A stretch of DNA of 63,978 nucleotides, counting the filler, from Dirinaria sp. TL-2023a (lineage: Eukaryota): NCBI GenBank assembly GCA_051941275.1. It is 3 parts of 3 records of this genome, joined end to end, with 100 filler letters (N's around TTAATTAATTAA, not from the genome) between each part and the next. Parts side by side here need not be neighbours in the genome. Positions count along the whole stretch, not along the records: positions 22,473 to 44,827 come from JAVEBF010000226.1; 2 more parts are not named here. One strand, given 5' to 3'. This document shows positions 1-63,978 of this stretch, one piece after another. Position 1 is the first letter of the stretch. The number at the start of each line of letters is the position of its first letter. Under the pieces are notes generated by a model. That model was given only the letters and a program-made list of their open reading frames with translations, was not told the DNA's origin and searched no databases. A program made the position numbers and the translations under genes.

Positions 1-336
1 GGGGTTTAGGGGGGGGGAAGTCGGTAAGCCTTGATTCGATGGTTCATAGAGACTGATAAAGAGGATACTGCCATAACTTATATCCTCGCCGATTTCCACA
101 CTCAGTGTATCCCATAAATTTCCCCAAGACCAAGCGAGAACTTCGGTATTGGGACTTTCTTGTCTTTGGAGATTGACTCTCCTCATATATTCCATCCAAC
201 CCGCACCGCATAACGCTACTATCTTGCAAAATCTCCAGACTCCGCCCAAAGAGTCCCAACCCCAATCCGTTGAACCTTCCAGTCCTTTCCGTATATCTCA
301 TACGGCTCATTTTTCTGCAATTGTATTTGTGCTCCT

Positions 337-653
337 ATAGAATCGATATCGTGCGGCCGCGGGGAGCTTCAGATATTTGTCCTTCGAGATCAAGGGCGAT
401 GTCCCGGTGGCCACCGGATTCCTGAGGTGAGCTGGTTAGCTTTGGTTCTTAGTTGGAGACTGAAAGGTGGATTTTGGATTGGAGAAAGATGTTGCTGAGT
501 ACAGGGAATGTGGTTTTGAAGGCAGAGTGGGATAGAAGGGGATCGTGCAGTGGGACTTTTGAGAGTGGAACATGATGGTGACTTATGTTCGATAGCGGGA
601 TATTGGATTGAGAAATGAGTACTTGAGAGTTTCATGCACATGGGGAAGAAAAG

Positions 654-688
<35 letters not shown>

Positions 689-1951
689 AAAAAGAAACAA
701 GAAATGGTAACAGAACAAGCCAGGACCCAAAGACCTAGCACCAGCACTTTCGGGCCATAATACAGGATATTACTTACCCAGCTTCCGTTCTGCCAGCTGC
801 CCTTCTGCGGTAGGATCCTTCCACTTGAACCAGCTGTTGCTGAAGTCGATTGTTGAGAAGCAAGTCTGCCCTGGTAGTACAAGTAAAGCGGGCGGAAGAC
901 GGGAGCATTGGCGCAAACAATGCCAATGTTCACTTCAGGCAGACGCCAGGCCACGTTGGCCGAGATGGCCCCTAAGGTGGTGAATCATTGGTTAGTGAAC
1001 ACCATGGCTACCCCAGTGGTGACATACATGTAATATCCGGGTCCTTAATAGCTCCAGAGAGCACGGTGCGTACGGTACAGCAAGTGGCGGTGCTGTGTGT
1101 GGTCTCCTGTCAATATCCTCCTGTGACTGCGAGGTGGGGATACATACATAACACCTAGGCCCATGAGAATACACAGCGCGATCTTGGTCTTGAACTTGAC
1201 TTGGAGGTCTCGAAGGAAGAATGCGGGGAATGTGGCGCATAATAGATCGGTGATGATAGAAAGCACTATTCCTGCAATCAGCGCTGCTAGATCGACACCC
1301 TTCCACTTGAGAATACTCCATACCTCCCTGAGCCAGCACTACCGCTTCAATCTGCCCATCACTCAAGCACACCGCGTCGACACCAATGTCCCAATATGCC
1401 TTCAGCGGCCGACAGACACCCAGGAACATCGCAATACATATGATTGTGAACAGGACCAAGCACCCAATGAGCGCATAAATTGCACTTCTTACCCTCCTGT
1501 CACTCACGATCCGTAGGAGGAAGAGACATATACTAGTCTTGGTGAGCATCAACGTGATGAATGTCTGGATCCAGTCCCCCCATCCCAATGCCACGAAATC
1601 GCGTCTTTGAGCTGGCTGCAGGTAATAGCTGTGACGGCCTAGACCTCCAACGATGACTTCGCAGGTGATAAGGGCGGCTCCAACCAGCGTGGAGGTCTAC
1701 TTGGAATGTCAACGCAGTGCTCCAAGTGATATGCCAGCGAACACAAAGTAGCACTCTGAAAGGACGCGTACAAGAGCGGCCATCATATGGTAGTCATCCC
1801 ACCCCAGGTTGCGCGTCAAGCGAATTCGAACCCAAACACGCAGCAGGGTTGTGATCACGGCGGCAGTGACAAAGGCCCAGCAAACGGAAAGAAGAGCCCA
1901 TCCTTGATCTCTGTCGCCATCTGGTGGCGGAGAGAAATCGTAGGACTTCAT
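337..1951 (-). CDS. PTH11-like / fungal rhodopsin-domain integral membrane protein, multi-exon
   Basis: Exon ORFs give TLLRVWVRIRLTRNLGWDDYHM, LTKTSICLFLLRI, CRPLKAYWD, SIITDLLCATFP, KTKIALCILMGLG and EVNIGIVCANAPVFRPL, the typical family motifs. The last exon (422-337), after an intron containing a poly-T tract, is tentative. Confidence 0.85.
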
Positions 1952-4900
1952 ATCAAATCAGAGAAGTCTTTCATTCGCGTTTCATGCGCGCAGATGAAGT
2001 TTGAGAGAGCTGCAAAAGCGAAAGAGAGGGGAGAAAAGAGAGGCTCTGGACCGCGTACATCCGTTAACATCGTAGATCAAGTAACATAATCCACCTTCTT
2101 AGAAGGATCAGCCGGAAGGCGGGATGTGATTCTTCGCTGTGCAATAAACCTGGAACGGCATCGAATGTAGATCTCGGGGAATTGATCGGTACTTCTAGCT
2201 GTCCCACGGTACCAAGGTATAGGGTCTCAATTCAGATGAGAAAGCCGAATAGCTTGTGAAGGATGGTGAACAAGGTTAAGGAGAGATACGCTCCACGGCA
2301 GTCGCCGTGCGATAGCATGGTCTGGCTCGTGTAGGAGAACGGTGCTCCTCAATTCACACCGGGGACGGGAAGTCAATGATTGTTATTACTACAGAAAATT
2401 CTTCGAATTTCCTAGTCGTTCGATAAGACGAATCGGCGAGTACGATTCGTATGTGGTTCATGAGTAACAGTGTGCCAATTAGTCATGTTGCCGTCGGTTT
2501 ATTCTTAGTTGGCTTATCTGAACCAAGCTCATGATACTCCAAAACCAATCAGAAACGATTCCTTATGGTCGTTTACAATTCATCTTTCGGAGAGATTTTT
2601 CGAATGAAGTTACGCCCAACACGGGCCAAGTGATCGGCGTCCATGCGTCATGGATCAGCCAACGGGTACCTGACATGAAGAAGCTCATTCGCGCGCTTAT
2701 AAGTGAAGCGCGCAAAGCAAGTGCAGCCGAGATCAGCTGCCAACATAAACCTTGAAACGTAGCTGTACTTTCGTTAGAGATATGCTGACCCAGGGTTCCA
2801 ATCGACGACGGGCTGTCTAGCGTGGTGTACTGTCTTGACCGGCGTACGGACATGGCGGCTCGGACAGCAGAATTCTAGGTTAGAATCACTAGTAGTTCCA
2901 CTAGAAGGGCCAGCTCAAGGCTAACCTTCGACCTGGTCCCGTGGAAACAAATTCTCATCATCTTCGCAACTGGCATTGGTCATTCATAGAATTGCTGGCG
3001 CTGAAAGATAATCACGAGCCTCGAAAACCGTCTTATAAGCGAATAACAAACAGCTTTAGTTTCGCTCATCGTATCGTTCGCAGACACTGACCACATGTCG
3101 CTCGATATGACTCGACTAAGAGAGGATTGATTAAATGCTAGTGCTCTTATCCGACTGATGTAGAGCATGCCCCATTGCGTTTCGAACGGCGATAACGGAG
3201 GACTACACTGAAGTGGAGGATCAAGAGGTTCATTAAGAAATAGGCGGATGTTGGAGAACAAATGTTGGAGCGATGACCTGTTGCTGAATACACAGAGGAA
3301 GCTTCCTCACAAAAATCTCCTTAAGGGTAGTGGTGTTATGGAAGATACTAATATAGCAATGACGCATGATGGGATAGACATAGACGGCGTCCCATAAAAC
3401 TGCCGGCTAACTTATGTCGTCCGAAACTGACTTGACGGCGGAGCGGTTAATGGGTTCGAGTCCCTTTTGTCGGTTTCATGGTGGGCAACTCCGTCGGATT
3501 ATGTATCTAGTGACATATTAGGCATAGCGCATAAAATAAACAACTTCAAAGCCAACGATTGACGTAGAGCATGGATTTGGTCTTCGTGACAGCAGTTTTG
3601 ACACGTTCGAGTTGAAGGGAGCTTCGAATTTGTGAATTCCGTGGCCCACTGCTCCTTGCCAGATTATGTCGTGACTATGTCTCAAGCATGAAGTGCCAAT
3701 CTTCTTCCAGTGCTCAATCACCTACCCTGATTTATCGTATTTATCCTTTCTATGGAATTTGTGACATCAGTGTTCTCTTCATCACCATTCATCACCATAC
3801 AAAATTGCTGGGCTGCGACGGTCGCTAGATCCGCGCAATGGGGTTTGATGGAAAGCTGAGATCCCGTCTTTAGACATCAGTGGTATGTTTCTCGATTGCT
3901 GGAGGTATGCAAGGTAGCTTCGGAAGGCGGCGCGAAAGAAAAAAAGAAAAAAAAAAAAAAAAAAAACCAAAGAAAGAAACAAAGAAGACCTGACTACTCA
4001 GTAGTCAATCTCGCAGGAGATCCATGTTTTGGACCGTAAGCGTAATTGAGCGCATCAAACGTATTTCATTTGCAGCTCGGTTCTGAATCGATATGCCTAA
4101 TGCCATTCAGTTGTGTCGTGTCGTTGACTGACGACGTAGAGCAGTATCTAGGAAGAGTAAAGGATTCAAGGTTAATAAGAGGGGGGACATTTGATGAGAA
4201 CATCGATCTGGTTAGCATTCTCAACAACGAGGCATCAACGGGTGATTGCGAAGATCCTACTGACGAAACTGCATCCGTGCTTCACAGTATAACTTTCACA
4301 CAGCGAAAGTTCAAGAGCTCCTGTAGGAAGTAAGTCAAAGCGAATGATACAAGCCCTTGTACTATCGTATAGGATTAAAGGATCATGGGATGCCAATTTT
4401 CAAGCCATTATTCCACTGCGTCAGAGGTAGGGAGCATTGGATTGCTCTGGATTTTGTTGTTGCTTTTAGATTCGAGTATGAGTTGTATGGGATTCAAGAA
4501 GACGAGGGGGACGATGATGATTTGATGAATGGTGATTGATCGTATTGATCTACTGTGCCGTGTTGGAACGTGGCCGCGAGCCTGAAGTGGTTTTTGAAAC
4601 GGATCAACTGGAAGCTTGTAAGGTACATATTTTAGACAAGCATAACAAACAAGCCAGCGAGGCTAGATAAGGTACCGCGTGCTCTCCATGATCAATCATG
4701 CGTGCTTGACTTTCAGATACTTAACTTACATTAGTAGTATCTGGAGTCCCATGGTATCAAGCCGAGGAAGCGGAATTTCTAGGAAGCGAGTCTTGGCGTC
4801 GACTTTAGGTAAGAAGACTTGTCACGTGACCTGTCAGAGGCTGCCAGCGCAGAATGTTGTTATGTATCTTTCCCAACTTATCAAGGTAAGATTACATTAC

Positions 4901-5400
4901 CTTCCCATTCATGACACTGTTGACTCAAGCACATGGATCAATCTCTTTCAGGAAGTGTACCGAGGACCACGTAAGACATGAGCGTTCGATCTTCTCTATT
5001 CGAGTTGAGTTCCGAGATCATCTTAAGCGACCGCGTCAGGTACCTTAGCTACCTGCCCGACCTTATGTATGTCGGGTATCTAAGAGATCGGCGGACTGGG
5101 TCTAGAACGACCATCTGGTGCCAAACGGTAAGGTACATACAGATGGTACCTACGCTAATAATGACTCGGCCTCGTGCTTCTGCCGTCAGATGATGATGCC
5201 CCACTGAAAGTTTGCTCTGCTACCTCTATAGGGCTTAGCTTGCTATTAGTATTCAAAACCGTCACCCACAAGTCGTGAATTGTCATGTTGTGGTAAATAT
5301 ATTCTTCCTTCTCGAACCTCAGAGCGCGCCATTTTCCCCTTCGTTCTTATCGTTAGATCCATACAACTGCACGTGCGACGCCATGTCTCACTACTCGAGT

Positions 5401-6173
5401 ATGCCGAAGATGTTCGTGGGTGGTATCCTGATGCTCGCTCTGCTCGCCGCGACGACCGTTGCTCAAGCACCGCCACATGTGCAAGTCCGAGCAAGCCCGA
5501 GCAATGCCACCGGCTGTGGAAATATCATCCCCCCGTCTGGCCTACCCACTTCGTTTCCGGGGTCTCTCCAGCCACAAGACGTGGAGACTGAGAATCAAAT
5601 CCGCAACACCCTCGGTCATTACCCGCTCGCGATCGACGGCAAGAACTTCGATGCCTTGAATCTAGTCTTCACCGAGGATGCAGTCGCCAATTACTCCGCC
5701 CCCTTGAATGTTCTTGTCGGTCTGAGCCAGATCCAGCTCGTGCTGCAGAAAAGCCTGGCACCGGTCTTGTCGCAGCATGCCTTCTCGTCGCAGGTCATTG
5801 AGATCGAGGAGGGAGGCGAGACGGCGAAGACTGTGACTTACTTTACGGCATCGCAGTTCGGGACGGGGAACAAGACTGGAAAGGTAGGCTGAATCCATTC
5901 GCTCGAACTTAGAACTTCGCGGATCGATTCAATTGCATCGTGGTTTTTTTCCAGGTCGGACAGACTGCTAAATCATCTACTTCTCTTGATTAGGTTTACT
6001 ATTCATACGGCCAATATCAGGACAATCTGGTCAAGGTTAACCATGGATGGAGAATCAGACACCGAAATCTAGTATACATGGTACAATCGCTCATGACCCT
6101 GTTCGGAGCCTTGTGTTGGTTGATTAACAGCTTAAAGGGCCCCAGCATTGGAGACGTCTCCGTCTTCTTGTAG
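5401..6173 (+). CDS. Secreted SnoaL-like (NTF2-fold, SnoaL_4-type) domain protein, 3 exons
   Basis: Signal peptide, then IRNTLGHYPLAIDGKNFDALNLVFTEDAVANYS. Splicing 5884-5993 and 6081-6137 gives VYYSYGQYQDNLVKVNHGWRIRHRNLVYM/GPSIGDVSVFL*. Confidence 0.8.
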
Positions 6174-7490
6174 AGAAGTCTAGTCATATTGGACGCAACG
6201 GGTGTCGGCGCAGGCAAACACGAGATTGCCAAGAAGGATAGTCGCATCATGTTTGCCAGGCTTTAACTTAGCCAGGCTGCTGGATAGGTCGGGGATGGAA
6301 CCTACCTGCAACCAACTCTGCTGCATTCAATAGCAAACTTGACCTGCAGCCCTAAATCACCGGCTTTCTTTCTTCCCATTATTGCAGTGATATGATTTAT
6401 CCACATGCCCAATGACTTTGCTATTGTGTCCGTGTATGTGCACTTAAACTATGAGCAAGACGATGACCAACTTTTGAGGTTTCAGATTTGGGAGACGATA
6501 ATATGGGTAGATGAAAAGAGTGTGTTGGTCTCGTAAGTTCGTTTGACTCGATACCCCAACAGCTTCTCTGTTCGGTGCGAGGTTTGGACGGTGGGGCTTG
6601 ACTTACCATCACCCTGCTTGATACATTTTCCGAGCAAGAAGAATTCACAGAATCACTATTTTCGATTCGATCACGTAATGTGTTCAAAAAAGACAGCTGA
6701 CACTGCATGCCAAGCAAATACTGTTGTGGAATGAGAATCGTAACTCTCGAGTGCCTACAGCACTCTCTTCAATTCGAAGATGATCGTTGCAGCGATTGAA
6801 ATCGTGTTCACTCTGAGCTGAAAAGAACATTGCTCACGACAAATAAAGAGAGATCACTTTCACTGCAACCAAACCTCATCTGCGTAGTGGCGGATCTCGG
6901 CTTCCCGATGAATTCAGAAAAGTACTCCGAAGCTGTACTTACCACATGATTGGAAGTTGCAAGATTGAGGGTAACGAAAAAGACGCGAGTGAAGGTGGAG
7001 AGAGGTTTGATGTGTATTGAGCACCGTCTTCGAGAACCGGATTCGAAAGAATTCGAAATCCATTACCGAAGAGGAGGTTGGACATCTTCACTTGAAATTA
7101 CCGCTCTTCAGTCACTTTCCTCATGTGCTTTGGCTGCTATGTTCATGCTCACGTTTGGGCGACTAGCTAAACGTTGTGGATTGAACCACATTCTATTTCT
7201 TCTGCTAGCATAGATCACTTGTGTTCGATGCGATCATCAATCCCTCTTTCGCGATGCTATCTATCAAGGCCATATCAGCCACTATTCCCTATTTAGCATA
7301 TTAGCGTCAACGCACTGTCTTCACAAGCTCATTAACGACATTACCCCTCAATATTTTAAGTCTGCGGCCCGAAGAATTCACATTCTTCGTAGATACGGCA
7401 TCGGAAGATGCTACGAAGACAGTTTCCATTCCTTTCAAGGCTCTGATAAATCAATTCTTGTCGGCGATAGCAATCGTCAAGTCCCCATTA

Positions 7491-8650
7491 CTATCTGTAT
7501 GGAAAGGTACGGTGTTCCAGAGGGATATGTTCAGGTACAAGATACGCCCTTGTCTGCAGTGAACTGACATGCCGAATCAAGTCAGCTCCGTTATCATCGG
7601 GCTTTCTGATTATTTCCACTCTCGTTTTCGCCCCAAACCAGACCTCTTTCAGCGCAGAACACATTGGAACCATCATTGATACTAATTTCTGTTCACCTGC
7701 TGCCTCCGCTGCCAGGATTATTTGCTGTTTTGTCTCGAAGCCCCGAGCTGGCCGGAATCTGCAGACCTCGCTCCAGGCAAGCCCAGACGGATGCATGTGG
7801 TAGTGGGACATCCCAAGGCTTTCCAAACGCCTAGACCGAGATAATGTCGAGATGAAGCGCTGTGTGAGGTCGGCGTCCCACGACCATTTGTGCACGTAGA
7901 TTTCACTCAACTTTCGCAGGTTGGGGAACACCCTGAGCGCGAGTTCGATTTGGCTCAAGGTCCATTTTCGGTGGAGCTCCAATACTTGCAAAGCAGGTAA
8001 AATAGGCATGCTTTCAAGGAATTTGTGCGGTCCCTCACGATGAGACTCACAAACGCCGAGCGCGATAAGTTCCGGACACATCTGAATTGCGAAGTTGCAG
8101 CTCGGGCTTGTTATCAAAGTACGGACATTTTCCAGCACGACCGCGTCGATGGGGAAGGTTTTTGAGAGCGCTTCAGGAAGTTCCAACACCAGTTTTCTAA
8201 GAAGCGGCATTTGCCGAAGAAGAAGGGTCCAATTCGAAGCTAGAGTCGTACGCTCCACGACGCCATAGTTAGACGAACGTAAAATCTCGAACTTAAACTC
8301 TCTGGCCACGGTTAAGTCGAAGAAGATCAATAATCATTAAGAGTTTATACTGACCTTACTAAACACCCAAACTGGCGAAAATGGACCATGTCATCCACAC
8401 GACCCACAGCGTCCGTCAAACAATGCTTGAAAGAGACGGTATGAAAAAGCATCGAGAGGCAGACCTCACGAAGGCGGCGACATGTTTTCGATAATGCGTC
8501 GAGACAGTGCGCTTTCATAATTCCATCCGCCGAGGGACACGCAGGAGGTTGCGATTGTTGAACGGATGTGCAAATTTTTTGCAACAGTTCATTAGGTAGT
8601 CTGACAAAGGGGGGGTCTCGGATTCCGTTGGACGCGACGGCTTGAGCCAT
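7491..8650 (-). CDS. F-box domain protein with LRR-like C-terminus, 2 exons
   Basis: FVRLPNELLQKIC...LDALSKTCRRLREVCLSMLFHTV is an F-box-like motif. The second exon has repeated LxxLxL motifs (LRKLVLEL, LQVLELH, FPNLRKL, LESLGM, LKEVWF). Confidence 0.7.
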
Positions 8651-11137
8651 CTTCACCCTAGAAAGATCGAAAGACTTGATCAGCATTCCCTTGGAAGACT
8701 GGTCGTCTATCACTTACTCGGAAACCCTCTTGGATGCTCTCTACTGGCAGATTATGCGAGCTCATGTAGGTTGGATGGACATCGATAAATGAGTGACGAT
8801 AAGTAGACGCGAGGATCAACATGAAAAGGAGGCAGCCAAGGGGTTGCCTAGCCCACTCCCTCAATACTGATAGACGCCAAGGCGAGCGGGCCGAGGTTCC
8901 ATCTTGATTTGATAACATCACTCGATCGTCCTCTCAGTAATCCCGCGGTCCTTGTGAAATGATCGCTCAAGAAGCCAAGTTAGCTTCACCTTGTTTCTAC
9001 ATGCAGCAACATGTCGAATTCGATGCTTGCTGATTATGGAACTGATAGTACTGTCGAGCCATGAACAATCTTGTCTCCAACATCACTCTGAATCAGCCTG
9101 CCAATACACTGCAAAGCGAGACAGATCTTACGTTTTTGTCCTTGAATCGTCATCAAGATTTGTCTCTATAAGGTCTTCATAGCGTCATCGAAACAAAAAA
9201 GCAAGAGAAGGAACCATCAACATTGACATGAGTTTAAACCAGAGTAGTGAAAGAACGGTTGTTTGTCTATGGCTGTGTACTGGCTCGACCGCCTGTCCAA
9301 AAATTCGCTGGCTCCGCGGGAAGCACGGTTTGGAAGATTGCACCTAGAGAAATGGCCATCATCCAAAGAGGGACCTGGACATGACTAGTTAAGCTGTCCA
9401 GCCTGTGAAAACAGTGGCAGCTAAGTCGATAGTCATCTCGTCAATCAAAGAAGGCATTGTTTCTAGTTCTCTCACATAACCGAAATACTACTATGAGCAG
9501 TCATTGCTCCCACAGTCGTCTTGTGGCCCTTTCTCACCGATCAAGAGCCTGCTTCATAGACGACACAAGTTCGAGAGATATCTATGGAATCCTGAGAAGG
9601 TACAAGCCTTCTGTTTGGATCCGCTCTTCCTGTCGCAAATCTTCTCGAAATCTGCTTCGGAGAGCTAACGCAGATGTGAGAGATCAAGTGATTCGACGCT
9701 TCCGCTCTCGGGTATCATTGATGCCGCTTTAATGGGCTGCTCTGATGTCAGGTTGCTAGAGAGACTGAGATCGATCGTTGCTTTGTTGGGAAAAGCAAGT
9801 TCGGGATAGCGAACTGCGGCCGCTGATGAAGGTAACTTATTGTTCTCGACCAAAGCAACGAGCGTACTTCATATTCTCGGCAGGTAGCCTGGTAGCTGCT
9901 TGGACTCGACAAGGGAGCTGATGCTAACGTTCATGTTCTTCAAGGTAGTAGGCATTGGGTCTGTTGCCATGCTGTTAAGTGAGTTGCTCTGGTGTTGAGC
10001 CCCAGGGCTTTCCTTTTTCAGAGGACCCGACGATCAAGCAGGTGGCAGTCGATGGGAAAGGCTGATAGAATCCATAAACACCAGGACTCTGAGTTCAACA
10101 CCTATCATCTTTCTCACAAGCTGGCGCGCAATTCCCGGAGAATCGACACATGATTCGATTGAGCTTGGAAGACGTTCAGGAATTGAAGACATCGTTTCAA
10201 AGGTCCTTTGTCGTACAGCCACTCATTGTGTGAAGCGGCCAGGGTCCGATACCGCCTATCAACCTTGGCGATAATAAAGATTTGATCCCGCTGACCCATG
10301 CTATTGGCGATGTTACAGGGGTTGTGACGCCAGAGAGGAGATGACGGAGTGCGGAAGATTTCTAACCCCTCGACGGGCTCAGCAGGCAGCAGAGTCCAAA
10401 TATCCCTTAGACACAATGGCCGCATCTGCAGATGATGCAGGCTGATGTTTTGGTTTGACCAATGCTATCTCCAGTCCCGCCATATGGACCCAGATGTACC
10501 AGCTTTTGACAACATGGCAAGCATCGCCTCGGAAGCTTGCCAATAACGCTGATACGCAGATACGCTTAGCATGCGATTTGTATGATTCAAAAGGTGAATT
10601 AAGGTAAAGCAGTCCAGATTTGTCGCAGAGTTGCTCAGTTGCAGCATGATTGAAGAAGGTAGTCTAGACTCGGCATTTCACTGAATCTCGGTCGCAAAGG
10701 AGCTCAGCTGAGGAATCTCAGGATCTACTGAGGTAGTTGTGAACAGTGTCAACTAGCCCGCTCATCAGATGAACACGGATATCGAGCTGAGCCGGCTACT
10801 TGATGAAACATTGAAGTCGGTCTATTGCGGTGACGAAGGTGGTCCATCTACCAATATCTTATTCGATCTGGAGTAAGTACAGAGATTGCTTCGTGGTGAC
10901 ACGCGTAACATGAGAACGTCCCAGTTGGGTCGTTCGGAATTTAAGATGATGTTGGACCAAAGCAAACTTGTGGCCCTATAGCCAGCGGATCAATTAATTA
11001 TGCACCCCATTTGAGCGTTCACTAGGAGGAAAGGGAAGCGCTGTCGGCGGCTCTTCGCACAATCGGACAGCTCCTAGTAGAGATCATTATACAGCTAAGA
11101 TTCGGCAAGAGCATTGTGGGCGATCCCGCAAGCTCCT

Positions 11138-12961
11138 CTAACTTAATCGTCGCAGAACCTTAGATGGATTAAGAGCGACACATTCGGCTGACAAATCTCC
11201 GGTGCTCTTGAACGCGTCTGCCGTTGACGTGGATCCGTCTCCAAGGCGAACATCGAACCTAGTGGTCTTAATCTGGTCCTCCCCCAGGTTATACTCTGCT
11301 GAGAAAAGGTCGTACACGCCTAAAATAGAGTCACGGCTCATCGATACTGTCTGAGTCCGCAAAGCAGGAACTGGGATACCATCGGTCGATGTTTGCAGAG
11401 TTAAGAAGAGACTCGGTGTAGTAGACGCACCAGAGCGGACCTACATCACGTTAGACTTGAAACTCTGATGGAGATCTTGTTTAGCTCTGCTTCATTAGGG
11501 AATTGTGCTAGAGGCTTCTGATCGGCGAAAGTCTCCGACTACGTTAAACAACCCTTGACTTCTGACAAAACAAAAGGCAAGACGTACTGCAGCGACGACC
11601 GTAAGGTTTCCTTCTGAGTTGACACAGCTTTGAGGGGTTTGTAACATAACCTGATCCTGCACTGCAAACCCAGAGCCGTTGTTATCATACGTCTCTGTGC
11701 TCCCATCGGCTAAGCTGATGCGTACTTGAAAGCCCGAAATCGAGGTTGCTGCCTGGATGCGGCTTGAAAACCCGTAGAACTAGTCGCGGTCAGATCTCCC
11801 TTTGACATTTTCCAAGTACCACCATACCGTAAAGGTATCATCGAACCCAGCAGCGGTCCCGTTGCTAGTTGTCTTAATTGTACAACTTCCGCAACTACTG
11901 CCGCCATTGCGATCCTTATAAACGAGATCCACAGCGGCAATCTTACCAGCCGACCTTGTTGTAGTCCTTACCCGGATTTCTCCCTCAAAAAGCAATTGTG
12001 TTCCTCCATTGCTGAGAGTTAATTGCAATCCCGTGGGTTTCACCTCGTAAGGAACGATTGGGTCTGTAAGAGCTGTGCCGCTTGGGACTACTTCAATCAT
12101 CTTCTGCAGCATGGCAACACATGTGCTTGCGAACGTTGCAGGATGAGCCATCGCCTTCATTGTAACATTACCGTCGGCACCAAAGACTTTACGATCGGAA
12201 TCCTGACCAAGAGCTACTGATGGTCCGACAGCAAGCGGATCGGACGTCTTGCCATCGACCCATTCAGTTGCAATCTGCGAATCGAATCGGACAGTGGAAT
12301 CAAAATGTGGATTCGAACTCCCACCGGTTCCTGAAGGCACAATGGCGGGGAAATCTTCGGCATGCACGCCGCCAAGCGTGTGTCCGCAGGCAGTCACAGC
12401 GATCATTTCGGTCGTATTGAAACCTGTCCGGAGGAACTTCTGCTTGAATGTGGACAGCGAGTTTTGCGGAAGTGGAACACCCGAAGGCCCAGCCTTTGTT
12501 GCGTCTTTTCTCCCAGTCCGAATGGGAATCACGGGCCCTTTGCAAGAACGGACGGCGGTGTATACGCCTAGAGCGACGATGTCGGCCATGGACGACCTGG
12601 TCGATAGAAAAGGCGCAAAGGTCTCAAATGTTGTCTGAAAGGCAGGGCCGATGTTGTCCCCGCCAAGCTCATATACAAGCGATGCGTCAAGGCCACCGAC
12701 GCCTGTTTGGACGTTCCCTGTAGCCATGTCGTGGAAAGCGGTGCGAATCCATTCCGCGGCGGCGATTCGTCCGTCCCCTTGGGCGGAAAAGGAGCATGGG
12801 GTCACTGCGACGGCGAATCCTCGCGCTCGATACCCCGTGTTCAAGAACATGATGTCTTCAAGCTCGTCTGAAGGGGCAGGCCATGTCGGCACCGAGACTG
12901 CTGCGACGCGATGATGAAGCGCAGCGGATAGCAAGATCACTACGGTGCTGCTGAACCTCAT
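11138..12961 (-). CDS. Secreted fungal hybrid-type (ascorbate/cytochrome c-like) heme peroxidase, 3 exons
   Basis: Signal peptide; distal motif EWIRTAFHDM, GGLDASL, proximal ACGHTLGGVH. Introns at about 11827-11780 and 11587-11443 extend the frame to the stop at 11138. Confidence 0.85.
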
Positions 12962-15667
12962 TGTGACACCTGCGAAACAGGATTAGAATAGGCCTTTTGG
13001 CTGGTAAAGACAAGCCCAACCTCGAGTATGAGTTGCGTTCAGAATCACAGATTGAATCGCAAATTCCAGCAATTTAAGATATTCAAGAGGCATCCCTTAA
13101 TTGTACGCTGATAACAAAAATTTTGTTTCGTAGGCCTAGAGAACGGAAAGATGCTTATTGGCTGCAGTTGAAGATCACGAAGCCTCATCAACCTCGTATT
13201 GCATGCAGCTAACAGCCTAATCATCTGAGCCCGTGTGTCAATGTTAAGCATGCACCCGAAGGAGGGAATTTTCCTGAGGTGTCTCTATACTTAGCAGAAA
13301 ATGGCCGGCCCATCGTACGAGTCATTTCCTGCCGATTAGTGTAGGATCAAAGTAGCTATGTCAGGAGCTCAAGACGCACGTGCAGGTAAGGAAAGATGAT
13401 CACCTTCCAGGCTCATCGAGCATTTTCTTGAGAGCCTATAGAAAGTCTTTATATTTGTGAGTCGCTTCACAATTTCGCGGCTCCGGCATTTCTTTGTGGT
13501 TGACTGTAGTTCCCCAGACTCCAGCGCTATCAGACTACCCTCCGTACGTGCATGCGGTCGAGGCATAAACACTATGATCAAGTAGCAATGTGAGTGCCAC
13601 AAGCATAGAGAATACGCCGGCGCCCCATCGGCTCAGATCTGGAATTTCCTGCTATCGACTGATAACACCTGCAAAGCATAAGACACCAGGAAAAAAAAAC
13701 AGGTCATGGCCGTGCCTGCATCATTCTAACATCGGAACTATGTACAAGCAGCTAGCCAGACTCCGAGATACTGTACAATATTTCCTTGTAAGCATGCGCT
13801 TTCGCAAGCTCCCTATGATAGGGAATTTGCCAGTCAAGCTTTGCACTGAGGTCTGAGGGTCGAGAATGGTCGATTCACGGTCAAGCTGCAAGTACCCGGA
13901 ACGCAGTCTGCACCCCTAAAGCTAACACGCTGCACGGCACCGCAAAGCACCGACCTAAGTGCACAATTCTTCGGATTCATCATCCCTCCCTGTACACAAG
14001 GTTCAAATGCTTTGACGAGAACGACACCAGCAGCCATTGATAGATAATCCGACTGCAACAGCTTTTACAGCTGATTGTAAACCGAGAGATTGGAGGATAA
14101 GTACAGAGATTACCAACGGTGAGTCGTGCGTGTGCTTAGGCATGGAATCTTGCCACTAAATTACTCGGAATGCTTTCTTTGAAGTTAATCATTTGACGTA
14201 ACGCTTGGGTGCCTAATCTTCCCCTAAATACCTGTATCAATCTGCTCTTTAAGTTGGCTCCCGAAAGCTGCTTTGTTCGCCAGAGCCAACGCAAATGGTT
14301 GCTCGCGTGCCCGCTAATCGCTCAACAAGCAGCACTGTGACCAATTTCAAAAACGCTGTTCTCCGCGTCTTCAATGAAAACCAATCTGCTTGTGAATGGA
14401 TCTAGTAATGACAGTAAGGCAAGACTTTCTAACCTCTAGAACGCATTTCCTGGAACTGAGGCGAAGCACTCTTGGACGAGATAAGTTTATTGCCCGACTC
14501 CTGAACCGTGCGACATTGCTCCACCCAGACGCGACATCGAATGCGGTCTGTTTATAGCTTCAAGGTTATATATAATGCGAGAGACACGAAGCAAATGTGC
14601 TATCGTGCAAATTTCACTTCGCCAACAACAATTTCGTGTGACCGTCTCGCGGACATGCCATCATTGCATCATCGATGTCGAAAACGGAAGCGACAAATCA
14701 CATATATTACAATTGAAAGAGGACAGGTGGCAAAGCCAGCCAACTGTTGTACTCTTGCCGAATCCTACAAGCTACATTACCTCAACGACTTCGCACCATG
14801 CGCGCGCCAAGAAAATCTGAGGCTGAGGCGGCGCGGCGATCCATCTGCTACGAAGGATGAGGACACTTGGTGCAAGATGAGGCGCGCGATGGATGAAAAG
14901 AGGAAGCAATGATCTTCGTTGACGTATCTAAGTCGTTACTCGAAACACGGCTTGTTCAATTCACGGTCGTCGATTATCGTTCCAAATAAGCTTCCATCCC
15001 GAAGATTGGGGGCATGTTGAAATTGTTGCTCCTTTCAGTTCTTCGACCACCACCAGAAGCAATCTATCTCCAGCCTATTTCACAACAGCATAGCTTTTGT
15101 GTCACCAGCCATAACCGTCGTCTAATGTTCATTTTTCATTTGGTTTTTGCTCCCGTTCGACGAGAACTGAAACCTATCGGAGAAAAATCCAAAATCGGAT
15201 TATACACGGTATACCATATAGAGCAGTGCTTGATTGGATCGGTTGAAGGTCTGAGCCGCAACGAAATGGTCAAGATAAGGCGTTTTTTGCCTTGCGATGA
15301 CCCTACGTGCGCTTTCGGGTTGCGAAACGAAGCTTCAACCCCCTTGAGATCCAACATTCGCCAGGGCGGCTGTGCCTTCTATTTGGCACGCAGCATTCAA
15401 ATCCTTTACATTGCCTGCATGCCGACTATGTTTTCGAACCATCGCCATGTTTCGTAGCTCTATTCTCCTCGAGGCGTCCCAGTCTTTTGTGAACGTGCTT
15501 TTTTCTCCCCTCTCTTTAGGTTTTTTCGTTTTGTTCTCGTATCATCTTGAGCGCATCTGCTGGTCAGATCTCTTGAGAAAAAGTCAAAATCTGACAGGGA
15601 TACCGGTATCCATAATCTTAGTTCAAATTGTGTCTGCAGGTCAGACTGATTCTCTTTCCGTCTAACC

Positions 15668-17027
15668 ATGAGACACTATTTGCTTTCAGCGTTAATCATC
15701 GGAAGCATCGCATGGCATGCAATAGCCCTTCCACAGAGCCCAAGTGCGGCGCCCTCCTCTAATCCAACTGCGCTTCCGGCCTCTTCTGGGACATACTCTG
15801 CGCAGGCTGCGACCGGTACGGCAGATGTAGAGGAGACCGACAGGCAGGAGAACAAGAAGATTTGCGTCAGCTACTGGCCTGAGAAAGGCGATCCCCTCGA
15901 TGAGCACAATCCAGATGGCGTGGTGCAGCAGTGCATGGGGATCTGTGGCAATATGACACAGAAAACGCTTGCGGACGGCGGGATACATTCTGTCTCATGC
16001 ATTTCTCATGAGGGATGGCAGCCAGCGGACGGTATGTACAGTACCATTTGCCAAGTTTTTTCTTGGGGGAGCCCTCTTGGGAAAATGTCCTATGCTCCAT
16101 GTCAAATGCTAACGGCATCCCTGCAAACAAGGAGGCAAACCCTATCCCCCGGATTATATCCCAGGCCCAGGCGATCCTCCAGCGGTCCAGGGCGGGAATT
16201 GCACATGCGACAACAGCTTCATCGATGAGCTGGCAAACGACTTTCTGGAGGCGTTGCCGATCATTGCAAATGTATGTTTCAATCCACCTAATGCCACCCG
16301 ACAGCGACACACAACTGAACTCAAATTAGATTGGCTGCGAGATTATCATGAATGCCGTCGGCCTAGTCGCTCAAGTTGGAGCATTGGCCATTCCAGGAGT
16401 TGGAGAGGCAATAGACGGTGGGATGGGTATGTCAAAACTCCCAGCAGGACCCCCACACAACATAGTAAACACCTCAAGGCGACGCAACTGCTGACTTCCT
16501 CACCAGTTGCATCTATCCAAGCTGCCAAACTCGCCGACTACTCCTACGACGCAAGCCAAGACGCACTGGGTGCCTTCCAGAACTGGCTCAACCCCTGCGG
16601 CCCTTCCAAACTCCCCGACGGCGTGCAGAAAGCCTTCGACATCATGAGCGGGATCGCCCCGAACCGGCTCCCGAAAGGCTTCACCCCGCCCAAGGGCCTA
16701 CCGAAGGGCGGCGGGAAACCGGGAGACAAGGGGGACCCGGACCCGAAAAAATCCGCGCCGGCGTCTCCGTCCATCAAGCCGTCGAAATCGGTGCTGCCGG
16801 CTGCTGCTTCGTCAAGAAGACCATCCAAACCTGCCTCGCTGTCCCATGGATCCACGCCCGCTGCTAAGCCTACCACGAAACCGAAGAAGAAGCCAAAGAC
16901 TAGGACTGCGCCTACGGGTACGGCTTCCGGTACGGCTTCGTATGGTCCTGTGCCTTCTAATGGCACTACTCCGGCGCGGTATCGATTGTCGAGAGACATC
17001 AAACCTAAAGAAAGCGCGGTGGTCTGA
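15668..17027 (+). CDS. Secreted Cys-containing protein of unknown function with Pro/Lys/Thr-rich tail, 4 exons
   Basis: Signal peptide MRHYLLSALIIGSIAWHAIA. Three GTATGT..AG introns join into ...GGNCTCDNSFIDELANDFLEALPIIAN/IGCEIIMNAVGLVAQVGALAIPGVGEAIDGG/VASIQAAK... Confidence 0.7.
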
Positions 17028-20000
17028 TGGAGTCGGAACGTTATAATACTGCAGTGTATGTCTGTTTAGGTTTGGATTGTTGCCTGTGCAATGTAATCAC
17101 GATAATCAGATTTTATAGTCACAAGCGGGCGCAACTTCTTGTAAGAATGAATGGGATGTATCACGAGCGAGAAATTGGATATGATACCCCCATACACGGC
17201 TTTTCACATGATTACTCAACACGCTTATAAAAAATCAGTCAATAGCCGTGTCTAAAAGGACCACGCTTGATAGTAGAATACGTTATGATTGACAGTGCGT
17301 TGTATTCTATTCAGAGAATGTTGGAACTTGAATAGAGTCCGGAGTACTGACTCATATCATATTATTTTGCGAAGGAAATAATTTTGATCCGAGTAGAATG
17401 CACAGACTGAATGGGGCGATTACCGGAATCGATGCAATTATTGAAGCCGATTCGCACCGTTGCCAACCCGATGAGCCAATCGTGGGTGTTTCAAGGGTAT
17501 TCTCACAAAAACAACTTTTATAATCAAATAAGAGACGGAAGGTGGAAAAATCTCGATCCATGACTTTCGCTAAAGAGGGAGCGTAGCCCTCACTACTCCA
17601 ATAGGAATGGAGACCTGAACGTTGTATCAGGATTGAAGAGACGCTGACCGTTTCTTCTTCGGATCAAGCGCCTGACATGCTACTTCTTGTGTCGAATGCA
17701 GAGCCAGAGACGTAGGACTTGCCAACACATAGTTGTTGATGGGAACATTTTGAATGTGCTCGTACTCAGAGTGTCACTCTCTGTCAGATAAGTCCGCCAT
17801 TAGGTTTGCTAGCGACCGCTGTTCTTAAGTAGAGGGAGTCTATACCCCGCAGTTCTAAGAGGCAAAATCTCTTAGACATCTTCGCAGTATAATGTATACC
17901 CACGTCCTAGCTCTTGTCATGGGGCCATATGCCAGCACTTCCCGTGGTACGCCTGACGCCATTTCGATGCGGCATCGTGGCTCGAGTTCCCATCCAACAG
18001 ATAAAATATATGCAGAGGCGCATGTGTCGCCAAACTCTCCTCTTCTGAGAACAGATATCGCGAGGATTCGAAAGATGGTAGAGGGCGATCAAGGCAATCC
18101 TAACTCTTTGCGGCGCTGCACCTAACGAGCAGTCAGCGACATATAACATAAACGATTTTCAGATACCTTATATGTTTTCGCACTCAACAACGCGCTATAC
18201 TCGGCGTCTAAGGCTATCCTTCCTCCTCCACACTGCGCGCGAACTCGATCTAACGAGTCTGACATGGTGATGCTCCCCGCTTGGTATATCCATCAGCCAG
18301 GAAAGAGAGCCTTCCTCTCACACCGAGATTTGTTGAGGGTTCAACGACATCTTCGAATGTACTGCGCTTGATCCTCTGCTTGAACTCAGGCTATGTCTTT
18401 TGACTTCAGAGAGATCTCTTCGGTTCACGCTTGCGGTCGCGAGCACAGTCGTATGTTTTTACCCTTTAGTCGAGGCTTAACCTCATTTCAACCCTAGAAC
18501 TCTCGACCCCGTCGACCTCAATAAATCTATGCAGACTGGGAAAAGATATTCAAAAGCTACTTCAAGAATCTTACCCATCCGTTCTTAGAAATCAAATCAA
18601 TGATTGCTCTGTCTAGTGACCATAGGTTCTAAATATTTTGGGCCTCCCTTACCCCCCATCCTCCTTGCTCTTCGGCAACCCCGAGCTCCCAGCCAACCTC
18701 TACGACACACCCCCAACTTTACCGCTGCAGCCATTGTCGATTTGAAGCTTCTCAATCTCGGGCAAAGAGTCACCTCCAGAAAAATTTTGATTTCATTTTT
18801 CAAGTTGACTTCATCTGTCTCTCTCACGGAGTTACGAAGACGCACAGCTAGACTTAATGCCTCGGTTCCTCGAAAATCGTGCTCAGCACGCCGAAAGCAT
18901 CATCTCTGCTGCCACCTACCTCTTTAACAGTAAGGAGGTTGACGCAAGCAAGCTCGATGTCCTAGCGCGTCAGAGGCCCACACGGCCCAGACTCCTTGCA
19001 AAGCTCAGACTGACTTACGCAAGGAGGCTTGCGTAATCTCTGCAGCCATCTGCGTCGACACCGTGGCAAGATGAGGGTTTGACAAAGGTTCACCGCATAT
19101 GAACGTCTTAAAGACGCAGCTCGAAGCTGCTGCTGTAAGGACCGAGCGAGCGATACTAGTATTAGCAGAGAACAGGTGCATTGATGTCTGCTTGCTGTCT
19201 GAGCGACTAGAAGACGCACCTGCAGACCTTCCCGAGCCATTCCGACATCGTGCGTCATATCACCGTACGTCGAGAGCAGACCACATTAAGTTCGTGTATG
19301 TCGAGGATTTGGGACATGATGGCTAAATTTGTCCCATTTGTACAGAGTGACATGATTAGTCCACGGCCGCTGTTGATCATTACTCGGACCAATGCAGCAA
19401 CGAAATGGTCTAGTGAGAATGACTCAGCACAGGCGGATGAACCGAAAGAGTTGCTAATCATCTAATGTTTGAGGCATGCAGATTCTTAAGTTTTTGTTGA
19501 CGAAGCCGGGTCAAAGCTTGTGGACTACTTTGCAAATAGATTGACCTAAACCACCCCATAGCGATTTCAGAACTTTTTTTACTCATGTCTTGGTTCATGG
19601 GACCTATCTGCAGCGTGTTCTGTAATTGTTGCGTATTCGAAATTTCTTGAAATTTCTCGCCTTACTATGTGGTGAATGAATTCGAGTCCTCACTTTCTTA
19701 GAGTGGCTGAGACCCAGACACCCAGAAATCGTAAACTTCAAAGCAGGGTTTGGTCGTTAGTATTCAGATTGAAGAAGCGCGCGTCACCGCTTCCCAGCAG
19801 CCGTTCAAGGGAACAGAAAGACTCTGATCGGAGAGCGTGTCGATTTCCACCGAGTCCGAATTCTCTCAAGTTTTCGTCACACCGCATTGAAAGATGATCG
19901 GACCTCAACAGTCACGAGTTCCAAATTTGGAAGGTCCGAGTGCGTTGTCTTACCAGGACTTGGGGTCAATTTCTATGAGTATGAATCCCAAAAAACAAAA

Positions 20001-20501
20001 AATGAAATAAAAAAATTACAACACCAGGCACCAGGCACATGAAATACCAATGCTGTGGACTGGGCTGAAGCGTGATGACGAGCATCGCAGCTAGGCCACC
20101 TGCAACATCCAAATATATTCGACGGAATGATGACACAAGCTCTGATCAATGCAACACTATTCTTCGATTGGGAACTGAATGGTTGCTAATCCACTTTGGA
20201 GTCGGAAAGAATAGCACAAGTCAAATGACCAGCTCGTATTCATCAAGCTCCTGGCTATGCTCGATCTCGGGTTTCCTTCTGCCGTTAAGTTCCACATGCA
20301 TACCATGACGCGGTCGCGACGATCCCTGTGCGACGCTGCGGTTCATTGACGTCGTCGTGGTCTTGCTCAGTAGAAGCCGCAAATAACTATTTAACAAGTC
20401 CTTATTGTGTCGCTCTCACCTTCTCCATACGACGCTAGTCTATCTTGGCAGGAGACATCTTCCCTAATATCAGTACTCTAATTCTCTACAAGAAAGCCAA
20501 T

Positions 20502-20969
20502 ATGGTATTTCCATCTAACCTTCGTCGTTCATCCCATCTTAACACCGTCCATCCACGCTTACCTTTCGCAGCACTTCTCGCAAAACATCCTCTTGTTCCT
20601 CCTCGCAGCCCCACTCCCAGCCCTTAGTGTAGTTACTGTCCGCCCTCTCATCGGAACTCCAGGTTCGCCAACAGGCTGCTCCGCGGGCAGTGGAGCGCTG
20701 TATAAACCCTTTAACGTGACCAAAACCTGCACCGACGCGCCTGGTGCCGGGCTTACAGTTTTCAATATCACTTTCTCCGACCTGAAAGAGACACTGCAAT
20801 CTTACGCCGATACCCGGTGCCGCGAGCCGGTGGAGAAATGTAAGTCTGATTCCTCAGACTATGTTGAGCGATTGATAGCTGAGACAAAGGCGTAGTTTCT
20901 GGCGAGGATTTTGGTGCTGGCGGGTGTATTGCGGTTCCTAACGAGCTGAGAGCGTTCAAAGTCACTTAG
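20502..20969 (+). CDS. Small secreted protein (~114 aa, 4 Cys), effector-like
   Basis: Exon 1 is the ATG alone (20502-20504), then intron 20505-20571, exon 20572-20839, intron 20840-20895 and exon 20896-20969. This gives the signal peptide MHFSQNILLFLLAAPLPALS and ends GGCIAVPNELRAFKVT*. Confidence 0.7.
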
Positions 20970-21930
20970 AAAGATACTTTGTTGATGGTAAATTAAAACA
21001 GTACGATGGATCATGTGGGTTGCGACGATGCTTTCGATCGATAATTCAACATTGGTCCTCGAACGTCACGTCTGTAGTAGTGGAGGGGAAAGTTGAGTAG
21101 GAGTCGCTGGTGCACTGGACCACCTTACGACAAAGCTCTCTCTAAGTCACTGGAGGAAAGGATGCAATATTAAGGATACGACTTGCTGCGACCCAATCTA
21201 GTCCCTAGGCGTATAATGCAGAATATGTGTTTCGTTTTACGTGAGCAAGAATTGCCACGCACTTTGGACCTGATCATTGGAAAGCTCATTCTATCGCAAG
21301 CAGTCTATCTATTTCCAGGGACGCTAACGCAGAATGCTTCGTTACCTCCCAGTCCCTTGCAAAACCTGAGGCAGCGCTACCCCGGTATATCCAGATATAA
21401 TCTCTCCTATGCCCACCATCCCCCCCATTTCCTATCGCCAATCCAGAAAATCGTCTCGTAACGATACTCCACAGATTCACCGAGATGTATATAAACCCAT
21501 GTGGCCTCCACACTCAAGATTCGCCACATCAGATGCTGGTCGGGGATCGACAATATATTCATGAAGCATTCCTGGCTCATATCGAACACGACGAGTCCAC
21601 ACGTTGCGTGAGCTGACAGTCCAGCTAGCTGATCAGTGATGAAATTGTGCACTGGGTGCTCCTCAAAGTCTTATGATTACTAATACTTGGTTTTGTACAT
21701 ATACATGACAAAGGCTGTCTAGCTACGAAAAAGGCCAACCGTCTCATAATCGTCAGTTAACTTAGGGCCTAGAGAACTCGCAGTAAGCTTGAGCATGCTT
21801 TTGCCAGTTCGTAGATGAGGCAATCTGGTCATACTCGATCCAGTCCCAGCGAAGATGAAGATTAAAATAGTTATTCGCGCTTTCCCCAAACCGACGCTCC
21901 CAATCCGCAGAGCCTTCGCAATACCGAATA

Positions 21931-22349
21931 TCACTGCCGCCTGCTCACAGGAACCATCTCCTCCCCATCCTCCTCATCATCATCATCCACCGTCCCCCGC
22001 ACCGAAAACCAATTCGTGTGTTTCCTCCCTTTCTTCGACGACTGCGCGCCCTCACTATCGGTATGCTCGAGTGTATGCCTTACCGTTTCCCTCGCCATCT
22101 TACTCCCCCCCTTCGCCCCACTCCCAAACGAAGCATATTTGTCTTCCTCATCCGACAATTTGTAGGACGGAGATCGCTGTTTCCGCCGCGAGGAGAAGAG
22201 CCCGAAACTGCCCGTCGAGCGCGAGATGGCGCTGCGCAGGGACGGGGGGAATGTGGCGAGGATCACGGGCCGGAGGAGGGGCAGGTTGGCGCATACGATG
22301 CCGATGTTGCATTCGACGTTGATCCAGATCGCGGCGCGGACGATGTTCC
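21931..22349 (-). CDS. Last exon of a second PTH11-like/rhodopsin-domain protein; 5' part lost at contig end
   Basis: NIVRAAIWINVECNIGIVCANLPLLRPV (TM7 motif), preceded by a CTAAC...CAG acceptor. The acceptor leaves GG, consistent with the same split-Trp intron position as in the gene at 337-1951. Confidence 0.8.
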
Positions 22350-22372
22350 CTGGGAGAGAGGGGGTTAGGAGG

Positions 22373-22472
22373 NNNNNNNNNNNNNNNNNNNNNNNNNNNN
22401 NNNNNNNNNNNNNNNNTTAATTAATTAANNNNNNNNNNNNNNNNNNNNNNNNNNNNNNNNNNNNNNNNNNNN
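22373..22472. other. Artificial contig-joining spacer (N44-TTAATTAATTAA-N44)
   Basis: Exactly 100 nt; the central 12-mer puts stop codons in all six frames; identical to the second spacer. Confidence 0.97.
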
Positions 22473-22527
22473 CACCCACATCCTCTCTCTCCCCCCGCCC
22501 GGCCGTTCAAATCCCTCTCTATGCGTG

Positions 22528-24597
22528 CTAAAAATCAAACTCGCCTCTAAACGCCTCGACATCCATGCCGGGGAGCACGCGCTCGACGAGGTCCTTGCGG
22601 CCCATATTGCCAAACACCCTCCTCAGGGTCTCGAGCAGATTACTGCTCTCGTTCGCGCCGGCGGCGGTGCTCACGAGGCGGGCCAGTTCTTCGTCATCAT
22701 AATAATCCCGTGACGACGAGTCTCTATTACTGATCAGATCGCGGACCTGGTCGGCGCCGACCTGGGTCACGACGCGGTGCATGGCCATGGCGCCCAGCAG
22801 GTGTCCCGCGGCCTCGGGCCAGAGGTTCATGTTGATGCAGCTGACGCCGAGGTTGTACCGGGCACGGACGAAGTTGGGTTTGAGCTCGAGGGCGCGGTAG
22901 TAGGCGTCGGTGGCCTCCTCGCTGCGGCCGCTGTTGGCCAGGGTGGCGCCGAGCCGGTTCCAGAGCAGGTGCTGCTCCGAGCGCCGGTTGCTGACGCCTT
23001 GCTCCGACGACGCGAGCGCCGCGTTGAAGCAGTCCACCGCTTTGCCGTACTCTTCCTGCCCGTAGAACAGCACCCCGAGCCCGACTTGCACGTCGGGATC
23101 CATCTGCGTCCCCGAGGGCGACAGCTGGGCCGCGCGGATGAAGAGCGAGGTTACCCGCTCGTGCAGCTGTTCTCGGTCCGTGAAGCCTAGGTCGCTGATG
23201 TCGGCGTCTTGGTTGTGGAGGGAGTCGGGTGAGATGATGGCGGGGTATTTGGTCGCGAGCCAGCGTTCGAGTGTGCGGTAGGCGCTGCTGTCCCAGCCGT
23301 CGTTGGTGTAGGAGATTGCGAGCCCCATGAGCGCTTCGAGGTTTTCCGGGTCGAGCTTCAGGGCTTGTTCCAGGGCGCGGATGGCCGGGGTTTCTTTCTC
23401 GTTTTGGGCCTGCACGCTCCCCAGCGCGACCCAGGCGTCGGTGTGGTTTGGGTTTTGCTGCACGGCTGCTTCGAAGGCGAGCGCGGCGAGGGAGAGGTTG
23501 CCGCCTTCGAGAATGATTTGTTGGCCTAGTTCGTATGCGTTGGGCTTGGTGTCGAAGATGTTGTCCTGCTCGAACATGTAGTTCCCCAACTGCGGATCGT
23601 TAAAGGGGCGTGCGAATTGTTGGTCGAATGAGGACCAGGTGTCAAAGTCGGGACCGAGAGGTAAGGTATCGGAGAGGTGCATGCGGTCCTCGTCGAGCAT
23701 GGATCTGGATGCGGAAGTTTCAGCTTGGATGCCGCGCCAGATGGACTCGAAGTCCCCGTATTCATTGGTCTCCGAGAGGACTGACCTATCTATGCCATCC
23801 AGTTGCTCTTCTATTGCGGCATTGGCTTCGGCATCCAAATCATCTTGCGCCTGTTCGGCCGTGTCCATCTGCGCGAACTCTTGCTCCCAATCTTGATCAT
23901 CAAGCTCGACCATACGCTCTTTGCCTTTCGATGCTGTCGCAGTTGCTTCTGAGGATCTATATTGTAGAGGCATTGGCCGATATGCAGAATAGCCCGCCCC
24001 AGGGCCCCCAAAGTCCATTCCCATAGGTCTTTGATAGCTTGGCATGACTCGTGATGGAGGGGGCGAAGTGCATGTCCTTGACTGCGCGTTTCTCGCCGAC
24101 TGCTGAAATCGCTGGAATTCCCCCGGACTGAAGCCTGCAGAAGCCAAATCTGATGACGAAGGTCTTTGAAAAGCTGCTTCCATGTTTGCCTGTTCTTGCG
24201 CATTTATTTGGGGTCCCCACACAGGTGAGTTTGTCTGAGGCGATTTCGTTCTGTAGCCGTCAAGATCTTGCCGCAACTGATCCATGGCGAAAGCATGCGC
24301 AGGTCGTTCGGGTAGGGGGCCATTTTGCAGGAAATCTTGTAAGGCCTATTGATGTTTAGAGCTCGTTTTTACAAGAAGAGAAGGTGCACGGTTTTGGGAG
24401 TTGGTAGTACCGAGCTTCATGCTCACCTCATATTGCGATGGCCCTCCTCTCTGTGATCTGAAGCTTTCTTGTATTCCACCTGGCCCAGACCCTACCACCC
24501 TATCTCGCTGCAAGGACTTATCATCGTGGACATGCTTGGTGAACTGCGATAGAGGATTGCTCCCTGTCGAACATTCTGGGCCACTGAGGAAGGACAT
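22528..24597 (-). CDS. PEX5: Peroxisomal targeting signal 1 receptor (peroxin-5)
   Basis: N-terminus MSFLSGPECSTGSNPLSQF with the conserved Cys, WEQEF (WxxxF) motif, and TPR repeats (LWNRLGATLANSGRSEEA, PNFVRARYNLGVSC). One intron near 24350-24427. Confidence 0.95.
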
Positions 24598-25072
24598 GTT
24601 GAGGTGCGCGAGCCGGACTTCTGGGCAGCCCTATTTCGAGGAACAATCTAACACAAATAGTGGTAACAGTAAAAAGGCAAGTGAAAAGGGTGCATGATCA
24701 GTACCTGAGTACAGTATCTTGAGTACAGACCGACTTGCTTTGTGCTTAACCGAGGTTCCCATATTCCAAATCGTCATTTTGCAGCTACAACACGTGACCA
24801 TCACTCCGGGTTCATATGCTTGGTCTTGAAAGGAATTCATCCTTCATACCGGAGATGATCAGATCAGATACGAATGAGATGAGATGTATGCTACCTGTGT
24901 TGCAGGCCATGTTACTATGTATTGTACAGCACAAACTCACCAGATCACACCGCAAACCCAGCTTAGTGAATTACACAGGGTCAAGAGACTTGCAAGCTCC
25001 AACTCAAAATCCGCTCTAATTTTCTCGTCCTCCACCCCACTACCTGCCTTGATTATAACAATAATACTGAAC

Positions 25073-26180
25073 TCAAGCTGCTTGATCTTTGCTGTCTCTA
25101 TTGCTGGCGCTGAAGTCAACTCTTAGATTCCTGCCGTTGACTACCTTGTTGGTCAATTCTGCCTTGGCTTTCTCGGCACTTGGAATGTCCACGAAATCCG
25201 CATGAGCAAACCCTCTCGGCTGACCCGTTCTCCGATCAATGGCCACTCGGACATCAGTGATATTCTTGATTTCGCGGAACAGATCATTGAGATCTTTGTC
25301 GGACATATCATACGACATGTTCCCAATGAAGAGGGTCCGAGCAGGCTCTTGTGTACCTCGTGGGGGGCGGTTTATAGCCTGCCTCCTTTTCAGGACGGGA
25401 TGTTGGACAGCCAGGCGACGACCCTCGAATGGCTGCATGTCGAGCATGACAATGGCCTTGTCTGCCTCTTCCTCACTCGCATATTCCACGTAGGCAAACC
25501 TGGATAACACACATCAGCAACATAGAAGATAAGTATGGAAAGACAACGTATACCCTTTGCTCAGACCTCTTGCATCACGTATGATCTTCACACTCTCTAC
25601 CTGGCCAGCTTTGGAAAACTCCTGTTCCAGAGCGGCCTCCTTAACGTCGAAGAAGATGTTGCCAACATAGACGGTCTTTTTGTTCCTTCCCATAGACTCA
25701 GGAGAACCTTCTTGCGGTACAGAGGAGGAGCCCGTCAATTGTGATGCAGCGCCGCTCGCCGCCGCCGCAACTCCGCTGGCGGCCTGAGCAGCCCTGTATG
25801 TTACACTGTCGGCAGTGGACTTGACAGCCTCCGTGACGGTGGCGCTGTCATCTTGATCGCTCGACTCAATAGCATCAACCTCAGACGCAGGCGCTCCGGA
25901 GGATTTGGCAATTGCGTTGTCTCCGTGCTGTGCTTCGGATTCCCGGTCAGCTGAGGGCTCGGATTGCGTTAGATCTTCGCTCGCCCATCTCCTCTGTAAT
26001 GGTGACAGTACGGTCCGAGTAGCATTCAGACGCGGATTCGATCTGATTAGAGTGGTGATTGGCCGCGATCGAGCAGGGACCGACAGAGGAGGCAAGCAAA
26101 GAACGCGAAGACCGGCCCTGCGAAGGCAAATCCTGTCCATTGCGTTAGCAAATGAATAGGGAGACAAGATGTACTTACAT
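25073..26180 (-). CDS. Two-RRM RNA-binding protein with Arg-rich mitochondrial-type presequence
   Basis: RNP motifs VYVGNI / SKG-FAYVEY and LFIGNM / RGFAHADF. The start is either AT|G split by intron 26178-26133 or the ATG at 26140. Confidence 0.85.
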
Positions 26181-26744
26181 AGCCGCAATCAAATTGTGCT
26201 TCCAAGGTTAACAAGAAACACGCCGTGAAAAAAAGCTGTTCAAACAAGGTAGATAGGGGTGACCTTGAAGATGATGGCAATGGAAGGTTTCATTGAAATT
26301 TCCAAACTTCCTTAGCGCATTGATGAACATTCTACCGTCCCTGCTACCTCTAGCCTAAACAGGAAACGCTAGCGGCGAGGCTGCTTGGCACTTTCAGCTA
26401 CAATACCCTTATCAGACCCTAAGATACTCACATATCACACATGCTCCACATGATACACTGCCTTCTCTCGTACAGACTGCGGTAGATCAGCTAAGGAAGT
26501 AGAGCGAGCATGCTTTATTCTTTCAATTTGATCGATATCCACTATCAGCGTTTATTGAAACATTAGATATACCACTACATTATATCAGTATGTTTATCGT
26601 GACCAAATCACGCTGGCTCTGTATGCCTTCACTACATACAAGTTTCCAAGCATTTACAAGTGACGGGCCAATTCTGAGGTTGACACACGTAGTAGTCATG
26701 TAGGTTCCACAGTTTCTACTGACCATCTCCTTACCCTATGACTC

Positions 26745-28706
26745 CTAATTCAGAGCCAAGAATTTTGCCAGCAATTTAGGGAAATTTGGTGTCCCCAGTC
26801 CAGTTACTGGATCCCATCCCGGCACCGACGAAAAACCAGGTGTACCGCACCCCTGATTACCTCCTGTCGTAATGTCATTGAGCGCGTCAGGGTTCGCATA
26901 GAGAGTCGGATTGATGAAGCCTACCGAACCTTTGCCTACGGCGAATCTTGCCTCATTGATGAGAGTGATGATCGAGCCGACAACGGGTGATGAGGCAGAC
27001 GTGCCATAGACCAAAGAAAAATTACCATCGATAGCGACCACGTAATTCGCTCCATTTGCGCTGATATCAGGGAAACCGCGCGAAAGCTGTGAACTATTGT
27101 ACTGCGCCGCAGTGTACGGAGGAGGGTGATTGGCGAAGAAGGACTTAACAGCGTTCGTCTGGTATGACGGTAGAGCAAAGACGTTAGAGAAACCTCCACC
27201 GGAAAAGATCACAGTCTCACAAGCCTCCTCAGGCTGAGTGACAGTGGCGTTAGGCTTGATCTGAGTCGCTCCTACAGATGTGACGTAGGGGCATGTGCTT
27301 GGGAAGGAGGGGTTGAACATCCCAGAGGTACCGTTGTTATACGTTCCATTAGAATTAATACACTCATCGAGGTTTCCTGCCACGCCATTGTCGCCAGATG
27401 AATAGAGTATAGTCGTTCCAGCTAGCCCAAGCTTCATGTACTCTGCACATTGACGCATTTCATATGCTGCGGTCAAATCAGCTTCGTTATAAGCATATGA
27501 TGTCGAGATGACTTTCGTTGCCGCAAAGCCCCCACAATTCTCCGGCCCAGTATAACCCCCGGGGAAAGGGTCAGGATAAGTTGCATCTTGAGTTGGATCA
27601 TCTCCACCCTCGAAGGTACAGTACGAACCATCAATGGCGTCGAGGAAATTATTGAACGACGCCCCTTCAACGAAGTCACCGGTTTGGTATAGGGTAACCT
27701 TCTGTGGGTTAACAAGGGTCATGGCATACTCAAGATCCAAGTCCGACTCGCCATTGAACTGAAAACTTTGATTCGTCGTTTGTGGCGCGCCGCCATCAAT
27801 GCTATCAATAATCGGAGTTCGTTGCACTTGCCTCCTGGAGAAATTGGCGAAGAACAGGTCCAAGTCGCCTTGCAGGAACGACTGGGGTGTGTACTCGACA
27901 ATACCATAACTATTCTGAGGATTTGCGGTAAAACCAGTTGGAAATTTGTAGAGTGCTCGGAGACAGTTGGGAGTGATGAAGAGATCGCAGTTCTTGAGCT
28001 CGTCAATTAGGCCATTGATGTTAATGCTTGCCCCTTTCTTGGGAAGCGACCCAGAACCAGGAGCTCCCACGCCAAGCGCAGCTTTCGTTTTGACGGGATG
28101 GCCAGCTGCTGCGGTGGTAGTAGCCGCACGCTTGACTCTTGTCACACGGTTCTCCTTGCCCATTGGTAATTTAGTGTCAAAATGTACGGTGGGAGTGATC
28201 AAATCGATATGTCGAGAGATGTGCTGGGGCACATGATACTCGGAGCAAGCAACATGAGATTTTCCTGTTTGGTGGGTGTGAACACGGTATTTCGTTTGGA
28301 GAAGGCGTTCAGCCTCCTCGACCGTCGCGTCAAAGTGAAGCCAACCAAGAGACTGCGACCTGGAGATCCGGTCCGCCGTTATACCACTAGATACGAGCCA
28401 GTCCATGACAGCTTTGACGCTCTCATGGCTCGGAGCAAATGTTTCGGCAATCTTCCGGGCCGACCAGTGTTGACCAAAGTTGGGAGAGTCCGGATGAGAG
28501 ACCTCCATAAGAAATTCCTCCGCCTTTTCCAAATTTCCCTGAGCGAGACCAATCTTCATTGGCAGGAGAGTCTTTCCATCCAGCTCCTTCCCTTGGCCCC
28601 AGCCGAAAGGCAGCTTGTTGCGCTTCTCATGGAGGACATGGTTCAACGAGGGTGCAGCTGCAGCGCTGGCCACCAAAGTACAAATCGTCAGTATGTTGAA
28701 TCGCAT
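26745..28706 (-). CDS. Secreted sedolisin (peptidase S53, tripeptidyl-peptidase/aorsin-like)
   Basis: Signal peptide and pro-domain; catalytic ESDLD, SSGDNG and GTSASSP; C-terminal GWDPVTGLGTPNF. Confidence 0.95.
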   Translation of the reverse strand: MRFNILTICTLVASAAAAPSLNHVLHEKRNKLPFGWGQGKELDGKTLLPMKIGLAQGNLEKAEEFLMEVSHPDSPNFGQHWSARKIAETFAPSHESVKAVMDWLVSSGITADRISRSQSLGWLHFDATVEEAERLLQTKYRVHTHQTGKSHVACSEYHVPQHISRHIDLITPTVHFDTKLPMGKENRVTRVKRAATTTAAAGHPVKTKAALGVGAPGSGSLPKKGASININGLIDELKNCDLFITPNCLRALYKFPTGFTANPQNSYGIVEYTPQSFLQGDLDLFFANFSRRQVQRTPIIDSIDGGAPQTTNQSFQFNGESDLDLEYAMTLVNPQKVTLYQTGDFVEGASFNNFLDAIDGSYCTFEGGDDPTQDATYPDPFPGGYTGPENCGGFAATKVISTSYAYNEADLTAAYEMRQCAEYMKLGLAGTTILYSSGDNGVAGNLDECINSNGTYNNGTSGMFNPSFPSTCPYVTSVGATQIKPNATVTQPEEACETVIFSGGGFSNVFALPSYQTNAVKSFFANHPPPYTAAQYNSSQLSRGFPDISANGANYVVAIDGNFSLVYGTSASSPVVGSIITLINEARFAVGKGSVGFINPTLYANPDALNDITTGGNQGCGTPGFSSVPGWDPVTGLGTPNFPKLLAKFLALN

Positions 28707-30000
28707 GTTCGGCGGGTATTGGCAAACGGACTGAGAAGGAACGTGAAGAATGAAAGAGGCCAGCTTCCATATTTATTCTCACATTGCGACCTATCTGCAA
28801 ACCATTCATATCAACAGTAACCGACTGCACCTAATCATTGTGATTCTCGAAGAGGAAGGAGAGTTTGCTATTTTCTATCTTATGTCCAACCTACATGTGC
28901 TTATCCGGAGTGCACCTAAACGAAGAAGCTCCGAGCTAGCTCAGGCACGAAGCAGATGCATAGTAGGGGAGCGGTGGTTGGGATGGCCTCGGGTAAGGTA
29001 AGACACATGAGATTAAGATGCTAAGAAGCTCATTGCGCGACATTGGTGGGGAAACAGGGTGTTGGCTCTTGCACCCTACTTGTCAATGGCATTGGATGCA
29101 CCATTGAAGCAGTCGGTCGGTCACAAGCTAGCCAGATCGTGTCATCATCATCTTGTTTGAGGGCGGTCGACCGCATTGAGTGGCAAACGTCTTCGTCTTG
29201 ACCATCATTGATAGCAACGGAGAATTTTTGTTTAAGTGCAGCTGACATTATCTTTAGAAAAGGAAGTACTCGTCCACCACGACGATCACAATCGGCAGTG
29301 GCCTTCCGTTCAGCCGGAAGAGGAAGGAGCGAAGAGTGGTTAGTGAGGATTTTGACCAACGGATGGATCGGTCCGGAACGAAGTTGTGATTCATGCATGA
29401 TGCGGATGATCTGGCGCCGCAGGATAATCCGAGCAAGTACCTAGGAATGTAAGGTAAGGTACCTTAGCATGTCTCAACTCAACCTTGATTCTTTTGGCGA
29501 GATAGTCGTAAGTACAAATATGAATGATTGCACTACCCACAGCGAGTGAGCAAAGAAGACTGCGCCGAAAATCTCCGATTCGACCTCCTCGGACAAGGTA
29601 TGTAGGTGCTGTAAAGTAGTCAAGCTCGTCGAACGGGCAAGAGCTCACCTTGTAAAGTTCTTTTGGGATACTGCCGAAGGATGCTATCAGTGGCCGATGT
29701 GAAAGAAGTGGAACACCATGACTGTTGTATTCATCGAGGATTGGCTACCTCTGACCACCAGAGCTACCTTGCGCTTACCATGTTTGGAAGCCTTTCTGCG
29801 AGATCTGTATCTTATCTTGAAATGCAGCCTTCGCTAAGATTGGACAACATCCGTCTATAGTTGCACATCCGAAGTATGATGGTGTGCAATGCTGCTTGCA
29901 TACTTGTAGCCATTCAATCGCTTGCTCTCCCACACCTTGATAGTCATCTGCGTGGCAACAAGCTGCACATGCTCAACAACAGATACACGGCATAGAATAA

Positions 30001-31445
30001 TCATCGCTGTAGACCTGCGTCTTCATTGTACGACATCCACGACATCACGTGAGGCACAGAACCTCCAGCACGAGCCGCTCGTCTTACTTCTGATGCATTG
30101 TTGAGGTTGGAGCCCATGCCACGCGTGCTCTTTCCAGACGAAGTAGATTCTGCATGCACACTCTCGATCGGCGACCCGGGCTTTTCCTTCGGACTATTGA
30201 TCAGAGACCGTTCAGAGTCAGTAGGAAGCTCGGCTCTGCCCTTGAAGTTTGTATCAGGTAATTCGGTTGTAACATCCTTCATCGGCCCTGCCAATTCGGC
30301 TTCTGTAGGTACCTTGACGCCGTCGGAGTACCCCCTAATACTACTGGGACCATGCATCAGTGACACTGGTGAACGCGGCACCTTCCCGCGGTTGTTGGTT
30401 CCTGCAGAACTGGTGAGGGAGCTAACGAGTGACCACACCATAGATCTACGAATACGGTCTCTTGGTCCGCTCTGAGTTTGCTGGGTGTCTGCGTTCGTAA
30501 CATGTCAGTCGATATCCCTTCATTGTGATAGATCCAGTGAAAGGGATACGTTTTGTGTTTGCTACAATTGACCGCAGAAGAATCGAGTAGAATTGATCAG
30601 TGCGCAGTAATTTCCAGGCCAAACTGCAGCAGATATTCAGCAGCGCGCTCGGTGCTGTATGCACAAAAGAGATTTGGCCTACGAACAGAAAGAAGATTCA
30701 AAGGCTGCCAAAGAGACGAACGGAGGCGAAGTCTTGCTTTAACCTCGATTGAGACTTTGGTAATAGATGGCACTCACTTTCACTAGTGCCAAGCCCAATC
30801 GCCTGGGGTCCAAAAGCGTCGATGCGATGTTCATCACCGCTGGCTTGATTGCCTCCACCTGCGTGCTTCTTCCGTCGTAGCCAGAGCCAGAGCATGATAA
30901 GCAACACAGCAAGGATAGCTCCTCCTACGCCAGCAACAACGCCAATGATCGTCTTGCCAGGTGTATCTGATGATCTGGATGATTTCAATGGTGTAGGGCT
31001 CGGTAGTTGACGGCTGGAGGAGCTTGGTGATGTGGCATGACGACTCATAGTGTTTTGAGAAAGTGTGATAAACCCGTCAGTGGTATAGGTCTTCGTAATC
31101 GAGAGCACACTCGAGGATCCATCTAATTGGCTGCTGATTGTTGAAAGGCTCGAAGAGGTCTGAGTGCGTTGAGACCCTTTAGTGGACGAGGATGCTTGAC
31201 CTGCCGTTAGCTGAGGCTACTAAAGTTCTGACCAAATACTTACCTGTATGCGAGCCTGGCCCAGGGGATCCTTGGATTGTTCTCGTAATTGAGCTGGAGC
31301 TAGGTATTGAATCGTCATCGGGACACCCAGAGTCGTTACAGGCGTCAACTGAGCAGCAACCTCGGAAACCGTTCGAGTTGCATACATACCACTGCAGGCC
31401 CCCCGTGCATGTGTTGTCCCGTAGATGGACGGGCTGCGAATCCAT
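30001..31445 (-). CDS. Single-pass membrane protein with N-terminal Cys cluster and Ser/Thr-rich stalk
   Basis: CTGGLQWYVCNSNGFRGCCSVDAC domain, S/T-rich region, TM IIGVVAGVGGAILAVLLIMLWLWL followed by RRKK, and cytoplasmic AELP/AELA motifs. Exon joins are approximate. Confidence 0.65.
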
Positions 31446-32002
31446 TTTTACAGGAAGTTCGGTTTTTATGGATTGATTGCTTGATGGGAAACCAGTCCAC
31501 AATGAGCCATTTGCAGGAAGATATTTTGCCGATCCGACGGTGCAGTAGTACACGAGTTACCTGTGTTGACGAAAAGCACAGGATTTAGTAGTTCGTTTTG
31601 GTACAAAACATAGGCCGTGCCTAATTATTGTAGGTGTTAAGTTAGGAGTTGCTATCGGGTCTAACTTTGATCCGCCTTTTTAGCCACGCTCTAATAAGAT
31701 TTGTTGATGATGTTCTTTTCCGCCTTTATATGATCTCAATTGCCAATTATGCTTAAGACATTGATTCTAAAGTAGGGATTCAGTGACGCACTGAACACTC
31801 AGGCAATAGGGCGCATGAGAAGTATGAAACAGGGTTTGAAGCGGAAGAGAAAGACATATTCTGAGTCTCACAAGTCACGATGGAACACTTGTGTTCTAAG
31901 ACACGATGTCTACGCGCTACCATAACTATCTATGGTAGCTTGAGTGGACGAGGTGGACATAATCACCAATTATTCGCTCCGATGAGCTCATGTCTAAGGC
32001 TG

Positions 32003-33077
32003 TCATCTTCCAAACTTCATCTGCGCCTTTGCGTAGCTATGCAAAGCACGTAAGAAGGTCTGGTAGCCGACTCCGGAATTGTCCTGGACATGGAAGATTT
32101 CTGTCAGACGAACTTGCCAAGGGGGGTAGCCTTGTAATCCAACATTTGGGCCGAACAATACAAGGAGATCTGGCTCGCCCATAACACTTTCCGTGAGCTC
32201 TGTATCAATCAAATCTAATGAGATGTCATGTGGTGACAACTTCCCTTTCTGAGACATCTCGGCTAATGTCTTGGTCAAGTCGACTAGAGTGGAACGACCG
32301 TCCTCAGCCGAAAGCAGGAGAATGGAAAGGTGTCCTGTGAAGTCAATTAGCGCTTTTATTGAACGGTGTGTACCTGGCTCTACCTTGGGAGGGCATTAGC
32401 GACTCCGATCCTTCTGAAGCATCACCATTCAGAAAAGACGGAACATGTGGAGCTCTTATTTGTAGCGAAGGGACCGTTTGACCAAAATAAGAGTGCATCT
32501 TCCGCGAGACTGTGCGATGTGTGGTTGGGATGTAACTTTTCAAGATACCTGATGCTGTTAGTCACTCGGCTGCTACCCCATGGAAATAGCTCATACCGGT
32601 CTTCTCGTACACACTGAGCAGTGGAATACCAACGCAAGCACACCAGGCCGCTAGTTCCGCGAGGTCATCCATTAATGATTCCAGCCTCACTGTACCTCGT
32701 TCTTCGCCTTTGAGCTCGATAATAGCGCTCAGGTGCTGCGGCAAGCGGCTCAATCCGCGAAAATCCTTCGTGATGAGCTCAGGGGCACGGTGATGATAAT
32801 ATAAGACTGCAAATGTTCGGTCAAGAACTACATGATAAGTTTGGCGTAGTCTGATGTATATGGAGAAAATAGCATGAATAATGTGGAAAACCAACAGATA
32901 GAGTTGCGTCTTCAGGAAACTTCGTATTGGTTGTTGCTTTTGGTATTGAGATCTAGACATCCTCGGTTGCCTTGGTAGGTACGGTTGAAGCAGGTTCTCA
33001 CGCTGTTTTGGGGTGAGGAGAGTGCCTTTAGAGCTCGCATCCTGACGGAATGCTCGGGTTGCCTGGGGAGCTAGCAT
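32003..33077 (-). CDS. NUS1: Dehydrodolichyl diphosphate synthase complex subunit (Nogo-B receptor family)
   Basis: LPQHLSAII, LAAWCACVGIPLLSVYEKTG, EPDLLVLFGP..LQGYPPWQVRLTEIF; C-terminus MKFGR. Confidence 0.92.
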
Positions 33078-33446
33078 AGTGAGAAAGGATTGAGGCAACA
33101 CTTGAGCAGGCTTCAATAATGGAGATATGTGAATTGAAACATTAAATGTCCTTGCATTGATGGCTCGGACCAATCATAGAAAATATGAAAATCCGGAATC
33201 ATGGAGTCATTTTCTAATCGGCTAAGGCAGGAGTGCGGCCCGCCCCTTAGCCGGCCTCTGAGCTACCTCTATTTCGACTCGTACTCCATACCGTACGGAT
33301 TCGACAATTATGATGAAGGCATATATTACTCGATAGCGGCCTAGACGGCGACTAACAACTGACCACACTAGTCTTCAGAGACATTCGTCTCAGCAATGAG
33401 TCCCTTCCTCCACCCAATTACCTGAGCTTTCACTTATTATCCGTAT

Positions 33447-36158
33447 ATGCAAAGAGGAAGCATGCGAGGCCCATCAAGCACCAATTCTTCAATAAACCAA
33501 CCTCCACTGCCTCAGGCTGGCCGATCGGTCTTTCCGCAGGCGCCTTCGTTCTCCCTAGACACCTTTTCTAGTCGCGATTTCATTGTCAAGGATTTCGTCG
33601 AAGCGCTTTCGGACAGTGCCGTTCCTCCAAACCGCAGATCAGGCCCATCTAATCAAGCTGATGCATTTGACCCCAAGCCGCTCATACGCAGCTTCGAACA
33701 TGCGTTGAACCGGATGTCAGATTTATCCGGCGACCTTGAGCTACGTGAAAATGAACTCTCAGCGGCTGTGCGGCGGGCAGAAGCACAGCACAATCAGAAT
33801 GTCCAAGTGCTCGGGAGAAAGCTGGATTCGACAATAGATTCATTCCATCATCTGGATACATCTCTCAACGGCGATGACTACGAAAATGGCGGGAACACGA
33901 TAGTAAAAATTGGCGAGCGGCTGGAAGAGCTTGATCGACAGCGAACTCGAGCCCAGGATGCAAAATTCATCATACAGTGTTGGATGGAAGTTAGTGAGCG
34001 AGGCGAATTACTCCAATTGGAAGACATAAGGCGATCTGGGGAAGGAGAGGGAAAAGTTCGTTGCGCGAGAATAGCACGCATCCTTACAAAAATAAGCCAG
34101 AGGCTTGATCCAGAAAGTTGGTCTGGGGTCAACGGTCATACCAAGCACATTAATAGCGTCGATGGGCTAAATGGATTAGATGCTGGCCGCAAGAGGGGGC
34201 GCCATAACACGAGGGAGCTCATCGAGAAATTCTCCGAGACGTTGGAGAAAGATTTGCTTAGATCGTTCCAAGAATTCTACAGGCGGGCTAATTTCGAAGG
34301 AATGCGAGATTGCGCCAATGTACTGCATGACTTCAATGGAGGTGCCAGTGTTGTTGCGTTGTTTGTTAATCAGCACCAATTTTTCATTGAGCGCAGCCAG
34401 CTCATTACCGCAGAAGCTATTGGTGATGCTACTACTTGGGAACGGCTTGCTGATCCGGACGCCGACCCCCCAGGCGTTGAACCGAGCTTGCAGTCTTTAA
34501 TAGATGAGGTCAAGAACGTGGTGCAAGAAGAGTCCGTTATTATCAAACGCGCATTTCCTTTCGCAGAAGAGGTCCTTGGAAACTTCTTGCAACGTGTATT
34601 CCAGCAGTCTATTCAACAAAGGCTCGAGATAGTACTGGAAAAGGCCGGCACAGTCTCGTCACTCGCGTTCCTAAGGTCATTACAAGCAGCGCGCAGTTAT
34701 ATAAGTACGTTAGTAGACGACCTCAAGTCGCATGGCTTAGTAGAGCATCCAGAACCGATTTCACCCCAGATTGGCATGATACTGGATCAACAATTTGACG
34801 ACTTATTCGTGCCATACTTCGTTGGCACATCGTACATAGAACGAGAGAGGAGAAGTTTGGAGGAGCTCTACTCATCGCTTTTGTTCAAATTTACGATTTT
34901 CCATGTAAGCTCTCGAACAAGTTCGGATCCGTTCAAGCGACTTATGAAATGTAGTCTCGACGACGCAAAGTCCCCACAACATTCATGAAATCACTAGCCA
35001 AGTCAGGAAGTGAAATGCTCGCTTCAGCTCGAGATGCGTATGTTGACCGGTTGGACTCATCCGACCTCACGGCTGCCCAGAAAGCCATGCTCCTCCGAGT
35101 CGCTGGTTTAAAAGAGTCCGAAAACGCTAAAACGCAAGCCGAAATCGAGGTCGGAGAGCAAGACGGTGTCCTCAGTCCTGCGAATGCGAAGCGCATGCTG
35201 AAATGGCTTGCCGAAGCCGTCGGTCGAGGGCTTGAACTTAGTGGAGGTAATGAGACGGCGAAAGAAGTTTCTGCATTGTTAAACCTTCTGCTAACCAACA
35301 TGGGCGAAATATACTTGGAGACCGCGCTCGATGCGTAAGTCTTAAAAACAGTCCTGTACGACTTAAAGCTGATTGAAACGTAGCGCCAATGATGCGGCCG
35401 CAAGCCAGGAGAACGCTAAAAATGACCCGGACCTTTCCTACCTTCAGAATCTTCGCTCCGCTATCACCATCATGCATTTGATGAACACGTGCATACGGAC
35501 AGTGCTGATACCGCTCGCCTTTTCCACGATCACGGTATCTCGTAATATGGAGAGAACTACCGCTCAAGCCATGGAACGGACGGAGGAGAAGATCAATAAC
35601 ATTATGCAGAAGACGATTGATGTTGTTCTGGCGTGGGTAGTGAAGCTGCTTGCCCGCCAACAGAAGACCGACTTCCGACCCAAAGATGATACTCTGAGCG
35701 GAGGCAGCGCTTGGCTAGAGCAGCTTCAGACACCGACGTGTCTCAGCATCTTCACATTCCTTAGCCGTCTACACACTCTGGCTCTCTCCGCCCTTTCACC
35801 ATCTCCAAACCTGACCGCCTTCCTTACGGAGCTCGCGATCAACGTCCGTTCTCTTCTTCTCGACCATTTCAGAAAGTTTTCCGTCAATGCTGCTGGGGGT
35901 ATCATGGTGACTAAAGACATCACGAAGTATATCGAGCTCCTGCGGAGCTGGGAAGTGGATGAGTCATTCTTACCGACTCTGGAGGTTTTGGCCGAAGTTG
36001 GCCATATCTTCGTCATTGGACCCGAAGCCTTGCGGGAGCGACTTAGAGCACAGAAAGGAGCTGGTGGGCTCTGGGACAAGGGCGATATGAGAGCGTATGT
36101 GCTGAAAAGAGATGATGTTGGTAGTGTAGGCGTGCAAAGTGTGCTGAGCTCGCTTTGA
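33447..36158 (+). CDS. SEC10: Exocyst complex component Sec10, 3 exons
   Basis: FDPKPLIRSFE, coiled coil, FVNQHQFFI, LARQQKTDFRPKD, FSVNAAGGIMVTKDITKY. Confidence 0.92.
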
Positions 36159-36963
36159 CTCGGAGGGACTTGATTCGAGTGACGTTCGGTTCTACGATGC
36201 GAGCACGGTGTTCGGGAGCTGCGTACTAATTAGATACCAGGGCCACTATATACCCATGCATTTCGGAGCTGAAATCCATTTTAGTATCTAATTTTATTAG
36301 TGAGCGATGCGTAATGGGGTAAGCCGAGTCTTCGTATTTGATAGATCCATGTATAGGTAGAGCTTTCATTCAGAGGAATCCTTTTCGATTCGTGTGACAA
36401 TAGTAGCAGTCAGGCAGTCATGTCACTTTTATATTATCGTTTGCGAAATTGCAAGTAAAACAATTATCTGCACATACAAAATAAGAAAGCTTTGAAGCAT
36501 GCGTTAACCATACAGCAACATGCAATGAGCAGACAATATAGTGCAATTGACTCGCTCTCTCATGCTAAACGATTTTCTATAACTGATGCAGAGGCGTGTA
36601 TATTGGACAGGAATGTGCTTATGCTGCGCCACATTCATTGGCAGCAACATACAGACGTTAGACAGGCAGAGGGTAGACGAGAAGATGTTTGATAGAAAGA
36701 TATTTGATTGACAGGTCACTCTCAATCTGGGAGGGTAATGAAGATTGATTATTGATTATACACGCGGATCTTTTTGGATCTCTTAAGCGGATACTAGTAG
36801 TTTGCCCAAAGATTTTGTCGGTTTGGTTCTTGTCGTCCGCCGTAGGTTGCGGGGCCATTTTTGGTATCGTCAACACACCCCTTGAACCCCTCCAAACAAC
36901 TATTTCCAACCACCACATTAAATCCACACAGATGCTTCCTACCTCTCCATAGCTGTAGCTTAA

Positions 36964-38262
36964 ATGATGGCTTCCAGCGAACCTGGAGAATCTTTCACAC
37001 TCTCCCCCTCAACCCCGAAGCTCGACACTGCCGAGGACATTCTCCCACATCTAAAATCGCTTCAACAATCCTCCTCGATAACCTCTATTACCCTCTCAGG
37101 AACCACTCTCGGCGCTCCTGCCTGCGCCGCCCTTGCCTCCATCCTCCGCACAAAAGACACCCTCCAAACTGCGAACTTCGCCGACATCTTCACTTCCCGC
37201 CTGCTCTCTGAAATTCCGCCCGCCCTATCCTCGCTGCTCACTGCCTGCATTTCGCTCCCACACCTGCATACTGTGGATTTGAGCGACAATGCGTTTGGGC
37301 TGAATACCGTTACGCCGCTAGTGGAGTTCCTGTCACAACATGTCCCACTACGGCATCTGATATTAAATAATAATGGACTAGGCCCGCAGGCGGGCGCTAT
37401 GATCGCGGAAGCGTTGACGCAGCTGGCAGAAAAAAAGGAAGATGCGCGGCGGAAAATCCCTGATACCGAGGTTCCCTTGTTAGAAACTATCATCTGTGGC
37501 CGAAACAGACTTGAAAGTGGCAGCATGGCCGCATGGGCAAAGTGCTACCGGGCAAATCGTGGGGTTAAGATTGTTAAAATGGTGCAGAATGGGATTCGGC
37601 AGGATGGGGTTGCGCTACTTTTGAGGGAGGGGCTGAGGAACTGTGAGGGTCTTCAAGTATGCGATTTGCAGGATAACACTTTTACGACTGTGGGTGCTAG
37701 GGCGCTGGCGGAGGTTGTGGACGGGTGGAAATCGTTGAGGGAATTGGGCGTTGGAGACTGCCTTGTGGGTGCGAGGGGTATGGTTCAGGTTGCTGAGGCA
37801 CTTGGAAGGGGAGAGAATCAGGAACTGAGAGTCTTGAGGGCGCAGTATAATGAAATTGATGCTAAAGGTGTCGGGGCGTTGTTGAAGGTTGTGAAGTCTG
37901 GAAAGTTGGAGGGTCTGAGGAGGGTGGAGGTAAATGGTAACAAATTCAATGAGGACGATGAGGGGATCGAGGGGCTGAGGACTGCTCTGGAGGAGAGGAG
38001 AGAGGCCCATGACGGGGAAGAGGGCGAGTGGGGCATTGATGAGCTGAGTGACCTGGAAGAGGAGAGTGAGGAGGAAGACGAGGAAGAGGAGGACGAGAGT
38101 GAGAAAGAGGAAGAAGAGGAGGAGGAGGAAGGAGAGAGGGAGGGTAAAGCAGAGAAGATGTTGAAAGACGCGGATGAAGAGGAAGGCAAGAAGGTCAGTC
38201 AAAAGCAGGACGCCGAGGTTGATGAGCTGGCAGAGAAGCTGGGCCAAACGGAATTAAAATAG
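36964..38262 (+). CDS. RNA1: Ran GTPase-activating protein
   Basis: LRRs with ADIFTSRL, DLSDNAFG, GRNRLE, QNGIR and LQDNTFT; long acidic C-terminal tract. Confidence 0.93.
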   Translation: MMASSEPGESFTLSPSTPKLDTAEDILPHLKSLQQSSSITSITLSGTTLGAPACAALASILRTKDTLQTANFADIFTSRLLSEIPPALSSLLTACISLPHLHTVDLSDNAFGLNTVTPLVEFLSQHVPLRHLILNNNGLGPQAGAMIAEALTQLAEKKEDARRKIPDTEVPLLETIICGRNRLESGSMAAWAKCYRANRGVKIVKMVQNGIRQDGVALLLREGLRNCEGLQVCDLQDNTFTTVGARALAEVVDGWKSLRELGVGDCLVGARGMVQVAEALGRGENQELRVLRAQYNEIDAKGVGALLKVVKSGKLEGLRRVEVNGNKFNEDDEGIEGLRTALEERREAHDGEEGEWGIDELSDLEEESEEEDEEEEDESEKEEEEEEEEGEREGKAEKMLKDADEEEGKKVSQKQDAEVDELAEKLGQTELK

Positions 38263-38468
38263 AAGCAAGCATCAATTAAAGGAAATAGACGGTAGTTGCC
38301 TGAACCTGCAAACGTTGCAAAGATAATCTCGCTCCTCTAGTTGAAGATCCTAATCTTTCCGAAAAGTGTTACCCCTACTTAATCATGGTACGAGGAAATC
38401 AGGTCACAAGGTTTTAGAAACTTGGAGAGTCTAAGTCAAAGGGAAAATAAATGTTCATTGCTACTATC

Positions 38469-39164
38469 TTATTCTGCTACGGGATGCCCTGGCTTCCATA
38501 GCCTCCACACATGAAGGATAGTCATCCTCTTGTTGTCATCACGCATATCTTCCTTCTCTTGCTCCTTCCAAAACTCAAACCCATTCTTCTCCAAAACCCT
38601 TTCACTGCTCCGATTCCAAATATCCGTTAAAGCCATCAAATAGGTTTTTTCATCTCCTTCTAGCACCGGATGTCCGATGGGAAATGCCTCCCAATAGGCT
38701 TGAATCAACCCACGAATCGCTTCCGTGGCGATCCCCTTTCCCCATACCGACGGGTGGAACGCGTATCCAATTTCAGGTGCAGAATGCACACCGCAGAGAC
38801 CTAGAACGCTCTTCCTGTCTTCTTCAGACGGTACCAGCCAGCTAGGATGGGGATCTTGGTCTTTATACTCGGGAGGCAGGAAGTGCACGACGAAGTTCCA
38901 GCATTTGGGGCTAGCGAGGCGTGTTTCGACCCATGCACGGGATTCTGCTAGGGTGGTATCTGGCTTTCTATTATGTACAGTAGACGGTTGTCAGACTTAT
39001 AGGCCACGACTGCGGATCGGGAAGGGGACGCACTTCCAGTGCACGATCCTAGGATCGGATTTGTGTTTATGTATTCCCGGCATATATTCGAAGCTCATTG
39101 GGCGGAGCAGAAGACGCTCGGTTTTGATCACATTTGAATGGAGGCCAGGCCATTCCTGCGCCAT
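38469..39164 (-). CDS. GNAT/RimJ-RimL family N-acetyltransferase
   Basis: IKTERLLLRP at the N-terminus, EIGYAFHPSVWGKGIATEA and NRSSERVLEKNGF; one intron near 38975-39035. Confidence 0.85.
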
Positions 39165-39876
39165 TGCGGTTTTCTCTCGACTGACTTGGTTCTTAGGAAT
39201 CGGACTGCTCTGGGGAAAGGGTTGTCGAGTCCCTCATGTAGCTCGACCCAATCGCTGCTGATGGTCAAGCCTATGGCAGGCTACCCGGATCCCCTTATCC
39301 AACATCTCGCGGGGCGAACTAGGCAGCAGATTAAGTAGGAGAGACCCTCATCATGTCCGACGACTCGAAAGGTCGGTAATGAAGTTATGACGTCTTTCTT
39401 CCCTACCTTCGATCCCATCTTCTGGATTTAGTTCGTAGTCTGCCATGGGAATCCCCAAAAGGAAGCATAAGGCATCAGAGGTTGATAGCGCTATTGCCTG
39501 AGGATCATACAAGGTACGTACGAGGGGTACTTGCTACCGACCCTCATCCCTTACCGGATCTGGACTGTTGCCTTGGCACAAGCACGTGAGAGCGTGAAAC
39601 TCTGGTACTGGAGCCTGGAAGAAAAAGATCGGCCGGGTCTCACCGCCAGAAACAACAGAAACACCCAACTAGCTGGCCAGGGAACTTTGGCACTCTCACG
39701 CCAACGAGCGATTGGCATACATGAACTAGCTTGGCTCGAAGTCGGATAAAGACCGACTCAATCCCCAGACAGATCGGTTCTGGGCGTGTAAGTTCATCTC
39801 GCCATCCAGTACTCTCATCAATTGAGATACCTGTGTCTTAAATTTCCTCCTCTGTCGTCTAGTCTTGCCTTACAAA

Positions 39877-41962
39877 ATGCCTCCAAAGCGTAAAGCGTCT
39901 GTTAAGCAGGAGGGCAAAAAGCAGCAGAAGCAGGACGGCCAGAAAGCTGTATCGCATGACATTGATGTGCCCATTGATGAAGGTTTCCTTGCAGATGGTG
40001 AGCTGCCAACTATATCGCCAATAGACGTCTAAGGCAAGGGTCAGTTCAAGGTCACTAATGACTGACACGAGGGAATAGGAAGTGCCAAGGTCCATGTCGA
40101 TGAGGATAGCATCATCTACGATGCGTCCTTGAATCAGACTAACATTGGGGGAAACAACAACAAAGTCCGCCGTCTGTGACGCTGTAAGCCATTTTAGCAT
40201 GCTGACTGGTGAGTCAGTTCTATCGCCTACAACTCCTGCAGGATGGTCAGGGTAAGGAGTACTACTGCCATACTCGATGGGGTAGGGTTGGTGAGTTCGG
40301 CCAAAGCAAGACAATGGGCCCGACGTCCCTGGACGCCGCCTACAAAGAGTTCCTGAAGAAATTCAAGGACAAGTCTGGCCACAAATGGGAAGACCGCGGA
40401 GAACCAGCCAAGAAAGGCAAATACACCTTTCTCGAGCGTAGCTACGAAGATGACGACGAACAAGACAACAGCGGCGTCAAGAAAGAAGAAGACGATGATG
40501 GCTCGCCTCCTATTGAAAGCAAACTGCCTCGTCAGGTTCAGCGACTTGTGGAGCTGATATTTAACCAAAATCACTTCAATGCGACGCTTGAGTCTATCGG
40601 TTACAACGCCAACAAGCTGCCACTTGGTAAGCTCTCTAAAGCTACCTTGAAACAAGGCTTTGAGCATCTTCACGAGCTGGCGGCCCTCATTAAACACCCA
40701 AGCCTGGCTCAGAACAAGTACCAAGTCTCACAGCAAGAGGTAAGCCAGTAAAGGGGATCTCATCGCAAGTCTTCTTGCAATCCTACACACTCTTACATAT
40801 GTAAGATTCTAGCGAGATCGCAATTGCTTTCTATGCTATGTCTGTCTAATCTTGAACGTACAACCGATGTCTTGCAATGAACACTTGTCTCCAAATCCCC
40901 TGTCAAGTCGAGAAAAATGCGTCAGCAACTGACGCTTTGTGAGAGTAGGCGCTTGAAGACTTTTCCAACAAGTACTACTCGACGATACCCCATGAATTCG
41001 GCCGCAGTCGTCCACCGCTGATTGATAATCAAGACACGCTTCGTGCTGAGACTTCTATGCTTGACACCCTGACTGACATGGAAGTTGCCAATACTATAAT
41101 GAAGACAACGGCTGACAAGAAAAAAGACGCGGAAGCCGTCAGCATTATTGACAAGCGTTTCCGGGAGCTTAGCATGGAAGAGATGACTCCGCTGGAACAT
41201 AAGTCATCCGAGTATAAAGCGCTAGCTGACTACCTCATCAAGTCGTCCGGGACGACTCACGGTATCCGCTATCGTCTGGAAGACATCTTTCGCATCGAGC
41301 GTGTCGGAGAAGTCGATCGTTTTGACAAATCTCGATTCGCGAAACTGCATAAATCCGATAAGCGGCTCCTATGGTAAAATGCTACATTTTTATCTTCTTA
41401 GTATTTCACATCTGACGCTATTAGGCACGGGTCACGAACTACCAACTTTGGTGGTATCCTGTCTCAAGGACTCCGCATTGCTCCTCCGGAAGCTCCCGTC
41501 AATGGGTACGCTTTTGGCAAAGGTGTTTATCTTGCTGATATCTCCAGCAAGTCAGCACAATACTGTTCTTCCGGAATGAGTGGCGATACAGGCCTCCTGC
41601 TGCTGTGCGAGGCAGAGCTTGGCAAGCCGATGTACGAGATCCCGACTGGGGATTCTGGTGCTCGAGAGCAGGCCGAAAAGCGCGGATGTATATCGACGCT
41701 TGGTGTCGGACGTACAGCTCCTCAAGGGTGGACCGATGCTGGCATCATCCATGATAGTCTTCAAGGTGTCCAGATGGTAGGTCACGTTCAGGCTTATCGC
41801 TCCTCTTGGGATTGTGCTAATGGAGCAACGTAGCCCGATGTCAGCCAAGGCATTGGTGACAACAAAGCAGCGAATGCCAATGGGTATCTCATGTACAACG
41901 AGTATATCGCCTACGATGTTGCTCAACTGCGCCTGAAATATCTTTTCCGCATTGGGATGTAG
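39877..41962 (+). CDS. Poly(ADP-ribose) polymerase (WGR + regulatory + catalytic domains), multi-exon
   Basis: WGR domain ([19 protein letters not shown]...TRWGRVG), LPLGKLSK, and the catalytic H-Y-E motifs [33 protein letters not shown] and YNEYIAY. Confidence 0.92.
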
Positions 41963-42396
41963 ACTCCAGTCTGTCACGACTAAGTGAGAACTGTTCGTCG
42001 GTGGCAGTGCTTCGAGTGGGGTTCTACGATTGCATCAACTGGCAAAGAAATTTAGTAGATTTGTTCAAGCTTGCTATAAGGCTATGAGCCTTTGGTGCCT
42101 CCATCTGAACACCGAGTTAGAGACTAGTCAACACACATTTGTGATCTGGATTGCTGTTCTTCAGCCTAGATTTATTGCAAGCTTTTTACGAAATAAGATA
42201 GGGTGTCGAAAGCCATTCAATCCAGCGTAAGATCATCAAGTGTTTGGGGCGTTATCAGAGAAGAGTCCTCAATGCTTAGAGCGAGTACAGTAGATAAAAT
42301 GTTAGAGCCTCCGGCTCGTCTTCTTACACCACCTCATCATTGATTGTATATACTTCATCGAGGATTTCACAGGGGGGCAAAAGTTGAAAGGACTAC

Positions 42397-42434
42397 GAAA
42401 AAGAAAAAAAAAAAAAAATAAAAGGAAAAAAAAA
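42397..42434 (-). terminator. Oligo-T RNA polymerase III terminator of the tRNA-Tyr gene
   Basis: T-runs on the minus strand begin 14 nt downstream of the discriminator A73 (42448). Confidence 0.75.
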
Positions 42435-42447
42435 GTTTGATAGTTGT

Positions 42448-42594
42448 TCCCTTGGGGCTATTAATGATGTTAGACATCATTCAAGGAATTTCAAGTTTTG
42501 ATGGTAGTTGGAACTTACCGGAGTCGAACCGCCGACAACCCGGTAACAATTTTCAATTACAGCCGGGTGCCATAACCAACTAGACCACCAAGGG
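42448..42594 (-). tRNA. tRNA-Tyr(GUA) with a canonical 12-nt anticodon intron (42556-42545) and a 61-nt spliceosomal-type intron in the T-stem (42518-42458)
   Basis: Spliced sequence: CCCTTGG TG GTCT AGTTGGTTA TGGC A CCCGG CT GTA A/A CCGGG TTGTC GGCGG TTCGACT CCG/CC CCAAGGG A. It has a 7-bp acceptor stem, 5-bp anticodon and T stems, and the eukaryotic Tyr identity elements C1:G72 and A73. Confidence 0.9.
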
Positions 42595-42738
42595 CGTTGA
42601 GTATTTCGCCGCTAATTTTTATATAATACCTTTAAAATCTAGGGTTTCTGGTCCCGAGCAGTGATTGGGGAGGTAGCTAAACCAGATCTTCTGCGTCTAT
42701 TCAGCATGAAGATTGACTATCCTATGCAACCACAAATT

Positions 42739-44661
42739 ATGTCTTCACCCTCTCCAAGGAAGCCTAGAAAGAAGAAGAAAGACACGACCAAATCTACAGA
42801 AATCACCAAGAATCAAATCCTGACAACCAATAAGAAAACAACCGCCGCAATCCCCACATTCCCCCTCGCCTCTATACTATGGCCTGCTCGCGGGTCAACG
42901 TCTCAATGGGTCACTCTACCGCTGATATTAATGGCTGTAGGCCTCTTCAGATGGAGTGCTGGCTTCTGGGGTTATTCTGGTATGAATCTACTTCAATGTG
43001 CAGTTCTGCAATGCTCACATCTTTCTAGGCTTCAATACCCCCTTCATGTATGGCGACTTTGAAGCTCAAAGACACTGGATGGAAATCACTACACATTTAC
43101 CCGTCTCTCAATGGTATTTTTACGACCTCGAATACTGGGGACTCGACTATCCGCCCCTGACAGCTTACCACAGTTGGCTTCTTGGAAATTTGTAAGTCTG
43201 GTGGAGATATATTTCACAAGCAACGATGGACTGACAGAGCACCGCAGAGGTTCCTTCATCAATCCGACATGGTTTGAGCTGGAAAGCTCCCGGGGTTTTG
43301 AGGGTCAACTCCTCAAGGTCTACATGCGCGCAACTGTCCTCGTTTCTGAATATCTTGTCTACATACCTGCAGCAGTCATTCTCAACCGTGGGCTCTCAAG
43401 GTTACACGGTGTTAGTAAATGGGAGAGCTCCATTGCTTTGACAGCGATCCTTATGCAGCCAGCCACGATACTCATCGACCATGCACATTTTCAATACAAC
43501 ACTGTGATGCTAGGCTTCACAATTGCCAGCATCTCCAGTATCGTCGCAGGTCGAACCCTCTGGGCTTGCGTCTTCTTCGTTTCCGCTCTCTGTTTTAAGC
43601 AAATGGCACTCTACTACGCGCCTGCGATATTTGCCTATCTTCTCGGTGTCTGCATTTCCCCTCGCCCAAGTATCATCCGCTTCATCGGCATAGCGATCGT
43701 CACACTGTTCACATTCGCGACGATTTTCGCTCCTCTTTTGCTTGGGGCCCTTGTTGACAGTCACCGTAACATCTCACCCACGCCCGACCTCACGGACCCA
43801 CCTCTTCCGTCCTTGCTCTTATCCCTTCCCATATCTCTCGACCGCCAGGCATGGTACTTTCCGCCGATCCTCCAATTGAGCCAATCCATCCATCGGATCT
43901 TCCCCTTCGCGCGCGGGATCTTCGAAGACAAAGTCGCCAACCTCTGGTGCGCTCTACATACGGTCCACAAACTCCACCACTATTCCAAAGCCGCCATCCA
44001 GCGCGTCTCCCTTCTGATGACGATCGTTTCCATCCTGCCCGCCTCGATGATCATCTCGCTATTCCCTCGCAAAGAGCTGATACCCTGGGCAATGGCCAGT
44101 ACGGCATGGGGCTTCTATCTATGCTCATTCCAGGTGCACGAGAAAAGCGTGCTGTTGCCACTCCTACCGATGACAGTGATGTTGGGTGGAGACGGAGGTC
44201 TAGGGATGGAAACCAGAGGCTGGATCGGATGGGCGAACCTGCTGGGAACATGGACCCTGTTCCCACTTTTAAAACGTGATGAGCTGAGGGTCCCATACGC
44301 CGTTCTGAGCCTGCTATGGGCTTACCTACTCAGTCTGCCCCCAACGTCCCTATCTCTCTACACAGCGCGCACCACGCAATCGAAAACGGGACTCAGGATC
44401 ACCACCAGAGCGCTGCACCTGGCCTTTTACGCAGCCATGCTCGGATGGCATGTTCTGGAAGCATTCGTCCCAACGCCCGCCGGCAAACCGGATCTGTGGG
44501 TCGTGCTGAACGTGCTGGTCGGTGCCGCGGGGTTCGGGATCTGTTATCTCTGGTGCACGTGGCAGTTGATCCTGAGGAGCGGCGTGCTGGAGGATTATTT
44601 CGGCGTCCGGCTGCGCTTGGAAAGTAATAACATCGCAGCAGCAGAGAAGAAGAAGAAATAA
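42739..44661 (+). CDS. ALG6: Dolichyl-P-Glc:Man9GlcNAc2-PP-dolichol alpha-1,3-glucosyltransferase
   Basis: [64 protein letters not shown]-terminal KKKK ER-retrieval-like end. Confidence 0.95.
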
Positions 44662-44827
44662 GACCCTCTTTTCAAACCCCCTAACTGAGATACCCACGGT
44701 ATATATATAGCACATAGCTAGATAGAAACACCCATCTTAAAAATACATATATGTACAAATCATCCACCCATGCCATGCCATGCCATTCTATTTCTATCCC
44801 TCATCTCATCTAGAATTAGAGTAGAGA

Positions 44828-44927
44828 NNNNNNNNNNNNNNNNNNNNNNNNNNNNNNNNNNNNNNNNNNNNTTAATTAATTAANNNNNNNNNNNNNNNNN
44901 NNNNNNNNNNNNNNNNNNNNNNNNNNN
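44828..44927. other. Artificial contig-joining spacer (N44-TTAATTAATTAA-N44)
   Basis: Same 100-nt design as 22373-22472. Confidence 0.97.
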
Positions 44928-45165
44928 AGAGAAGGGAGTGTTGATGACGAGAGCGGGAGGGAGGGACTGGGGCGCAGAGGGAGAGTGGGGTATGAAATAG
45001 AAAAGGAGAATAGAGCGGTCCGTTTTTGATGGCTACTGGGGGAGGGTAGGATGGGGGATTTATGGCAGGGAAGAGGATTGAGTTTGGTTTTGATCTGGGT
45101 TAGAATGGGGTAAAGAAGGGAATGTGTTTGGATTTGCAATTGCTGCTGCTATAGAACAAAGGTTT

Positions 45166-45808
45166 CTAATTGAAGCCATCCACGACCTGGCCTTCCCTGA
45201 CATATTCCTCCACCCAGCCGATAGTCATCCTGTTTTGAAGTCAGTCAAGTCCTATCACGTTGGGAAAGAACGATGTGTTTCTAGAGGGTGGAAAAAACAT
45301 ACATGCTCCTCTTGACATCGGCGAATTCCTTGTGGTCGTCGATGAGGTTCGCCTTGTACCACGGATCCTGCTTCATGCGCTTGTAATCCTCGAGCGACTC
45401 GAAGAAGACCTGGCTGAAGCAGTCGAAGTCGGCGAGGCGGCACATTTGCTGGTCGAAGAGCTCCCCCATCATCTTGCGGGTTGGGGATTGGTTGTGGACC
45501 TACATACATATCTTGGTTAGAAAATATAGGACTTACAAATATTGATGATTGAGGAGGTAGACAGGGGCGCTTTTTTTTTTTTTTTTTTTTTTTGTTTTGG
45601 AACTCACCTGTGTCCATCTCTTGATTCCGTACTTGACCATCAGATCCTGGGTCATTGGGGCGGAGACATTGACCATGTGATTGCGGTAGTCTTCCTCGCT
45701 CATGCCGGGCTTGCGATAGCCGCAGATGGTCAGGCAAAGATACTTGTTCTTGGTTGGGCTGGACGGCACGGTGGCCTCGGCGGGCGTGTTCAAGGAGGCG
45801 ACAGTCAT
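45166..45808 (-). CDS. EthD-domain protein (TpcK/GedI-type decarboxylase/dehydratase of anthraquinone clusters), 3 exons
   Basis: [22 protein letters not shown]...KYGIKRWTQ/...[27 protein letters not shown]...[26 protein letters not shown]. Confidence 0.88.
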
Positions 45809-47651
45809 CTTGATTCTTGCTATATCAAATACAGAAATGTATGATGTGTGCTTGGCGAGCAGAGAAAGGGAGAGGGGATTAAGAGAAAAATGGGCAAGAA
45901 CTTGGAACGCTGGCATGATTGGGCATCTCGGACGGTTGCTGTCTTTTCATCCCGATAGAGACAATAGAGATATGACAGTTACTCCGCGTACTTTCCAGTA
46001 AGCGGTGAGTTTGATGGATGTGAATCAATCAGAAGCATCGCCAGCGCAAGGTATTCTGCCCAAAATCATGACTCGGGGCCGCCGTATCGATCGTCGGTCA
46101 AAGTAGACTAGTAGCCACGGCCAACACATCGCTGCACTTGATCTTCGCACCCAAGAATCACAATGGTGCCGCGACCGGGGTCCGAAGCACCCAAACCAAG
46201 CCTTCAAGCTACTGTCTAAGGAACGATGTGGCACTCGGAAGGGAATTGCTACCGAATACGCGGAGCTGGATGTACAGTTCCAAAACACCACCCGCGAGCG
46301 AGATCACCAAGAGACTAATGTATCTTGGCGACAGCGTCCTTTGCGTCAGACAAGCCAGGCACGAGTAATTCCTTTGTGTATGACTGCATCGGGGCTGAAT
46401 TCCGTCCCCGCCTGACGAGGATCCCGGCGCCATGATGAGTGCCTCAGCGACGGTGCCTCCCGCTTTCCTTGATACTAGGAATCATCGAGCTCAGCCACGG
46501 GATGCGCCTAAATGGGCCCGTCTCTGCCGTTACGGTCCCATTCTTACAATGCCCGCGGTCTCTAATGCCACACCCTTCGCTCGGGCTGTATAGATACATT
46601 GCCCTGCGCAAGTGCGCGCTTCGGACCGCACGCAGTAGTGGGCGTCCGCTGCGACGAAAATCATTCCATTAGGGCCGTCACTTTGACTTCACGTGGTCTA
46701 ACATGTGTTCCGCAAGCAATTCCCTGTTTCGGATGATGGGGGAGATCGGTCTCGGCAACGGCATCAGCGATGGCGTTGAGGGACGTGCAGCAGCTGATGA
46801 TGATGATGATGATGCGATGGGCGGATTAGCCCGGTATTCGCTCGCTGTTTTCCCCTCGTCGGCGGTTGCGTCTAGATTTGATGTACGTGGCTACGTGCAA
46901 GAACTCGGTCATTTTCCGAGAGGTGGTGAAAAGGGAGCTAAGGTACGTACTACTTTACTAGTTCAAAACAAAGATACTACGCCCGTAGCAGTAAGCGGCC
47001 GGCGCACTGTTTTGAATTCTCGGGATGGACTAAAAGGGGGCTGAATGAAGCATGTGGCTCCATGCAGAAGTTGGAACTTGGAATGACTTTTCAGAGGATA
47101 AAAACCTTCCGATGCATCAGGTTAATCCCCGAACCCCCACTCCCCCATCTCTATGTACACTACTGTATAGTCCTTGACTCCTTGATACTTTCCGCAAGGC
47201 TTCGAACCCTGGTCGTCTCGGGTGTTGGATTGTTTTGGCAAATCTCGATGGGCGGATTACATAAGCAAGATACCGCTGTTGGACGACCTGCTGTAACAGC
47301 CCTTGTCTACAGGGAACATGACAACAGGCTCGCATGTTTACCGAGTAAGCTGAAAGCTACGCATCACGGAATCCAAGACTGGCTGCGAAATCGCCTAAGC
47401 AGTGAGAGGTACAAGGTGCTGAATTGTTGGCTTGACATATAACTTGCTGCTATCTTACCTGCCAAGCTCCTTCGCGTGAAATGACTTTGACGACAAAGTG
47501 TTCTACATAGATCGGTAGCCACGTCCATGGATACCCACTGCTTCCCAGACGGCGAAACGAGCGTAGCAATCCATAAACCGACAGACAAAAACAAAACAAA
47601 ACCATACTGCTGTCCCTGTCTAAAGTGTATCCCCTTAAAGGCGCGATGGTG

Positions 47652-48727
47652 TCAGCTCAAGGTAATTTCTCGGACCTGGACATTGACGACGGACGGAGCC
47701 TTCAACCCCTTCCTCCGCACCGTCTGCTGCACCGCTTCGACAGAGTACCACTTTTTCTTGCCGCCCCTCATCTCGAACGCCACCTTGCCATCACCGGCCA
47801 GTTTCCGTAGTACCTCGTCCATGAACGGCTCCAACGCAAGCGTGCGCGTGCCCTCGTCCAGCGACTCGCCGTAGATCTCGGTCACGACATCCTTGACCGC
47901 GACGCTCTTCTCGCCCCGGCTGCGCACTCGGCCCAGCGCTTGCATGACTTGCCGCTCGCGCCGCCACTTCAGGCTCAATTCCCCCGCGATCTTGGCCGGC
48001 AGGTTCTCGATCGTGACGCCGTGGGCGGAATGGCCGACGGTGCAGTTCTGGGCGGCCATCTTCTGCAGACTGGCCATGAAGGTGCCCAGATCTTCGACCG
48101 CGCTGGTGCCGTGGCCCAGGATGTTGTCGCCCGTGAACATGGCCCGCTCTTCCTCGAGGATGAAGCACATGTGGTCCTCGGAATGTCCGGGCACATGTAT
48201 GGAACGAACAGTTGCGCCCTCGACCTCGAATATCTGCCCGTCGGTGATGTTCTGCTGGCCTTCTTCCGGTTCGTTCTTGTAGATGGAATCCTTGAGGTGC
48301 GGGTACAGGCGTAGAAGATCAGGAACGCCGCCAGTGTGGTCGCCATGCCAGTGGGTCAGTAGCACGTGCGACAAGCTGATATCCATGGATTCGAGCGTGG
48401 ATGCAATCAGCTCCGCCCATCCTGGCTCGCCACCAGAGGTGTCGACGATGAGTCGATGATGACCAGTGCCGACGATGTATGTGTTGGTCCCCTGGAATGT
48501 GAACTGCGCAGAAAATGTTAGCCACTGAAATCTGCCAGGACTTGATATCCGAATGAGTGATTTACCTTCCCAGGATTCTGACCCAGTACGCGAAGCACTC
48601 TTGGCGTGAGCTGTTCAACATTCGCCAATTGAGGTAGACGTTGTGTTTGGCTCTTGAGGTATTCATCGAATGCACAGATGTTCAACGATTTGTTGATCTG
48701 CCGGTATCCGCCCTTGTCTTCTGCCAT
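47652..48727 (-). CDS. Metallo-beta-lactamase-type thioesterase (atrochrysone carboxyl-ACP thioesterase, MdpF/GedB-like)
   Basis: MAEDKGGYRQINKSLNICAF, VLGQNPGK/FTFQGTNTYIVGTG, the THWHGDH metal motif, PGHSEDH and FTGDNILGHG. Confidence 0.93.
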
Positions 48728-50735
48728 GATGAATAATAGAACGATATCTTACAGCAATATAACAATTGTGTCGGCAAAGATCGACTGGCTTGAAGCTGAC
48801 GACTTGATAAGTGTTTTTCACCCTTTTGCTCTCTCTGTCTCTCTATGTATAGAATCTGGGCAGGCCTGATATCGAGACTTGACCAGCCGTTGTTTAGGAA
48901 AGGAATGTAGATGCAGTCTCAACAATAGCTAATGAAATTTAGTCTGCTATGCTGCAGGAAATAAAACGCCGACGCACCGGGAAGAAAAAAATTGTGTAAG
49001 GACTTTCAATTAAATATGTATAGGAAGATTTAACAGGCTTGGGCCAGGGTCTTCCTCTAAGCCTCCTGAAACCTCCCCAGTCCTCCAACGCATGGGCCAC
49101 TGCTCACTCTCCTGCGCCTCGGTGCTTTAATCCATACCGACGTCATCCTCAAGCTCGGGGCGAATGCTGCTTTACATATTCCCCCGATTGGGCAGCAGAC
49201 GATCGTGCAACGAGCTTGCTTCAGCTTTCACGCGCTAAAAGACCAATTTCAGCTCCTTTCAAGTCTTAGCAAAACAGCCTCTTGATCAAGATTTGTAGAG
49301 CGCGAGGGCCCTCCTGAGATCCGGCTTTCTTACACTCAAGAAAGCCAACCTTAAACTCTGCTTCTCGACCCTTTGCCTCTCGGTATTCCGGCACAAAGAC
49401 CCTCGGGCAGAAGTGAGTACGAAAATATGCCGTGTGGAGTAGAAGGAAGCCAGGGGATGAGGCTGGACATCCAGACTCCTGCCGTCTGACTTCTTCGACA
49501 CGCTAGCTTCGAGCGTTGTGTTGTCCCCACGCATCCACAGAGTGCTCATTTTCGGGGATGACCGGAAAATCTGCCGAAGCAGGTATATCCCAGATCTACA
49601 TTCTTTCGTATTCACCATCAAGTGAGTCATTGAAACAACGTATGAGCCTGCAGTCCAGAATTTTTACAAGCCGTAATCACCGCGTAGCTCATTTTGTACC
49701 GAATCTTCGAACCATGAAGACGCTCTAGGAACCCCCTTTGAGGTTATGAAAGCTGGCTTATTCTCCGCTTATGAGCATAGCTGTCGCGGACAGCGGTAAC
49801 TTGTAAAAGACTCGCGAGACTTCTGGCTCTATGTGAAAAATATGCGCGAGACACGAAAATGTAGGGCCGTAAAATTTTTTGAGCGCGAACTAGACAGCAA
49901 AGAAGCCGCCTCAGGAGCACTATCCTAATAACGTGCCGACAAATGTGAAAGAAGCACTAACATCCGAAGCTTAGCCTCTGTTACGAACTGTGTAAGATAC
50001 GACGATGTAATCATGTCCAATGCTGGAATGAGCACGTAGAAAGGATATGGAACGTATGTGATGGGGAGAAACGCCCCATGTAGGTAGTTGGAGGATTTGG
50101 CGGTCATTCCAGCCTCTAGGGGGGAGAATAAGACTGAAAAAATAAAGATAAGCACTTAGCATTGCCGGTAAGCCAGACAGCTGTTACCCTATCAGTGATG
50201 TAGAAAGAGAGAGAGACCTACCTACGCCGCTCGGATGGTAATACTCGGGATGAACGACGGGGGCATTTCGGGACGAGTGGCAAGGGGGCCAGTCGTGAGG
50301 ATTCGAGCACGGCCTCATTTAGGGCTGAGTGATGATCTTCTGTTGTGCGCTTCGGTACGAGTACTGATCGTGGGATAATACAGACATACCGATTCCGCAG
50401 TGGGCCTCAGCAATAAGCCACACCGGTTCGAAACCGCCGCTCGTAGAGGAACGGCGGAGGGGCGGAACGTAGGCAGTAAGGTAGCAGTGACCGATTCTCA
50501 AAGGGACCATAGTAAGCCATCACATGGCGAGCGTTGCCCCGAAGCGGTCTGTGATAAATACGGCTTGACCGTGCCTGGAGCAGCAGATCGGCCACCACTC
50601 CAATGTCTCTGTCATAGACCATACTCCATTCTTGCAGGTCCTTTTCCTTCGAATTCAAGCGGCCGAAAGTAGGCCTCTCATTGTTCATTTCTCGTTTCAT
50701 CTTTTTCCCTCGTTCTTACATATCATTCCACACTG

Positions 50736-53700
50736 ATGCCCGTCTGGACGCCGGCCACAAGCTCAGATTCCGACTGGGACTTGCCCAAGATGCAGCTCAT
50801 CTATTTCAGCAATGAGTTTCCAAGAGATGACCTGCAGGACATCTTCCGTCGTCTGCACAACCACAGCAAGGACAGGCATCACCCGAACTTGGCCCGGTTC
50901 ATAGATGAGACCACCTGGGCGGTCAAGGACGAAATCCAGCGGCTGCCGACTGAGCTGAGGCAACTCATTCCACCATTCGAAACGGTGTTGAGCTGGGCAG
51001 AGAACATCGAGCTCCGGGAAGGCTTGCTCTGCGGCTCTATAGATGGAGTGTTGCTCGTCGTCGTCCAACTGGCGACGTACATTGGGTGAGTGAATTCATC
51101 TGATAGGAGCAGGAATAATCAATCCTTAACCTATGTTGTCAGATACGTCGAAAACCATCCTGAAGAGTTTGGTGATTTTGCAAACTCATGCCTTGCTGGC
51201 TTGGGCATTGGCTTGCTAGCATCAACCGCGGTCTCATTGTCATCAACGCTGGCCGAACTGCCACTAGCAGGCGCAGATGCCGTCCGTCTGGCCTTCCGCA
51301 TGGGTATCCATGTCCAGGGCGTCTCAGAAAGCTTAGAAGCCCGCGACCCCGCAGAAACTCCAGATACGTGGGCGTATGTGGTTCATAATGTCAACCCCGA
51401 TACCGCTCAAAAGGAGCTCGACACCATGCACTCCCGAGAGAAGATACCTGATACAGGAAAAATCTTTATAAGCGCCGTCAGCCGGACTTCAGTCACAGTA
51501 AGCGGACCACCCGCGAGGTTAAAGGCGCTGTTTCTTAAGTCAAACTTCTTCCGCGATTCTAAATCCATTGCGCTGCCAGTCTATGGCGGCCTTTGCCATG
51601 CACCACACATCTACGGCCCGCAGAATACGCAGACCATCGTTGATAGCAGCTCATTGAACACTCTCAGCACAAAGTCTTCGCCAGTGATACCGATCTACTC
51701 GACTAGTACCGGTGTGCCATATTCAGCCAAAAATGCCGCAGAGCTATTCGAATGCGTCATATCCGAACTACTCACCCAGAAAATTTATTGGGACCATGTC
51801 ATTGGGGGCGTGGTTGACCGAGCCAAGTTCACGGTTGCCTCCGAAGTGGTGCTGTGCTGCTTTGGCAACTCCATCCCACTTCACGATCTCCACACGGCTT
51901 TGAACAGTAGTATGCCTAACCTCGAAGTCTCGATCAACGACTTCATGCTGTGGATCTCCCAAGTCGCACCGAGAGACACAACGCCCCGCGGCACGGCACA
52001 ATCTAAGCTCGCCATCGTCGGCATGTCTTGTAGACTTCCGGGAGGCGCCACCAATACCGAGAAGTTTTGGGAGCTCCTGGAGAAGGGCCTGGACGTCTCG
52101 CGCCGAATCCCAGTCGACAGATTCGATGTTGACACTCATTACGACCCAACCGGCAAGCAGCCGAACAAGACCATGACACAGTATGGCTGCTTCATTGACG
52201 AGCCTGGCATGTTTGATGCGCCTTTTTTCAACATGTCTCCTCGCGAAGCTCAGGTTGTCGACCCGCAGATGCGTTTGGCGCTTGTCACTGCTTACGAGGC
52301 GCTGGAGCGTGCTGGCTATGTTGGCAATCGCACCGCCGCCACACAATTGCAACGCATTGGTACCTACTATGGCCAAGCTGCCGACGATTATCGTGAAGTC
52401 AACCAAGGCCAAGAGGTTAGCACATACTATATTCCCGGTGGTTGCCGTGCGTTCGGTCCCGGGCGTATTAATTACTTCTTCAAATTCGCGGGTCCGAGTT
52501 ACAGCATTGATACCGCTTGCTCTTCCGGGCTTGCAGCGATCGAGGTACGTGCTGGATCATGTGGCATTGAACCAGAAGATGCTAATAGATTGCCGTAGGT
52601 CGCCTGCCAGGCTCTTTGGAACGGCGACATCGATACCGCAGTCGCTGGCGGCCTCAATATGCTGACCAACCCAGACGGTTTCGCTGGCCTGTGCAATGGC
52701 CACTTCCTCACCAAAGGACATAACGCATGTAAGACCTGGGATGCCACCGCCGACGGGTACTGCCGTGCGGACGGTATTGGGTCTCTTGTCATCAAGAGGC
52801 TTGAAGATGCTGAAGCAGACAATGATAACATTTTGGGCGTCATCCTTGGTGCTGGGACCAATCATTCTGCAGAAGCCGTCTCCATCACCCATCCTCATGC
52901 CGGCCATCAAGCTTATCTGTCTCGCCAAGTGCTGCGCCAGGCCGGCGTGAACCCCTCGGACGTGTCGTATGTCGAGCTCCACGGCACTGGTACTCAAGCC
53001 GGTGACCATGAGGAGATGCAAGGCATTATGGATGTGTATGCACCGCTCACCAAGCGCCGCAGCAAGGACCAGCCTCTGCATATCGGCGCCGTAAAGGCGA
53101 ACGTCGGTCATGGCGAGTCTGTTGCAGGGACGACAGCATTGATTAAGGTACTTCTCATGCTCCAAAAGGGCGCCATCCCACCACATGTTGGCATCAAAAC
53201 GGAGATAAACCCCAAATTCCCCCGAGACTTTGACAAGCGCAATCTCCACATCCCGTTCGAGATGAAGTCTTGGCCAAAGATACCTGGCAAGAAGCGGCTT
53301 GCAGCTGTCAATAACTTTGGTGCTGCCGGCGGGAACACCACTATGGTCTTGGAGGAGGCACCGACTCGCGATATCACGAAGACCGATCCTCGCCAGACTC
53401 ATATTATCGCTGTTTCGGCCAAAACCCAAGGCTCGTTGGCAGGAAATATAGAGCGCTTGGCTGCCCATCTCGAAGCGCATCCAGATATCAATCTTGCCGA
53501 CCTTTCGTACACGACAACTGCACGCCGTTATCAGCACAGCCATCGTGTCGCGATTGCCACGTCCGACGTGACCCATCTGAAAAAGCAACTGGCTTCGCGC
53601 TTGCAGAATGTCGGTTCTATCAAGTCTTGTGTGAAGTCCGGCCCTCCACCAATTGCTTTCGCCTTCACTGGGCAGGGCGCTTCCTATAAGTCGATGAACC

Positions 53701-56331
53701 TAGAGTTGTACCATGATGTACCCTCATTCCGAGAGCACATCCAGCACCTTGACTCCCTCGGTCAAGGCCAAGGCTTCCCATCTTTCATTCCCGCTCTCGA
53801 TGGATCGCATCCTCAGGACCATGCGCACTCTCCAGTCGTTACTCAGCTTGCGCTGGTCTGCTCTGAGATTGCTTTGGCCAAATACTGGTCTTCTCTCGGC
53901 GTCAAGCCTGACGTGGTCATGGGCCACAGCTTGGGCGAGTATGCTGCGATGCATGTAGCTGGCGTTGTCAGCGCCAACGACGCTATATTCATGGTCGGAC
54001 GCCGTGCTCAGATGCTGCAGGAAAAATGCAAGATTGGCAGTCATACTATGTTGGCCGTTCGAGCTTCTGTTACACAGATAGCCGACAGCTCAGGGGGCAA
54101 GCCGTATACGATCGCTTGCATCAACAGTCATTCAGATACGGTGCTCAGCGGTACTAAAGAACAGATGGATGAGGTCGCTGTGCCGCTCGAGGCGGCCGGT
54201 TACCGCTGCATCAAGCTGGATGTCGCTTTTGCTTTTCACTCGGAGCAGACTGACCCAATCTTGGATGACTTCGAATCCATTTCGAAGACGGGCGTTCTCT
54301 TCCAGGAGCCAAAACTGCCTCTCATCTCACCATTGCTCGGCAAAGTTGTTTTTGACGGCAAAACACTGAACGCAAACTATGTCCGCCGGGCTACGAGAGA
54401 GGCGGTTGACTTCCTGTCTGCTCTGGAGAACGCTGAGAAGGTGTCTACCATTAGCGACGAGACTGTATGGATCGAAATCGGACCTCATCCTGTCTGCACT
54501 GGCTTCATCAAACGCACCATCCCATCCACCGAGCTCGCCATCCCATCAATCCGCCGTGGAGACGACAACTGGAAGACCATGGCTGAGGGTATGGCAGCCC
54601 TGCACCTTGCTGGTGTCGGCGTGAGCTGGAACGAGTTCCATCGGCCATTAGAGAAGAGTCTCCGCCTTCTGGATCTGCCGACGTACTCGTTTAACGACAA
54701 GAATTACTGGTTGCAGTACAATGGCGATTGGTGTTTAACCAAGGGTAATACTTTCTACACGACTGAGAAGGAGGCTGCCGGAGTCAAGGCGGCAGCAAAG
54801 GTACCTCTGATAAGCGAAATTCAGACTTCAACGGTGCAGCAGATCATCGAGCAGACTTTCAACGGCTCTGTCGGTACAGTCGTTATGCAGTCGGATCTTA
54901 TGCAGCCAGACTTCCTTGCAGCCGCTCATGGACATCGCATGAATGATTGCGGCGTTGTTACATCGGTAAGTCAATTCTTTGCACTATCGTTCGATCACAA
55001 CACGCTAACTCTTTGGGCAGTCCATCCACGCCGACATTGCCTATACCCTTGGTGACTACCTGTACCGCAAGTTGCATCCCAAGGCGAAGGATGTCAACAT
55101 GAATGTTGCCAATTTGGTCGTCACCAAGGGGCTTATCGCTCAAAACAACAAAAAGATGCCGCAGCTGCTCCGCGTGACTGCTGCGACCAACAGTGTCAAT
55201 CCAGGTGTAGTCGACTTGACATGGCAGAACGAGGACAACGACGGCAACGTCCACGAGCCGTTCGCTACCGCCAACCTTTTCTACGGCGATGCGTCTGAAT
55301 GGCTGTCCTCATGGACTCCGATTGCTCACCTTATCCACAGCCGGATCGAAGCACTCGAGCGCCTGGCTGTAGAAGGTAAAGCCAACCGCTTTTCGCGCAA
55401 CATGGCGTACACACTCTTCGCCAGTAACCTGGTAAATTACGCCGAGAAGTACCGCGGCATGCAATCCGTAGTAATGCATGAGCTGGAAGGGTTCGCTGAC
55501 GTGCAGCTTACCACTAAGGAGAGCGGCGTCTGGACCGTTCCGCCGTACTTTATCGACAGCGTGGCTCACTTGGCCGGCTTCATCATGAACTGCTCCGACG
55601 CCATGGATGCGCAGAACAACTACTGTGTCACCCCTGGTTGGAACTCGATGCGGTTCGCGAAGCCTCTGGTGCCCGGAGGCAATTATCGCTCGTATGTCAA
55701 GATGATTCCGACGGTCGAGGATCCCACGATCTACTTTGGCGATGTGTACATCATGCAGAATGATGCCATCATGGGTGTAGTCGGTGGCATCCAGTTCCGC
55801 CGCTACCCACGGATCCTGCTTAGCCGATTCTTCTCGCCGCCGGACAAGATGAGCGCCATGGAGGGCAAGCCGAAGACCACTGTATCTCAAGCTTCGCTTC
55901 CAGTGCCAGCAGCACCAAAGGTAGTCGTATCCGAGCCACAGCCGGTCGTCACTCGCGATCATTCCGGTCTTGGCAGCGGAGTTGATCAGAGTAAAGCTCT
56001 GTCTACCACCGTTCCCGCCGTCGCGCCTCCTACGATCAACAACGCCGAAACCGTCGCGGACGGTGCCGCGGCACCATCGGTAGAAGCTGCCGCCGCTTCG
56101 GGCAGCATCACTGCCAAAGCACTCTTACTCATTGCCAACGAAGCGGCCCTGGAAATTTCCGACCTGGAGGATGACGCTGGTTTCGCCGACTTGGGCATTG
56201 ACAGTCTGTTGTCGCTAGTCATCGCCGAAAAGTTCAGGACAGAGCTTGATGTCAAGGTCAGCGGCAGCCTTTTCCTGGATTACCCGACAATTGGTGATCT
56301 GCGGAAATGGTTGGAAGAGTATTACAGCTAG
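50736..56331 (+). CDS. Non-reducing polyketide synthase SAT-KS-AT-PT-ACP lacking a TE (group V, atrochrysone carboxylic acid synthase, MdpG/GedC-like), 4 exons
   Basis: SAT (FSNEFP, GLGIG, GGLCHA), KS (DTACSSG, HGTGT, KANVGH), AT ([16 protein letters not shown]), PT ([18 protein letters not shown]) and ACP (LGIDSL), ending without a release domain. Confidence 0.95.
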
Positions 56332-57591
56332 AGAAGAGAGAGAGAGGGACAAAGATTGAGGTGACGCGAATTGTATTTGACTTGCATATGTAAGCGAGGC
56401 TTGGCGTGATGGCGATGCCTCGGCTCAAGCTCGGATGCCAGGGGTGACTTTGTTAGACCGGGGTAGGCAATAATCTTTCAGAAAGGAGTCAGTAGTAAGT
56501 AGTACAGTAGATAGATAGATAGAGCGGAACCGCCTAGAAGTATGGTTGCTATCAGTCTGTTACATCTCACAGTGTCTGCACAAGCTCCAATCTCTGCATC
56601 TCCTCTCTCTCTCTCTGTCAATGCAAGCATACCAAATCCCCCGCCTTTACCATCGAGATGGAATACAACAAATGGACCTAACACGAAGACTATTACAAGG
56701 ACATAGTAATACAGGTGTGTCTCCTCCGCTCAATCAAACATAGAAATGCACATTATCATCGATAATAGTATAAGTAAGTATAAGTAAAAAGCCAGACTGA
56801 AATATCCTAAAAAAAAATGTCCCCGCAACCGTCCTAAGGTAGGGGATCTATCTTTTCCCTGTGTCTTCTCTTCCCAATGAATATCGCAAGCTGCCATTAT
56901 TTCGATTGCCCTTTTCACTCCACTTTGTGAATTGAACGTATTGATTCGAGTCGGCTTTCTGTTGGGATGAGGCAAGTAACGTAAGGTAAGAAGGTAAGAT
57001 ATCTCATGGCGCTCACAGCCCAACAGGCGTTAGGGGAGAGAAAGGAGGGGCGTGAGAAAAAAGTTAATCGAGTCTGCGGAATCTAAAGTAAAGGGTTAGG
57101 GAGGTACCTGGTTGAGCTACTGTAGTTACTTTACCGATAGGTACTTATATCAGTGTCATATGCGAGGATCATCCTATACAACTTTCAAAAAAAAAAAAAA
57201 AAAAAAAAAAAGGTAGTGCAGTAACCGGTGATGTTTGGAAGCAGGTAGTAAGTAGCAGTAAAATTGTCCCAAAAAAGCATTCCCTCCAACGAATCGCATG
57301 CCCCGTCTTTGCATTTGCCATTTGCCTTTCCCTTACCCACACATGACTTATAACCATTGCAAACAAAGTTCTCACGAAGGTTTGCAACTTCCCTCACCCT
57401 TCATTTCGTGGAGATATGATCTGGGTTCTCGTCGATGGGCTGCCACGCTGCCTGAAATTTGTGCATAGATTGTCGTAATTTTCTTCCCTGAGATATCCGT
57501 TCTACCTATCTAAATCATCCATTTTGCCGTGGCCGTGATGGGGGTTCGCATTCGAAAAGGGAGCGCGAGGGATCCATACAGTTTCGTGCTT

Positions 57592-60080
57592 CTATCGGAA
57601 ACGGGCAGTACAGCGGCCCATGATTTCGCCTTGGCAGACGAGCTCGGCGTTGAATTCGGAGCCGTCAAGTGCGAGGAGGATGTCGAAGTACACACCTAAA
57701 CGAAACCGAGATTAGTAAATGAAATGGGGAACATGGTTGGCTATGGATTTATTAGGGGGGAAAGTAGCATACGGTAGAATGTGCCCTGCGGCGTATCCAT
57801 GCGCTCAAAGTCCTTCTCCAAGTTCTTGCGTGACAGGTCGGAGGTCAAGGTAACCACCTCTTTGATGCCTAATGCTTGAATATTAGCAAAGGCACGTGGC
57901 GTTCTCTAAGGTAACAACGTCTTGACTTACGTGGGTCTTTGGTGTACTCCGGACAAACATCTTCATCACATGCATATAGAATATCCTCGTACATCAAGGT
58001 CGCCCCCGGCGCCACCTGCCTGAAAAACCCGACCTTCACCGGTTCGCCAATCTTGACCCTTTGACCTTTTTGCACAAATATCTGCCTTGTGTACTTGCAT
58101 CGATCTTTGCCGTCTAAGCTTGGCACACGATATTGTTCGGGGTGATGGCCTTCTTTGAACGGCTGAAGGGTAGCCATAAGGTAATGGCGACGAGCAACAC
58201 GAGATGTAACGACTCGCTCAGTAATACCGGCTGTCACAGCGCCTTTGACGATAGCGGCGACGGAGTCCATGGGCCGGACCACTTTTTGTTGGAATTGAGG
58301 TGGGACGTGAAGTTTGATTTGTTGGAAAAGGTATTCTGAGGCACCGAAACCGCCGACAACAAGCACGTTCTATAGTATTTTCATTAGCGCAAAGGTATAG
58401 ATATTCCAGCATTTGTCCCAGCTTACCTGCAATATCCTGTTTTGGGCTTGGATGGCAATGATCTGGTTGCGGACAAGCTCAAGGATACGGTTGACGACTG
58501 GTTCGAAGCATTGCAAGATCTCCTCATTCGTGAAAGTCATGTAGCCCTCCTCAATACCAGCTTCCGGAAATTCAGCCTCGATGCCAACATCCACAGCCCA
58601 TTTCTGTCCGTTGTTTCTGAAATCTGCCTTTATCCGGTTCTCAAAGTCCATTATACACTTGGCATAGACCTTTCCAGCCGTTCTTGATCCATCAGGCAAT
58701 TTCATCTTCCGAATCTTTGCTCTGAGAATGTTGCTAAAATTTCGGTTGAGCGCGGTAGAGCCACATGAGTCTCCAGACCCAGCCGTACATTCTGCAACTG
58801 TAAAAGGCGTTTCTTCCTCGACCTCGTAAGCGATCAGATCCACTGTTCCACCTCCGCAGTCGACAATCAGTACAGCATCTCTTATTTTGAGATTCAGAAG
58901 TCCAGTCTTTGAGCAGAACATTGCAGCAGCTTCAGGCTCGGTGACGAGGGTCAGTCGATTGTCGTTCTCGTCTCTTAAGAAGCCTGCCTGGATAGCTGCA
59001 GCTCTCGTTGCGGCCTTACCGGCGTCGTTCCAAATCGCAGGCACAGTAAGGAAGTATCTGATGTTGCGCTCTTCGCGGTTGAAAACTTCACCAAGCGTCT
59101 TTTGCAATTGGTTGCGCATCGCTTGCCGCAGCTTGAACAGATAATCGGCTGCGACATCGATTTCAGACTTTCCGGGAGGAAGAGGTGGGAGATTGATAGG
59201 GTCGATGTAGGTGTTGCCAGAAAGCATGAGCTGGAGCTTAAACCACTCCACCTTTTGTACGCCTGGCTTGGGGTACCCTGTTGGAGCAAGCGCATCTGCT
59301 ATATCAGGTCCCCATCCGACAACTTTCTGGTACTGGTCATAGTAGAGGACTGTGGGGATCTATAACTTTCAGTATTTGCTGCACTAAGCCGACTGTTCTG
59401 ATGCTCTACCTTTTGCTTTGTTTGATTACCCGCACCTGGCCATTCTGTAATAATATCCTCCTTCGCCTCCGTATTTGTCGCAAATGCGAATGCAACGCCC
59501 GAAAATGTAGTCCCCTACACAAAATGGTCAGTTTCTCGTCTTATAATTAGGCGCATGGATCGGGCCGCACAAAATCAATGCCAACAATCAACTGCGCTTT
59601 ACTTCTTCCCGCTCCCTCGACTTCGACCGGGGGGCCACGACCATACGGTGCCAATGTTGGTTGAGGCGCACCGCCATGTATTCCGTTCGGTTGGGCGTAT
59701 CCACCTCCGTATCCTGGTGGCTGCACATTGCCGCCAGCTAGAGCCGGGTGGCCTTGGGTGTAGCCTCCGGTATTGATGGGCGGAGGGTGATGCGTCACTT
59801 GCTGCTGAGGAGGGGGAGGAGGCGGAAGTGGACTCGCTGCCCTGGGAGCGTTTGGATTGTAGGTGTAGCTGGGAGGGCGGCCGAGGCCGTTCGCCTGCTG
59901 ATTCATGGGTAGACTGGTGGTGGAGGAGGTGCTGCCGGTCGGTGTGTGGACAGCGCCCGGAGCGGGGATGGTTTGAAGATTAGTTGTCGGCGTCGGCGTC
60001 GGCTGGTTGTTACTTGCGTTTCTATTGGGCTGCCGCTTGGAACCAAAGGAAGCACCGAATTGTTTGAATCGGGAGGTCAT
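57592..60080 (-). CDS. Fungal Hsp70-like (HSPA12-type) actin-like ATPase with Pro/Gln-rich N-terminus, multi-exon
   Basis: LIVGIDF/GTTFSG, LTVPAIWND, TEPEAAA, IVDCGGGTVD and LVVGGFGASEYL; C-terminus GEIMGRCTARFR*. Confidence 0.9.
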
Positions 60081-61441
60081 CAGGTCGAAGTGCGTCGCAT
60101 GAAGGGTGAAGAGTGAAAAAGGTCGTGAAGGGGTTTAAGGTTAATAATGTAACGTCAAAGAGGGACAGTGAAAACGGCACCCAAGGAATCAAAGTAATAA
60201 TAATCTCGGACGATGTGGATAGAATGTCGGGGAATGCGATTTGCTAGAGCCCAGGTTGTCAGATAGCTGGAAGGAGTAAGGAGGACTTGAATTTCGATTT
60301 AGTGCAAAATGGTGAGATAGTCGGGCCTTGGGGTGGAGCCTAGGCCAAGCTGAGTTTGCTGTCCGGAATAACGATCAGGTACGAGTACAGTGATGATCAA
60401 GAGGCAAGATGGGGGCTTGGAATGGTGGGGGACTTTGCGCTGAGGGACTGCGAGGGACTTTGCGAGGGGCTGGAGGGGTTTAGAGGAGTTGGTGGAGTGG
60501 AAAACTGGTGGAGGACTGGTAGAGGACTGGGCTGGTGGAGGACTGGGCGGAGCAGTTCCCAGTCGCTTGGTACAGTAGAGTACAGTACCTTCGTGAGGGA
60601 AGGGAAGGATGATAATTTTACTCCTGAGGCTCAGACCGATGCTCCTGTAATCATTCAGTCGTAGTGTTGCTGATCAGCTATAATTGGCAGAGATCGAAAT
60701 CATCATTATTCACATCAAGATCTACCGGCATGACAATTTTCAGTCGTAAAGTAAGTCTGGCCACGAGGGTTTTCACCCGTGGGTGTTCACCCGTGGGTGA
60801 AGGATGCCCCCATGAGCCGAGAGCCCATCTCTTCTTCCATCTGAGGCTCACTGGCGTGGCGGATTTCGCTACCAGGCTTGGCGAATGCATGATGGAACGA
60901 GTGGGACAGTCTGATACGTGGGCATCTCTGGGGGGCCCGGAGAGCTAATGCGACCTATTGGGCCGCCTTCATCCACAGCCGTCCGCCAGTTCGCTGCAAT
61001 CTGGAATTCGGAATCCTACCCCGCCAAATCTTCTGACGAAAATCTAGCCATCAAGTCATCTACCTTGTTATTAGAATGCTCTTACTACTAAGTTTTGCAT
61101 GTCCCAACACTACAACATCAAAGAGTCCGAAGGTGGGTTGACATCTCTACTATCGGTAGACAGAGTACCTCAGCGTAGGGTATAGATTTCCTTATCGTGT
61201 TACTGCTACAGCAACCATTCACCACTTCAAAACCCTCGTTCCAATCATACAGAATTCGTGAATTCATCTTCTCACGCTTAAAGCTGTGCATGCGCCTTCC
61301 CCTGCAGGTCTCTTCTATTCATTCCGAACTTCTTCACTCGTCCGAGTCATTTTCATTTCTGCTTAGCTCCTCCGATCCCACTTGCGGAAGCGTGCCTCTG
61401 CTTCTCCTATCTCTCCAAGGCCGTGGATATTGAATCCCCAC

Positions 61442-61999
61442 TCATTGAAGAGCAAAAACGCCCAGAGGGGCCATGAGAAGTGCGAAATTCGATGCGGAGC
61501 CGCGGTGGCCAGCATTGGTGGCCTTTGCTTGTGCTGCCGTGGTCCTGGTGGGTGTTGATGGTCCGCCGGTGCTTGTCGCTCGCACTTGGCCGGCGCCTGC
61601 ACACAGCGCAGGGTGCGTGATAGTTTTATAGCCGGTGGTGCTCTCGAGTGGAGTCACGGTACGGATGTTGCCAGCGCATTCGCTCGAGATGCTGTCGTAT
61701 GCCTCCCCGGTCCAGCTGATGCTATTTGTGCTCGCACCCGAAATTGTCTGATAACAGAGACAGCTCGCCTGGTCACTCCGTGGTAATGCGGCAATTGTAG
61801 GAGTCTGCTGAGCGCATCCGTTGGCAATACTTAGCCACTGCATGCATGCCGACGACGCTTTCGCAATAGCGGCGGTGTTCGTCGAATTGATCTCACCGTT
61901 GTTGATGAAAGCGCCATTCGATTGCGTCGGGGTCGGCTCTGAGCCTAGCACAACGAGAGCATTGGCCAGAAGCGTTGCGAATTGCAGTACGAAACGCAT
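61442..61999 (-). CDS. Small secreted Cys-containing, Ser/Thr-rich, probably GPI-anchored surface protein
   Basis: Signal peptide, 6 Cys including QASCLCY, S/T-rich stalk, hydrophobic C-terminus FALLMAPLGVFAL. Confidence 0.75.
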   Translation of the reverse strand: MRFVLQFATLLANALVVLGSEPTPTQSNGAFINNGEINSTNTAAIAKASSACMQWLSIANGCAQQTPTIAALPRSDQASCLCYQTISGASTNSISWTGEAYDSISSECAGNIRTVTPLESTTGYKTITHPALCAGAGQVRATSTGGPSTPTRTTAAQAKATNAGHRGSASNFALLMAPLGVFALQ

Positions 62000-62286
62000 G
62001 ATGCTAGATCTGTTTGGGCTGTGGAGGAGTAGCTATAGGTATGTACGTGTATGAGGGATGATGTGTGAGAAGTCGAAAGTATTTATCGTTCAGGACACTC
62101 GATGGTGCCATGACTTGGTCCGTGTTATAATTATCGATTAAAAGAGGATTTCGACAGCCTAACAATTGCAGAATCCTGCAATGAAGGCTGTGAAATGCAT
62201 CGTTCAAACTCCAGAGCCTAAAATAAGTCAGGTCAAATAAAGTAGGCGGCTGAACAGCTCGTTGGCTTGGCGCACTTGCACAGCAC

Positions 62287-63709
62287 TCAGTTCTCACATT
62301 TCTTCTTCGCTATCCAGTGCGACAAGCGATATGTATTCAGCAGCAGGCTTTCAGGATTCTGGATGTACCCGGCTTCGCCTTCTCTAAGCTCATGCTTCGT
62401 TATCTCGAAACCCATCAGCTCGACCAGTAGCAGAACCTCCTGAACCGTCAGCTCCACACTGCCAGGCTCATCTACACCTTCCCCATCGCCTCTGTCTCTT
62501 CGATCCGTCACTTCTGTATTGTCTTTCGGTGCACGATCGCTAAAATGCCATAGCAACGGGCCGACGTTGATCCATACTCCACCAGGCTTCAGGCAATTGT
62601 GAACGACCTCCATATATCGGATGACGTTCGGCGCTGTATCAATGAAGAAGACAGATGCTACCACATCGAACATCTCGCGGCATTCTTCACCTCCGTAGTG
62701 GGAAACAAAATCGGATGCAGTCATACTCATCCTTTGAAAAGCATGCGTCGGTGTTGAGACACTTGCCACTTCCAATTCAGTGGCAGGATGAACGTCCGGA
62801 ATCTTCATAGATCTTAGCTGGTGTGACCGGCTGATTACATTGTTAAAATCCAGGGCAAAGGGGAAGAGCGTGTATTGTTCGGCCCTTTGGCAGTGGTTTA
62901 ACACCCAAGAGCTGGCCACTAGTTGGTGGTAGGAAATTTCATTACCCTCAACAGTGTAGCCGCTTTTGCACAGCTCGAACACCAGACGGCCAAGTCCGGC
63001 TCCCGGAACGAGAATTTTGATCTTTCCCTTATCGACAACATCAGCGTTGAGTTGATGGACGTCCTGCAGCACAGGCTCATTGCAAGCACGACGCTCAGCA
63101 GCACCTTCCGCACTCCAGTCGCGATAGAATTGCTTGATCGTTGTTCGGGCTTTACCCATATCCTCAGCAGAGGCAGTCCCTCTCCAGTCTCTGTCCGGAC
63201 TCTGCGGACTTTCGGCGAGAGCGAACCCTGGTAGACCATTCTTAAGGATCTGGTCTGCTATATCTCCGTTGGCATCTATGGCGTCGTCAACGCTCTCTAG
63301 GGTTGATAAAATATTGAACGGTGGCTTGGATAGCATTTGCCAGTGTCGAGACTTCATAGCATAAAAATTCTGCCTTCGGCGATGCGTTACATTGTAATGC
63401 GCGGTCTTTCGATATCGGCTATTTTCAATGACGCTTTAGCATTTGCATTCGTGAGTCTGGCGGGTCCTCAAAACACGGCGGCAGTGATAATGAACCATAC
63501 GGGGACCAGTTTGGATTTGCATAGACCCATGGCCGTGAAAGAGAAGATGAAGTAGAAAACGAAATAGGAGATCGGGGTAAGGACTTGCCATACAACCCTC
63601 TTGAGCGGACTTATACGACCTACCTGAACGAATCCAGCGCCCCAAAGAGCACTCTCCGCTCCTCAGGGTCCGCCAACGGGTCGTAGTCTCCATTCCACTC
63701 TTCACCCAT
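62287..63709 (-). CDS. Carnosine N-methyltransferase-like (N2227 family), 2 exons
   Basis: TIKQFYRDWSAEGAAER, ILVPGAGLGRL, GNEISYHQL, FFIDTAPN and WINVGPLLWHF; exon 1 is MGEEWNGDYDPLADPEERRVLF. Confidence 0.9.
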
Positions 63710-63978
63710 CGTCCAGCCGCATGATCAGGTCAATTAGAGATGACTCTTGAATTACCCATCTAAGGTGCGCGGAAAGCCAGAGCAGCGTAGTGAAGTGACG
63801 AGAATTCCATAGCTACAAGTAGCTAGAGGTAGGTATCACAAATCAAAAAGTAAGGTACGGCATAAATAAGGTAGTGACCTATCTCGGACATAAGCCCTAA
63901 GTCTCCGAATCTACCGAACTTCACCCTCTTTCCTCCCCATCAACCATCAACCCATAAGGTCCCATACAACAGCAACAC

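Follow-up and report, generated by a model that had tools for sequence, protein, structure and literature searches.

In the nuclear rDNA of lichen-forming ascomycetes, ectopic spliceosomal introns have been described (Bhattacharya et al. 2000, cited in PMC5855946 and PMC8527467), and according to passages of PMC8527467, yeast removes one of these, a 57-bp intron from the rDNA of Cladonia grayi, from transcripts made by Pol I. The U6 snRNA genes of fungi also contain mRNA-type introns (Tani and Ohshima 1989, 1991; Canzler et al. 2016, cited in PMC5855946). These include the U6 gene of S. pombe, which gives rise to a Pol III transcript, and in the sections of PMC5855946 that deal with them, such U6 introns are characterized by conserved signals and an interior that is not conserved. 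Furthermore, the same source notes mRNA-type introns in U1, U2, and U5 of Rhodotorula hasegawae (PMC5855946). Where this 2018 review of U6 lists the RNAs that have spliceosomal introns, the entries are U6, U2, U5, U1, and rRNA; tRNA is absent from that list (PMC5855946).

Genes for tRNA are likewise interrupted, either by canonical introns at position 37/38, which are processed by SEN/TSEN and a ligase, or by the BHB introns of archaea and some algae. In the account given in part of PMC12168002, the intron of tRNA-Tyr is the most widely conserved tRNA intron in eukaryotes. Textbooks and recent papers hold spliceosomal and tRNA introns apart (PMC12530127), and in the relevant passages of the latter, a 2025 paper, spliceosomal introns are assigned to Pol II transcripts and the three eukaryotic intron types are considered unrelated. 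Full-text literature searches, with most subscription journals outside their scope, did not turn up any tRNA gene reported to have a spliceosomal intron, which agrees with the statement in the original prediction for the locus discussed here that no such intron had been described.

This locus lies in a 63,978-nt stretch of DNA from Dirinaria sp. TL-2023a, the whole of which is referred to as the window. Sequence reading together with ARAGORN identifies positions 42594..42448 on the minus strand as a tRNA-Tyr(GTA) gene with two introns (Table 1). One of these, the gene's own 12-nt intron, is of the canonical tRNA type. The other is an insert of 61 nt in the T stem, and when it is excised at GT/AG, CCG joins CC, generating a 5-bp T stem and a 7-bp acceptor stem together with C1:G72 and A73, which we take to be the tyrosine identity set of eukaryotes and archaea. 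On the consensus motifs that are presumed here to define a type 2 Pol III unit, the locus can be classed as such: an A box, a B box, and an oligo-T terminator are all present, and no run of four or more Ts occurs within the precursor, both introns included. The coordinates, strand, GTAAGT/CTAAC/TAG signals, stem pairing, B box, T run, and TATA-like element that had been claimed for the gene all hold on re-reading. A second match to the B box, at 3453..3463, has surroundings that are not tRNA-like; two matches in place of the 0.52 expected are unremarkable.

Table 1. Features of the tRNA-Tyr(GTA) locus and of the neighboring ALG6-type gene, in window positions.
Feature	Position	Strand	Description and basis
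TATA-like element TATATAAAAA	42616..42625	-	-31..-22 from tRNA position 1; sequence reading
Exon part 1, 38 nt	42557..42594	-	Acceptor 5' strand, D arm, anticodon stem and loop up to the canonical splice site, with the anticodon GTA; ARAGORN cloverleaf
A box	about 42587..42576	-	In exon part 1
Canonical tRNA intron, 12 nt	42545..42556	-	Endonuclease type, site 37/38; ARAGORN intron call
Exon part 2, 26 nt	42519..42544	-	Anticodon stem 3' strand, variable loop, T stem 5' strand, T loop, T-stem positions 61-63
B box GGTTCGACTCC	42530..42520	-	In exon part 2; ends one base before the 61-nt insert
Putative spliceosomal-type intron, 61 nt	42458..42518	-	Between tRNA positions 63 and 64; signals and relatives
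Donor GTAAGT	42518..42513	-	
Branch site CTAAC	42473..42469	-	Branch A at 42470, 12 nt from the 3' end of the insert
Acceptor TAG	42460..42458	-	
Predicted hairpin in the insert	42463..42481	-	7-bp stem AATGATG/CATCATT (7-8 bp); branch motif in and next to the loop
3' exon, 10 nt	42448..42457	-	T-stem positions 64-65, acceptor 3' strand, discriminator A73
T9 run	42426..42434	-	Likely Pol III terminator; begins 14 nt past A73
ALG6-type glucosyltransferase gene	42739..44661	+	Divergently placed neighbor; blastn synteny, alignment
ALG6 intron 1, 49 nt	42980..43028	+	Donor GTATGA, branch-like CTCAC, acceptor TAG
ALG6 intron 2, 56 nt	43192..43247	+	Donor GTAAGT, branch-like CTGAC, acceptor CAG

The insert shares much with the rDNA introns of lichens. 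Both come from the same fungal class, measure about 57-61 nt, and carry mRNA-type signals, and both interrupt a structural RNA that is not (or, for the tRNA, would not be) made by Pol II and that needs exact removal for its folding. However, the rDNA introns have a Pol I rRNA as their host and do not share one small RNA with an intron of another, unrelated type, and their removal from mature rRNA has been demonstrated (in the relevant part of PMC8527467), while removal of the tRNA insert is inferred from sequence. The U6 introns provide the other close parallel, as they are spliceosomal introns in a highly conserved RNA of the Pol III type. U6 differs in that it sits in the catalytic center of the spliceosome, and the usual account, in which introns are gained by reverse splicing, builds on this closeness, which a tRNA does not have. 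Finally, the 61-nt insert differs from canonical tRNA introns and from BHB introns by its place in the T stem, its lack of a BHB, and its GT..CTAAC..YAG signals.

The two-intron structure is also reflected in the behavior of tRNA finders. With 42518..42458 removed by script, ARAGORN called tRNA-Tyr(gta): the predicted molecule measures 74 nt, its T and acceptor stems have 5 and 7 bp, and its gene has an intron of 12 nt. With the insert in place, and with intron search, the program found no tRNA in the window or on the genomic locus. Thus, with this program, a Tyr-GTA call was obtained only after removal of the insert, as had been expected. On the genomic locus, the Rfam tRNA model scored 19.1 bits, short of its gathering score of 29, in an alignment that pushes the start of the insert into the acceptor strand, and over the whole window it gave nothing at the gathering threshold at this locus or elsewhere. 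Each of the two finders missed the gene in 6/6 sequences tested, that is, the window and five loci from relatives (below). A match to the Rfam leu/phe leader, at 21.8 bits against a gathering score of 70, is ascribed to chance. According to the paper on tRNAscan-SE 2.0, noncanonical introns are sought only by BHB models in the archaeal mode, and the word stem 'spliceosom' appears nowhere in that paper (PMC8450103).

Relatives of the locus were sought by a pattern scan of metagenome contigs, using the T arm/donor junction as the query, which returned 15 loci. In 5 of these (L006, L007, L010, L011, and L012) the same gene is present with a homologous insert of 60-61 nt at the same position; the other 10 (L001-L005, L008, L009, and L013-L015) have no tRNA around the match and are regarded as chance matches. 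L010 and L011 are identical here, leaving four distinct relatives and, with the window, five distinct sequences for comparison. By blastn, the relatives have a neighborhood order in common, consisting of an acetyltransferase-like ORF, a PARP gene, the tRNA, and ALG6, in which the coding neighbors are 66-73% identical in DNA and the tRNA locus 86-90%. The large ALG6 exon of the window and that of L006 are 80% identical in protein, and relatives of the L006 ALG6 orthologue carry PF03155 and are named alpha-1,3-glucosyltransferase. In addition, one lichen-metagenome run (X1) contains two contigs of a relative that cover 42444..42491 and 42495..42601, insert included; the insert and the canonical intron each have one additional base there, and the flanks have diverged. 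Runs X2 and X12 gave only an AT-rich match of 38 nt, which has 7 differences and dissimilar flanks and was judged spurious; run X6 had no match to the locus, and a 30-nt stretch of the tRNA 5' half had 0 matches in genome contigs and 0 in viral contigs. In all, the structure has been found in six different sequences from at least five assemblies. An assembly error, the caveat attached to the original prediction, is consequently not the explanation, since the same structure recurs in four other metagenome assemblies and in the contigs of one run.

The affinities of neighboring proteins indicate who the carriers are. For the RanGAP of the window, the best named relatives are those of Heterodermia speciosa and Physcia stellaris, both at 74% (Physciaceae, Caliciales), and the remaining named matches come from genera that we take to be lichen-forming Lecanoromycetes. 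The ALG6 of L006 is closest to that of named Teloschistaceae, at 71-73%. On these protein sequences, the window and its relatives are assigned to the Lecanoromycetes, and the RanGAP and ALG6 affinities suggest that the intron is common to diverged members of one lecanoromycete clade.

The pattern of change among the five distinct sequences is uneven. None of the 74 exon columns varies (0 of 38, 0 of 26, and 0 of 10 in the three parts), which leaves the A-box region invariant as well, and the canonical intron, present in 5/5, varies in 3 of its 12 columns. The insert varies in 18 of 64 columns, and about 80% of the flank columns are variable (53/66 on the 5' side, 49/62 on the 3' side). The insert is 60-61 nt long throughout. 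Its splice sites differ among the sequences at just two positions, donor +3 (GTAAGT/GTGAGT) and acceptor -3 (TAG/CAG), both of which are degenerate in the consensus, and CTAAC stands unchanged, 12 nt from the 3' splice site, in 5/5. The first run of at least four Ts begins 11-14 nt downstream of A73 in all five, with none inside the precursor, and AT-rich, TATA-like strings near -30 are also present in L006, L007, L010, and L012. The 10-nt 3' exon is invariant even though it stands behind the insert, and the bases after it diverge; this exon is useful only when it is joined to position 63. As judged from the sequences, such a pattern is what selection on a tRNA gene with introns would leave, and not what a decaying pseudogene would show.

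It could still be argued that the locus is a dead or redundant tRNA-Tyr pseudogene, in which an intron-like insertion arose by chance and the exons are kept by gene conversion from intact paralogues. Consistent with this, the locus is rejected by tRNA finders. Furthermore, a palindrome in the conserved block of the insert, which lies upstream of the ALG6 start codon at a distance of about 260 bp, could instead be a DNA element of the divergent ALG6 promoter. However, conversion from a donor with no intron cannot maintain a 10-nt 3' exon behind a 61-nt insert, nor can it explain why the donor, branch site, acceptor, length, and branch distance of the insert have been kept, with changes at degenerate positions only. 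A random 61-mer would have all three splice signals where they are here with a probability of about 8e-7, and the terminator and TATA-like element are kept too, as are all 74 exon columns in the midst of flanks that have largely changed. Given these points, a pseudogene is quite unlikely.

If the gene is functional, what kind of intron is the insert? The introns at the 5' end of ALG6, delimited by the reading frame and by alignment to relatives, were used as local comparators. Both are GT..AG introns, and in line with the claim that the insert is like local mRNA introns in size and signals, its size fits theirs and its signals are nearer the consensus than theirs. A looser screen of the window gave 18 candidate intron intervals of 43-130 nt, several of which are alternative ends of one donor. 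Taken with the conservation of the signals, these results indicate that the insert is probably a spliceosomal U2-type GT-AG intron. As to its origin, a search for other copies in the 64-kb window and the 15 loci revealed only the orthologous copies plus chance matches of 10-14 nt, and, with no second copy in window or loci, an introner-like multicopy element is not supported, although 64 kb gives little to go on. Direct duplication of tRNA sequence was likewise rejected as a source of the insert; the alignment score was matched by 530-893 of 1000 shuffles.

A functional gene might instead lose its insert by a nonspliceosomal route, through the tRNA endonuclease or another nuclease-ligase pathway, or the 147-nt RNA might work unspliced as a tRNA-like molecule. 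Noncanonical BHB introns are indeed known in tRNAs of archaea and some algae (parts of PMC3978253 and PMC4033280), and the unspliced RNA is predicted to fold well, into a minimum-energy structure that includes the acceptor stem (-48.1 kcal/mol, z -3.69). Nevertheless, the junction at 63/64 fails as a BHB in 5/5 sequences (central helix 1-2/4, outer helix 1/3, inner helix 0/3), while the canonical 12-nt intron passes in 5/5 with a BHB-like geometry (central helix 3/4, outer helix 3/3). This bulge-helix-bulge (BHB) test was a strict one: at the splice sites it asks for a 4-bp helix flanked by two bulges of 3 nt each. Ribozymes of group I or II need far more than 61 nt, as is generally known, and if the insert stayed in place, neither the T stem nor the tRNA elbow would be intact. 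The conserved GTRAGT, CTAAC, and YAG, moreover, are explained by none of these routes, which together are very improbable.

One feature of the insert is not typical of an ordinary intron. It had been expected that in orthologous loci beside ALG6, exons and splice signals would be conserved and the interior of the intron would have diverged freely. The first part of this expectation was borne out, but the second was not: in the window, L006, L007, and L010, the insert varies in 18/64 columns, compared with 29/49 and 32/59 for ALG6 mRNA introns 1 and 2. Thus, the interior of the insert is more conserved than either ALG6 intron, and the splicing signals alone do not account for this.

Predicted RNA folding offers some candidates for what is being conserved. 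The predicted hairpin lies in a 24-nt block in the 3' half of the insert, a block that differs by one inserted T alone, and all 8 of its pairs are invariant in the five sequences and hence lack covariation support. In a consensus fold, also predicted, tRNA nucleotides 4-11 and 14-19 are paired with a segment of the intron, and the 3' exon with the intron sequence YYCTTG. Of the 144 cells that this intron-exon pairing has in the alignment of the five sequences, 143 are paired; five pairs vary on the intron side only and are still paired, and one pair is broken, in L006 alone. Since the exon partners never vary, compensatory change is impossible here, and the shuffle control is uninformative. 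The energy of the intron-exon duplex was equalled by 23-285 of 1000 shuffles, depending on the sequence, and the local alignment score against the reverse complement of the exons by 16-790 of 1000. With shuffles of this kind and no two-sided changes, intron-exon complementarity is not clearly beyond chance, and it was not retained as a finding on its own.

Taken together, these results have led to the following explanation. A lichen-forming ascomycete would have here a functional nuclear gene for tRNA-Tyr(GUA), in which an intron in the T stem is removed by the spliceosome and the 12-nt intron is then removed by the endonuclease; the spliceosomal intron would have been present in the T stem since before the sampled lineages split. 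As a joint statement, this is given a probability of roughly 0.68. The original interpretation, in which one gene combines a spliceosomal intron with a tRNA intron, is thus supported by what the sequences and their relatives suggest. The course proposed is drawn from sequence features and established tRNA biogenesis. Pol III would be directed to the gene by the intact A and B boxes, both in the 5' exon, and by the TATA-like element at about -30. It would read through both introns, which have no T4 run, and stop in the T run 11-14 nt past A73. In the unspliced precursor, the T stem could not close, with 3/5 pairs only. The spliceosome would recognize CCG|GURAGU, the branch sequence UCUAAC 12 nt from the 3' splice site, and YAG, and would join G63 to C64. 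The T arm and acceptor stem would form only after splicing, allowing processing by RNase P and RNase Z, CCA addition, and export, and the tRNA splicing endonuclease and ligase would take out the 12-nt intron at 37/38. With two intron types in one gene, a single 74-nt RNA would depend on two unrelated splicing systems.

Several points count against this explanation. The spliceosome normally acts on Pol II transcripts; the 10-nt 3' exon and its short trailer are unusually small; uninterrupted tRNA-Tyr genes, should the genome have any, could bear all of the demand and, as donors for gene conversion, keep these exons identical; and, as described above, the interior of the insert is more conserved than that of ordinary introns. 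The first of these raises the question of the polymerase. The same gene could be spliced by the spliceosome from a Pol II precursor, either a short capped RNA that starts from the TATA element or a longer noncoding transcript, from which RNase P and RNase Z release the tRNA after splicing. Spliceosomal splicing is normally coupled to Pol II (passages of PMC12530127 and PMC8527467), a TATA element at -30 serves both polymerases, and tRNA-like or tRNA-Sec transcripts made by Pol II have been reported (parts of PMC2943599 and PMC6152437). Furthermore, every tRNA needs the A and B boxes for its structure as well, and their conservation alone is no proof of Pol III transcription. On the other hand, both boxes are intact and correctly spaced, and the run of T4-T9 that follows A73 at 11-14 nt, together with the lack of an internal T4, constitutes a Pol III layout in 5/5. 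Splicing is also known for transcripts of Pol III (U6) and Pol I (lichen rDNA). A Pol II precursor is therefore considered unlikely, and transcription by Pol III, followed by removal of the T-stem intron by the spliceosome, is preferred.

A further proposal goes beyond this explanation and is doubtful, if still worth entertaining. In it, a tRNA-Tyr gene of this clade of lichen fungi, possibly the main or only one, is spliceosome-dependent, which would tie the supply of this tRNA to spliceosome capacity, and the intron has evolved an RNA architecture of its own. As part of the same tentative claim, an intron segment would pair with tRNA nucleotides 4-19, and a pseudo-acceptor strand would pair with the 3' exon; the hairpin would present the branch site, and the precursor would be held in a non-tRNA shape until the spliceosome acts. 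An analogy is available in the rDNA introns, which have been proposed to throttle ribosome production in lichens.

If the preferred explanation is correct, the insert is probably the first spliceosomal intron in a tRNA, and the transcript probably the first RNA to need both splicing systems, extending the ectopic spliceosomal introns in structural RNA genes, as the sequences would have it, to a further class. Because ARAGORN and Rfam miss the gene, annotations of such fungi may lack a real tRNA gene, and if removal does depend on the spliceosome, finders blind to such introns undercount the tRNA genes of fungi. The spliceosome could then serve the main product of a third polymerase, and the gene would offer a natural substrate for the study of how splice sites are found without coupling to Pol II and with a 3' exon of 10 nt. 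The habit of lichen fungi of carrying introns in the RNAs of the translation apparatus would, in that case, widen from rRNA to tRNA.

Among the five sequences compared that carry the split tRNA-Tyr gene (the window and the orthologous metagenome loci L006, L007, L010/L011, and L012), conservation of the hairpin in the 61-nt intron is perfect, and the branch-site motif lies within and adjoining its loop. Within the 24-nt block that encloses this hairpin, a single inserted T is the sole difference among the sequences, whereas the neighbouring mRNA introns of the same sequences are more than 50% variable. In the relatives, two short introns of ALG6, the divergently placed glucosyltransferase gene, are conserved in position and length and have diverged interiors; the splice signals of these two, listed here, are weaker than those of the tRNA intron (GTATGA donor, CTCAC branch-like motif).

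Features in and around the split tRNA-Tyr gene and elsewhere in the window, in window positions
Feature	Position	Strand
Exact B-box consensus match, second in the window	3453..3463	+
RanGAP gene, single-exon	36964..38262	+
Small acetyltransferase-like ORF	38469..38990	-
PARP-like gene, with introns	39871..41955	+
Long T-rich, low-complexity tract 3' of the tRNA (T9 followed by T-rich runs)	42388..42438	
Hairpin, stem AATGATG / CATCATT, 7-8 bp; same place in L006, L007, L010, L012	42481..42463	-
Intron segment YYCTTG complementary to the 3' exon	42486..42480 with 42454..42448	-
Intron segment complementary to tRNA nucleotides 4-11 and 14-19	42511..42498 with 42591..42576	-
ALG6 mRNA intron, 49 nt	42980..43028	+
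ALG6 mRNA intron, 56 nt	43192..43247	+

The metagenome loci share synteny with the window at the PARP-like gene and the acetyltransferase-like ORF, L012 covering the PARP part only. L011 and L012, which come from the same metagenome assembly, are two distinct versions of the locus whose flanks have diverged; the pair consequently stems either from a sample with two related fungi or from two haplotypes. The T runs 3' of the tRNA are much shorter in the relatives (T4-T7), and in the sequencing-read comparison the window's tract was passed over as repeat. Two B-box consensus matches occur in the window, versus 0.52 expected; because no tRNA-like arms surround the second, it is probably a chance match.

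Segments of the intron are also complementary to the exons. All five pairs that vary change on the intron side only, pairing being kept through G.U or A-U, and in L006 one further pair is broken. In shuffle tests, this complementarity was not clearly above chance. As for the conserved hairpin, it could serve to present the branch site; alternatively, the palindrome could belong to the promoter of the divergent ALG6 as a DNA element.
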